A stretch of DNA of 64,000 bases from Selaginella moellendorffii. Lineage: Eukaryota > Plantae > Lycopodiophyta. Below, in pieces: positions 1 through 64,000 of the stretch. The DNA lies in NCBI RefSeq assembly GCF_000143415.4, contig NW_003314270.1, positions 2,287,048 through 2,351,047 on the forward strand, given 5' to 3'. Numbering within the stretch: position 1 is the first letter of the stretch; each line of letters starts with the position of its first letter. A model generated the notes under the pieces. The model did no database searches, was not told the origin of the DNA, and was given only the letters and a program-made list of their open reading frames with translations. A program made the position numbers and the translations under genes.

Positions 1-1139
1 GCTCTTGAACACATCACCAAGCTACCCCGCTTGTCGGTCTGTGTTCACTCTAGTCTTGGACTTCCCAGTGGGCAGCTCATCACCCAACACTGGGTCTGGC
101 CTTCCTGGGCCAAACTGGCCTTTCCTGGCCAAACTGGCTCCACTGCAGTCCTCCCCCTACTATACTTTTGGGGCTCACCAAACCCCCCAGGGTCTGGGAG
201 ATGAACGCTTTGGGCTTTCACCCTCTCAGGCTCCGGACTCGGACTCGGACTCGGACTCGGACTCGGACTCGGACTCGGACTCGGACTCGGATTCGGACTC
301 GGACTCGGGCTCGGGCTCGGTCTCGGCCTCGGGCTCGGTCTCGGTCTCGGTCCCGGTCTCGGTCTCCGTCTCGGTCTCGGTCCCGGTCTCGGTCCCGGTC
401 TCGGTCTCGGTCTCGGTCTCGACTTCGGACTCCATCTCGGACTCCATCTCGGACTCCATCTCGGACTCCATCTCGGGTCCATCTCGGGTCCATCTCGGAC
501 TCCATCTCGGACTCCATCTCGGGTCCATCTCGGACTCCATCTCGGACTCCATTTCGGGTCCATCTCGGGTCCACCTTGGACTCCATCTCGGACTCCATCT
601 CGGACTCCATCTCGGGTCCATCTCGGACTCCACTTCGGACTCCAACTCGGGTCCATCTCGGGTCCACCTCGGACTCCATCTCGGACTCCATCTCGGACTC
701 CATCTCGGACTCCATCTCGGACTCCACTTCGGACTCCAACTCGGGTCCATCTCGGGTCCACCTCGGACTCCACTTCGGACTCCAACTCGGGTCCATCTCG
801 GACTCCACTTCGGACTCCCACTCGAGTCCATCTCGGACTCCACTTCGGACTCCAACTCGAGTCCATCTCGGACTCCACTTCGGACTCCAACTCGAGTCCA
901 TTTCGGACACTCCCACGTGTCATGTGTTGGTCCTTTTGGGTCCCTTTTTGGAGCCTCGCCTTTTGCTCGCTTCGTGCTCGTTCCTCGAGCACTTCGTTGG
1001 GAGTTCCACTCCCGCTCTTGACTTTTCAAGTCGGAGCTTTTGGTCCAAACGTGTTACGCTCGTTTGGCTCTCGCTTCGGCCACTACCATGTGGTGCCCTT
1101 CCGGCTCCACTTTGGGGCCTAGGGATTTTGTGTCTCACA
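1..1139. mobile_element. Terminal part of a different (probably LTR) element inserted in the 3' LTR of the gypsy element
   Basis: Ends ...TGTGTCTCACA at 1139 and is followed by only the last 14 bp (ACTTGGCCCTCACA) of the family-1 LTR. Shares GCTTTGGGCTTTCACCC with the LTR-like region near 9250. Confidence 0.55.
232..908. repeat. Graded tandem repeat array: (TCGGAC)n, then (TCGGTC)n, then 12-mer TCGGACTCCATC variants
   Basis: Directly visible. The lack of stop codons explains the long low-complexity ORFs here. Confidence 0.95.
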
Positions 1140-1254
1140 ACTTGGCCCTCACATCATCCCCCCTAATGGAAGACCATCAGGGTTCTCTTGTAGACGGGTC
1201 GGGATCTGGAGGAACATCAGGAGGAGGCATCGGCGGATTTGTAGATGGTATTAA

Positions 1255-4200
1255 CTACTCCTGATCCCTTTGTATGAAGCGTTTCAACCGTTGCACATGC
1301 ACAATCTCTGGAGGATCGGCCTGCTGGACGTCATGCCGAACCTTATAAACTTGTGGTCCAACTTGCCGCAACACCCAATACGGTCCTTTCCACTGTGCAA
1401 GGAGCCCCTTAGACAAACCACGTACCGTAAGATGGGGAAAACGGACTAATACCAAATCATCCACTTTGTACTCCGCAGGTGGACGATGATGGGAGTTGTA
1501 GCACCGTTGTTGTCCCACTTGTACGCGGCCTAAGTGTTCGGCAGACTCCGCTCGGACAAGTGGAAGAATGCTTGTCAAATATTGATCCCATGACCTAGCA
1601 TCTGCAACTCGTGGCAATTGCGAAGGTAAACCCAGCTCCATTGGTAATATTGGATCATGACCATATAGGAGTTTATATGGTGAAGCACCAATAGAACTCT
1701 GCACCCCAGTGACATATGCATACCGAAGAGACGACAAATAACCATCCCAATCCGAATGCTGAAAGTTCACATACTTCGCAATCATCCCCTTGAACGTCTG
1801 AACGAGTTGTTCCACCAGACCGTTTGATTGTGGATGATAAGCACTCGTGAAAGTGTGGCGAATCCCCAACCGAGACATCAAAACATGAAACGCCTCAGCC
1901 ATAAAAGCGGGACCATTATCCGAAAGAATCCGCTCTGGACAAGAATGCTGGAACACCACTCGATTGAGGAGGAAGTATCCAACAGCAGTTGCAGAGGCAC
2001 TAGGAAGAGCACCAACTTCCACCCAACGAGTCAAATAGTCATAAGCAATAATAACATACTCATTGCCAGCAATTGACCGTGGAAAAGGTCCCATAAGATC
2101 AAATGCCACTAATTCAAACGGACGGGAAACTGCAATTGACTCCAACCGTCCTTCTGCAGTCCAAGGGGGAGTATTACGAGCTTGGCACCAAACGCAGCTA
2201 CGCACATACCGGATAATATCACGTCGCATCTCCGGCCAATAGAAAGATCTGCGTAGCTTCTCGATTACACGATGATGTCCCATATGCCCACCTAGAACAG
2301 GAGAATCATGGTAGGCATGGAAAAACCACGGAATAAAGATAGAAGGCACCACCAGCCGTAAATGATTATCAGGATCTGTCCCCACAAAATAAAGAAGGCC
2401 ACCTTCAAGACGATATTGAGAATGTAAATGCCGGAAAGGCAAGTCATCAGCAAGTGATGCAGGATTCTCAAACCCATCTTGAAGCCTTCGAATCCATGGC
2501 TCAATCTTTTGAGCCTCGCGAACCTCATCAAGCGAAGGTAGATCTTGCTTTGCACTTTGTGGACACTGAACGTCAAGTATAGCAACCGCAGACAGCACAG
2601 AATCCTCGTCTAGAAAATCCACAGATGCTGGAACGACAGGCTTGTCAGAAACATGAGAAGAGAATGAAGAAGGAAGAGGAGCTCGAGAAAGGGCATCAGC
2701 ATCAGCCATAGAACTCCCTGGCCGGTGAACAACATCAAAGTCATATATCTGAAGCTTCAAAGCCCACCGAGCAGTATGACCAACCAAGTTCTTTCGCTTT
2801 AATAACGAAGTAACAGCAGCATGGTCACCTTCAAGTAACGTCCGAGAACCATGTAGATATGCATGAAGTTTCTCGAAACCCCAAACTGCTGCTAAACACT
2901 CCTTCTCTATCGTGGAGTAGTTCATCTCCGCTGGTTGTAATGTACGGCTTATATATGCAATGGGATGGCGCTGACCAAGCACACTCGAGCTCTCTTGCAT
3001 TAACACACCTCCAAGACTAATGTCAGAAGCATCCACGCGCAAAATAAAAGGTCGAGTGTAGTCAGGATATGCCAAAATTGGAGGAGTTGTTAATAACTTT
3101 TTGAGATCCCCAAATGCCCGCTCACAATCCGGAGACCAGATGAAAGATGATGTTGATGACTTCAGCAACGCTCGCAATGGCGCAGTGCGATCAGAAAGAT
3201 GATCCACAAAACGCCCGAGATACTGCACCTTGCCCAAGAAGCGCTGCACATCATTCACACACTTCGGAGTAGGGAACTTTAGAATAGCCACAAGTTTGTC
3301 AGGATCAACTTGCAAACCATCACGAGAAATACGGTACCCAAGATAAGTTGTGTCCTTGGATCCAAACACGCACTTCGACTGCTTCAGCTTTAAACCAACA
3401 TCGCGTAGCCGATCCAACACTTTACAAATATCACAAACGTGCTCCTCCCACATCCCCTCCAAGTGGATCAAGACATCATCAATGAAGTCAGTAGTCACCT
3501 CCAGCATATCGCAAAGAACCTCATCCATCATTTGTTGAAAAGTTGCTGGAGCATTGTTCAAACCAAATGGCATCACCAAGAACTCATACAAACCAAATGG
3601 TGTACAAAAAGCAGTCTTAGGAATATCTTTTTCGGCCATTGGTACTTGCCAGTACCCAAAAGCAAGATCTAGCTTGGTGAACCAACGACTTCGCCCCAGA
3701 CGATCCAAGAGATCAGCAGTGTGAGGAAGAGGGTACACATCCGGGATCGTTACGTCGTTTAACGGACGATAGTCGATGCAGAAACGAATACTCCCATCAG
3801 GCTTCGTTACAAGATGAGGTTCACATGCCCAAGGACTTCGCGACTTCCGAATAACACCCTTCTCCAACATCTCCTGGACATTTGCACGTAAAATCTTGAT
3901 CTCCTTTGGTGACCGACGATGAACAGGAACCTTGATTGGACGAGCATCCCCAGTTGGAATCGGATGACGTGTAGCAATCTTGGCTCCAAACGATAGGTCA
4001 AAGTCAAAGAGATCAGAATACTCCTTCATGAGATGGTCAACTACTGCAACACAAAGATCGTCGGAGGGATCGGAAAAGGGAAGAGCAGAACAAGATGGAA
4101 ACACAGGAGGAAATAGTGGGGGAACAAAAGTAATGGAAGCAGAGGTAGAAGTAGAGGGATGAAGAGGTACGGATGTGAAAGGAATGGAGGAAACATAAGG

Positions 4201-4551
4201 AAGTATGAGACAAGAGGGAGAAGCCTCAAAGTCACACTTGGCATGATTGCGCTGCAACCAATCCATACCAAGAATGAGGTCAAAAGCTTGACTCGGCACC
4301 ACCCGCAACGACTGCAACTCAAGCTCAAGATCGCCCACACGCACAACCAGGTCTGCCTCATCCCATGCACATGCATGTGTACGGCCATTGCTATAAAGAA
4401 TGAAAACTGGTTCCGCCACACGACGCAAGTGTAGACGACAACGTGTGGCAACAGGTCGAGCAATAGAAGATAAACTCGAACCTGTATCAACCAACACAGA
4501 GAGAATAATAGGAGACCTTTTGTTATAAAGATGAGCTTGGAAAGTAAACAC
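1255..4551 (-). CDS. pol: Gypsy Pol polyprotein (aspartic protease, RT, RNase H, integrase)
   Basis: LVDTGS protease; FCIDYRPLN, MPFGLNNAPATFQ and FIDD RT motifs; DAS...NYSTIEKE RNase H; HHCC zinc finger, SDNG and YHPQSNG integrase. An in-frame TAA at 4585 lies upstream in the pol frame. Confidence 0.95.
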   Translation of the reverse strand: MFTFQAHLYNKRSPIILSVLVDTGSSLSSIARPVATRCRLHLRRVAEPVFILYSNGRTHACAWDEADLVVRVGDLELELQSLRVVPSQAFDLILGMDWLQRNHAKCDFEASPSCLILPYVSSIPFTSVPLHPSTSTSASITFVPPLFPPVFPSCSALPFSDPSDDLCVAVVDHLMKEYSDLFDFDLSFGAKIATRHPIPTGDARPIKVPVHRRSPKEIKILRANVQEMLEKGVIRKSRSPWACEPHLVTKPDGSIRFCIDYRPLNDVTIPDVYPLPHTADLLDRLGRSRWFTKLDLAFGYWQVPMAEKDIPKTAFCTPFGLYEFLVMPFGLNNAPATFQQMMDEVLCDMLEVTTDFIDDVLIHLEGMWEEHVCDICKVLDRLRDVGLKLKQSKCVFGSKDTTYLGYRISRDGLQVDPDKLVAILKFPTPKCVNDVQRFLGKVQYLGRFVDHLSDRTAPLRALLKSSTSSFIWSPDCERAFGDLKKLLTTPPILAYPDYTRPFILRVDASDISLGGVLMQESSSVLGQRHPIAYISRTLQPAEMNYSTIEKECLAAVWGFEKLHAYLHGSRTLLEGDHAAVTSLLKRKNLVGHTARWALKLQIYDFDVVHRPGSSMADADALSRAPLPSSFSSHVSDKPVVPASVDFLDEDSVLSAVAILDVQCPQSAKQDLPSLDEVREAQKIEPWIRRLQDGFENPASLADDLPFRHLHSQYRLEGGLLYFVGTDPDNHLRLVVPSIFIPWFFHAYHDSPVLGGHMGHHRVIEKLRRSFYWPEMRRDIIRYVRSCVWCQARNTPPWTAEGRLESIAVSRPFELVAFDLMGPFPRSIAGNEYVIIAYDYLTRWVEVGALPSASATAVGYFLLNRVVFQHSCPERILSDNGPAFMAEAFHVLMSRLGIRHTFTSAYHPQSNGLVEQLVQTFKGMIAKYVNFQHSDWDGYLSSLRYAYVTGVQSSIGASPYKLLYGHDPILPMELGLPSQLPRVADARSWDQYLTSILPLVRAESAEHLGRVQVGQQRCYNSHHRPPAEYKVDDLVLVRFPHLTVRGLSKGLLAQWKGPYWVLRQVGPQVYKVRHDVQQADPPEIVHVQRLKRFIQRDQE

Positions 4552-4601
4552 TGGATGAACTGGTGCCGAATGAACCCCTTGATGTTACTCCCGAAAGAAA
4601 G

Positions 4602-4665
4602 ATGGAGGGGTCACTGACTTATTCGCGCAAGGTCCCTCCATTACTCGCACGACTCCTCGTTTCCC
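4602..4665 (-). promoter_or_regulatory. -1 programmed ribosomal frameshift signal (G GGA AAC plus H-type pseudoknot)
   Basis: Heptamer is in phase with gag at 4659-4665 and a -1 shift enters the pol frame. 6-nt spacer, stem 1 UCGUGCGAG/CUUGCGCGA, stem 2 AUGGAGGG/CCCUCCAU. Confidence 0.8.
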
Positions 4666-5531
4666 GGATTCATCTCGGTGTCCAAACCTTCCACTGTAGC
4701 AGCACCAACGGGACGTTGTTGACGCCAAGGTCTCCACCCAGGAAATGGAGGTTGCCAATCCAGAAAGCGCCGACAACACCGATAAGTATGACCAACTTCA
4801 TCACACGCCCAGCAACGAACATCACGGCCACGACCACGTCCTCGTCCTTGTCCTTGGACTCGAGTAGCAGCAGCATCAACCTCCATGGGAACAGGACCAT
4901 CACTCATAGAAAGTGGAGTGGAAGGACGTGCAGCGAGAAGTGGAAGAGGCAACGTCTCATAACGTTGTGCCAAGTGAAGAGCATCGTCAAGGGTGGTAGG
5001 AGCAAGTGCATGCACAAGGCCGACAAGATCTTGACGAAGTGCTGGCCACAACATTCCTAGCTTGATCCGCTCCGACATATTGGGCTCCGCACGAAGCAAA
5101 AGACTTCGGAAACGAACGCCAAATTGCATCACCGACTCAGATGGCCCTTGGCGAAGACGATGCAATTGTTAGAAGGCATCGTCACAATCGTCGGCATGTC
5201 CAAAGGTGCGTTTGAAGACGTCGGGAAGAACACTCCAATCCTCACGAGTGGCCGCACTCAATCCATTGTACCACTGCAACGCCATCCCTTGGAGACATGT
5301 GGGAACCTTACGTAAACGTTGAGCATCATCCCAAGAATGATATGTGGCAATCACCGTGAAGTGATCGAACCAATGGTACACATCATCCCCGGGATTCCCA
5401 TGAAAGAACTCCAGCCGAACGCGAGGATTGGCACCAAGAGCAGGAGGAGTTGGACCACGTGCAGTGAATGCCGCCATCAATTGAGTTTGGTTGTTCAATT
5501 GCAAGCGCATAGCATCAAGCAATTGGACCAA
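4641..5531 (-). pseudogene. gag: Gypsy Gag with one in-frame stop (5169)
   Basis: ORFs 5169-5531 and 4641-5165 share a frame. Retrotransposon gag motifs (LQGMALQWY, LRQGPSESV) and CCHC knuckle CWACDEVGHTYRCC. Confidence 0.85.
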
Positions 5532-5787
5532 CTACTGCTCGAGAGTCAAAGGAGGAGATTGCTGATCTGTCATGGAGACGAATGAAGAAGAAAGAGCAAA
5601 AGAAAAGAAATGACAAAAAGCTAGAAGGAAATGGTAGATCTAGACAATGCAAAAAGCTAGATCTAAACCAAAATCCTGAAAGGAAAGAACAAAAAGAAGG
5701 AAATGAAAAAAGTTAGATCTAGACAATGCAAAAGCTAGATCTAAACCAAAATCCCAAATCCAAGCACTCCTCAGGGACAATCAAAGG

Positions 5788-5805
5788 TGCCCCTCACCTC
5801 CACCA
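5788..5805 (-). promoter_or_regulatory. Primer binding site, tRNA-Ala-like
   Basis: TGGTGGAGGTGAGGGGCA starts 1 nt after the 5' LTR and is complementary to a ...CTCCACCA tRNA-Ala-type 3' end. Confidence 0.7.
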
Positions 5806-5806
5806 A

Positions 5807-5981
5807 TGTGAGTGCTTGGAATATGGAAAGGGAATACAGAAATGTGCATATTAATTAGACCAAAAACCCTAGCTTATATACAGAAGCGAGTGGTCTGGAT
5901 TGAAACTAATCCGACGGCTACCAAAATCCCACTACGCTAATATTAGTATACAGCATCGTAGCCGTACACTTGGCCCTCACA
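5807..5981 (-). repeat. 5' LTR of family-1 gypsy (175 bp)
   Basis: TG...CA ends with TGTGAG/CTCACA inverted termini. Homologs at 6128, 12219 and 43415. Confidence 0.93.
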
Positions 5982-6127
5982 ATGGAAAATTTGGTCATTT
6001 TATATATATTTTATTATTTGACATATAATTATCACTATATATATATATATATATAGTCTCATAATATAAATCTTTATATATTTATATATGTTTTATTATT
6101 GCTATTTTGTCATAAAAAAATTCTATT

Positions 6128-7015
6128 TGTGAGTGCATGGAATATGGAAAGTGAATACAGAAAATATACATATCAATTAGCCAAAACCCCATCTTATATA
6201 CAAAAGCAAATGGGTCCGGATTGAAACCAATCCAACAGCTACCAAAATCTCACTATGCTAATATTAATATACGGCATCGTAGCCATACACTTGGCCCTCA
6301 CATCATCCCTTCCTCTTGGAATAATGGAAGATTATTAGGGTTCCCTTATAGATGGGCTAGGATCAAGAGGAACATCAGGAGGAGGCATCACCAGATTTGT
6401 AGGTGGTATTAACTGCTTCTGATCCCTTGGTATGAAGCATTTCAACTGTTGCATATGCACAATCTCTAGAGGATTAGCTTGCTGGACATCATGCCAAACC
6501 TCATAAACTTGTAGTCCAATTTGTCGCAACACCTGATACAATCCTTTCCACTGAGTAAGGAGCCCCTTAGATAAACCATATATCGTAAGATGGGGAAAAT
6601 GGACTAACACCAAATCATCCACTTTGTACTCTGCAAGTGGACAATGATGGGAGTTGTAGCGCTGTTGTTGTTCCACTTGTATATGGCCTAAGTATTCGGT
6701 AGACTTTGCTCGGACAAGTGGAAGAATGCTCGTCAAATACAAATCCCACGACCTAGCATCAACAACTCGTAGCAATTGCAAAAGTAAACCCAACTCGTTG
6801 GTAATATTGGTGACCATATAGAAGTTTATATAGTAAAGCACCAATAGAACTCTACACCCCTATGACATATGCATACCGAAGAGATAGTAAATAACCATCC
6901 TAATCTGAATGCTAAAAGTTTACATACTTTGCGATCATCCTTTTGAACGTTTGAACAAACTGTTCCACTAGACCATCTAATTGTGAATGATAAGCACTCA
7001 TGAAAGTGTGGTAGA
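6128..7015 (-). mobile_element. Decayed family-1 gypsy copy: 3' LTR (6128-6302), PPT and integrase C-terminus
   Basis: Colinear with 1140-1860, with stops and frameshifts. Confidence 0.9.
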
Positions 7016-7019
7016 GTTG

Positions 7020-8315
7020 ATACTCAGTATCGCCAGAGTTGATACTCAGTATTAGTAGCAGTGCGAGTATCAATATCGCCTTGAACTCCGTGTCATGACA
7101 AGTTGCAAATCTGTGGCTACACCAATCATCACCGACATCAAGTTCACAAGCAAAATGGATGATTTATTTGATCAGCCCTCGGTCTACCGATTGCTTGTTG
7201 AAGGACTACTCTACCTCGCCAACATGACTCGCCCCGACATCTCCTTTGCCATTGGTTTCCTCAACCAATACATGTAGTCTCCGAGTTGTTATCATTGGCA
7301 GATGGTGAAGAGAGTTTTGAGGTATTTGAAAAGAATGGTTGCTCATGGATTGGTTTACAAATGCTCAGGTCAGTCCAAACTTGTTCTTCAAGCTTACTAC
7401 AACAGATTGGGCTGGCAACTTGGATACATGACATTCAACCTCCGGAATTTGCTGCATAATTGCCGGTGCTCCAGTTTCATAGGGAAGCAAGAAGCAAACG
7501 ACAGTTGCTCTTTCGAATGCAGAAGCAGAGTATGTAGCTGCCAGTATAGCAGCAAAGGAGATCATCTAGCTTCATCAATTACTTGGAGAACTCAATCAAC
7601 AGCAATCAGATGCAACCATTCTGCATTGCGACAGCAGAAGTGCAATCACCATGTCAAAGAATCCTGTGTTTCTTGCTTGTATGAAACATATAGACATGCA
7701 GCATCACTTCATTCGTGAACATGTAGCAGCCAGAGATCTTCACCTAGAATATGTTCCTTCACAATATCAATTGGCAGACCTTCTAACCAAGCCACTTTCA
7801 GACCTCAAATTCATCAAGTTGAGAAATCAACTTGGAGTGTCAAGCACCCTTAGTTTGAAGGGGGAGTGTAGGAATAATGATGAACACAACAATGTAAGCT
7901 CCTGAGTAGCACCCTCAGCTTGAAGGGGGAGTGTAGGAATAATGATGAACACGACAATGTAAGCTCCTGAGTTTAGACTTCAGGGGAGGTCACCTAGCCC
8001 AATACTATTCAAACTTAAGGACGCTTAACCCCAAATATCCTAAGACCTTTAACCAATTGGAAAAAAGAGTGCACTCTTGTTCATGGGCCCCTTCCCTCTA
8101 TATTTGAACCCAATGGATCGTCTCTCGAGTCATTCTATTTGGTTGCTTATAGACAAGCAAGACGATTCATATCAAAAGCAGTCCAAATCATGATAAGATC
8201 TCTGATGATTTCTGATTTGATTGAAGTTGTATATATATATAGCCATACATGAATCAATGTGTGTGTTGAAGTGAAATCTGTTCTTCTTTCTTCACTTTTC
8301 TTTTAGTGAAAAACA
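7020..8315 (+). mobile_element. Ty1/copia remnant (RT C-terminus, RNase H, PPT, 3' LTR)
   Basis: TRPDISFA, KQ.TVALS.AEAEY, KHID...HFIRE and Q.AD.LTK motifs. PPT TTGAAGGGGGAG followed by TGTAGG. The PPT/LTR start is tandemly duplicated (~7845-7970). Confidence 0.88.
7958..8151. mobile_element. Solo LTR (family 3) with 5-bp TSD GACAA, inside the copia LTR
   Basis: GACAA|TGTAAG...GCTTATA|GACAA; homologous to 10876-11069. Confidence 0.85.
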
Positions 8316-8910
8316 TGAGAAGAGAGTGGAGAAGGAAGAGGAGCTCGAGAAAGGGCATCAGCATTAACTTTAGAACTCTCGGGGTGATGAACAATATCAA
8401 AATCATATATTTGAAGCTTCAAAGCCCACCAAGTAGTACAACCAACCAGGTTCTTTTTCTTCAATTATAAAGTAATAGTAGCATAATCACTTTCAAGTAA
8501 TATTTGGGAACAATGTAGATATGTATGAAGTTTCTCAAAACCCCAGACTGCTACTAAACACTCATTCTCTATCGTGGAGTAGTTTACCTTTACTGGTTGT
8601 AATGTACAACTTATATACGTAATGGGATGGCACTAACCAAGCACACTTGGGCTCTTTTGCATCAGCACACCCTAAGACCAATATCAGAAGCATCCATGTG
8701 CAAAATAAAAAGTCAAGTGTAGTCAAGATATGCCAAAACCAGAAGAGTTGTCAAGAGCTCTTTGAGATCCACGAACACCTACTCACAATCTAGAGACCAA
8801 ATGAAAGATGATGTTGATGACTTCAATAACATTCAAAATGGTGCAGTGTGATCAGAAAGATGATCCACAAAACAATTGAGATATTACACCTTGCCCAAGA
8901 AGCACTGCTA
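8310..8910 (-). mobile_element. Decayed family-1 RT-connection/RNase H fragment
   Basis: Colinear with ~2650-3250. Confidence 0.85.
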
Positions 8911-8944
8911 TAGTGCACCTAAATTTAGAGATAAACTCCAAGCG

Positions 8945-10340
8945 TGTTGCACTACGAAATGAGGGTCCAGTACAATTCCACGAGCACCAGCTCCCCATAT
9001 CTGGCATCTGCACTCAAAATGGTGTCAAACAGTGTCTAGAACAATTTTGGCATACCAATGGCCTAACGCAAAGAGGAGGGTACCCCACCAACTAGAGTAG
9101 TGTGGAGCTTGGGCTTAGACCTAAGCCGGATGCAAAACAAGGAACAATACAGCCTAGTGGGAACCAAATTAATATCTCAGATGGTCGAACATGCATTCCA
9201 ACCACTATCCATACTATACATTTAGACCCCCCTTCCTTGAGGAACACATGCTTTGGGCTTTCACCCCAAGCCTCCCTTAGTACCAGGAGTTAGTCTCTAG
9301 GACAAACTCGAAACTTACTAAATATAAAATGTCCCTAGATTGCGAATTTGGACATGGGACGAACACCATCGTGTTCAAGCCAATCTCTACATTCCATAAA
9401 TATGCTAAATAAGTGAATCTAGACACTTTCCATAAATAGCATTTAGGACCAAAATGAGACTAATACAAAGGGCATGATAGCGAAGGTGTTTGGCAGACAC
9501 GATAAGGTATCATCCAGAGATATTAAGGGACTAGTCTCAATATGCGAGGGTTCTTGTTAATAACCAGTGCAAGACATAATGAGACGGGAACTCTTTACTG
9601 AGCTAAGTATGCTTAACTAATAGCACGTAGGAATTCTATCCTTATACTTGTTAGGTCTAAGTACACTCGAAATGCCTAATTAACTCCACTAGCACAAGAG
9701 GGGATACCAAAGGGATCCAATTGTACCGACCTCCTACCATTATGGTAGTAAGGAAAGAGTGTCTGTAATGACTAGCCAACAAGTATCTTTTGATACCCAA
9801 AGTCACATTCATGACACTCTCCCCCCCTTGGGGAAGATTGACATCCTCGTTGAATGAACAAGAGAAACAAAACTTTTAATTTATAAAAATATAATACTTT
9901 ATTAATTTGCAAGATTTATTACAATATTTACAAGTTTTAAGCTAGGCTTTATTGTGATTCTCATACTCCGTGACAAGCTCACGAGCATGTGTAAGATTCT
10001 TAAGAGGTTCTCAAGTTGATTTATGAGATGGGTAACTTTTCCACTTAACTAGATATTCCTTCGCACGAGCCCGTCTCTAAAACCAAAAATTCAAAATAGC
10101 TTCAACTTTGTATTCTGGTCCACTGTCCATAACATCCATAGTGTAAGGAGCCAAGAGATTGGCATGAAATACATTATAAACATTGGACATCTCCACAAGA
10201 AGATCCAACCGATAGAATACATCACCAATTCATTTCAACACCCGATAGGGTTTAACATATCTCAATAACAACTTCCGAGACAAAGATCCCTTAATGTTCA
10301 AGTTTTGGGAAGATAGCCACACATGATCTCCCATTTGATA
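8945..10340 (-). mobile_element. Chromovirus remnant: integrase GPY/F region, chromodomain, PPT and long LTR
   Basis: Minus strand reads YQMGDHVWL...KPYRVL...YNVFHANLL and EYLVKWKSYPSHKST*EPLKNL. PPT at 9817-9829 abuts ...TGACA at 9816. The left LTR boundary is approximate. Confidence 0.8.
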
Positions 10341-10342
10341 AG

Positions 10343-11069
10343 TGTAAGCTTCTGAATTTAGACTTCCCGGGTGTAAGTTCCTTAATTTAGACTTCCCGGG
10401 AAGTCACGAGGGCATAAACGTGCATAAGGGTTCAAATTAAAAGGGAAAGGGCCCATGAATAAAAGTGCACCTTTTTTTTAATCTGCCCTCGTGAAAAAGT
10501 TGAGAGTTGAAACTCTCTCGAGAGCCTTGCTCTCTTGACACCCTACCTCTTGGGTCGATCCTAGCTAAAGCAAACTGGATCTACCAAATATCAATTAATA
10601 TGTTGTGCGATTCCCTTAAGCTAAAGCAAACTGGACCTGCTAAATGTCAATTAAAAGTTAAGAGTTGCAGCTCTCTCGAGAGCCCTACTCTCTTGACACC
10701 CTACCTCTTGGGTCGATCCCAGCTAAAGCAAACTGGATCTACCAAATATCAATTAACATGTTGTGCGATTCCCCTAAGCTAAAGCAAACTGGACCTGCTA
10801 AATGTCAATTAACATGTGGTGTGATTCTCCTAAGCCAACCAACAAAGTCGGACCCGAGACCCCTCTAATACCAAATGTAAGCTCTTGAATTTAAACTTCT
10901 CGGGAGGTCACCCAACCCAATACTATTCAAACCCAAGGACACTTAATCCCAAGTATCCCAAACCCCTTAACTGATTGGAAAAGGGGGTGCACTCTTATTC
11001 ATGGGCCCTTTCCTTCTATATTTGAACCCTATGGATCATCTCTCAAGTCGTTCCCTTTAGTTGTTTACA
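10343..11069 (-). mobile_element. Family-3 short-LTR non-coding element (TRIM-like): LTR 10876-11069, Met-type PBS, internal ~158-bp tandem repeat
   Basis: TGTAAG...TTTACA LTR; minus-strand TGGTATTAGAG adjacent; repeats at ~10502-10653 and ~10660-10811; LTR-start fragments at 10343 and 10372. Confidence 0.6.
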
Positions 11070-12388
11070 TATGCCTATCATAATTCTCCTGTTTTATGCA
11101 GGTATATGGGATATCATCGTGTGATCAAGAAGCTATATAAGCTTTTTTATTGGCTGGAGATGCAATGTGATGTTATCTAGTATATGCGTAGTTGCATTTG
11201 GTGCCAAGCTCGAAATACTCCCCCTCGTGCTATAGAAAGATGGTTGGAGTCAATTACAATTTCCCATCCATTTGAGTTGGTGGTGTTTGATCTTATGGGA
11301 CTTTTTCCACAATTGACTATTGGCAATGAGTATATTATTATTGCTTTTGACTACTTGACTCGTTGGGTAAAAGTTAGTGCTCTTGTTAGCAGCTCTATAA
11401 CTACTATTAAATACTTCCTTCTTAATCGAGTGGTGGCTCTACATTCTTGTCTGGAGTAGATTTTTTTAGATAATAGTCCCATATTTATGGTTGAGGCATT
11501 TCATGTTTTGACATCTCAGCTAGGGATATGCCACGCTTTCACAAGTGTTTGTCATCCACAGTCTGACAGTTTAGTGGAATGACTCGTTCGGACATTCAAA
11601 TGGATGATCATAAAACATGTGACCTTTCAACATTTGAGTTGGGATAGTTATTTGTGCTCTCTTTGGTATGCATATGTTATAAGGGCGCAAAGTTCTATTA
11701 ATGCTTCACTATGTGAACTTTTATATGGTTATAATCTAATAATACCAATGGAGTTGAGTTTACCTTTGCAATTGCCACAAGTTGCCTATGCTAGATCATG
11801 GGATCATTATTTCATGAGCTTTCTTCCACCTGTCCTAACAGAGTTTGCCATGCGTACAAGTGGAACAACAACAGCATTACAATTCCTATCATTGTCCACA
11901 TGTGGAGTACAAAGTGGATGACTTGGTGTTAGTCACAGTATGTGGTTTATCTAAGGGGCTCTTTGCTCTATGGAAAAGACTATATTCGGTGTTGTAGCAA
12001 ATTGGATTGCAAGTTTATGAGATTTGGCATGAGGTCCAATATGCCGATCCTCCAGAAATTATGCATATATAACGGATGAAACATTTCATACAAAGGGATT
12101 AGGAACAACTGGTACCATTTACATATCCATCGATGCCTCCTTTTGATATTCCTCTAGATCCAAACCTATCTACAAGAGAATCCTGATAGTCTTTCATTAT
12201 TCTGAAAGGAGGGGATGATATAAGGTCTAAGTATATAGTTATAATGCTATATACTAATATTAACATAGTAGGATTTTGGTTGCCATTGCATTAGTTTCAA
12301 TTTAGACCACTCACTCCTATAGATAAGCTAGGGTTTTTAAGCTAATTAATATACATTTTTTTACCTTTTTATATTCCATGCACTCATA
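11070..12388 (+). mobile_element. Heavily decayed inverted family-1 gypsy copy (integrase, PPT, 3' LTR ~12219-12388)
   Basis: ORF remnants match the pol integrase (SCIWCQARNTPP, FDLMG). GGAGGGGATGA PPT followed by a degenerate LTR. Confidence 0.88.
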
Positions 12389-13159
12389 GTATAATTTTAA
12401 TTACAAATAAAAAACAATTATAAGGTACTAAATAAAAGTAATAATTGTTATTTTATGTATTTGATAAATAGATATTTTACTTATAGCTCAATTTTTAATA
12501 TTAATAAATATGAATTATAAATAGGTTTAAAATTAAAAATTATTAATTTTAAATATGATTTTTACTAGTAGGAGGATTTAAATAGAAAAATATAAATGAT
12601 TATGATTTAATTATAAATATAAATAACATAACAGTAGTAAATAAAAAAATATAGCTAAATTAAATTTTAGCATTTAAATTAAAGTAAATCAAGTTAAATC
12701 TAAATCAAGTTAATCAATTTATCTTGATATAGAGCAAGTGGAGGACTGGTTGTTTTTATCAAAATATTTTTTATAGTGATTTAATCATTAACAATATAGG
12801 TTTGAAATAAGAAAGGGCTAGAGCTAGAGCAATCTTGTACAAATGAGAATTAAAAAAAATGCTATTTCAAAATAATTAGCAGACCAAACACCTAGCAACT
12901 GTTTTCATGTATCATGCTTAAAAGGTTTTAATTACATTTCTAAATTGTAAATTTACTATTGGCAATTCAAAATAGTGAAACCAGCCAATCCTTTTCCCGA
13001 AGTTACTAATCCATTCTCTCCACCAAACAAACAATGAGAGCTCATCTGGGCCGGATGCATTTGCAACTTGCAAAATAATTTTTTTAATTTTAAACCTATT
13101 TATAATTCATATTTAAATTATTTATTAATATTAATAAATTGAGCTATAAGTAAAAATTC

Positions 13160-13232
13160 CGCCGGCCGTGGGGCTCGAACCCACGACCACAAGGTTAAGA
13201 GCCTTGCGCTCTACCAACTGAGCTAGGCCGGC
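13160..13232 (-). tRNA. tRNA-Lys(CTT)
   Basis: GCCGGCCTAGCTCAGTTGGTAGAGCGCAAGGCT-CTT-AACCTTGTGGTCGTGGGTTCGAGCCCCACGGCCGGCG forms a canonical cloverleaf. Confidence 0.97.
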
Positions 13233-13283
13233 TCTTGACATTCGAAGGAAGAGAGTGTCATCTGAGGCTTTATTATAAAGATC

Positions 13284-13318
13284 CGCCTGAAATCGGGATC
13301 GAACCCGCAACCACAGGG
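13284..13318 (-). pseudogene. Degenerate 3' half of a tRNA-Lys-like gene
   Basis: 35-nt ungapped similarity to the 3' half of the adjacent tRNA; B-box retained. Confidence 0.55.
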
Positions 13319-13510
13319 AAAAACAAAAATTTTCGTGGTCCATCAGGTGGCCAGCAACTTTGCCAGACCTGCGCGTCTTCTTTACGCCAGCGTCGTATTA
13401 CATTTCGCGTCATTGTTTTCCCCTGGATCAAAAAATGTGGATCATACATAATATACATACCATGTGCCTAGCCTAGGTAGCACAATTAACAGCATCCACA
13501 TGTGTCTTCT

Positions 13511-14032
13511 TCACCATTGCTTGGGAAATTTGTACCGCTTCGCTCCATCAGAATCACGATGAGCTTCTTCCGGATCGAAGTAGCCACCGCCGCCATAGCC
13601 ACACAGCCCGAATTCGCAAGCCACATTGCGGTGGCACGAAGTGTTGCACCTCCCGCAGTGTCGGGAACTGGTCATGAGATCGACGCATTCTCCTCCGCAG
13701 CAGCTGAGGCCGTAGGAGCAGGCCCTGCTGCAAGCCCCGCAGTTGTTGCCGTCGCTCTGTGTCTGCTTGCACACCCAGTTGAAACAGCACACGCCTGGCC
13801 CCTCTGGATTCCTGCTTAAGTCGCTGCACACGCTCGCATTGTTGTGGCACCGCACCTCGTCCTCCTGGTGGTAATGGTGGTGGTAAAAGTTGGATCTCAA
13901 AAAGTTGGAGTGTGTCGCTGCCGGGAAGAACTTGCTGCGTTTGCTACGACTGCTGTAAGTGCCGCTGGAGCCTGCTACTACTACTACTAATGTTGCTAGA
14001 ATTACTAGACACCATGTAGCTCGTTGGGGCAT
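13511..14032 (-). CDS. STIG1-family secreted cysteine-rich protein
   Basis: Signal peptide; CC...C...D.NNCGAC...C..G.SCCGGECVDL.....HCGRC pattern. Confidence 0.88.
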   Translation of the reverse strand: MPQRATWCLVILATLVVVVAGSSGTYSSRSKRSKFFPAATHSNFLRSNFYHHHYHQEDEVRCHNNASVCSDLSRNPEGPGVCCFNWVCKQTQSDGNNCGACSRACSYGLSCCGGECVDLMTSSRHCGRCNTSCHRNVACEFGLCGYGGGGYFDPEEAHRDSDGAKRYKFPKQW

Positions 14033-15394
14033 CCTCTGCTGCTTTCCTTTCTAGAACCGTCACACTGCCCCGTAGATCAGACTCCCCCTGTATAACTCGT
14101 GATGCACCGGAAATGCGATATGATTTTGCAATCCCCGAGATGTTTCAGATTTGGTGTAGAGTCCTGTAAACTGGACAAGCAAAAACATGAGAATGTCCAT
14201 TGCAATGCTCGACTTACTCAAGGATTTGGAGCCAACGAGAAGCAGACGAAGTCATTTCCAATTGCTCTATCTCCAACTATGTGCCGCGAAATCGCCAGCT
14301 AGCTGCCCTGAACCTGGAATCAATTGAGCAAACGCGCAGCAAACAGAAAAGACGAAGGGAAGAAAGCACTGGATACAGAGGCGGACAGCAGACCAGCACT
14401 CGTAAACAAGCATGGTTCCTTTTTCTTGTTTTCTCTAAGTAAAGATTCACGAGATGAAAAGTACCACTCTCCTACCTCTGACCACTGCCGGATCGGATTA
14501 CTCAGGAAATTTATTTTCAAATCATCTCTAAAAACCAACGGAAAGCAATTATAAGATCTGCTATAAGATCACACACCAGATCCTGACATTCCCAGCAAGA
14601 TGACTTGGTAAAGTAAGAACAAATGAGGCACATCAGCATCAGGAAAGCCCAAACTTAACAACTAAACCAGAGTGTAAGAAGAATGCATTATATAATACTC
14701 GGGGTAGTAGTAGACGGTGAGTGGTAGAATGAATGCCACTGCTGGCTGGCAATGAGCACGAGCATCAAGGTGACGCAGAAAGACTTTACAGGCAGGGCAG
14801 CTCGCTGCAGGAGGAGGACCAAATGCATGAAGCAAGTAAATGGAATCACTACGTGTTCTTACCTGACTGATATCAAAAGACAAAGTGGCTGATTCACTCG
14901 GCTCTCCTGCTTAAACAGGAACATCTACAGAACGCAAGTCAATACAAAAACATAAAAAGAAAGACCGACGTACCTTTGCAGCCTTTTCTTTCTGTCAGAT
15001 CAGATGGTCTTTGATACAAAAGCCCACAAAGTCGTAGAGACCCAGGAAAGCAAAGCATTACCAAACCGCCTTCGCTTTGGAAGTAGCGCACTAGAGTGAA
15101 AAAGCAGACTAGCAAATTTTCCATTTGCTTATAGTAAAGGAAGAAAAACAGCCAGAGCCCAGCAAGGTGCAGTAATTTACAGTTATCCCCACCCCGCTGC
15201 TCTCACTCTTCTCTCTTCCTTCTCGTTTTGTTCTTCTGCTCTGACTCAAAAATTCAGGCTGCTGCTGCGATGCCACACCCTGTCTTATTGGAATCCCTCA
15301 CCGAAACGTAGAAAAAAATTAAACAAAGAAAAGAGCTCTCCCACTAAGTTACTTTCTCCGAAGACCCAAGCAAGATTAAGACGAGAAAGCCATC

Positions 15395-15899
15395 CTAGCC
15401 CAGAGCAGGAATATCTCCATCCAAGACCTTGCTATCGCTGGTGGAATCAACGCACCTCAGCAAGCCGTAGAGCCTCAACCTTAGTTGATCGCTGTGCTTG
15501 TCCCCAGGGCTGGCACACTTGAAGGCCGCATTGTACTGCGTGAAAAGCCGGCTCACTTCTTCGCACAGCAGCGTGATGGAATCTGCCGCTGCCGCTCGGT
15601 TGGCCTCCACCGCTGCGGCTTCCAGCGCTGTGGCCGGCTTCCTCTTGCAATCCTGGAAATATTTCGCAAAGATAGACACCAGAAAAAATATTTCGATCGA
15701 TCGATCGCTGTCATCGGAATAGCAGACTTACCGCGCTGGAGTCATCGTAGAGGAGATTGTCGTGAACCACGACTCCAGCCGAGACAGGACGATCGAATTC
15801 CGCGCAAGAAGCGCGCCGCTTGCGGATCTCCTCCTCCTCGACCAAGCCGCTCAGTGCGCCCAAGGCAATGCCGCTGCTCTCGCCGGCTCGGCAACACAT
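15395..15899 (-). CDS. Hypothetical protein (at least 2 exons)
   Basis: ATG at 15899; phase-0 GT-AG intron ~15653-15731 joins two GC-rich open frames. No recognisable domain; 3' structure uncertain. Confidence 0.4.
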
Positions 15900-16222
15900 C
15901 CTCCCGGGCGCCGCTAGAGCCCTAATTCCCAGAGCACTGAATCTGACGGTCAGGCCCTCTCCACGTGGAGGCATTTAAAATTCCATGATATTTTGACCGT
16001 TGGAATGTTTTACCTCTAGCAGCCATAGTTAATTTTTGCAAGCACGAAACTTCACTCCAAACCAAGGAAATAATATATTCGTTGCCAGCACAAAGTCCTT
16101 TTAAGTGCTCCCATGGCAGAAAAGGAAAGAATCTTATTCACAAGAACAAGCAGAGGTGGAAGAACGAACTTTTTTCTTTCTTCCTTTTCAACTTTTTTCT
16201 CTCTTCCTTCAAACTTTACTCT

Positions 16223-17517
16223 CTAAAGCGAGGTCTCGTCCTTGAAAATCCAACTGAACTCCCGGTTCTTGTGAAGAGCATGCGTTCCCAGTTTCCCAAA
16301 TCTCTCCTCCGATCTCTCCGCTAGCCTCTGGAAGCGCGCGGGAAGATTGCATACGTAGTCCTGTGCTCGCTGTGCCTCGCCTCTCAATCCACCCAAGCTT
16401 CCCACCTTCCAGGCCTCGATGAGATGCTCCATGATGTTGGAGTAGTCGTGCGCCGTGTAGACTTTGCACTTCTGCGCCACGAACTTGTAGTCCTCGAACA
16501 AGTTCTCGTTCTCGCCGTCATGCATCAGGTGAGCCGGCATGGTGATCTTCTTCTGCATCATGTTTGCCAACGCCAGCATGGTGCCGTTTGGATCCAACTC
16601 GAACAGCTTCTCCACCACTCTGGTGTATGCGATCTCGTGTCGCTTCTCGTCCGAGGCGATGATCCCGCAGATGGTAGCCAGCTGCGAGTCGCCATACTCC
16701 TTCGCAAATCTGGCAGTGTTGCCGTGTGATACGAAAGTCGCGCGCTCTTGGAACGACGTGTAGATGAAACCGTTGTATGGATCATTGTCTATATGTGTCG
16801 CCTGGAAGAGGAAGATGAAGAACACAACCGGATGAGAAAAAAACAGCTCCAAAACTTGAGATTTGATCTTACCATGCCGGCACCGATGAGATTTTGGATC
16901 GTCTTCTCGATGGCTCTCATGTTGACTCTGCCTGTTAGATACAAGTACTTGTTAAGAAGATCACCATGCCTGTTCTCCTCTGCCGTCCAAGCTCGTATCC
17001 ATGTCGCCCAAGGAGACGCACTCCCCCCTGTTTCATCTCTCACGCCTTCAAAGGTGTTGAGAACCGTCTGGTACGTCGGGAGAGCTTCTTCCGTGATCAT
17101 GTCCCCGACCAGACAAACCAGGTAGTCACGCGGAAGCTCTTTCGTCCGCTGCCTGAGATCAACCACTTCGTCCATGAAGCCGTCTGAGGATGAATCCGGC
17201 AAGAAGTCCTGAGGCTGCCAGCATTTGTTGACAGGCTTGAGCAGCGGCAACATCTTCTCCTCGGCCCATCCCTCTAAACTCTTGAACACTTGTACTTTTT
17301 CGGGAGCGACGTAGCACTTCCTGCTAGCAGACTCTATCGTTCTCGGCAACCCGGACACGTCCACTTCCCTGCACCAGCCACCAAGAGTTTCACGAATCGA
17401 TTCATGAGAAGTCTGCACAACAAACCTGGCCGCAACGAAGGCCACACTGCCGGAACATCTCACGCTTGCTCTAGGAGCCAGCAGCGACGTTCCTGGTAGC
17501 GAAACTCCAGTCTCCAT
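16223..17517 (-). CDS. SAD: Stearoyl-[ACP] 9-desaturase, plastidial
   Basis: [29 protein letters not shown] and DEKRHE di-iron motifs; intron 16802-16872. Confidence 0.95.
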
Positions 17518-17724
17518 ATTCGGCTCCTGCCAACACAAGGGGTTAGAAGAGCACACGGAAATAAAACATGAAGCAAACCTGTGCATGCATGCACCTTTGT
17601 CCACGTGGCCACTCCCGAAAAACTTAAAAGCAAGAGAACGAAAAAAAAAGCGAAAAGGCAAAAAACAAAACAGCACAAAAAAAAAAAGCAATATGCATTT
17701 CACAGTTGCTAATGCCGACTTACA

Positions 17725-20576
17725 TCACCTGGGGAAAACTTTCTCGATGAAATCCTGAAACCTCTTTGCGTACATACTTGGATCGACTGCGGAGATGGAG
17801 ACTGCGTCGAACTGCAACGATTTGTACGTGTGCTCCACCCACTTGGTGATGTCGTAGCGCTGCAAGATGTCAATAACTCCAAAGTACAGCACCACGTCAT
17901 AGACTTCTCCAAAAGACTCCTCTTGACCACCGTCGTGTGGTGCCTCTCGGTCAGCTCTAGCGGGCATGTTCACGCCAAGCTGGATTCGTAGCCTTGCAGT
18001 GCCGGGAAGAAGTAAATCAACCTCTTCGTTTCCAGCGGGTTTTAACGGACTGCCCCGGACGTGAGATCCCGGGGTTGTTGCCCCTGATTCTCCCGTTGGA
18101 CTAGCTCCGTGAGCTACTAGAACAAGGCTCTTGGATGGCCAATCCTCCTCTACAGAAACGGAAAGAAAAGTAAGAACAAACTTGATATGAGGCGAGCAAA
18201 CTTGATATGAAGTACCAATGTCGGACTTGTTGATTTTCTTGGGGAAGGTCACCGGTGAGAAAACAGCTGGATACTGGGGTGCTCGGAAGTGAACGCCCAG
18301 AAGAAGACTATAATCCATAATCCTCTGGGATTCCAGAAACTTTGCATCCAGCTCGATTTGCCTGGTTATAAGATGATTAGAAGCCAGACATCAATGGTAA
18401 ATCATGTACCTCATGAATGTATCGCGCCAAGTAGGCTCTAGATGAAACACGAAGTCCAAGTCCAAGTCTTTCAACGTCGTGTTTTCATCAATGTCGACAT
18501 TTTCCGTCGACCGCCCCAGCGACGACCCCTTCAAATCGAACCTCCGGTGTATACGAAGGTCTGTGCAGAACATGTTTCCCATTACTACAAAACGAACCTG
18601 TAAAAGCACATGTTAGACTGTAATTGCATTTAAGGACCAAACCTTTCGCCCCCCCTGAGGCTTGATACGATGAAGGCCAAAAAACTTTGTAATCAAGGTG
18701 TTCTCGTGTACAAGTACATGATCATAATAAGAAGCAAGCATATCAAGTAGGACCTGAACAGAAGAGCTGAGCATCCACGAAACAGAAAGTCCAATATTTC
18801 GTACCTCGACTTCCGACTTGCGCATGGTCTTGATTATGAATCGATCGTCGTGCGATAGATAGAAGACGCTGCCACTCTTGCCCGGAGAAGAAAGTTCTCG
18901 AAGAGCATCGTTTCCACAAAGAGAGAGCATATAATCAGCAGCATCGATTTTGAAAAGCTCTCTAAGGTGCCTGACATGCAACAAAAAAAACTGTACAGAG
19001 CGTCAAAAGATGAAATGCCAAATGGGAAATCGAAAGAGCTAAGGAAAAGTAGGACCTGAAGACCATTGGGCAATAATCTTTCCATTTGAAGTCCACTGAC
19101 TGGTGCGAAGGCGTAAGTTGAGACCCTGCACGAGGAAAGTTCATCCTGAATCTGGCTTTCCTCCCAAAGTTTGAAGGTTCAATATCATGCTTTGGCTCAG
19201 GTGTTATCTTTCCCACAGTATACCTGAACACGACGTACAAACACGATTAAAACTCTGAAACTTCAGGATAGATGGTACCTTATTCCCAGCTGCAAATTCA
19301 GCATAAGATCATAGCTCCTGTGTCCTTTGATAATTGTTTCTCCTGGCCTTTTAATCTCTTTCACATGCTTCTTATAACGCCGTTTCGTACTTTTCGGTGT
19401 GCTCGCAACATTAGCCGGTACCTTCTTGACGATTTCATTGATCAGTACACCCTGAACGTACTCTCTTTCCACCACTGGATCTGCACCGTGGTACTCTTCA
19501 CTATCAAAAATTCTCTCCGCAGAATCTGCCTGTAATGCCTTCTCTAGTGTAGTCTGCTCAGCCGAATAAGACTTCATCGGACCAAAATCATGCTGTTGCC
19601 GGATTGCTTGATCGAAATCAAGAGAAGGAGCTCGGTTCCTACGTGTTGCCGCTACCTGTTTTCCTACCGTCGCATTCCTATCAAAACCTGCAGTATCTAC
19701 ACTAAAGCTGCCGGGCGGATAGTAGACTCCTTTGCCATCCTTCAGCCCTTTACTCCAGTTACCATTGTAGACTGTTCCGTCCGACCAAGTATACACACCG
19801 TGCCCGTTTTCCAGCCCATCCAGCCACTGCCCGTCGTAACAATCACCAGAAGCCCAAGTAAGAACTCCCCTGCCGCACATCAAACCTCCTTTCCAGTCTC
19901 CCATATACTCGTTTCCATTCGCCCAAACATACCGACCGGGACCTTCTTGAGCTCCATCCTTCCAAGACCCCTCGTAGACATCACCGTTTGCATAACGCTT
20001 CCGTCCCAGTCCATTCTTCAAGTTCATCTTCCAGCTGCCTTTGTACGTGGTGCCATCGGTCCCAGTAAAAGTTCCTGATCCATGCATGTAACCACACATG
20101 AAATCTCCCTCGTAAGTCGCCCCTGACGGCCAAGAGATCTTCCCTCTCCCTGTTTTCTTCCCCTTCCCCCACTGCCCCTCGTACATACACCCATCCGACC
20201 ACAAGTACTTGCCGTCACCCTCCGGAATCCCACCTTCGAAGGAGCCGGCGTAGAAATCCCCGTTCGACAAATTCTTTTCACCTCTTCCGGACGTGCTGCT
20301 CTCGCAAAAGTCGCTGCGGCTCCCTGAAACTTCTATGCTTTCCTGGTTATGGAGCCCCATCTGGCTCGGCTCCACCGTCACCGGCATGAGATCACCATCG
20401 TTTTCAAACTCGGGAACCACGGACGACTTTCGCTTGGGAGCCTGGAAGAACTCAAGCACTGGGTCCTTGGCGACGATGACATTCCCAGCGTGGACGTAAG
20501 TAGCTGCGGCCCCTGCGCGATCAGCAATGAATGACAGCGTCAGCACAAAAAACTGGAGAGCCCAGAAAACGTTCAT
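17725..20576 (-). CDS. PIP5K: Phosphatidylinositol-4-phosphate 5-kinase with MORN repeats (multi-exon, start uncertain)
   Basis: MORN repeats; [34 protein letters not shown] and GVIDILQ motifs. Confidence 0.95.
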
Positions 20577-21023
20577 CGGTTACATTCTTTTACCTTTCAT
20601 CTTATTCTGCTTCCCGAAAACCATTTAGGCTAGGAGAAAACCGAGATTACCAAATTCCCTGGAACCGAAGCACTGAAATCTAAGACCTAGAGGAAAAGGA
20701 GCAAAAGCAAAGAAATTCCACTCACCGCAGAGCCGGCGACTCGGCGCCTCGCGCACTGCCGCTCCACGATGTGTCCATCGCCTAGAGCGCGCTAGGCGAA
20801 CCCCTCTTCACGCGCAAGAGAATGGGAAGCGCGGACGGCGGAGATCGTGTCACATTCTAGACATCCGACGGGCTGGACAAGGAGCCGTACGCATTGTGGA
20901 ACCTTGACCTAGGGCTCCGATCAAATTAATCGTTACAATCGGACATTCTTTACCCTTCCACATGGCACTATTGGATTGCGTGGAGTATATTCGGGATTAT
21001 TGGATTGGATTTGGAGCTAGGGC

Positions 21024-22533
21024 ATGGCGACGACGTCTGGATGCTTGGTCGGGCAATGCAGGCCCGGCGCGGCCGCTGTTCAATGGAATTCCTCGCGCCC
21101 GTCGAGGATCCAGTGCTCCGTCTTGGCGGATGCGGCTACAGCGACGGGTAAGCGAGCTCCCATGCGGCGGATGCGACCTCTTGCTGAAATTTGAGCTGGA
21201 TTTCGAGCTTAGATTCACAGCAGGAGCTCCGGGCAGGCGCAGATCCTTTGTTGCTACGAGCAGTGCGCGGCGACAGCGTCGAGAGGCCTCCCGTGTGGAT
21301 GATGCGGCAAGCCGGGAGGTATATGAAGGTATGTGCTTGGAGAGAAGCTTTATGATATGTGGATGAATTTCTTTCTTGTGTATGCAGTCTTATCAAGACC
21401 TCTGTGCCAAATATCCTTCTTTTAGAGAGCGATCAGAGAATGCGGAGCTTGCCATTGAGATCTCGCTCCAGCCATGGAAGGCTTTTAGGCCAGATGGTGT
21501 AAGGTTTTCAATTTGGTATTTCTTTTCTTCTCAGCTGCTTTGAGATTACAAGCTCATGCAGACTGACGAGCTTACCTCTTTCTTTCTTTCTCACAGGTGA
21601 TTTTGTTCTCGGACATCTTGACACCCTTGACGGGAATGAACATTCCATTTGATATCCTAGCCGGGAAAGGACCCGTTATACACAAACCGATCACATCCAT
21701 GGCCGATGTAGACGAAGTTACGGAGCTCTGTCCCGAGGAGGCCGTCCCTTACGTTGGACAAGCTCTATCCTCTCTCAGAGCTGAAGTAAGGTTTCCTTCT
21801 TCGATCTTTTTGGTTTTTTGATCGATAACTCTTTAGGTGGGCAATGAGGCTGCTGTGCTGGGCTTTGTTGGCGCACCATTCACACTAGCCTCGTATATCA
21901 TAGAAGGAGGCTCATCCAAGCATTTCGCGAAGATAAAAAGACTAGCCTTTGGCAGCCCTGAGGTAGTGTACAGCTCCAAGATAAGTTTGCTTCTACCACT
22001 CACTCTCCATTTTGTAGATTTTACACGCTTTGCTCAAGAAACTTGCCGAGTCCATAATTATCTACGTGCGTTACCAGGCAGACAAGGGAGCTCAAACCGT
22101 CCAAATCTTCGACTCGTGGGCCACGCACCTAAGCCCGATCGATTTCGAGCAATTCAGCCTGCCATATCTCAAGCAGATAGTGTCCGAGGTGAAGAAAACT
22201 CACCCGTCACTACCATTGATCCTCTACGCCAGCGGCAGCGGCGGCCTCCTCGAGAGGCTGGGGTCGTCCGGAGTGGACATCGTGAGCGTGGACTGGACAG
22301 TGGACATGGCCGAGGCGAGGCAAAGATTAGGCAGGGACGTAGCGGTGCAAGGCAACATAGACCCCGGCGCCTTGTTTGGCTCCAAGGATTTTATCCGGCA
22401 AAGAGTTATCGACACCGTGGCCAAGGCTGGCCGAGGAAAGCACATTCTAAACCTTGGCCATGGAGTGTTGGTTGGGACGCCCGAGGAGAACGTAGCTCAC
22501 TTCTTCGAAGTTGGAAAAAGCATTCGATATTGA
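21024..22533 (+). CDS. HEME: Uroporphyrinogen decarboxylase, plastidial
   Basis: [34 protein letters not shown] and ILNLGHG motifs. Start codon inferred. Confidence 0.95.
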
Positions 22534-23079
22534 AAACATAAAACATACATTGGGATCTTAGTTTCGGAACACTTCAGGTTCTATCTTCTTCTTTTTGGAT
22601 CACTGAGTCTTGTGTTTTCGTCGAAAATGCCATTTAGAGGTGAAGCCAAAGCTTTCTACGTAGATGCTGAAGCAACTCTTGAGATTGTTGCAAATCGAAG
22701 AAAGGTGTGGATAGCGTTTCTGTGATTTGTTTGATGGTTTCTTGATAGATATGGGCATACTACACTGTCACGGCTGCCGTGAGAAGGCGGCGTCCATGAT
22801 GGCTGAATCGAGGTAAGAGACTTTTCATTTTTCAGACGATGATATCCAGCAACTTTCTGGCACAGGCAGTTATCAATTTCGCAAAAAACCAAACAAAGGT
22901 GAACCGGGCGATGGTGAGCTCGAGTTCTTCTCCCAGATGAAGGAGCACGTCAAGCAACCACGACAAGGCACGTCACTTCATCTAAGCTAAATGTTCACTT
23001 CTTCCTTCAAAATGGAGATGATTTGATATCAAAGATGTTACAAGTCAAAGGCGAAATCCTGTCTTTGCAATCACTCGTT

Positions 23080-24062
23080 TTATTGGAGCAGGCGAAATCC
23101 TGTCTTTGCGATCACTCGTTTTATTGGAGCAAAGACTCCAAGCTCTCTGGAACACTTCACCTTATCCACTATCCAAGGATACAGAAGTTGGCATTTTGAT
23201 GTTCTATCTTGTAGATTGTCTGGTACGTCCAGGAATTCGGGCTTCAATCTCTCTGCAATATTTCCATAAAAGTTATCTGTGTGGACACCTACCAGCCAGC
23301 AGTCCATCCCATCGCAAAAGAAAATCGGCGCTCCGGATGCATTAGCCTGGCAAAAATAATCTCCGAGGAAAGTAAATCCTGCACTTGGACTGGCGATAAC
23401 GAACGATGAAATAAACGGAGGAATTGTGATGAGCAGTGCATCTTCGCCATTCTGCTGGAACGACAGGTCAACAAGGTGGAGGAACGATGCGATGTGAACC
23501 TTGTAAGCTGGAGGTTAGTAAAGAGATCAATTCTACTAGATAGCTTTTTTCCTTACCTTCTTGCCAAGTAATTGGTCTTGCATAAGATTTGTGATTGGCT
23601 GCATGTAAACTGCGTTGTTGCAGCCTTCAAGGTATAAGATGGCCACATCTAAATCTGCATCTTCTTTAACAACGTGAAATCTAAAAGCTCTAGGAAGTGG
23701 TTTCCCAGCCGAATTGTAACAAGGGAAATAAGCTACCCAAACCTCTTCTTCATTGTTTGAAACTGCTTCCTCGACCCCGTTGTTTGAAACTTGTTGCCCC
23801 CCCTCAGTTTTGTGATCCTCATCGGTAACACAATGCCGGGCTGTAACAGCGTATCCCTTTGCGAATAATGCACAAGTCCCTTTAATCAACACAGGTAAGT
23901 ATCATAAGAGCCAAACCAAACCAAAACATACCACTAGAGTTGATCCAAGAGAGTCGGGAGTCATCGGATTGAAGGCTCTTATTAAAGTCCACCTCATTTC
24001 TCATAGTCAAGATTCTTCCGACGCAGCAGCGAGCATGCTGAGGAACTGCTTCTTCTGACCAT
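23080..24062 (-). CDS. Trypsin-like serine protease with full His-Asp-Ser triad (5' end uncertain)
   Basis: Spliced model: CVGRI...SG|TCALFAKGYAVTARHCV...DLDVAILYL...LLGKK|VHIASF...NASGAPIF...WLVGVHT. Confidence 0.75.
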
Positions 24063-24277
24063 CCTAGTTTTGAAAGAACGGCAACTTAAAACCCTAGCGC
24101 TTTTAACTTTGTTTTATTAAAGGATAGAGGATTAGACTTTTAAAGATCTCTGTCCGAGACCCCACTCAATCAACTGCTTTTATCTCCGCAAGGGCCCGAT
24201 CTCCAGGACGCACTCACCGTGCTTGATCTTGAGAAAACTACGGAGAAAAGAAAAAAGAGTATGCTAACTCGCTCGCA

Positions 24278-25553
24278 TTAATCTGTGACATCAAATGATG
24301 CCGCCAGCGATCTGGAAACGAGCTTCTTGCTCTGCTAAGCATGACGAGCAAACGATCTTGTATATCCGCTGTCCCTTGCATAATGCTAGTAGAGAATAGA
24401 GCTAGAATGAAGTGAGACACAACCGTGTACCTTGTTGTGGAGGCATGGGCGATTATGTTGCACTTGCAACGGCAGACCCGTCAACTTGTGCCACAACAAG
24501 ACAGGACCACCACCACTCCAAACTGCAAAGCGAAATGTTACTCTAGATTTTGAAGGCAAACGAAATCGAGAGCTTACCTCGTCTGCCAGTTTCTGTAGGC
24601 TTCTTAAGAACGTAGCAGAGGTCGAAAAATCGGCCAGATACAGAGCAGTCGCCTCTCATCAAGACAAACCTGCGAGGAGTGCTTAACATATCAAGGAAAA
24701 TGGTTACCTCGATTCATGTGATTGATGATCAGTGTTGTATGCTCTCGCCTAGGCAATACCAAAACATCTGCTTCAGCCCATATCTATGCAAAGCAAACGA
24801 TCATACGAGATCACGAAAAAGAAAGAAAAGCGTGATCCAACCTCTCGGCGACTTGCAACAATCTGTGTGGCCTGAAAGTTCCTTCGGCATCATGTACAGT
24901 GCTTTGTCTTCACCGCCTCCTTGATCTAATGGCAGCTTTTACATAGACACAAAACTCAGTGATCCATGAAGTGAAAATGAAGAAGATACATACCTGACAT
25001 GTTACACAAAGCGTGTGACACAACTGGGTCTTTCCAGTCCGAAACTCTCCATAGATCTCCGTTATGGAGCCCGTCTCAATGCCCCCTTCCAGGATCTTAT
25101 CGAGTTCTTTGGACCCCGATGTTATTTGGATGATCTCGGATCGCTGCTCGTGCATTTGTGCCGCACTTGTGAATCCCATCGGAACAAGCTTGGTCGCTAC
25201 GCAAGTTCCATAGAACAATGAGAAAAAAACAAAAAACAAAACAGAACCAAAATGTACATACCCGCTTCAGTGATCTTGTCGACCTTAGCCTCGCTTATGC
25301 CTTTGATCTTGAGCAGCTCCTTCTTGGGCGAATAGGCCACCGCTTCGACGGTACAAAACCCTGCCTCTCGGAGCTTCTTGACATCCACCGCGGAAATGCC
25401 ACAGTGCTGCACACAGGGAGATTTCTGGAATAAGCGCCGCCCGATCGATCGATCGACACTTACCTGGAGCTGCTCCACGAGCGATGGTCCGTGCTGGACA
25501 TGTGGCTGCTCGTCCACATTCATCGCCGTGGCGCCCTTGTCCATGGCGCTCAT
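24278..25553 (-). pseudogene. RAD51: RAD51 pseudogene copy 1
   Basis: 5' half nearly identical to the intact copy at 48-49.6 kb; 3' exons carry several deletions. Confidence 0.88.
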
Positions 25554-25760
25554 CGCCGCTGCTTGGATGCCCTAAGCTAGATCACTCCTAAAGCGGAGAG
25601 AGCGTGTAGTATAAAACCTATCTAGATTTCCTCCTATTGGCCAGTGTTTGAAATGCAAGCCCGCCATAAAAGGGGCACCTTTAGATTCTATGCTTTATGC
25701 CCTTCCACGTGGGTAGGGAATATAATCCGCTTCAGCTGAAGCCCTTACAGTTGCTGCTTC

Positions 25761-26180
25761 TTAGAGCAGCGATGGCGGGGGTAGAAATTCATCGCTGCTC
25801 GATCTGTGGGCGATTGAGCTGCTCTTTCGCCGCATCTCCGAGAGCTTCGTGACGAGATCCATGGCCTTGATCCTCCAGAGAGAGGCGCGACTGGTAGTGA
25901 GTCTCCTGGCTCGCGGCCACAGATCTTCGCCGGCTTTGATCATCGCGAAGAAGAAGAGCCTATAGATGACGATCATGCTGAAAACCACGGCGATGTTGGC
26001 CCATTTTGAGCGCCGGATGTCCACCTGGTAGAACTTGGACAGGATGAGGCCGCCGGGAATCGCTGGCAGAGCAGGGAACTTGTTCGAGAAACCACCGCTC
26101 TAGAACTCGTTTTGAGAGCTGAGGTAGGAAACCGGGGACTTCCAGAAAACCTGTTGAAGAACCAGGCTACGAGCATGAAG
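25761..26180 (-). pseudogene. ABCG transporter last-exon fragment
   Basis: Duplicate of 49831-50300. Confidence 0.88.
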
Positions 26181-26406
26181 CCACGAGTTTTGAGTCGGTG
26201 TAGTAATGTTTAATTTTCTTTGGTTTCTTTATTCCCAATAGTGATATATCTTATTTATACTCATTTTTCAAGGTAGCTATCAGTTTCATTTACGGGTTAT
26301 AGTCCACACATTTTTCTTTCACTCTTTTATAATCAAAACCGTTAATATTTTCGAAGATCTAAATACTGTAAGGAATATTTCCTGAATATCCAGGTAATAT
26401 CTTGCT

Positions 26407-27821
26407 CTATATTAATTTTCTTGGTGCTGATCTGTTCTTCCTCCTCGGAGGTTCTTGAGAAGCAGGAGGATCTTGAGGGAGATCTTTCTCAAAACCTGAA
26501 AGAAAAAGAAAAAGAGGTTTAGATGTCACATTTTAAGATTTACTCACTTTCGAGGGGATGAGCCTCGTTCCATTCATCAATGGGTGTCTTCCAGGTCACT
26601 GGAGCAAACTGGACGACTCGGTTCAGATGGATGGCAGCTTGTTTGCCTGCAAGTGCGTTTGGTAATCAAACAGAAATAAAAGGGAGAGAAAATCTTACAT
26701 AGGAAGACTTCGCGCATGCATTCCGAGGCATTAGAATGGAGTTTTGCTCTGTGAAACACCTTGTCCAGGTCTGCAGTCTTTTGACATTGAAGATGTCTGC
26801 CATGAAAAGATTGCAGCTTGCGCTTCCTGTCTGTGTCTCCTCTACCAAGCCTCCCGAGGAACGTACTCGTGACAACGCCAGCCAAGATCCCACCATCGTC
26901 AAACACGGGAGCACCTGTGTCTTGCACAACCGACGCAGGTAGAAAAGCTTCTGGATCGATGGAGAAGACGTTGACAAGATTCATATGCTCATGACTGCCG
27001 AACGTGTACAGCCGCTCGAACAATGGAAGATTGCCTGCTTCCATTTTCAAACACCCTTCCAAAGCTTGCAAGCAATGGGCTTGCGGCTCCAGGCACACGA
27101 CCGAGGATGAAAGGCGAGCACCAACCTTGCACTCATAGGAAACTCCTCCTTTGATGCGTGGAAAGCTCACCACGATCGCCTTTCCTTCTGCCTTGCGACC
27201 ACCACAAAGGATCTCGTCGATGCATCGAAGAGCTGTGATACAGCTTCCATCTGGCCTGATAAGTGTCACCATTCCCTTGCAATTCTTGACGCTGGAAGCT
27301 TCTGCCTTGCTGGTTATGTGTACTGTCCCGACGAAATTGGCCACTTCCTCTCGCAACACACTCGGGTTGCCAACCAAGTCTCTGATCGAGTACGAATACA
27401 TACTTGATCCATCATAAAACTCTTTGAACAGCGCTTTCTGGCACAGCTTGGAGAGAGCGATGAGGTGCTCTGCTCTCTTCCGCTGCTCGCGAGCTCTCGC
27501 AATTCCAATCCCGAGCTTCGTCTTGGCCAATGCCGCCTCTGCTTCTTCCTCGGAGGGCCGATTCCTCTTACCCGTGATGACGAAGGGACTCTGCTGGGAC
27601 TGGCCATCTCCATCGCCATTGGGATCGGGAGCGATTTGCTCCACCGCCATCACTGAATTCCCATTCGCGTCCTTGAAGAGAGCGATCTGACCTATACGGA
27701 GTGTGGCGGCATCCAGTCCCCAGTGTGCCGCAATGCTGTCCACCATCAGATGCTTCGAATCGTGGAGAGGAACGCGCAGCGCCTCGCCTTCTCCATCCTT
27801 CCTCACCCACACGCAATCCAT
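26407..27821 (-). CDS. Uncharacterised protein: putative Ubl-like N-terminus plus catalytically dead trypsin-like domain (paralog A, 3 exons)
   Basis: Long open exon with CITALRC and QDTGAPVFDDGGILAGVV; two further exons splice in frame to TAG at 26407. Confidence 0.7.
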
Positions 27822-28173
27822 GGAAAGAGCCCTAATCGTCTTCACTAAAGCCGAAGTGCGAAGTATTATTTGTTAATACTAAACAAGAATAAATAGCAAA
27901 TCATGTGTTATTGCACGTAACATGCAATATATTATTATAATTTTTCGACCTTCTTAATGTTAGATAATTTAAATACTTATTATATATATGTCCTCAAGAT
28001 GGTTGCATAGAGACAAAGTAAGTTCTATTTGGTTAAGAACTAAAATCCTGGAAGCTAAATTAGTAGTCTTTGGAAGTGCAATGGAAAAAAATTGCCATTT
28101 CGTCACTGCTAAGGCTCGGCTCATTCATTTAAAAGTGAGTAAAGCTTTATATATTTTTTATTTTTCCTTATAA

Positions 28174-29677
<1,504 letters not shown>

Positions 29678-29863
29678 AAATCAAATTTTGCGACACCAGC
29701 GACGCAGATTTTCTACGTTGGTTTTGTTTGCGATAGAAATGAGAAAAGCTTTAGATCATTTGAAGTATAGCTTTTCTACATTGGTTTTGTTTGCAAGAGA
29801 TTAAAAATGATATCTTTGAGAAACGTTTTTAGATAATTTGAAGATGTTTTATTTGATTTGATC

Positions 29864-31962
29864 TTAGAGGCTGTGTGCCTCGAGGCCGGAGTGGAGGAGG
29901 GGATCGCTGATAACTTGCGGTTTGAACGCGTGCTTTGTATACTCATTGAAAAAGTTGGCATACAGATCATAGCGAGCGGTCATCCGGAGGCCCCATTTGT
30001 CTCGGACTTGCTGGCACAGATTCAAGTCGGCATCCACGACCATGAGCCCGTCCTGGAGCCTCGAGAGGCTCGGCGTGCACGAAGAGTCCGGGGCCGCCAC
30101 ATAGCTCGACCCGTAAAAGTGTCCAAACCCCTTGTGAGCCGGCTTCCCGTCACCCGACGTGAAAGCTCTCGGGAAAACCTCGGTGCCAACCCGGTTGATC
30201 GCGGCCACGAAGTAGCTGTTTGCTATTGCAGCGTTTCTCGCCTGGACAATGGATGGATGATCCAAAAGAGATTTTTGATTGCGATGAAGGGAAAAAAGAG
30301 TTTTTTCGTGCTTACCTCGATCGGCCACATTGGCTCGCTCAAGTCACCCACTGTTGCCGAGGGATTAAACACGATCTCCGCTCCGTTCATCCCAAACGCC
30401 TGCCAGTTGAGAGTGTGGTGCCTCCCGTAGCATATGTTTACCGCGATCTTTCCATACGCGGTCTCAAACACTGGATGGCCGGTGTTGCCTTCCATGTAGT
30501 ACGTGCTCTCGTTGAAGTCTCCAACGCGAGGGATATGGTTCTAGCAAATGGAGGAGGATTTTCAGAGACGAGAGAGAACAGAGAAAGAGCCTGACCTTTC
30601 TGTGCTTTCCGATCACGTTTCCATTGTTTCCAATCACCACGGCCGTGTTCCACAAGGTTCCACCGTGGACTTCGTCGCGCTCCAGGATGGGGCTGATGAT
30701 CACCATCTTAAACTTGCAAGCGAACATTTGCAAGAACTTTGTCGACGTGCCTTCCTCCGCGCTCTCGGCAAACTCGCACCATGTTTTCTCCCGCGTACAA
30801 AACGCGAAAGGCATCGTCCAAGCCTCCTACATCGAGAAAAGAAGAAAGATGGGTGTTGAGATGGAAAATGCAAAAAGCTTCCCTTCACCTGCAAGCAAAG
30901 TATGTTGACACCAGCAGTTCCAGCAGCTTCGATCAGATCCCCGACTCTCTTCATGATGGCTCGCTTCTGATCCGCAAAAGGAGCATCAGTTGGGAGAACT
31001 ATGGCGTTCTGGATGACGCCTATACGAACAATACGAGGAGCTCGCAACTCTTCCTCGGCAGCAGTAAACCTGTAAGCCTTCAAAGAAGACCCACATAAAA
31101 GTTGGTCTAGAAAAACTTTGAAAAAGAAAATAGATAAGTACCTGGAGATCAAAGTCGGCAGCAGTAGACATTGCCATTACTGCTGGAGGCAAAGGCAGCA
31201 TTCCTACGACACTCCCATTGTTTAATCCCAAGATCATCCTGCTTGCTTCCTAGGATCAGTGTTATCATCTGACAAAACGGAGAAACAATAAAGAAGTACA
31301 AAACTCTTTTTTACCTTGAAAACACCCGGTGGAAGATGATGCTTGAGCAGCCTATATAGCGAATCCGAGCCACCATCCTGAGGAACATCGCCAAGAGCAA
31401 CCACGCCACCTCCAACTCTCTCCAGATCCTCCACATCGCAGGCCTGCTCGTCCCCGCTCAGCTCTCGATCCGCGGCTCTCTTCAAGAAAGGAGTCGTTCG
31501 CTTCTTCTTCATGAGCCCAAACAAGCTGCTCATCTTCTCGTAGAACACCCACGTAGAATTCCCCATCCCTGTGGTGCTCGCCTTGAGCTGCTCGTTCTTA
31601 AACTTCCGCTTCATCTTGTCGATCTTGCTCTTGAGCTGCAGCACAGTGCGCAGCGTGCCGCCGCAGCGCCGGTAGAGCGACTCGCCAACCTCGGCCCACT
31701 CGCGATCGCTCAGCCCGGTGCAGCCACCACTCCTCGTCTCGATCCACTTCTCGTAGTAGATGTCGAGCAGCGCAAACGCCTCCTTGTCCGTCCATGCAGT
31801 GCACGGAGCGCGCTTGCGAGCCGAGAGCGCGACTTTGCTGCCGCACTGCGCGACCTCCTCGTCGTTGAACTCGTCGTTCTCTTCCTTTGGATGGAGCTCG
31901 TCGACGTCATTTGGATCCATGGAGGAGCAGTGCACCACTCTCTCCTCGTCGTGAATTTCCAT
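29864..31962 (-). CDS. PYD3: Beta-ureidopropionase with in-frame N-terminal trihelix/Myb-SANT-like domain
   Basis: Nitrilase triad motifs QEAW, KHRKNHIP and NICYGRHH. Exon 1 (31315-31962) holds the WT..E..LL...W..V...KIDKMKRKF...W..Y trihelix pattern and the PYD3 N-terminal DSLYRLL segment. Confidence 0.9.
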
Positions 31963-32725
31963 CGCAAAAGCCAGTCTTGCAGATCCCTTTGTCCTCCTGG
32001 AAGAAAAGGAGATGGAGATGAGCTAAGCCCCGCGGAAAAAAAGGGAAAGAAAGAAAAGGAGAGGCTCGAATGAAAAGAATGCATGAATTCGTGGAGATGA
32101 GGTGGATCCCTTGGGCGGAAGAACCGTGACGAAGTTTTTTTGGCACGAGGAACCATCGCCCAGATCTATAACAAAACTGGCACATACCTAAGCAGCGAAC
32201 GCCCGGCCCAGTGCTGTATTTCGCCCCTCCAAAACGCTCGGCAAAACGCTCGCGAGCCCCAAAAACTCTTTCTCTTTCCGGGCCCGCTGGGATCGAACCC
32301 CGGACCGCACGCCACGCGGACAAGTCAATGGGTACACGTCACATCACGCGTCCTGGCGCCACGTGTTCACCACCTAGATGGCTTTTTAGGGTTCTTGGCG
32401 AGCGCAGCGCGCGCGAGCTGGGGCCGGTGGGTACGATTGGAAGGTACTTCTCTAGGTAGCATCTGGCCGCCGAGGCATTTGAATTCGCGTGGGCGAACGA
32501 TTAGAGAGAGGCTTTATCTTTTCGTTCTCCTTCCCCCCTCTGGATGATGGTGATGATTTTATCTTGGCTCTTTAACTCTTCCAGTACCCGATCCCTCTTT
32601 TCCAAGTCCTTGGAGTTTCCGCTTCTGAGGCATGATGGCTCTCACATCTCGCTCGCTCTCGTTTCTCCTTTTTCGCTTTATCTCGTAGAGTCTTGACGAG
32701 CAAAGAAAAAAGAGGAAAGTGGATC

Positions 32726-35075
32726 ATGGCTTGCAGCAGCTCCTCAGGATCGCGGAGACCCAGCGCTTGCCTGCTCGATTTCGTCGACGAGCACATTCTG
32801 CTCGAGGTCCTGGGAAAGATCTCCGACAGTTTCGACCGGAGGAGCTGGCGGATGGTCTGTAGAACTTTCTACAAATTGGAGTGTAGTGTGCGCAGGCGGC
32901 TCCAGCTTCTCCGGGCCGAGCTCCTCCCCCAAGCTCTCGATCGATACGAGCGCTTGGAGGAGCTCGACTTGACGTGCTGCGCCGGTGTCACGGATGAGAA
33001 TCTCATCCATGTCGCGGATAAAGCTGGGAAGCGGCTGGCAGCCATCTATCTTAACAGGATCTGTGGGTTCACGAGCACTGGCCTGCGCTACTTATCTCAA
33101 CACTGCCTCTCGCTCGTAGAGATGGATCTTAGCTATTGTTCTTATGTGGAAGACGATGGACTTCTCGGCTTAGCCCGGCTCAACCGGATAGAAAAACTTA
33201 AGCTCACTGGCTGCATTAGAGTCACAGACATGGGATTGGAGAGCTTAGCAGCAGGATGTCACAGGCTGAAAACTCTCGTCCTCAAAGGCTGTGTGGCGAT
33301 CACTGATGCTGGCATTAAGCTCGTCGCTGCTCGCAGCGAGGAGCTAATGATCCTTGATCTTTCCTTCACTGAGGTAGTGGCATTTCTTTTTTTGTTTGTT
33401 CCCTTTTTTTTTTTTTTTTCTTTCGAGTAGCTTTTGTACTGTAAAGCTATCATTTCTTCAGGGTGCTAGCTAAGTGTCTCTGCTTTTGCAGGTAACGGAC
33501 GAAGGTGTTAAGTATGTTTCGGAGCTCAAGGCACTGAGAACTCTAAATCTCATGGCCTGCAACAATGTTGGAGATAGAGCTCTTTCGTATCTGCAGGAGA
33601 ACTGCAAGTCGCTTGTGGTAAGACTATAGCACAATATTCCTCTTTGGTGATTTCATTTTGGTGTGTGAAGGATTTGGACGTTTCTCGTTGTCAAAACGTG
33701 AGCTCTGTTGGGATTGCAGCATTGCCAACGTTGCTCACCTTACATCTCTGCCATTGCTCTCAGGTTCTTGCTCTTCTTTCCCGATTCTTTCTGAGATAAA
33801 TGCGAGACAAAACTCTTACTTTCGTTCCAGGTAACTGAAGACGCTTTCCTCGACTTTGAGAAACCGAACGGCATACAAACGCTGCGGCTGGATGGTTGCG
33901 AATTTACGCACGACTCGCTCGATCGCGTCGCGGCGGGATGCCAAGAACTCAAGGAGCTCAGCCTGTGCAAAAGCCGAGGGGTGACGGACAAGCGCATCGA
34001 TCGACTTATCACGTCATGTAAATCCTTGAAGAAGCTCGACCTTACTTGCTGCTTCGACGTCACTGAAATCTCGCTCCTGTCTATCGCCAGGAGCAGCACC
34101 TCCATCAAGAGCCTCAAGCTGGAGTCGTCCCTCATGGTCAGCGACAACAGCCTTCCTATGGTTTTCGAGAGCTGCCATCTTCTCGAGGAACTCGATGTCA
34201 CAGATTGCAATCTTACAGGTGCTGGTGAGTTTTCTCATACCGGTGGTTCTTCCTTGTTTTTAACTCGCGTGGTTTCTTTTTATCTTCTTTTTTCCAGGGC
34301 TTGAGCCGATCGGAAATTGTGTCCTTCTCAGGGTCTTGAAGCTGGCATTTTGTAACATCTCCGACTATGGGATTTTCTTCGTTGGAGCTGGTTGTCACAA
34401 GCTTATGGAGCTTGATCTCTACAGGTTCTCTCTCTTAAGTTTTTACTCGTAAAGAGATTAATTTGATCTCGTGCAGGTGTCGATCTGTCGGAGATGCCGG
34501 AGTGATCTCGGTCGTCAACGGCTGCCAGGACCTGAGAGTACTGAACTTGTCCTACTGCTCTCGAATCTCGGACGCGTCCATGACAGCCATAGCTCGCCTC
34601 AGCAAGCTCAGCCAGCTAGAGATTCGAGGATGCACACTCGTCACTTCCGACGGCCTCACGCAAGTCGCGGCGGGATGCAAGCGGCTCGTGGAGCTAGACA
34701 TCAAACGCTGCACGAGAATAGGCGATCCCGGACTACTTGCGCTAGAACACTTGTGTCCGGACCTGCGACAGGTTGATCTCTTTAGTTCTTCAAGTTCTCA
34801 TCTTTGTTTCGTTCTTCCAGATCAATGTGTCCTACTGCCCGCTCACGAACAACGGGATGATGGCGCTCGCCAAGCTCGGCTGCATGCAAAACATGAAGCT
34901 CGTCCACCTCAAGAACGTCTCCATGGAATGCTTTGGAAACGCGCTGCTCAACTGTGGAAGCCTCAAGAAGGTGAAGCTTCTTTCCTATGTCAAGCAGTCC
35001 TTGGCTTCCGGGGTGGTGGAGCAACTGGAAAATAGGGGGTGCAGGCTGCGATGCATGGACAAGCCAGATTCATAG
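32726..35075 (+). CDS. F-box/LRR-repeat protein (FBL3-like)
   Basis: N-terminal F-box (DEHILLEVL...WRMVCRTF) followed by many cysteine-containing LRRs; multi-exon. Confidence 0.9.
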
Positions 35076-35146
35076 GACCTGTGACTAAGTAAAAGAAAAC
35101 AAAGGCCTTAGATTTTGGAGCATCAGAGTAGACAAGCATTGTTTCT

Positions 35147-35858
35147 CTAGACAAGTACACAGGTTTTTGCTCTAGGAGCTGACCTTCTAGGAGCTGATCC
35201 GGTCTTGGATCTCCTGCTTGGAAGCTCTTGAGGGAGATCCTTCTCAAAGCCTAGAAAAGAGATATAGATGTTAGATTTCCAGATGCAAACTTTCTACTTA
35301 CTTTCAACTGGATGAGCTTCCTTCCATTCATCAATCGGTGTATTCCACGTCACTGGAGCAAACTGCACAACCCGGTTCAGATGGATGGCAGCTTTTGCCC
35401 CTGCAAGTGAATGTAGTAATCCAATAACACAAAAATAGAAGAGGATCTTCCGAGGCATTGCGATAAAGTCTTGCGTGCTCAAACTCCTTGTCCAAGTCTG
35501 CAGTCTTTTGGCATTCCAGATGCCGCCCTTGAAAAGATTCCAGCTTGCGCTTCCTGTCCGTGAGCTTCCCAAGAAACGTGTTTGTAACAACACCGAGCAC
35601 CGAGGTCTTGCACAGCCGACGCAGGCAGAAAAGCCTCTGGATCCACCGAGAAGACGTTGATAAGATCCATAGACTTGTGGCCACCAAACGTGGACAGTCG
35701 CTGGAACAATGGAAGACTGATTACTTCCATTTTCAAGCACCCTTGAAATGCTTGCAAGCACAGTGGGCTTGCGGCTCCAGGCACACCACCGAAGAAGACA
35801 GACGAGCACCAACCTTGCACTCGTAGAAAACTCCTCCTTTGATGCGTGGAAAGCTCCA
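35147..35858 (-). pseudogene. 3' fragment of the dead-trypsin family (paralog C)
   Basis: Near-identical to 45958-46735 but with deletions; the 5' part is missing. Confidence 0.85.
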
Positions 35859-36189
35859 CGCTTCTTCCACCTTGCACTAAACAGTGAGTCTACCCTAAAA
35901 TCTATCTTTGCGAAATGTCTCCTCATCCCGGCTTGCTGCATCATCGCCATGCACTGTCCATAGCCGAGTTCCCATGCGCAATCTATTGAGCTGGATTTCC
36001 TAGAAACACAGCAAGGGCAGATCCTTTGTTTGTTGATGTCAAGGTCCAAGTAGAACCCTTTTGCTTATTTGGATTCCCATAGAATTTTTATTTTACTATA
36101 ACAACATTATTCTGAATATATAGCTTATAGTTTCTTCCTTTCAATATTTTTTTTTACCAAAGAATAAGAACTGTATAATCCTTTTATTA

Positions 36190-36830
36190 TACCATAATAT
36201 ATTTTCATTGCATTTCATGTCAATTCAATATGATTTATTTGAACTCTAGTAATTTGATCAATAAAATTTGGGAGTGATTAACTTGAAGCTTAACTAATTC
36301 AAACACTGAATCATAATAGCAATATTGATTATTAGTTAATAATAAAAATAAAAGAAATAGAACTTACCTATATAATATATTAGTTAAGTTTGTAATAAAC
36401 ATTTAATGTGAATCACATTCAATTTACCCATTGATCTTTTACTCTTCTACCATGATTATATTACCACTTAGTAAACTTCCTTTCATCAATTTCCACAATT
36501 CTTCTTGGACTGACAATCTTTTGACTATCTCATTGTAATATGATAATTTCAATTCATTATCATGTGCTCATTTTTAATATTATACTCAATATGAGTTTGA
36601 CTTTATGGCATTTTAATGCATTAACACTTGAATCATTTGAGTAAATGTGAAATTACTATGTGCAAACTAAAAGATCTTGGGGTATTACAATTTTTACAAT
36701 TCCACTTGAAGCCATCTTTACAACCTCAATTATCAAGTTGATATCTCATTTGTCAATAACATCTTTCACATTCTCTCTCTTCTAAAAGAAAATCAACTAT
36801 AATACAAATTTATTATTATTAGTTTTTCAA
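36190..36830 (-). mobile_element. Fossil Merlin/IS1595(ISXO2)-type DDE transposase
   Basis: Minus-strand translation gives, in order: CERC...CKDGFKWNCKNC zinc ribbon; IVEIDERKFTK..YNHGRRVKDQWV; VNHS..FIDQITRVQINHIELT*NAMK. Confidence 0.75.
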
Positions 36831-37614
36831 ATAATACTAGCAAAAGAAAAATATTATTTTAAGCATGATCTACATATTCCATTCTAGTTAGGAATAGTAT
36901 GTACAGCTGTAACAGTTGTCATAATAAAATAATATAGTTTTATAAAAGATAAGTTCTCATGAACTTTGTCTTTTTTAAACAATTCAATCTTATAGAAACT
37001 TTTAACTTAGATATTTACGTATTTTAATATTTTAAAGTTTGCTATTTGTTCAATTTAGATCTCCTTTGTATAATACTTAAGAGAGTGAATGAAATAAGAA
37101 AGAAACTATAGAAAGGAACAAAAACATAAAACACAATGAGAAAAAACCTAAGCTAAACATATATTATAGCTGTTCATCTTAATTATAAAATTATAGTGAT
37201 TAAACATTTAAGGCACAGCACTAAGTATGAACAAAAGGAATGAGCAGTGGGCATAGCAAGATGGTAACTATGTAAGAGAGGGCAGGCAGGGGGGGAGCTA
37301 GATTGTGCATTTGTACTCTTAAACCTAAGAATTGTGTTAATTGCTTTATATGCATGAAAAGTGAGTAGACTTTATTGATGTCCTTAATGCTTTCCTCTTC
37401 GTTTTTGGTAGGCCAAGGCCACTAAGGGAAGTCTCTTCCCTAATCTTGGTGAGCCGCTCTTTGGCAAGCCATCTCCACCCACCTGAATGTCCAAAATCCA
37501 TTGCATCTTGTCCTTTATGTAAGACTACATGAAGATTATAAGCAGCAAGTTTGGAAGATTGAGTAGGATGTTGTGGCAATTTGTAGTTCTTTGTGATGCT
37601 CTTATAGTGACAAT

Positions 37615-37945
37615 GAGGATGGGGGTCATTTCATTCTCTAGCACTCAGTTGAGGAATGAGAAGCACTCGATGTCTAGTATATATACCTTGTTGAACCCCT
37701 AAACCTTCACTTGGCGACTTTATTGGTGATTTGCTCCCAAGTGAAATCAGTATCACCTATGAGGAGGGTTAGGAATCTAGAAGAAGATAAGGAGAAAAAT
37801 GATATTAACTTGCTGTTGATCACATTGATTTAGTCATGCAATATCACAATGTGGATGTGAACCAAGTTTGTACTTTAGTTGCACTATAGTCTTTGGAACG
37901 AGCAAATGATTGGCCAAGCTTGGTGATCTTCCCAAGCCTTGGATC
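37615..37945 (-). pseudogene. Degenerate inverted RUVBL2 fragment
   Basis: GKITKLGQSFARSKDYSAT, plus nucleotide similarity to ~28800-29260. Confidence 0.8.
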
Positions 37946-39149
37946 ACATTGCCACTCTTTTAACATCTTAGTTGTCTTAGGCATAAGCTTCCCAAAGTCA
38001 AATGCCACTCCAACCAAGATGATCAATTGATTGTGAAATGTTTGTCTCTATTATGAGAATATCTATAGGTGCTAAAAGTGAGGCTTTGTTCACCTTAGCT
38101 ACATGGTCACAATTTGCAGTCACACCTCTTTGATATAGACCATAAACTCAAAGAGAAGAAGATACAACTCTTTGAACCTTAGAATGATATAATGAATTTT
38201 TTTTTCTAGCTTTAATTGTTAATCTCCCTACCTTTGACTCCTGCCATTCTAGAAAATTATATAAAACACACACTCATGGAAAAATGAGCTAGTTAACTAA
38301 CAACCTAGGGCAAACTACCTATTTGCTAAACAACAATGTGCTTAGTATTGGCTATGAATTGATTTGTGAGATTTTTGGGGTTAATTTTTGGATTAGGTAA
38401 TTTCTGCTATATCAATAGAGGGTGCTTGTATGTTTTATATTGTTCTTCCTCATGATTATGCTTCTCTAAGAAAATGTTACTCTCATAATCACAACTTCCA
38501 TAAATATACTTGGTTGCACAGATGTTGGGCTGGATTAATATGAAAATGTGTAGTGGATATAGTGCTTCATTAAGGGGGTTCACATGGGCAATTTAAGTTC
38601 TTTTGAAGTGGTTTAATACATCATTTTCATAAGCAAAATGCACACTCTAACAAGAAGTTGATTGACAAAAAATAGTTCAACATTTCACAATTGAATAGAG
38701 GTCTACTTTGAAATGAGTCTTACTTCCCTAAAGTGTAGCAAATGGCTCTAGTTTCATAAAGCAATCAATTAGGAGGCATGAGTAATGTCAAACCTTCTAT
38801 GCTTAAGAGAGTTTTACTAATCTTTATGGGATATTGAGGAATGTATATTTATGTCTTAACAAATCTAATATATATCAAAATAACTCTCTTATCATGTATT
38901 GCATTTCTCTTTCTTTTCCTAATTGATTTCTTAATAGATATAGGCATACTCGAGAGCATACAAACGGCTACTATAAAGTCTATTATAGCTGAATCTAAGT
39001 AAGAAGTTTTTTATTTTCCTAACAAGTTTGTTACACAAATGAGGTAAAGCTTATTACTCTTATTGCCATGAATATTAGTGTATGGAAAGAATAAATCAAG
39101 TATAAATGATATTATAAATCAATGCTAAAACCTATTTTATTTATGATAT

Positions 39150-39720
39150 ATTTGATTGGAGCAAAGACTCCAAGCCCTCTAGAAAATTAGATATTATCAA
39201 CTATTCAAGAATATCATTGAATATATCAAGATAATTTGGGTTCAATTTCTCTACAATGTTGCTAAAAAAATTTCAATATGACTATAAGTAGTCTTGACAA
39301 AAAAAAAGTTGAATGCTCACAAAATGTTGGTTTAGCTAAATTAGTCATTAAAAAACACGAGTTAGTGATGGCAAAGGTCAAAACAAAAAGAGGTATCATC
39401 ATAACCCATAAATTTTTAGTGTTATACTAAAATGTGTTGTCCATAAGTTTGAGAAAAATGCATCTTAAACTTAAAATTGATAAAAGGATCAATTTTATGG
39501 TACTTTCTTTTAATTATTTCCTTTTTTCTAAATTTTTCTGTATAAGAGTCAAAATTAGTAGCATATATGTTTTATTATTGCAACCTTTAAACTGTAAAAT
39601 TGCAACATTTACATCTTTGAATTCATGAACTACATAAAACTTGAATGCTCGTAGTTATAAATCCCTCTTTACATTAAAGCATGGAAAATATGTAATCTTC
39701 CTTCCAAACCTATCCTTTGA
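39150..39720 (-). pseudogene. Decayed copy of the active-type trypsin protease
   Basis: TTGGAGCAAAGACTCCAAGC is shared with ~23123; the segment is colinear with 40860-41310. Confidence 0.7.
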
Positions 39721-40554
39721 TGACTGTGTAGTGTTTTCTTGAATAAGTAAAAGAGAGATTAACGATACAAAGTAAAACTAGAAAAGATATATATATTGAT
39801 AAATTAAAAAAAATTAATCTAAAATAAGTGAGCAATGAAAAACATGCCTATCCATAACTAAGTTTTAGAAAATAAATAAAAATAATTACCAATAAATAAG
39901 ATAAATTTTTGGTTATCTATATAGTTGATGGCTAAATGAAAAAATGTTTTTCTTTACTTTTTCTTATTCTTTATTTTTCATAGTTTTACTATATTGTTGC
40001 TTTTATCAATTCTATTGCTATTAGTGATTATCTATTATATATTGTTAGTGAAGATAATAAATTTTCCTCTCAAACCTTTATTACTATCATTTTTCACTCT
40101 ATAAAGCTGTTTATTAGTAATGCAAAATAAAAAAAGAAAATCTCCATTACTACTATTTTTATTATTAATTTTTATAATGAAAATAAATATTAACCATAAA
40201 AATGATTTTCTTCTACTATATTGAAAATATCATTTATCACAACACTCAACTTCTTGTTTATATCATAAATAAGAAAAACAATGTACAAAGTTTTTCTTTA
40301 ATTTTTCTTTCTCCCCTTTTATTTCCTTATACATTATTTTACTCTTTATTTTAATAAAGTCTCTTTATAGTATTGGCGACTCCACTAGGAAAATATATCT
40401 CTTGTGTTATTATATACTAGATGGTCTAGAAATGAAGAAAGTACCAATTTTAGAAAAGTCATGTAATTCATTTCATTTCAAACTTTTTTAGTATTGTGAT
40501 TTTATGCTTTGAGTGATCATTATATGTACTGCAATGAAATGAAATGATGTATTT

Positions 40555-40752
40555 CATTTTCAATATCATGTGCTCACTTTTAATATTATATTCAATATGG
40601 GCTTTATCTTTTGACATTTTAATACACTAACAATGCATCACTTGAAGTATTTAAGTAATATGAAATTACTATATACAAACTAAGTGTTAGTTTTAAAAGA
40701 TCTTGTAGTATTACAATGTTTACAATTTTATTTTAAACCATCTTTACAACCT
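40555..40752 (-). mobile_element. Second Merlin transposase fragment (zinc-ribbon region)
   Basis: Nucleotide duplicate of ~36545-36725; reads GCKDGLK*NCKHCNTTRSF. Confidence 0.65.
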
Positions 40753-40859
40753 TAAGTGAATAGTAAGTATAATAAGGGGTAAATATATAAGAGAGGGGAG
40801 TGTTATATTATACATTTATTCTCTTCAACTTTAGCATTTTAATGTTATCTTTTCTAGAT

Positions 40860-41310
40860 CATTGAGTATATCAAGATATTCTTGCTTCAATATCTCTACA
40901 ATATTACTAAAAAATTTCAACATGAACTCTTATAACTAATCTTGACAAAAAAAAACAATTAAAAGAAATCAATGCTCATAAAACATTAGTTTAGCACAAA
41001 TAGTCACTAAAAACATAATTTTTCTCCTGAGTTAGTGATAGCAAAAATAAAAAAAAGAAGAGGTATCATTATAATTTATGGATTTTCAATAGTAAAGGGA
41101 TCAATTTTATGTTATTTTCTTTTGATTTTTACATTTTTCCCAATTTTTCCTGTATAAGAGTCGATTGATAAAATATATATTTTATTGTTGCAACCTTTAA
41201 GATGTAAAATTACAACATCTAGATATTCAAATTCATGGAGCACATAAAATTTGAATGCTCACAGTTACAAATCCCCCTTAACATTAAAGCATGGAAAATA
41301 TATAATACAT
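40860..41310 (-). pseudogene. Decayed copy of the active-type trypsin protease
   Basis: YFPCFNVKG...AFKFYVLHEFEYLDVVILHLKGCNNKIY versus YFPCYNSAG...AFRFHVVKEDADLDVAILYLEGCNNAVY in the 23 kb gene. Confidence 0.8.
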
Positions 41311-41844
41311 ATGTCTTCTTTTTTAGACTTTGAAATTTGTTGTGAGGTTTCCCCATTGTTGTTAGGATTATTGCTCATAACATAATAGCATATAATGACA
41401 ATATATAATTTTTTACATAATAAATAAAATTTTAATTAAATTTTATAAAAAATATAAATCAAAAACAAAAACAAAGAAACATAACACTACATTTTATAAA
41501 AGAGAGTGAGCAATACATTATTTAAATGTTTTAAAAGTTTATATTTACAGTTAAAAAAAATTTACCTGATACAAACTTTAGCAAATTATGAAAATTTAAC
41601 TTCATTCAACCATTCTAATGGGAATGTAAGCAACAATCCTTAACCTTACCCTTAAGTTAATATTTTTCACCTTATGAACTGCTTTTTATTTTTTTATAAC
41701 TGTCTAGGTGTTCTTCCTCAATAAAGTAAAACAAAGATTAATAATACAAACCAAAGCCAAATAAAATATAAAAAGTTAATAAGTAAAGAAAATTTAATAT
41801 ATAAAAAATATTTTAAATTTAATACTAAAATTTATTTTATTGGT

Positions 41845-42520
41845 GATATGGAGCACAAAATCCAACTTCTTTAAAGCATTGAATATTATCAAATATCCAA
41901 AAATAGAATAATTAGTATTTTAATATTTTCTCTTTTATCTCATTAAGTGATATTTTGGTTTTAATCTCTTAACAATGTTGCTAAAAAACTTTAACATGAA
42001 TTCTTATATGTATTTTTGATAAAAAAAATAATAGTTCTCCCAAAACATCGATTTAACTTAAATAATAACTAAGAAAACATAGTCTTCTTCCCTTTAATTA
42101 ATGTTATACACCCTTTCAACTGTGTGTTATTATTTGATTGTCATTCTAACTTTTCAGTTATATTAAAGTCATTCTTTTTCAATCAATATATTGTTGTAAC
42201 TAACAATTTTATACTCTTATTATTGTCATAGATTTTTAATTTAATGAAGGTAGAAGGGTATGCAATAGAGAAAAAATAGTTTATGATGAACTTATGATGA
42301 ACTTACTTTATGGCAAAAGTCGAAGTAAAAATAGGTATCATCATAAGTGGTGGATTTTCACCACTCTGCTGGAATGCAAGGTTCACAAGTTTGAGAAAGG
42401 ATGCAACTTGAACCTGGAAATGAAAAATAGATCAGTTTATGTAAATTTCTTTTGTTTCTTACCTTCTTCCCTAGTAACTTTTCATGCAAAAGAGCTGAAA
42501 TAGGCTGCATATACATGATA
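41845..42520 (-). pseudogene. Decayed copy of the active-type trypsin protease
   Basis: MYMQPISALLHEKLLGKK|VQVASFLKLVNLAFQQSGEN, with the same intron position as the 23 kb gene. Confidence 0.8.
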
Positions 42521-42589
42521 TATACATCAATCCCTTAAAATATTTCTTTTTATCTTACAAAATTTTAAAAAATATATCTCCATTTTTAA

Positions 42590-43345
42590 AACACTTTTAA
42601 ACCAAGCTTCAATAAAGGTTTCAGGTGGATAGATGGTGTCTTCCAGGATTCATGCATAATGGTGAGTGCATTATGCATTAGTTCATGGTGAGTGAGGTGC
42701 ATATGCTGAACTTTTACTAGAAATTCAATCAGACAATGATTATTTAAGATTGCACACAATCTATTCACTTGAGATCAAGATACCATCAGTCTCTCTTAGG
42801 ATTCTCATATATTGTCTTGCATGCCATCTGTTCACAGTCACTCACCCACACACTATCTGCCTTTTGTCCGATCATCTCAGTCAACAGGTATCCTCCAAAT
42901 TCGCCAAAGTTACATGCATATCTTGATATCTCTTCACCATTGCTCTCGCAAACAATCAACACACCACGAGGCTACCTTTCTCTTGGCCCAAAATCCTTAA
43001 GGGTGAGCTTGAAACCACAGATATTTCTCAAGCATGGACCTTGTCGATGATACTCATTATCGGTACAAGGCTTGAAATCATCCCCCAGATTGTCCAGATC
43101 TAGAAATTGTGGGCCAATTCTAGATGTGTTGTTGAATTACTGATATGTCCACTGTTCCGTCAGTTCCCTATTTTCCTGTTGTAATCGTCAATGCACCTGG
43201 TCATTGAAATCAAGCACATTCATCGCATAACCTCTGACTGTGCATTGGTCACAGATAGTATGCATATTGCAGCAACAAGGAGGAAGGATGTATTCAAATT
43301 GGAGCACATAATCAAATACTTAGCGTGGGCTCGAGCACCACGTTG
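42590..43345 (-). pseudogene. Decayed unknown coding sequence, duplicated at ~47650-48145
   Basis: Two colinear copies with stops; one frame is largely open (GEEISRYACNFGEFGGYLLTEMIGQKADSVW). Confidence 0.5.
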
Positions 43346-43414
43346 ACATAATCAAGCACATTATAGTACTTCTACTGTACGCTGTTGTATTCACTAATCG
43401 GTAAAATAACCATG

Positions 43415-43583
43415 TGTGAGTGCTCGGAATATGGAAAAGGAATACAGAAAATGTGCATAGCCCAAAAACCTTAGTTTATATTCAGGAGCGAGTGGTCTGG
43501 ATTGAAACCAATCCGACGGCTACTAAAATCCCATTACGCTAATATTAGTATACGGCATTGTAGCCGTACACTTGGCCCTCACA
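43415..43583. mobile_element. Solo LTR of family-1 gypsy with 4-bp TSD CATG
   Basis: CATG|TGTGAG...CTCACA|CATG. Confidence 0.92.
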
Positions 43584-43756
43584 CATGGAATATATTTTAA
43601 CGTGAAAGAGTTATGAAATGTAACGTGTTTTGAACTTAATTAAACAGACACACGTTATAGTGGTTACTTCTACTGTACGCTGTTGTATTAGGTAAAATAA
43701 CCATCGGATATATTTTAACGTGAAAGCGTTTAGCTTATGAAGCTTTCTGTGGAGCA

Positions 43757-45060
43757 TTAATCTGTGACATCAATGATGCCGTCGCCAGAGATCTGGAAAC
43801 GAGCTTCTTGCTCTGCTAGGCATGGCGAGCAAACGATCTTGCATATCCGTTCCTCCCTTCGTCCCTTCCGCAATGCTAGTCTGTGAAGAAAGCAGTCAGT
43901 ATTAGTTTAGAGAATAGCTAGAATGAAGTGACCGACACCCGTGTACCTTGTCGTGGAGGCATGGGCGATTATGTTGCCCCCGATGGGCTTGACTTGCGGA
44001 CCAGCGAAAACGGCAGACCCGTCGACTTGTGCCACAACTTGGTTAGTCAGGACCACCGCCACTCCAAACTGTGAAGCGAAATGTTACTCTAAATTTTAAA
44101 GGCAAACGAGCGAGAGAGCGATCGAGAGCTTACCTCGTCTGCCAGTTTCTGTAGGCTTCTTAAGAATCTAGCAAGGTGCATTTTTCTGGCAGATAGTTCA
44201 CCGGGTCCTGAAAAATCGGTCCGATACAGAGCAGTCGCGCTGTCTACTACCATCAAGGCAGGAGAAGGCCAAGAGTGCTTAACATATCAAGGGAAATGCT
44301 TACCGCGATTCAGCCATCATAGACGCCGCCTCCAACAGCAGTTCAGCCCATATCTATCATCCAGAAAATGAAACAATCATAAGAAATCACGAAAAAGAAA
44401 GGAAAACGTGATCCGACCTCTATTTGCAACAATCTCTGTGGCCTGAAAGTTCCTTCAGCATCTGCTTTGCCCTCACCACCTCCATGATCTAATGAAATAG
44501 ACACAAAACTCAGTGATCCATGAAGTCAAAACGAAGATACATACCTGACATGCTACACAAAGCGTATGACACAACTGAGTCTTTCCAGTCCGAAACTCTC
44601 CATAGATCTCAGTTCTGCCCCCCTCGAGGATCTTGTCGAGTTCTTTGGACCCCGATGTTACTTGGATGATCTCGGATCGCTGCTCGTGCATTTGTGCCGC
44701 GCTTGTAAATCCCATTGGAACAAGCTTGGTCGCTTCACTACGCAAGTTCCGTAGAACAATGAGAAGAAAATAAAAACAAAACAAAACCAAAATGTCCATA
44801 ACCCGCTTCAGTGGATCTTGTCGACCTTTATGCCTTTGATCTTGCCTTCTTGGGCGAATAGGCCACCGCTTCAACGGTACAAAACCCTGCCTCTCGGAGC
44901 TTCTTGACATCCACCGCGGAAATGCCACAGTGAGATTTCTGGAATAAGCGCGATCGATCGACACTTACCTGGAGCTGCTCCACGAGCGATGGCCCGTTCT
45001 GGACATGCTGCTGCTCCTCCACATTCATCGCCGCGGGGCCCTTGACCATGGCGCTCATCG
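43757..45060 (-). pseudogene. RAD51: RAD51 pseudogene copy 2
   Basis: Colinear with the intact copy, with multiple small deletions and frameshifts. Confidence 0.88.
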
Positions 45061-45149
45061 CCGCTGCTTGGATGCTTGGATGCCCTAAAAGAGGCACCTT
45101 TAGATGCTATGCTTTATGCCCTTCAGCTGAAGCCTTTACAGTTGGTTTT

Positions 45150-45425
45150 CTTCGTGAGCGCAGCGATGAATTTCTACCCCAAGAAGAAACGAGATTGATC
45201 CTCCAGAGAGAGGCGCGACTGGCAGTGAGTCTCGTGGCTCGCGGCCACAGATCTTCGCCGGCTTTGAGAAGAGCCTAAGATGACGAAACCACGGCGAGGT
45301 TGGCCCATTTGGAACGCTGCATGTCCACTTGGTAAAACCTGGCAGAGCTAGGTAGGACACTGGTTAGTTCCAGAAAACCTTTAGGATAGGAAGAAGAGCC
45401 AGGGTACAAGCACGAAGCCCTGGAC
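45150..45425 (-). pseudogene. Eroded ABCG last-exon fragment
   Basis: Patchy match to 49830-50305. Confidence 0.75.
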
Positions 45426-45665
45426 CAAGTTTTTCAGTGAGACTTAGTGTAGCAATGCTTAATTTTCTTTTGTAATAAACATTAAGAACTTTGATTCACA
45501 ATAGGACAATACTTCCTATTGAATCAGTAGTCCTCCAATCACAGTGGTTGAAAGCTTAAGTTTAGTGTAAGGAATGTCTTAGTATTAGAAGTAGGATCAG
45601 GGTTTCTGTGATGGTACCAAGAATCTCACATGGAGGAGGATGGTGCCATCAAGTGAGTGCGAACA

Positions 45666-45885
45666 TCGGCTGCATGCATAACATGAAGCTCGTCCACCTC
45701 AAGAACGTCTCCATGGAATGCTTTGGAAATGCGCTGCTCAACTGTGGAAGCCTCAAGAATGTGAAGCTTGTCAAGCAGTCCTTGGCTTCCGGGTGGTGAT
45801 TGAGACCCTTCTCTAGAAGCCTTTCAAGAGACATTCTGGAAAATAGGGGGTGCAGGCTGCGATGCATGGACAAGCCAGATTCATA
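45666..45885 (+). pseudogene. F-box/LRR last-exon fragment
   Basis: Duplicate of ~34876-35075. Confidence 0.85.
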
Positions 45886-45957
45886 GGACCTGTGACTAAG
45901 TAAAAGAAAACAAAGGCCTTAGATTTTGGAGCATCAGAGTAGACAAGCATTGTTTCT

Positions 45958-47390
45958 CTAGACAAGTACACAGGTTTTTGCTCTAGGAGCTGACCTTCTA
46001 GGAGCTGATCCGGTCTTGGATCTCCTGCTTGGAAGCTCTTGAGGGAGATCCTTCTCGAAGCCTAGAAAAGAGATTTTAGATGTTAGATTTCCAGATGTAA
46101 GCTTTCTACTTACTTTCAACTGGATGAGCTTCCTTCCATTCATCAATCGGTGTCTTCCACGTCACTGGAGCAAACTGCACAACCCGGTTCAGATGGATGG
46201 CAGCTTTTGCCCCTGCAAGCGAATGTAGTAATCCAATAACACAAAAATAGAAGAGAAAACTTACATAAGTAGACGTCATGCATCTCTTCCGAGACATTGC
46301 GATAAAGCCTTGCATGCTCAAACTCCTTGTCCAAGTCTGCAGTCTTTTGGCATTCCAGATGCCGCCCTTGAAAAGATTGCAGCTTGCGCTTCCTGTCCGT
46401 GTCTCCTCTACCAAGCTTCCCAAGGAACGTGTTTGTAACAACACCGATCAAGCTTCCTCCATCGGCAAACACGGGGGCACCTAGGTCTTGCACAGCCGAC
46501 ACAGGCAGAAAAGCCTCTGGATCCACCGAGAAGACGTTGATAAGATCCATAGACTTGTGGCCACCAAACGTGTACAGTCGCTGGAACAATGGGAGACTGA
46601 TTACTTCCATTTTCAAGCACCCTTCAAATTCTTGCAAGCAGTGGGCTTGCGGCTCCAGGCACACCACCGAGGAAGACAGACGAGAACCAACCTTGCACTC
46701 GTACAAAACTCCTCCTTTGATGCGTGGAAAGCTCACCACGATCACCTTTTCTTCCGCCTTGCCACTGCCACTAAACATCCCTTCGATGCATTGGAGAGCA
46801 GTGATGCAGCTTCCATCTGGCCTGATAAGCGCCACCATTCCCTTGCAGTTCTTGTCGCTGGGAGCTTCTGTCTTGCGAGCTACATTTATTGTACCGACGA
46901 ATCTGCCCACCACCTCTCCCAACACACTCGGAGGCTCGCCAACCAAGCCTTTCATGGAATAGGAATACATCGCTGATCCGAGGTAGAACTCTCTACACAG
47001 CGCATCATTCCACAGGTGGGAGATCGCGATGCGGCGATCTGCTTCCTTCCGCTGCTCGCGAGCTCTCGCAATTCCAATCCCGAGCTTCGTCTTGGCCAAT
47101 GCCGCCTCTGCTTCTTCCTGGGAGAGGCGATTCCTGTTACCCGTGATGACGAGGGGATTCTGCTGGGACTGGCCATCGCCATGGGCATTGGAATTGGCAG
47201 CGATTTGCTCCACCGTCATCACCGAATTCCCATTCGCGTCCTTGAAGAGAGCGGTCTGACCCACACGGAGCGTGGCGGCGTCCAGTCCCCAGTGTGCCGC
47301 AATGCTGTCCACCATCAGATGCTTCGAATCGTGGAGAGGAACGCGCAGCGCCTCGCCTTCTCCATCCTTCCTCACCCACACGCAATCCAT
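45958..47390 (-). CDS. Uncharacterised Ubl-like plus dead trypsin-like protein (paralog B, 3 exons)
   Basis: Open paralog of 26407-27821; CITALQC and QDLGAPVFADGGSLIGVV. Confidence 0.7.
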
Positions 47391-48186
47391 GGAAACCCTA
47401 TACACAAAAGGAGAGAAGTGAGCTCTCTTACAAAAGGAGAGCACGGGCAGCTTCGGCTGGAGTGGAGTTACCTCTCTGCCCATGGATTGAAACAAATGAA
47501 GGTTTGGAGCTTGGGAGTTTCAGTATATATGCGCGGTCGTGGCTAGCTTGAAACGAATTTTACGATATCCTCGCACACGAAGGAACAAGCTCAGTTCCGT
47601 CTGGATCAATCAAACTCCCTCCCATCTCGTAGCTTTCAAATTTAAACTAGACTTCAATAAAGGTCTCAGGTGGATAAATGTTGTCCATGGTGAGTGAGGT
47701 GTATATGCTAAACTTTTATTAGAAATTCAATCAGACAGCGATAGTTTAAGCTTGCAAACATTCTATTCACTCGAGCTCAAGATATACCATCGGTCTCACT
47801 TGGGATTCTCATATGTTGCCTTGCATCTCATCTGTTCACAGTCACTCACCCACACACTATCTGATTTTCGTCCGATCAGCAGAGTCGACAGGTATTCTCC
47901 AAATCCGCCAAAGGTACATCCATAACTTGGTATCTCTTCACCATTGGTCTTGCAAACAATAGATGCACCACGAGGCTCCCATCACTGCTAGCATGCATAC
48001 TGCAGCAACAAGGAAGAGGAAACGAGATTCGATTTGGCAGACATTGTTGTACGCTTGCTGTGCTTGTGCAAGAGCCATGGAGCCTATTTATATTCAAATT
48101 GGAGCACATAAACAAATACTTAGCGTGGTGCTCGAGCACCACGTTCGTTTAGCAGCTTATGAAGCTGGCTCTCTGCTTGTGGAGCA

Positions 48187-49623
48187 TTAATCTGTGACAT
48201 CAATGATGCCGTCGCCAGAGATCTGGAAACGAGCTTCTTGCTCTGCTAGGCATGGCGAGCAAACGATCTTGCATATCCGTTCCTCCCCTCGTCCCTTCCG
48301 CAATGCCAGTCTGTGAAGAAAATAGTGAGCATTAGTTTAGGAAATAGAGCTAGAATGAAGTGACAGACACCCGTGTACCTTGTCGTGGAGGCATGGGCGA
48401 TTATGTTGCCCCCGATGGGCTTGACTTGCGGACCAGCGAAAACGGCAGACCCGTCGACTTGTGCCACAACTTGGTTAGTCAGGACCACCGCCACTCCAAA
48501 CTGTGAAGCAAAATGTTACTCTAAATTTTAAAGGCAAACGAGCGAGAGAGCGATCGAGAGCTTACCTCGTCTGCCAGTTTCTGTAGGCTTCTTAAGAATC
48601 TAGCAAGGTGCATTTGTCTCGCAGATAGTTCACCGCGTCCCGAAAAATCGGTCCGATACAGAGCAGTCGCGCTGTCTACTATCATCAACGCAAACCTGCG
48701 AGGAGAGTGTTCGTGTTTAACTTATCAAGGAAAATGCTTACCTCGATTCAGCCATCATAGACGCCGCCTCCAACAGAAGCTGTGATTGATGATCAGTGTT
48801 GTATGCTCTCGCGTAGGCAATATTGTCCAAAACATCTGCTCCATTCAGCCCATATCTATGTAAAGGAAACGATCATACGGAATCACGAAAAAGAAAGAAA
48901 GACGTGATCCAACCTCTCGGCGATTTGCAACAATCTCTGTGGCCTGAACGTTCCTTCGGCATCTATGTACAACGCTTTGCCTTCACCGCCTCCTTGATCT
49001 AATGGCAGCTTTTAAGAAAACACAAAACTCAGCGATCCATAATGTCAAAACGAACATACATACCTGACATGTTACACAAAGCGTGTGACACAACTGGGTC
49101 TTTCCAGTCCGAAACTCTCCATAGATCTCCGTTATGGAGCCCGTCTCAATGCCCCCTTCCAGGATCTTATCGAGTTCTTTGGACCCCGATGTTATTTGGA
49201 TGATCTCGGATCGCTGCTCGTGCATTTGTGCCGCACTTGTGAATCCCATCGGAACAAGCTTGGTCGCTACGCAAGTTCCATAGAACAATGAGAAAAAAAC
49301 AAAAAACAAAACAGAACCAAAATGTACATACCCGCTTCAGTGATCTTGTCGACCTTAGCCTCGCTTATGCCTTTGATCTTGAGCAGCTCCTTCTTGGGCG
49401 AATAAGCCACCGCTTCGACGGTACAAAACCCTGCCTCTCGGAGCTTCTTGACATCCACCGCGGAAATGCCACAGTGCTGCACACAGGGAGATTTCTGGAA
49501 TAAGCGCCGCCCGATCGATCGATCGACACTTACCTGGAGCTGCTCCACGAGCGATGGTCCGTGCTGGACATGTGGCTGCTCGTCCACATTCATCGCCGTG
49601 GCGCCCTTGTCCATGGCGCTCAT
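48187..49623 (-). CDS. RAD51: DNA repair recombinase RAD51 (apparently intact)
   Basis: [31 protein letters not shown] and [12 protein letters not shown] motifs; all expected exons appear present. Confidence 0.95.
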
Positions 49624-49830
49624 CGCCGCTGCTTGGATGCCCTAAGCTAGATCACTCCTAAAGCGGAGAGAGCGTGTAGTATAAAACCTATCTAGATTTC
49701 CTCCTATTGGCCAGTGTTTGAAATGCAAGCCCGCCATAAAAGGGGCACCTTTAGATTCTATGCTTTATGCCCTTCCACGTGGGCAGGGGATATAATCCGC
49801 TTCAGCTGAAGCCCTTACAGTTGCTGCTTC

Positions 49831-52367
49831 TTAGAGCAGCGATGGCGGGGGTAGAAATTCATCGCTGCTCGATCTGTGGGCGATTGAGCTGCTCTTTCGC
49901 CGCATCTCTGAGAGCTTTGTGACGAGATCCATGGCCTTGATCCTCCAGAGAGAGGCGCGACTGGTAGTGAGTCTCCTGGCTCGCGGCCACAGATCTTCGC
50001 CGGCTTTGATCATCGCGAAGAAGAAGAGCCTATAGATGACGATCATGCTGAAAACCACGGCGAGGTTGGCCCATTTGGAGCGCCGCATGTTCACTTGGTA
50101 GAACTCGGACAGGATGAGGCGGCCGGGGATCGTTGGCAGCGCTGGGAACTTGTTCGAGAAATCAACGCCCAGGAAATCGTTTTGGTACATCCCCTGGAGG
50201 GAGAACATATGGAAGCTGAGGTAGGACACCGGGTACTTCCAGAAAACCTTTGGGATCTCGTTGGGAAGGCGGAAGAACCCGGCTACAAGCATGAAAAAGC
50301 CCTGGAACAAAACATGACAAGTTTTTCAGTGAGATTCATATCAGTCCGGAGAGTTTACCTGGATTCCAGCTCCAGTGATGATACCCATGAGAAAGTTGGG
50401 GACGACGCTCGCCACTGCCATCATCAGGCTTTCCACCACCGAGACGCTACAGAAGAGAATGAGGAGGAAGTAGATGAAGTGGTCGAAGCCCGGGTTAAGT
50501 CCGACCATGTAGTAGCAAATGAATCCCGAGACGAAGCATATGAGGAACAGAAACGGCAGCGACGACAGCGTGTTCGCAATCACGAATGCTGCCACTCCAT
50601 AGTGACCATTCAATCTTTCTCGAGCAAAAACCTGGACATGGACATGGTTGAGTCGAAGAAGAAAACGCAGTACGTCGAACTCACCTTCATATCTTCCACG
50701 AAGGATGGAAAGCCACCAATCGACATGAAAGTGAGGAAACCGGCAACGTAAGCCATACACGAGGCTCTTGCTGCGATGGATTCATACGTCGATCCCACCT
50801 TGAAGTAAATGGTTCCGATGCACAGAGTCAGCAACATGTAGATCGCAAGCCGAAGCCAGTAGTAACCAATGTCTCGGGTCATGTTGACGAAAGATCTGCA
50901 CGTTAGAGTCAAAGACTGTGTAAGAAAGCTGGCCTGGCTTCCATTCGGTTCTGAAACAGTACCATTCTGCAAACAAACTCATCCATCAGTCAAATAGTTG
51001 CCAGGAACGGGAAGTCTTACCAGAGAAGTATACTCGTTTACTTTGGAGTCGGCCCAGAATGCCTGGGTCGACAACGGATAACTATCCAAAAGTATAGCCA
51101 CAACTTCCGTGGCCGTGATTTTGTTCAGAGGGTCACTGGAATCCAGTTGGTCATCGATGTAAGATCCTTTCAGAGTTTGCTTGACTCTGTCAAAGTCCGA
51201 GTTGATGGCTCGCAGAAAATGGTCCGAGGGATTGCGCAGCGGAGGGCAGGGAAATCCCGCTGCGGAGAAATACTGAAGAAAATTTTAAGCGTTCTTTAGC
51301 TGATCAATCAACTTGGAAGAAGTTGGCAGTACCTGGTGAGCCGATCGAGATTCACCAAAGTAAACGGTCCTCCCGTTCGCGAGGAGGAAGAGATCGTCAA
51401 AGAGTGCAAAAACTTCGCTGCTGGGCTGGTGAATCGAGGCCAAAACCGTGCGGCCATCTCTAGCTAGCTTCTGCAGAGTCTTCGTCACAAAAAACGCCGA
51501 AGCACTACACAACAAATGTCAAAAACATTGTCAAGAGACAACTTAGTTTTCCATGAAGAACACGAAGTGTATGCTATACCTGTCAAGACCGCTCGTGGGC
51601 TCGTCCAGAAACAACAAATGTGGCCTTAGAAGGAGCTCCAGAGCAATGCTGACCCTTCTCTTCTCACCGCCGCTAAGCCCCCGCAAGTGCCAATTCCCAA
51701 TGACAGTGTCGGCGCATTCGCTAAGCCCCATCTCCAAGATCGCCGTCTCCACCATGGCGATCTTCTCGGCCAGCGGCATCTTATCAGGCAGCCGCAGCTT
51801 CGCTGAGTAGAAGATCGTCTCTCTAACTGTGAGAGTCCCGATCAAAACATCTTCCTGTGTCACATAAGCCTTACACGAAAAAGAAAAAGAACAAAAGAAA
51901 AATCGGCCCCAAAGAAGAAAGAAAACTAAGATCACTCACAGCCGTTCCAAACGAGGTCTTTTGCTTCTGCCCGTTGATCCACACGCTCCCTTCTCTCTTG
52001 GCATTCCTCGCAAGCCTCCCTGTGACGCCAAGATCACGCAAGATTCCCGAAATTTCAAGAGACATCGATGCAAGCACACGATATTACCAGCGAGGGAGTC
52101 GAGCAGCGTCGATTTCCCGGAGCCGGACGGTCCCATCACGGCCAGCAATCGCCCGGGCTCGGCATAGCCTGTCAATCCGTGAAGAACCTTGCGCGCCTGC
52201 CCTCCCTGACTGGAAGAAACCGAGACCGTGAGGTCTCGCCATGCCAGAACCACGGACGATGTCGTCGCCTTGGCCGCCACTTCCTTCTCCTCCTCCTCCG
52301 CTCGCTTGCGCACCTTGCTAGCATCCAAAACGACATCGATCATCCTCACCCAGTCTGCCGCCGCCAT
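49831..52367 (-). CDS. ABCG half transporter (WBC/ABCG11-like)
   Basis: [17 protein letters not shown] and LDEPTSGLD motifs; C-terminal ABC2 membrane domain. Confidence 0.95.
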
Positions 52368-52586
52368 TGTGAAGCCGGATTGATGGATCCGCTTGAGGAG
52401 GCGGCCAAGTGGAGAGGATTTATAGAGCGCGAGCAGCAGTAGCAATTCCCCCTCATGGCGCAGATCATCGAGGACGTCGCGAAAATCTGGGAGCCATAGC
52501 GTGCGCTTGAAACGCGGGTTTTACCGCCGGGCGGGAAAATCCATCTCGAATCGCAGCCGTCAGACTAAACATCACGATCCAGCCGT

Positions 52587-55281
52587 TCATTTCTTCTTGT
52601 ATATTGCGCTAGGCCACCTCTTGTTTGCGCGCATCTTCTTTCTATATCTCCATAGCGTTTGGATCTTCCCCGCTCCCCATGATCTCAGGAAGTGCGATTC
52701 ACATCTAGAAAGAAGACTCGTGAATTTTCTTGTAGAAAATCTTCGAGGAAGAACAAAACTTGTGTACCTGATAGCTCTTTGCACTTGTGGATCTTGTAGC
52801 AACTTGAAGTCGCGGCTCACTTCTTCCAGAGCTTGCCTCCCGATGGAAAAGGCCTCGACGTTACCTTGGCACACGACTGTTCTAGTGGAGATGGCTCGGA
52901 TTTGCTTGGAGAAGCGAGAGTTGAAGAGAGACATCGTCAGCAGCTCTTCGCCGCAGATATCTCCGCCTCGCAGCATTGCGTCAGAGCCGTCCTCGTTTTT
53001 GCTTTGCAGCGTTCCTCGGACAATGATGAGCATCTGGTGGACGTAAACACCACGACGCGCGACCTCGCAGCCGTCGATGTAGAGCTTTTGACGCAAGCGC
53101 TGGAAGATCTGGTCGAGCGAGTGCTCACCCATGGCTCTTAGAAGAGGAACCTGGAAAATAGAAAACCATGGTGAAGTTTGTCAATCATGTACTCGGAAAA
53201 AACCTTTTGCACGAGATCTGTGAAGAGCAGCCTGCGAATATCTCTGTGCAGATCTTCCGGTAAGTCCTCCAACAGCTCCTCTTCCCCGACACCGGTGGTT
53301 GCTGCCCAGTGAAATCTCTCAAATTGTCTCACTCGCCTTGAAAGAACACAAAGTAAATTTCACGAGAAGCTAAAAACATTCAGTCATACTTTCTTAAGTC
53401 TTGAGGTAGATGACGGCGGTTCATCCATTTCTCAACGTCGTATCGTTTTAACTGCATTTCCAAGGATCTGAGAAAAAAACAGACGTGAGAACCAAGGCGA
53501 AAGTCTAGAGATACCTGCGACCGAGGGACTGTAGAAAGCTTTGCATGTTGCCGATGAGCAACGTTAACAGTAGCAGGCCCAGTCCAATGACCGTCATCAC
53601 AAAAACGACCTCCCAGATGAACAGGCTCGGAATCTGGTTTCCAGCTAACGTACTGATTTGCTGCATTGATCACGAAGCGAGCAACATCTATCAACAGCTT
53701 CCAACTTCCACTTACCTGAAACCCCCAAACTAAGGAGAAAATATATCTGGTAAAGCTGTTATTATGTGTAGTCACCAGCACAGCAGGTTGATATATACCG
53801 TATGTGAAGACGCGAGATGGACTGTCAAAGCACTGAGTAGCGTTTTCATTGTTCACCCACAAGCTCCTGACGGCATTTCCAATGAGACGTTCTTGCAGGG
53901 TTCCATTGCCGCAGTCTAGAAAGTCTCCAATGCATCGTGAACTGGTCGCATTTCTGCAAGCGTTATGCAAACATTGGTTCACTCTCTGCATACGTAGAAA
54001 ACAGTGTTACCCTTGAAATACTTGTGATTGGTAAAGTACTAAAACCATACCTGCAACCCGAAAAGGTACCAGCAAGAGCCAACGACGTGGCCTGAAAGGA
54101 GATAGAGAAGAATATTGATGACGAAGTTCGCCCAAGCGGTCTCAAAGATAAAACCGATAGAAGTATATCCTGAAAGAAACGGCAGCACTCTAATTATGCG
54201 TGGGACGCATTGGAGTAGCATTGTGACGCGGAGCACATTTTTGAAGTAGTTTGCACCAGATGCTCCCATGTAACGCGGCACAACAAGTTTGATCATAATC
54301 TGGATGATCATGAAGTGATTTAGCGTAAAATCAAGAAAAAAAATTGAGCTTACTTGTGGAAGAGGCAAAGTTGACAAAAGATCCAGCAAAAACCATCCCG
54401 TCAAGTACTTCCACGCTATTTTCCTGGGACTGTCGACAAGATCCCGAGTTGCAAAGGAAACTTTGCGGCCGGACAAAAATCTCCTCTCTGGCCTCTCGAT
54501 TTCAAGAACCGATGAAGCAACATACGCCAGCCGAAACTGCGATGATCTAATCACGTGAACTTGAATTTCTTGAAAGAAGGAAAGGGAAAGACAAAACCGT
54601 CACCTGGAGGAGGATGTGCATGAGATAAATCGTGTCAGTGATACTTCTCAAGATTAGCAAAACAGTGGAAGCTTTCTGGTCGATGTAAATGCACTTTTGG
54701 TACTGCCATGAAACAGTGAACAGTTCCAAATAATTCTGTCCGATCTGATGCCGAAAGCTAACAAGAAGCTCACCTGCTTTACCGCGAGGAGGAAAAAAAA
54801 TAGTGGATCCAGGAAAACGCTGGAGAGACAAGACAGAACAAAGAACTTGTTCCAGCGTTGGACGAACTTGGTGTGAGGATTTATGACTCCGCGTGACAAG
54901 TGGTACCAAATCTCGCGGAGCACTAGCCACAACTTTCGTAAACATCCAGGCACCGCAACACTTCCCTACAAGTGGAAACTCTTGAGCAATGGATGCGAGA
55001 ATTCACTCAAAACTCACCACATAGCCCTTCTCCTTCTTGTGGAAATTGGGGTCAAGATAGGCCGGACAAGTCGTACACAGCGGATTGTCGCATTTTCCCA
55101 GAGGACCCGACTGGATCAAGTGCTCGTGCTTGGCCACGCAATCCGGAGCTACGCGCTTGGAACTTCCCCTCTTCCGATCCTCAGCTCGGATCGAAGGAGG
55201 CTGCGAAAGGGGGCCTGAAAGCTCAATGCCGTGTAGCATCGGGCTATCGTCAGGCTTATCGTCAGTATAGCCGATCATCAT
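52587..55281 (-). CDS. Cyclic nucleotide-gated channel (CNGC19/20-like)
   Basis: SGPLGKCDNPLCTTCP, FETAWANF, cNMP-binding GDICGEELL and IQ-like IQTLWR motifs. Confidence 0.93.
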
Positions 55282-55460
55282 CTCGCGCTTCCGCCGCTTC
55301 GATCCAATCTACGCTACCATTGAAAATCCCTGCCAAAATCCCTTTGAATTACCCCGCGCCATTCCCATTCCACCAAAAACCCTACTGGAGGTAGAACAAA
55401 GCCATTTTGACTCTTGGTCACACTGGTAAAAATCCTTGTCTCTGTGCAATAATTTACGTT

Positions 55461-57102
55461 TTACTTGGACCCAGTGAGAATCTCGAAGAGCGTCTCTCCA
55501 GCAAACACGAGGAATAGCGTCCCGCCAATGTACGCAATCGCCTGTAGAAAAGATGAAAAATGCGAAAGATTATTTTTCTCGATTTGGGCTTTAGCTCCAA
55601 CCTTTTCGGAGATGTAGTTTCCCATAATCGATCCACCAAGAACAGCGAGCTGGAAAGAAGAAAGCCTGTAAAACACTCTCGTTCGAGCCATGGAGTCGAG
55701 ATTCTTACCAATGTAGCAGCGCCATGACCAGCGATAGCTCCAGCCACCACACCAACAGGAGAGGACGCCGCTGCTAGAGCTGGTGGACGAAGAACTCGCG
55801 TCAAGTTTTTTCATGTTGGTTTGAACCAAGCAAAGGACTGGAAGTTTGATCCATTCACCTATTGTCGAGAAGAACGACTTGTCTCCCCACTCAGCCACGA
55901 ACACCAGAGCGAATGTTGAGAGAACTACGCTGCTCGTCGAGCCGCCGCCACCGTTTACTCCAGCAACGGCCAGTTCCGCCTAGAGGTCAGCAAGCACGAG
56001 ATAGCTGACGTGAATTCTATGAGCTTTTGCGTACCTCTTGTTGCTCCTCTTGTGATTTTGATCCTTCCATAGAAGAAGCGTCCAGCAGCGTAGACACTCC
56101 GAAGTAAATCTACATGGAAGTCCTTTTGATAACAAGGAAACGCAAACGAAAATGGAATGTTTACCAGCAAAGCAACAGCGGCAAGGTCGTCTAGCGGTAT
56201 TTCGTTGCTGCCTAAGCTGCAAGAGATCTGGAGATTGGTTTGAGATTCCAGTTCTTCTGATTACCTGAAAGGTAGAACACCGTCTATATAATGAAATGCC
56301 CGTCCTAAAATTACAGATATCAATGTCATGGCTCTGCATGAAAGAAGGAACAACGTATCTTCAAGCAAAGATAACGTATGAACTATAGCTATAGCTTACA
56401 CAAGAGCTCCAAATGTTCCAGTAAAAACAGCAACATTGGATCTCCTGCTCGCCAAGATTGCCTGTATAAACACAATTCATGGAAACTCGAGATTGGAGGA
56501 GATTACCGCAATAAAGAATGTTTTGTCTCCCAACTCCGAGAAAAATATTAGAAGAAACGCCTGCAAAACTTTCAAAAGATCGTTCCTCCATGAAAGAAAA
56601 TTCTCTAGGTACCAATGTAAAACCGCTTTGAATCTCGTCAATGCTTCCCAAAAATCCCAAAAATGATGCGCTTTGTTGAGCGTCGGCCATGGAACTTCCA
56701 GCCCAGGCCTGAGTGAGTGATTGCAACGCGAAAAAACCACTCACAGTCGCCACCTGGAGGATCAAGCGTCGCAAATTGTTGATATTTTCTTCTCTCTGTC
56801 TCACATTCGTGAAATCCGAGCCAGGGAACGCTGGAAACCGATCCGGCTGACAAAATCACCATGAAAACGAGCTCTACATCTCGAAAATGTCACACACTAC
56901 CTGGAAATCCGACGAGAAGCCGATCGACCCTGCCAAATCTGGCGGCATCCTGTTGGAAACCCTGGAATGCAGCCTCACATCCTGATCTACGATCCGAATC
57001 GAAGCTCTCTGCCGCTTGCAAATCGATGGAACCGCAAGGCGTCGCCGCCATGGCGCAACCAAACCCTCGCCATGCGTCCACAATGTGCCCGACGCAAGGC
57101 AT
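55461..57102 (-). CDS. PAM71: UPF0016/GDT1-family Mn/Ca transporter, PAM71-like
   Basis: FFSELGDKTFFIA and AEWGDKSFFSTI motifs; start codon uncertain. Confidence 0.85.
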
Positions 57103-57258
57103 TTGGAGCAGGGCATTGCTCCAATGAAGCTCGCGCGCTAGCAATCTATCTCCAACGCTAAAGCGCGAGGCCTGCCACGTGGCTCCAATGGAGATTCGAT
57201 ACTTAGGAGAGTCGAACCCGCGACGTTCTTTAAGATGGATTAGAGACAATACATTCGA

Positions 57259-58344
57259 TCAATAGAAGCTTAGACCAAAAATTTCTCCCGCTAGAACAGC
57301 GAAGCCAAACGCGATGGCTACGATCGAGGACGCCCACGAGAGCTTGCGAGTGATCCACGGGATCTTCTCGTGAAGCGCCTGGCTGCAAGATCCCAAGAAC
57401 ACGGTGTAGCTGCTCATGGCCGCCACGGTTCCAACCAGAAACATCGCGAGGAAGGAGACCCCGGCCAGTCCGGACGGCATCGCCAGCGCTGGAAGGATCA
57501 TGAGAAGCGCGTCCGGCTGCAAGCCATAGACGATCCCGGTCGCGAAAGTAAAGCCCAGCGATTTCTTCTTCGTCACAGCAGCCTCTTCCTCCACGGCTGG
57601 CGATTCCTGTGCTTCTTTGATCCCCACTGCTCCGATCGCGATGAGAGTCAAGCCCACCACTCGAGCTCCCCACGTCCGGAGCACCTCGATCTTGAGCCTG
57701 TCCTTGAGCAGCAGGAAGAAGAAGCCGAAGAGGACCTGGCCGGCGTCGTGACCGCATCCCCACACCGCACCAACGGCGGCACTCTCGAGCTTTGATCGTC
57801 GGCCGATGCAAAGGGGCGCTAGAGCTGCCAAGTGGTCCGGGCCAGTGAGAGTGTGGAGGCCTCCAGCGATCAATCCAGCCCAAGCACTCACCAGTGCAAT
57901 GCCGAGCTGGTTTGTCGATGCCTCCCTCGCCACATTCTTCTCAAACGTTGCGGCGAAGGCCCTGCCGGATCGCAAGGCCAAAACGATGGTGGCGGCCGCG
58001 AGAACAGCAGGCACAACCCATTCCAACACCTGTGGATGGAAGAACTTAGATCAATGAGACTTTTTTTTTCTTGTCTAAACGACTCTTACCGGTCTTTTGC
58101 GTTGTCCAAAGTTCTCGCTCTCGCTTTTGATGCTGGAACTAGAAGAATCAGCGCTCCAAAACGCTTGGCAGCGAGTTTTGCCATTCCAATGCCGTGCTGT
58201 GCTGCGCCATAGCTCCAGATTTCTCGCCCGGAGACACCTGTTCGTCTTCCATCTACAAGAAGAGAGGCTTCCCACGCCGCCTCCGATTGAAACGAGCCGT
58301 GGCTGCGGGAGCTGGATGCCGCCATGGGCCGCAAGGCACCGCAT
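57259..58344 (-). CDS. Chloroplast UreH/NiCoT-like membrane protein (CGF-like)
   Basis: LHTLTGPDHLAAL, WGCGHDAGQ and GLQPDAL motifs; transit-peptide-like exon 58090-58344 spliced in phase 0. Confidence 0.85.
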
Positions 58345-58429
58345 TCTCCGCCTGAACGAAATCACAGCGCCATCGCCCGCCTAGGAATCTATCTAAACCC
58401 TATGCAAAACCCTAGAAAGGAAGAGAAGA

Positions 58430-58846
58430 TCATTGATCCGGGGGAGCAGCGGCGGTGGCCGATGGCGCGAGATTCCCAGCGGCGCCAGCGGCGGCGCCAG
58501 CACTGGATGTATCCGCGAAATATTCCGGACGCCGCATCTCCACACCGTATTCCTTGAGCGCGCTCACAAGATCGTCGTGGCTGAGCACCATCTTGCGCTG
58601 CTGCTTGGCCCCCGACGACGATCCCCCCACGCCCTGCCGCATCTTGCAGTATTGCATCGCGTCGCTGGCGATCTCCGCCACGAATTTCTGCGCCGCCACG
58701 GACAGGAGCCTCTTGACGCCCACATCCGAGCACTGGAATCCCGCCGCCGCGGCGTAGTAATCGACGAGCTCGTCCGGGAATGTGGGGACGTAATCGGCGA
58801 GGAAAGAGAGGAAATCCACTAGTAGCTTGTCCCCAGCCCTGTCCAT
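58430..58846 (-). CDS. TAF10: TFIID subunit 10
   Basis: DYVPTFPDELVDYY...RLLSVAAQKFVAEIASDA...DLVSALKEYGV. Confidence 0.93.
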   Translation of the reverse strand: MDRAGDKLLVDFLSFLADYVPTFPDELVDYYAAAAGFQCSDVGVKRLLSVAAQKFVAEIASDAMQYCKMRQGVGGSSSGAKQQRKMVLSHDDLVSALKEYGVEMRRPEYFADTSSAGAAAGAAGNLAPSATAAAPPDQ

Positions 58847-58849
58847 CTT

Positions 58850-59000
58850 CGCGAAAGCGCGATGCCTTCTTCGGGGAGGAGGTTTTATATATCAAAAAGT
58901 ATCCCAGTGACGTAGACGCCACGTCATCTACGTGGCCACGTCACTATTGAGGGTTTAACATTTTAGGGTTCTTGGGAAGAGGGAAATCGTGCGAGCGGCA
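58850..59000. promoter_or_regulatory. Compact bidirectional promoter between TAF10 and TAD3
   Basis: Divergent genes; cluster of four ACGT cores (58909-58942), a TATA-like element and a telo-box-like TTTAGGGTT. Confidence 0.5.
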
Positions 59001-59127
59001 ATGGCGCTAGCGTCGGCGTGCTGCTCCGGATCGGCATTTCCCACAGCGATCTGGGAGAGAGGGCGAAAGCTGCTGGTATGAGCGATTTGCCAGGCGGCTT
59101 AGACTTGCTCCCACAAATTCCTGGCAG

Positions 59128-60544
59128 ATGGATCGACAGCGCTGGTCGATCGTCCACATTCCTGGCCACGAGGAGGTCGATTCATCGGCAACAGGTATGG
59201 GACAGAGTGTGATTGTTTGGTATCTGAACATATCGGCGCAGTGGATGCTTTTGCTGCGCACATTCAAGGAAAGCTTGCGAGTGTTCTTATAAAGTGAGTG
59301 TTTTCTTTGTTCTTTTCTCATCGTGAAAGGTAGAATCTTACGTTGTGTTTTTTAGGGAGCTTAGTGTCGTATTTCCTCTCACTGACTTGAGCCATATAAA
59401 ACGAATTCGATCGAAGCGCGATACAGAAGGTGCGTGACTCCGTTTTCTTAGAAGGTAGTATAAGATGATTCAAAAGCAGGTCCCCTTTCGATCATTCTGT
59501 GCACACGAACCGATGATTCAAGCGCGATTCCATCGCAAGTAGCCGAGCTGGTTGAGAAGCACAGCTTGGAAACTTTCATTGCCAAGGTCGGTAGTTTAGG
59601 ACGTTCTATCAGTTCTTCAATCTAGTGACTTTACTTCTCCTTGTAGATTCCTAAGCATCCGGCTGCAGACAGGGAAGAATGGGCTACCCAATACAATCTC
59701 TGGCCGACAACGTTCCACCCCAGCAGGTAAGTGTGAGCGAAACCACTAGCTGTGATCTCAGCTTTGTTTTTTCTTCAAAGTGCAAGGCCTTCGAAAATCC
59801 AGTTTAACGAAGACGAAGAGAGAACGATAGCTGCATTCATGGTGAGAGCGATGCATCAAGCTTCACTGGCAATCGACCATGGCCGGGTAAGCTATCTTGG
59901 TTGATGTAAACCTCCCAAGAACTTATATGTGTTTTGATTTATTTATTTTGGCTCAGCTTTCAAATGGTGCTGTGATAGTTGATCCATCCATCGGCCAGGT
60001 AATTGCTAGTGGCTATGATGAATCCACTCCACCATCTTGCACGGATTGTTCATCTTGCAGTGGAGGCTGGCATCCTCTCCGGCACGCAGCTATGGTCGCC
60101 ATTGAGCAAGCGTCCGAGAGGGATCGACGTTTGTTTCCCGACGATAAAGAATGCGACGAAGCTACGCTATCCGTCAAGAGACAACGCTGCGAAGCCAGCG
60201 CTGCCGAGAGCATCCACATCGAGTCGAGGTCCTCCTCTATCACGGTCGAGGCTTCTCGGCCTTACCTCTGCACGGGATTCGACATATACTTGACGAGGGA
60301 GCCCTGTGCAATGTAAGGGTTGTTTTCGTGAAGTGAGCTTTGTTTGCTGCTTGCTAAGCTTGTTTTCTTCTTCAGGTGTGCAATGGCTATGGTGCATCAG
60401 AGATTTCGAAGGGTCATCTTTAGAACCTCAAATCCAGACAATGGAGCTCTCGGTGGGAAGTTTTTCCTACACAGACAACCGAGCTTAAACCATCACTACA
60501 CTGTCATCCAAGCGACTCTAGCGGAAGACAACTACACACATTAA
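59128..60544 (+). CDS. TAD3: tRNA-specific adenosine deaminase subunit TAD3/ADAT3
   Basis: MDRQRWSIVHIP start; HPLRHAAMVAI (no catalytic Glu), YLCTGFD, REPCAMCAMA and LNHHY motifs. Confidence 0.9.
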
Positions 60545-60599
60545 CACAAGAGCTACAAAACTTTGTTTTTGTTCAGTGCAAGCTCGATCTCTTTGCTAA

Positions 60600-63547
60600 G
60601 ATTGTGAGCTTCTCTAACGTATGATATCTCTTCTACTGATCTCACAAGCACGCGAGCTTTGTTGTCAAGTTCTCTAGGACAAATCTCGCAAACCAGAGAC
60701 TGCAAGTAGCAAGAAAAAACTCCTCGTCAATACAAGCCGCCTTTGAAATGTATACCAATTACTTACCATAGGAGGACGATGACAGGCTCTAGTTGCAAAC
60801 ATGTCGATGATCGCATGGTCGCTTTCGCTTAGAGGTGTACTTCCATCGCCTAGAACTCGATAACTTTGCGAGAAGTCTTTCCTCTGGTCTCTTTCGTAGA
60901 CAATGCGCTCATAGTTGCGAAGAATGGCACACAAGGCGTTCGTGTGCCTTGTAACGCATTGGTCCCGATCAAATTTCAGTCCCAAGAGGTGATCAGCAAG
61001 CACTCCGTGAGCCGAGCACTCGGTTACGCCAGAGCCATCATCTGGATATAAAGTTTGGAGGCACAGGTTGGTACAAGTGGAGCAATCGCTTACCAATGAC
61101 GAAACAACCAAAAGAGACATTGATGTTGGACACGAGACTTTTGGCAGGAGTGTAGCCTAGCCATTTATTCCAGACGAGCACGAGTTTTGATACGGCAACA
61201 ACCTGTACAAGCTCGCATTTCAGTGTATGGACAATGTTGTATGTAAACAAAACATACCCTCGCGCGAAAGCTTATTGTAGACGATGATGACGGCGGTAGG
61301 TTAGGCAAGCTAGAAATCCAGTGTGGACTGGACTTCGGTATTTCGCATCCCAAAGCTGAACAGCGGTAAGCATCTTTGGAGCTGAACACAAAATAAAAAT
61401 GGCAGCTCCCAGGCGTTCCTTCCATCACTAAATCAAATTTGGACACCTGAAAGAAAGACTACTCACGAACAAAGAAGAATAAAAGCGCAAAACCTTGTAA
61501 ACTTGATATAGCATCGATGAGCAATGGAGGTCCGGAATTACGACGTGTATCTCGTGCGTCGCATCAAAAAACTGAAGGGCCCCCGAGGTTTTAGAGACCT
61601 GTCAGCGCCTTGTTATTTTCCAAAACTTATGAAGCATGTATACCTCGAGGCGGCCCAAAACAACAAAATTCAAGTCGTCACTGGAAATAATGCAACGATT
61701 GAAACGGTTGCTCTGCTGTTTTTGCTGCCAGATAAATGAACTAGAGTCCTCCCAGAGTTGCTGAAGATATTCTTTGAGTTCCAAAAAGGGTGGAATTCTC
61801 TGCCGATACAGGATGCCTGGAGTTTGAAGCTTCAAAATGGAAAGAGAGAAACCTGCAAAGACGACTTAATATTTCCCCTTTGTCCAAGGAAGCAAGATTG
61901 CTCGTGAGACATAAACTCCTTCAAACCATCCTGAACGCGGAAGCTAAAATTCATGGACCTTTGCATTAGTACATACCCGAGAAACACGCGTCGACGTCGT
62001 TTGAATGCAATCGAAAACATCCGGTCCACTGCCCAGCTTCTTTCTCAAATCTAAGACTGCTCGAAGTAACCTGCTCAAGAAAGTCTTCGCATTTTTTTTT
62101 TCGTGAGAATGGAAACGGAAAGCTTACCCAAATGTCTCTGTAAAAGATAAGTGCTGAAATTTACTTAGGCATGCGGTTCTCACAGGCACTGAAATGCTGA
62201 ACATAGAGAAGGTAACACAAAGTTAAAAAGGACCGTAAGAACTTACACAGTATCTAACGAAGAAAAGCAAACAATTTTTACAGTAGAACGAAAGCAAGCA
62301 CCCAGCAATAGGTACTTTCTCCAGCCCCAGCCTACAGCAGCGATATGTACATTAAGAGCGAGTATCTGTAAGCCATTGATAGTCAGGAAAAAACCGTAAA
62401 GAAGAAACGGAAATGTTTTTACCGTTGCTCCAACGCGAAGACCATGCAGAAAAGTATGCTCCTGGTGAGTCAGTAGCAAGCAAACGTTCTCATCCAGCTC
62501 CACCATCCTTCCTTCGAATTGTACCCCAGTAACTACACCAACGTAGGAGCCAAAAGTTTTCTTGTCCCGAACCAGATCAGTCCGCAAGCTTCTCGGACGC
62601 TCAAGTTCATCCGGTGTTCGGCTGACGAAAGTAGTCCTTGTGGCCGCCAAAATCAGGTGCAAGTCTTTCGGCCCAACGCTGATCATTTTCTTTCTTAGAC
62701 CGGTGATGCAAATCCAGCTACCGACGCAATCCAGTAGAACAGGACGCCAGGCAGACAAAGCCCCCGAGAAGAAAACCCGAACCAGCTGACCATCTTCTTC
62801 CGCATCTTTCTTCGAGCGTAGACGCTGATGACTACAGTTCCTTAGCTCCACAAGAAAGCCTTTAAGGACCTGTCCATCGCCCTTTTCACCCCCAGCGAAC
62901 AAGCTCTTCGCCATGGAAAACGTTGAGCGTGTGCAGGGAAGAGCGAAGGATGGGCTAAAACAATGCAAGCATCCCCGCATCGTGAGCCGAGCCTTTCCAC
63001 CACTTCGTTTCAGAGGTGGCGTCTCCAGCATCTCATTCTTCACGTCGGCCGACGCTGGACTGAGACACAACCGTGGAAAAACCTGAAGTATCGATCCATC
63101 TTGCACGACATGAAGCTCATGGACCTCCAGACAAACGGAGAGAAAATCCTCCCTTGCTTTCTCAGGCTTGAGCTTTCGAATAGAGGGAATGTAGTTGAAA
63201 GACGTGATCACCACTTTGGAACCCAGAGGACACTGATCCACGTTCCTTAGCAAGCAACACCCCACACCTGTATCATCTGCAAGGGCGAAGCTATCCCCAG
63301 AATGCCCAGACGAGGAGTGGCAGCAAAATCCCTCGTTCCAGAGCTGGATCTTGCCTACGATTACCCACGGAACCCTTGAAGCCAGCAGCAGACCCCCTCT
63401 AGGTTCCTCTACTTGTACCTTCTGGCGCTTGGAAACACCGAATGCGGGCGCATCACTACCTGGATCTGCGGCAACTGTGAAGGGACCCGTGAAGCGCTCC
63501 AGGTCACGCAACCGAAGACGAGGGCGGCCTCGCCACTCTTCCTCCAT
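60600..63547 (-). CDS. CTC1: CST complex subunit CTC1-like (3' end uncertain)
   Basis: GSYVGVVTGV...VELDENVCLLLT...LRVGA...NVH...LLGACFRST resembles plant CTC1 as recalled. Confidence 0.75.
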
Positions 63548-63979
63548 AGCTAGGGCTCATAAACCCTAAATTTCAAAATTCATGTTGCCGCCTGTTTGGA
63601 GGCTAAGCAAAATTCGCGTAATGCTTTTCTAAAGCCTCAGAGAATTGCTCGTAGCAACAGGTAGAAACCTCGGTGACAAGAAAAGTGCTTCTCCCATTGC
63701 TTCTGCTGCCCGGACTGAATGTTGCAATGCAACATTACTTGGATTACTAATTCTCCTCAAACAGTGAGAAAACGTATGATAATAGACAAGATCTTGCTGG
63801 ATATGCCACTCTTCAATGCTGCGGCTGTCTCCAATAACAGCTCTTCTTGGGATGAATTGCACTTGCTTGTCTCGATGCAAAGATTTTCTATTCTAATCCT
63901 ATGAAAACCACAATTTTTAACCAACTATATTAATTTGATATCCATTATAATTATTATATTAATTTAGCTCTGTGTAAAT

Positions 63980-63998
63980 TGTGTGTGTGTGTGTGTGT
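63980..63998. repeat. (TG)n microsatellite
   Basis: Directly visible. Confidence 0.9.
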
Positions 63999-64000
63999 CT

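What the first reader, a model, noticed from the sequence alone, without database searches (positions are those of the whole stretch)
29864..31962. Trihelix DNA-binding domain fused in frame to beta-ureidopropionase
Seen: one uninterrupted exon encodes a Myb/SANT-like trihelix domain, a basic KKKR segment and then [17 protein letters not shown]. It splices in phase 0 (31315 to 31249) to EASRMILG and the rest of a PYD3 with the Glu-Lys-Cys triad motifs. Established: plant PYD3 is a stand-alone cytosolic enzyme for the last step of pyrimidine catabolism, producing beta-alanine. Inference: either a metabolite-linked nuclear regulator/enzyme, or capture of a Myb-like ORF (Harbinger transposons encode such domains). 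An internal Met (MKKKR) could give an enzyme-only isoform.
Basis: partly seen in the sequence, partly recalled or inferred. Interest (0 to 1): 0.78.

Follow-up and report, generated by a model that had tools for sequence, protein, structure and literature searches.

The report
Trihelix DNA-binding domain fused to beta-ureidopropionase
In the spikemoss Selaginella moellendorffii, the gene for the last enzyme of pyrimidine breakdown is transcribed and spliced as one message that puts a plant transcription-factor DNA-binding domain on the front of the enzyme; this combination sits in GenBank without comment, and its purpose is untested.

Summary
On the minus strand, one exon (31962..31315) encodes a Myb/SANT-like trihelix domain (Pfam PF13837, E 1.4e-11), a basic KKKR linker and about 19 residues that take the place of the enzyme's usual N-terminus. 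It splices in phase 0 (31315 to 31249) to five more exons that encode a complete beta-ureidopropionase with the Glu/Lys/Cys catalytic residues.

Spliced RNA contigs from four studies carry every junction. Two contigs run unbroken from the 5' UTR through the trihelix exon into the enzyme exons. The trihelix ATG is the first AUG of the spliced mRNA.

The organism is Selaginella moellendorffii (window = GL377574.1). GenBank already calls a 592-aa product with PF13837 plus PF00795 on both haplotypes, so the gene model is not new. No paper in the searched library mentions the combination.

The two haplotypes differ at 13 coding sites, 12 of them synonymous (4 of 4 in the trihelix exon), which points to purifying selection. 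The nearest relatives of the domain are ASIL/ENAP1-type host trihelix factors (34-36% identity). There are no transposon signs.

Function, age of the fusion and presence in other Selaginella species could not be tested. The scan had already found the allelic copy on the other haplotype.

The parts
32188..32288 (-). 5' UTR exon. The 5' end is approximate, placed where an Illumina adapter follows position 32288 in one contig.
   Evidence: joint 31995->32187 in X1 and X6, and a loose end at 32288 in X1; the spliced leader is 135 nt and contains no AUG.
31997..32187 (-). 5' UTR intron (191 nt, GT..AG), spliced in some runs and retained in others. When retained it adds three out-of-frame upstream AUGs (32185, 32156, 32084). 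Their ORFs overlap the main AUG and end at 31907 or 31710.
   Evidence: spliced in X1 and X6; unbroken contigs cross it in X3 (record 7) and X8 (records 15, 16), with a low-depth one in X1 (record 2)..
31315..31962 (-). CDS exon 1, 216 codons: acidic N-terminal tail, trihelix domain, linker and the start of the enzyme's N-terminal extension.
   Evidence: X1 record 1 and X6 record 10 cover 31314-31995 without a break.
31504..31800 (-). Trihelix (Myb_DNA-bind_4) domain, aa 55-153. It has three helices plus a fourth amphipathic helix. W57, W89 and W138 are conserved, and FYEKMSSL fits the fourth-helix motif.
   Evidence: PF13837, E 1.4e-11. (W57 and W138 invariant, W89 nearly invariant in 55 sequences). 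(AF2 pLDDT 90-98; helices at 59-77, 86-100, 107-131, 141-153). (Z 7.7 to Arabidopsis GT-1 2jmw/2ebi).
31372..31503 (-). Linker, aa 154-197, predicted disordered. It begins right after M151-KKKR and holds no further Met.
   Evidence: pLDDT 44-57. (in-frame Met positions and basic clusters).
31315..31371 (-). Last ~19 codons of exon 1 (..[18 protein letters not shown]). By collinearity this is the start of the enzyme's own N-terminal extension, and no Met stands where a canonical start would be.
   Evidence: exon 3 residue 2 aligns with human residue 57, so exon 2 (36 aa) plus about 19 aa fill the preceding 55 residues. This is arithmetic only; searches give no significant sequence match.
31250..31314 (-). 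Intron 1 (65 nt, phase 0), the seam between the two modules. There are minor forms. An alternative acceptor makes exon 2 start at 31238 (11 nt later, frameshift, stop after 29 more codons). Retention of the intron reaches a stop at 31234. Both would give trihelix-only ORFs.
   Evidence: joints 31248->31314 in all four runs; 31237->31314 at low depth in X3 and X8; unspliced piece X3 record 6. ORF 31234..31962.
31142..31249 (-). CDS exon 2 (36 codons), part of the enzyme's N-terminal extension.
30889..31077 (-). CDS exon 3 (63 codons), aligning with human beta-ureidopropionase residues 57-118.
30596..30826 (-). CDS exon 4 (77 codons). Its first residue is the catalytic Glu (human E119) and its last is the catalytic Lys (human K196).
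30316..30540 (-). CDS exon 5 (75 codons), holding the catalytic Cys in NICYGRHH (human C233) and the equivalent of E207.
29864..30241 (-). CDS exon 6 (125 codons plus TAA), aligning with human residues 272-383.
29825..29863 (-). Minimum 3' UTR. It converges on the 3' end of the RuvB-like 2 gene (stop at 29677, plus strand), and one RNA contig runs across both genes.
   Evidence: X6 record 10 starts at 29825; X1 record 1 spans 29091-31995.

Best explanation
This is a genuine, expressed chimeric gene of Selaginella moellendorffii that selection appears to maintain. Its main mRNA encodes one 592-aa polypeptide: an acidic tail, an ASIL/ENAP1-like (SIP1-clade) trihelix DNA-binding domain, a roughly 45-residue disordered basic linker, and a complete beta-ureidopropionase (PYD3).

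Shown here: the exon structure, the splicing, the first-AUG position, intact domain hallmarks on both halves, and an excess of synonymous differences between the two haplotypes.

Inferred: the enzyme half is catalytically active, and the trihelix half with its basic clusters takes part of the enzyme pool to the nucleus and to DNA.

Most likely mechanism (speculative): beta-ureidopropionases shift between inactive dimers and active tetramers to octamers in response to substrate and product. That shift would change how many DNA-binding domains are presented together. DNA binding, and so transcription of target genes, would then follow pyrimidine-catabolite levels, as it does for the bacterial enzyme-repressor PutA.

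My odds by layer: real fused mRNA and ORF 0.93; enzyme half active 0.8; trihelix half functional 0.6; catabolite-gated regulator 0.25.
For: Four runs from four studies give spliced contigs with all junctions. X1 record 1 (2716 nt) and X6 record 10 (1941 nt) run from the 5' UTR through 31995..31314 into exons 2-6. Where exon 1 lies on a separate contig, its depth is close to that of the enzyme exons (X8 255-319 against 257; X3 18.8 against 26.8).

The spliced leader has no AUG, and the main AUG has G at -3 and +4.

Pfam hits are above threshold for both halves. The equivalents of the catalytic E119/K196/C233 and of E207/H173 are conserved. AF2 folds aa 55-153 at pLDDT above 90 into three helices plus a fourth. 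GT-1 is among the best structural matches.

The haplotypes GL377574.1 and GL377569.1 both keep the ORF. Exon 1 shows 4 of 4 synonymous differences (P 0.002-0.012 under neutrality); the rest shows 8 synonymous and 1 non-synonymous.

GenBank calls the same 592-aa product independently.

From the literature: ligand-driven oligomer shifts of beta-UP (PMC10741476); regulation of PYD genes by pathway intermediates with no known sensor (PMC2713857); an N-terminally tagged rice beta-UP that was soluble and had measurable activity (PMC9930899).
Against: There is no protein-level evidence that the 66-kDa fusion accumulates. The contigs cannot show transcript starts, so an internal start site is not excluded. 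The selection signal on exon 1 rests on four differences, and only two of them lie in the domain itself. No orthologue with the fusion was found in any other species, although the tools could not really look. The domain is only 34-36% identical to its nearest relatives, so its DNA-binding specificity is unknown. Arabidopsis PYD3 is cytosolic. The N-terminal extension of beta-UP takes part in the subunit architecture, so a large N-terminal addition could disturb assembly rather than exploit it.
Confidence: 0.4

Rival explanations
1. Passenger fusion. The fused protein is made and works only as PYD3, and the trihelix part is a tolerated N-terminal appendage with no function of its own. It would be a young lineage-specific accident, for example a deletion joining an upstream ASIL-like gene to PYD3.
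For: No relative of the fusion was seen outside this species. The domain is divergent (34-36% identity to ASIL-type factors). The C-terminal region of ASIL-type trihelix proteins does not align to exon 1. N-terminal tags are tolerated by rice beta-UP. pyd mutants have no obvious phenotype in Arabidopsis under optimal growing conditions.
Against: All four haplotype differences in exon 1 are synonymous. Every hallmark residue of the fold is kept, and AF2 confidence is very high. The reading frame is intact on both haplotypes.
Confidence: 0.3
2. One locus, separate products. Alternative processing yields mainly a trihelix-only protein (intron-1 retention or the alternative acceptor at 31238) and an enzyme-only protein, and the full fusion is a minor species. 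The enzyme-only form would start at M151 or later, after the overlapping upstream ORFs of the retained 5' UTR intron or from an internal start site.
For: Intron-1 retention and an alternative acceptor appear in X3 and X8, and both give in-frame stops soon after the trihelix part. The 5' UTR intron is retained at depths from about 4% (X1) to most of the signal (X3). Its three upstream AUGs open ORFs that overlap the main AUG and end inside the trihelix-coding region.
Against: The canonical junction dominates in every run (depth 249 against 18 and 63 in X8; 17.4 against 3.6 and 7.6 in X3). No Met exists near the canonical enzyme start, so M151 would leave a 47-residue leader. Contig depths are crude, and re-initiation after ORFs of 92-148 codons is usually inefficient (general knowledge).
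Confidence: 0.2
3. Captured transposon gene. The N-terminal module would be the Myb-like ORF of a PIF/Harbinger element that inserted into the first exon of PYD3.
For: Harbinger elements encode Myb/SANT/trihelix-like proteins, and plants have domesticated them (PMC5339849, listed).
Against: There are no inverted or direct repeats around the exon. The annotated neighbours include no transposase. There is no second copy in the window. The best named relatives are host ASIL1, ASIL2-like and ENAP1 factors, including one from S. moellendorffii itself whose domain sits at the same offset from the N-terminus (residue 55).
Confidence: 0.07
4. Artefact: a mis-assembly or an over-extended gene model.
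For: None found.
Against: The same structure is present on two independently assembled haplotype scaffolds and in RNA contigs from four studies.
Confidence: 0.02

Closest known systems
Eukaryotic beta-ureidopropionase / beta-alanine synthase (PYD3 in plants; human UPB1, PDB 8pt4 and 6ftq; Drosophila, PDB 2vhh)
   Same: Exons 3-6 align without gaps of note to human residues 57-383. The equivalents of E119, K196, C233, E207 and H173 are kept. The matches are far stronger than to other nitrilase-superfamily branches.
   Different: About 197 extra N-terminal residues carry a DNA-binding domain, and there is no Met at the canonical start. Arabidopsis PYD3 is a stand-alone cytosolic enzyme encoded by a single gene, and full-length his-tagged rice beta-UP is 48.9 kDa.
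SIP1-clade trihelix factors (ASIL1, ASIL2, ENAP1), including S. moellendorffii ASIL2-like XP_024542265.1
   Same: Same Pfam family. Identity over the domain is 34-36%. The domain starts at residue 55 in both exon 1 and the Selaginella paralogue. Conserved W-W positions, a KxKIDKxKxKF-type third helix and the fourth-helix motif are all present.
   Different: Only the domain aligns. The C-terminal part of these factors is absent here and is replaced by an enzyme.
Plant chloroplast RNase J with a C-terminal GT-1 (trihelix) domain
   Same: It is a precedent for a trihelix-type domain fused to an enzyme in plants (PMC7154860, found; the details are from my own knowledge).
   Different: The enzyme is different (metallo-beta-lactamase RNase), the domain is at the C-terminus, the protein is in the chloroplast, and the fusion is widespread in plants rather than confined to one lineage.
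Bacterial PutA (a DNA-binding domain fused to proline-catabolic enzymes; from my own knowledge)
   Same: It has the same logic as the proposed mechanism: an N-terminal DNA-binding module on a catabolic enzyme, so the enzyme's ligand state controls transcription.
   Different: There is no homology. PutA uses a ribbon-helix-helix domain, is bacterial, and switches through membrane association. For this gene none of that behaviour has been tested.

Membership tests
Beta-ureidopropionase (EC 3.5.1.6, nitrilase superfamily) | CN_hydrolase domain above Pfam threshold | tested here: met
   PF00795 in exons 4, 5 and 6 (40-50 bits each against a cut-off of 23.2), covering profile positions 40-255 collinearly.
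Beta-ureidopropionase (EC 3.5.1.6, nitrilase superfamily) | Catalytic Glu-Lys-Cys at the positions of human E119, K196 and C233, plus the loop Glu E207 | tested here: met
   the first and last residues of exon 4 align with E119 and K196. In exon 5, the C of NICYGRHH aligns with C233 and the E of FNESTYY with E207.
Beta-ureidopropionase (EC 3.5.1.6, nitrilase superfamily) | Closer to beta-UPs than to other branches of the superfamily | tested here: met
   E 1e-42 to 7e-40 for beta-UPs against 5e-9 for N-carbamoylputrescine amidohydrolase. Searches show the same ranking.
Beta-ureidopropionase (EC 3.5.1.6, nitrilase superfamily) | N-terminal extension of about 55 residues before the core | tested here: inconclusive
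   The length fits (collinearity), but exon 2 and the tail of exon 1 give no significant match to the animal structures. My recollection of an SLxxLL motif in plant PYD3 N-termini is memory only.
Beta-ureidopropionase (EC 3.5.1.6, nitrilase superfamily) | Hydrolysis of N-carbamoyl-beta-alanine | not testable with these tools
   This needs an enzyme assay.
Trihelix / GT-factor DNA-binding domain (Pfam Myb_DNA-bind_4) | Pfam PF13837 above the gathering score | tested here: met
   45 bits against 27, aa 56-147, profile positions 3-89 of 89.
Trihelix / GT-factor DNA-binding domain (Pfam Myb_DNA-bind_4) | Three helices with conserved tryptophans, and a fourth helix matching (F/Y)(F/Y)xx(L/I/M)xx(L/I/M) (definition in PMC4195496) | tested here: met
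   W57 and W138 invariant, W89 nearly invariant; helices at 59-77, 86-100, 107-131 and 141-153, pLDDT 90-98. FYEKMSSL lies at aa 140-147. The third-helix position holds I114 rather than W; I recall this as typical of the SIP1 clade (own knowledge).
Trihelix / GT-factor DNA-binding domain (Pfam Myb_DNA-bind_4) | Fold like the solved GT-1 domain | tested here: inconclusive
   Z 7.7 to 2jmw and 2ebi (74-76 residues aligned), with Sap1 at Z 9.6. Foldseek E-values are all above 0.1. Z values of this size are common for small helical domains.
Trihelix / GT-factor DNA-binding domain (Pfam Myb_DNA-bind_4) | Full-length architecture of an ASIL/ENAP1-type factor (domain plus C-terminal helical region) | tested here: not met
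   only aa 55-148 align to the Selaginella ASIL2-like protein, and the enzyme follows instead.
Trihelix / GT-factor DNA-binding domain (Pfam Myb_DNA-bind_4) | Sequence-specific DNA binding and nuclear localisation | not testable with these tools
   Only basic clusters were seen (RKR at 49, KMKRK at 116, KKKR at 152).
PIF/Harbinger-derived Myb-like gene | Terminal inverted repeats, target-site duplication, or a neighbouring DDE transposase ORF | tested here: not met
   no inverted repeats in 30900-32700; the neighbours are PIP5K, URO-D, Rad51 or an orphan gene, RuvB-like 2 and an F-box LRR gene.
PutA-type enzyme-repressor | Ribbon-helix-helix domain fused to PRODH/P5CDH, with autoregulation of its own operon | tested here: not met
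   The domains here are PF13837 and PF00795. PutA is an analogy for the mechanism only.

The most novel reading that the evidence does not exclude
The protein is a eukaryotic enzyme-transcription factor. Substrate- and product-driven assembly of the beta-ureidopropionase half (dimer to octamer) would set how many trihelix domains act together and so control their DNA binding. That would give Selaginella a direct sensor linking pyrimidine-catabolite levels to gene expression, a plant counterpart of bacterial PutA. Retention of the 5' UTR intron and of intron 1 would tune the ratio of fusion, enzyme-only and trihelix-only products.
Probability: 0.2. Interest if true: 0.85.

Novelty: new variant of a known kind. 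Interest (0 to 1): 0.55.

Why it matters
Plants regulate PYD genes in response to pathway intermediates and nitrogen status, but no sensor is known (PMC2713857). A natural fusion of the pathway's last enzyme to a transcription-factor DNA-binding domain is a 'Rosetta stone' hint that the two activities can be coupled. It offers a directly testable protein for metabolite-gated transcription in a eukaryote. If the domain turns out to be a passenger, the gene is still a clean, dated example of how a chimeric gene arises and is tolerated in a compact plant genome. It is also a warning for trihelix family counts and for PYD3 orthologue tables that include Selaginella.

Tried and rejected
- Word-index search with exon 1: nothing at 119-378 aa.
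- Exhaustive HMMER search of 1.84 billion cluster representatives with exon 1: only distant trihelix proteins, best 29-40% identity. Even the gene's own 592-aa product did not appear, so fused proteins may be hidden inside PYD3 clusters. This search therefore cannot prove absence.
- Alignment of exon 1 with a 579-aa hit, used to widen the length window. It also failed to return the known 592-aa product. I treat it as uninformative, not as evidence of absence.
- Exact look-ups of the 242-aa read-through ORF and of the 414-aa neighbouring ORF: not on record.
- Route through the neighbour: this worked and gave the species, both haplotype loci and the GenBank gene calls.
- Synteny route into other species through RuvB-like 2 on Logan genomic contigs: no PYD3 next to it. 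The species of those contigs are unknown.
- Metagenome scan with exon 1: nothing. ESM Atlas search: only plain Myb_DNA-bind_4 clusters.
- PDB sequence search with exon 1: nothing. Foldseek: only weak hits.
- Transposon capture: rejected for lack of repeats and of a transposase.
- A second PYD3 copy in the window: none. The rest of the genome could not be searched.
- In one search, exons 2-6 were concatenated in memory only to count codon changes.
Full report
**What is in the sequence**

The gene lies on the minus strand. An uninterrupted 216-codon stretch, 31962..31315, begins with ATG and ends at a GT donor. The next exon starts at 31249, after a 65-nt intron, in phase 0. Four more phase-0 GT..AG introns of 55-74 nt follow, and the CDS ends with TAA at 29864. 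The total is 592 codons over 2099 nt.

Pfam places Myb_DNA-bind_4 (PF13837) at aa 56-147 of exon 1 (E 1.4e-11, 45 bits against a cut-off of 27). It places CN_hydrolase collinearly across exons 4-6.

Exons 3, 4, 5 and 6 align with solved beta-ureidopropionases over human residues 57-383, with E-values of 1e-15 to 1e-47. The solved structures are human 8pt4/6ftq and Drosophila 2vhh. Other nitrilase-superfamily branches score far lower. The residues equivalent to human E119, K196, C233, E207 and H173 are all present.

**Is it one message?**

Contigs of four public runs from four studies were laid on 28900-33200. They lack the introns, so they come from RNA. Every junction of my model appears in all four runs.

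X1 record 1 (2716 nt) and X6 record 10 (1941 nt) cover 31995..31314 without a break and continue through exons 2-6. The same contigs show a further 191-nt intron in the 5' UTR (32187..31997) and an upstream UTR exon. In X1 an Illumina adapter follows position 32288, which suggests a fragment end near the transcript start.

In X3 and X8 the contigs break about 28 nt from the intron-1 junction. The likely cause is the minor variants that branch there. Where exon 1 is a separate contig, its depth is close to that of the enzyme exons: 255-319 against 257 in X8, and 18.8 against 26.8 in X3. Contig depths are crude and cannot show transcript starts. Even so, they argue against a dominant enzyme-only transcript.

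**Which AUG?**

The spliced leader (135 nt if the start is near 32288) has no AUG in any frame and no in-frame Met. The ATG at 31962 has G at -3 and +4. The fusion is therefore the predicted main product of the spliced mRNA.

After M151 (MKKKR) there is no Met until exon 2, so the canonical enzyme start has been lost. By collinearity with the human enzyme, the enzyme's own N-terminal extension begins near residue 197. This is arithmetic; the short pieces give no significant match.

**Variants at the seam and in the leader**

- **Alternative acceptor (X3, X8).** Exon 2 then starts at 31238, 11 nt later. This shifts the frame and reaches a stop after 29 more codons.
- **Intron-1 retention (X3, X8).** An unspliced piece crosses intron 1, and the reading frame then stops at 31234. 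Both of these forms encode trihelix-only ORFs.
- **5' UTR intron retention.** The intron is retained at very different levels: a low-depth piece in X1, and the main form in X3. When retained, it adds three out-of-frame AUGs whose ORFs of 92-148 codons overlap the main AUG and end inside the trihelix-coding region.

Alternative processing might therefore shift the balance between fusion, trihelix-only and enzyme-only products. This is inference only.

**Organism and existing annotation**

The neighbouring RuvB-like 2 ORF is 100% identical to two S. moellendorffii proteins, SELMODRAFT_80930 and SELMODRAFT_408955. Their loci are the two haplotype scaffolds GL377569.1 (L001) and GL377574.1 (L002) of GCA_000143415.2. 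The window is identical to L002 over the 3.1 kb compared.

On both scaffolds the GenBank annotation calls a 592-aa product over 2099 nt with PF13837 and PF00795. The gene model is therefore already public.

The literature library holds no paper that contains both 'beta-ureidopropionase' and 'trihelix', or both Pfam names. An earlier report of this scan (s1-341416) reached the same reading on the other haplotype. That is the allelic copy, not independent evidence.

**Selection**

The haplotypes differ at 13 coding positions. All four in exon 1 are synonymous (codons 101, 106, 170, 207). The rest are eight synonymous and one non-synonymous (L552F). Under neutrality, four of four synonymous has P = 0.002, or 0.012 if only transitions are considered.

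Synonymous divergence is similar in the two halves, about 0.03. This is modest evidence that the trihelix exon is under constraint, but only two of the four differences lie in the domain itself.

**What kind of trihelix domain?**

AlphaFold2, run with 54 homologues, folds aa 55-153 at pLDDT 90-98 into helices at 59-77, 86-100, 107-131 and 141-153. The first 54 residues and aa 154-216 have low confidence. W57 and W138 are invariant and W89 nearly so in the alignment. FYEKMSSL fits the fourth-helix motif described for trihelix factors (PMC4195496).

Arabidopsis GT-1 is among the best structural matches (Z 7.7), with Sap1, Zeste and TRF-type Myb folds nearby. Such Z values are common for small helical domains.

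By sequence, the nearest named relatives are ENAP1, ASIL1 and an ASIL2-like protein of S. moellendorffii itself. Identity over the domain is 34-36%, and the Selaginella paralogue's domain starts at the same offset, residue 55. The top-scoring hits of the exhaustive search are animal multi-repeat proteins, whose scores are inflated by their 7-8 domain copies.

I found no inverted repeats, no transposase among the neighbours and no second copy in the window. The likeliest origin is a host ASIL-type gene joined to PYD3, not a recent Harbinger capture. The mechanism of the joining was not determined.

**How it most likely works**

Firmly shown: one mRNA and one ORF, with both halves intact.

Inferred with good odds: the enzyme half is an active PYD3. 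N-terminally tagged rice beta-UP was soluble and had measurable activity.

Inferred with moderate odds: the trihelix half is functional.

Speculative: animal beta-UPs move between inactive dimers and active tetramers to octamers in response to substrate, product and pH (PMC10741476). A DNA-binding domain on a flexible linker at each N-terminus would then be presented in ligand-dependent numbers, which could make DNA binding follow catabolite levels. Plants do regulate PYD genes in response to pathway intermediates, and no sensor is known (PMC2713857).

PutA is the functional analogy. Plant RNase J, with its GT-1 domain, is a precedent for a trihelix-enzyme fusion. Against this idea, Arabidopsis PYD3 is cytosolic, and the N-terminal extension is part of the subunit architecture, so the addition might disturb assembly instead.

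**What could not be done**

The joined 592-aa protein was therefore never searched or folded. That blocked three checks:
- a direct search for the same architecture in other species;
- a look-up of the protein's own database cluster;
- a model of the oligomer.

Searches found no other fusion. Searches also failed to return the gene's own product, which is on record, so they cannot count as evidence of absence. Whether the genome holds a second, unfused PYD3 is also unknown.

**Verdict**

This is a real, transcribed, apparently constrained fusion of an ASIL-like trihelix domain to beta-ureidopropionase. So far it has been seen only in S. moellendorffii. It is already present as an unnamed gene model but is not described in the searched literature, and its function is untested. 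I class it as a new variant of a known kind and give it moderate interest.

Noticed in passing
window:31997-32187 (minus strand): Retention of the 191-nt 5' UTR intron of the fusion gene varies between runs. When retained, it adds three upstream AUGs whose long ORFs overlap the main start codon, so it could act as a translational switch.
   Followed up: partly
window:29677-29864: RuvB-like 2 (plus strand, stop at 29677) and the fusion gene (minus strand, stop at 29864) converge with only 186 nt between their stop codons. One RNA contig (X1 record 1) runs across both, so their 3' UTRs probably overlap as natural antisense.
   Followed up: no
window:26577-27845 and window:35294-36049 (both minus strand): A 414-422-aa ORF with no Pfam match is annotated as a 436-aa orphan protein. 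It has a partial, frame-broken look-alike about 8 kb away on the other side of the fusion gene; both share the motif ..GCLKME..LPLF.RL.TFG..NVFS.DPEAFLPAS... The second copy is probably a decayed duplicate.
   Followed up: no
L001:4276-6053 versus L002:5026-7335: The two haplotype annotations differ upstream. One calls a 485-aa product with no Pfam hit, and the other calls a 453-aa Rad51/HHH_5 product. This may be a gene-model difference or a structural difference between the haplotypes.
   Followed up: no
window:29733, 32529-32536, 32619: Small indels distinguish the haplotypes in the 3' UTR and in the region shared with the divergent F-box LRR gene. RNA contigs of different runs carry one or the other form, so both alleles appear to be expressed.
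   Followed up: partly
P0317 (SELMODRAFT_421085, 725 aa), seen: The 90% cluster of the Selaginella ASIL2-like trihelix protein also holds an older 725-aa model that UniRef names 'TRAF-type domain-containing protein'. This may be an over-merged gene model or another trihelix fusion.
   Followed up: no
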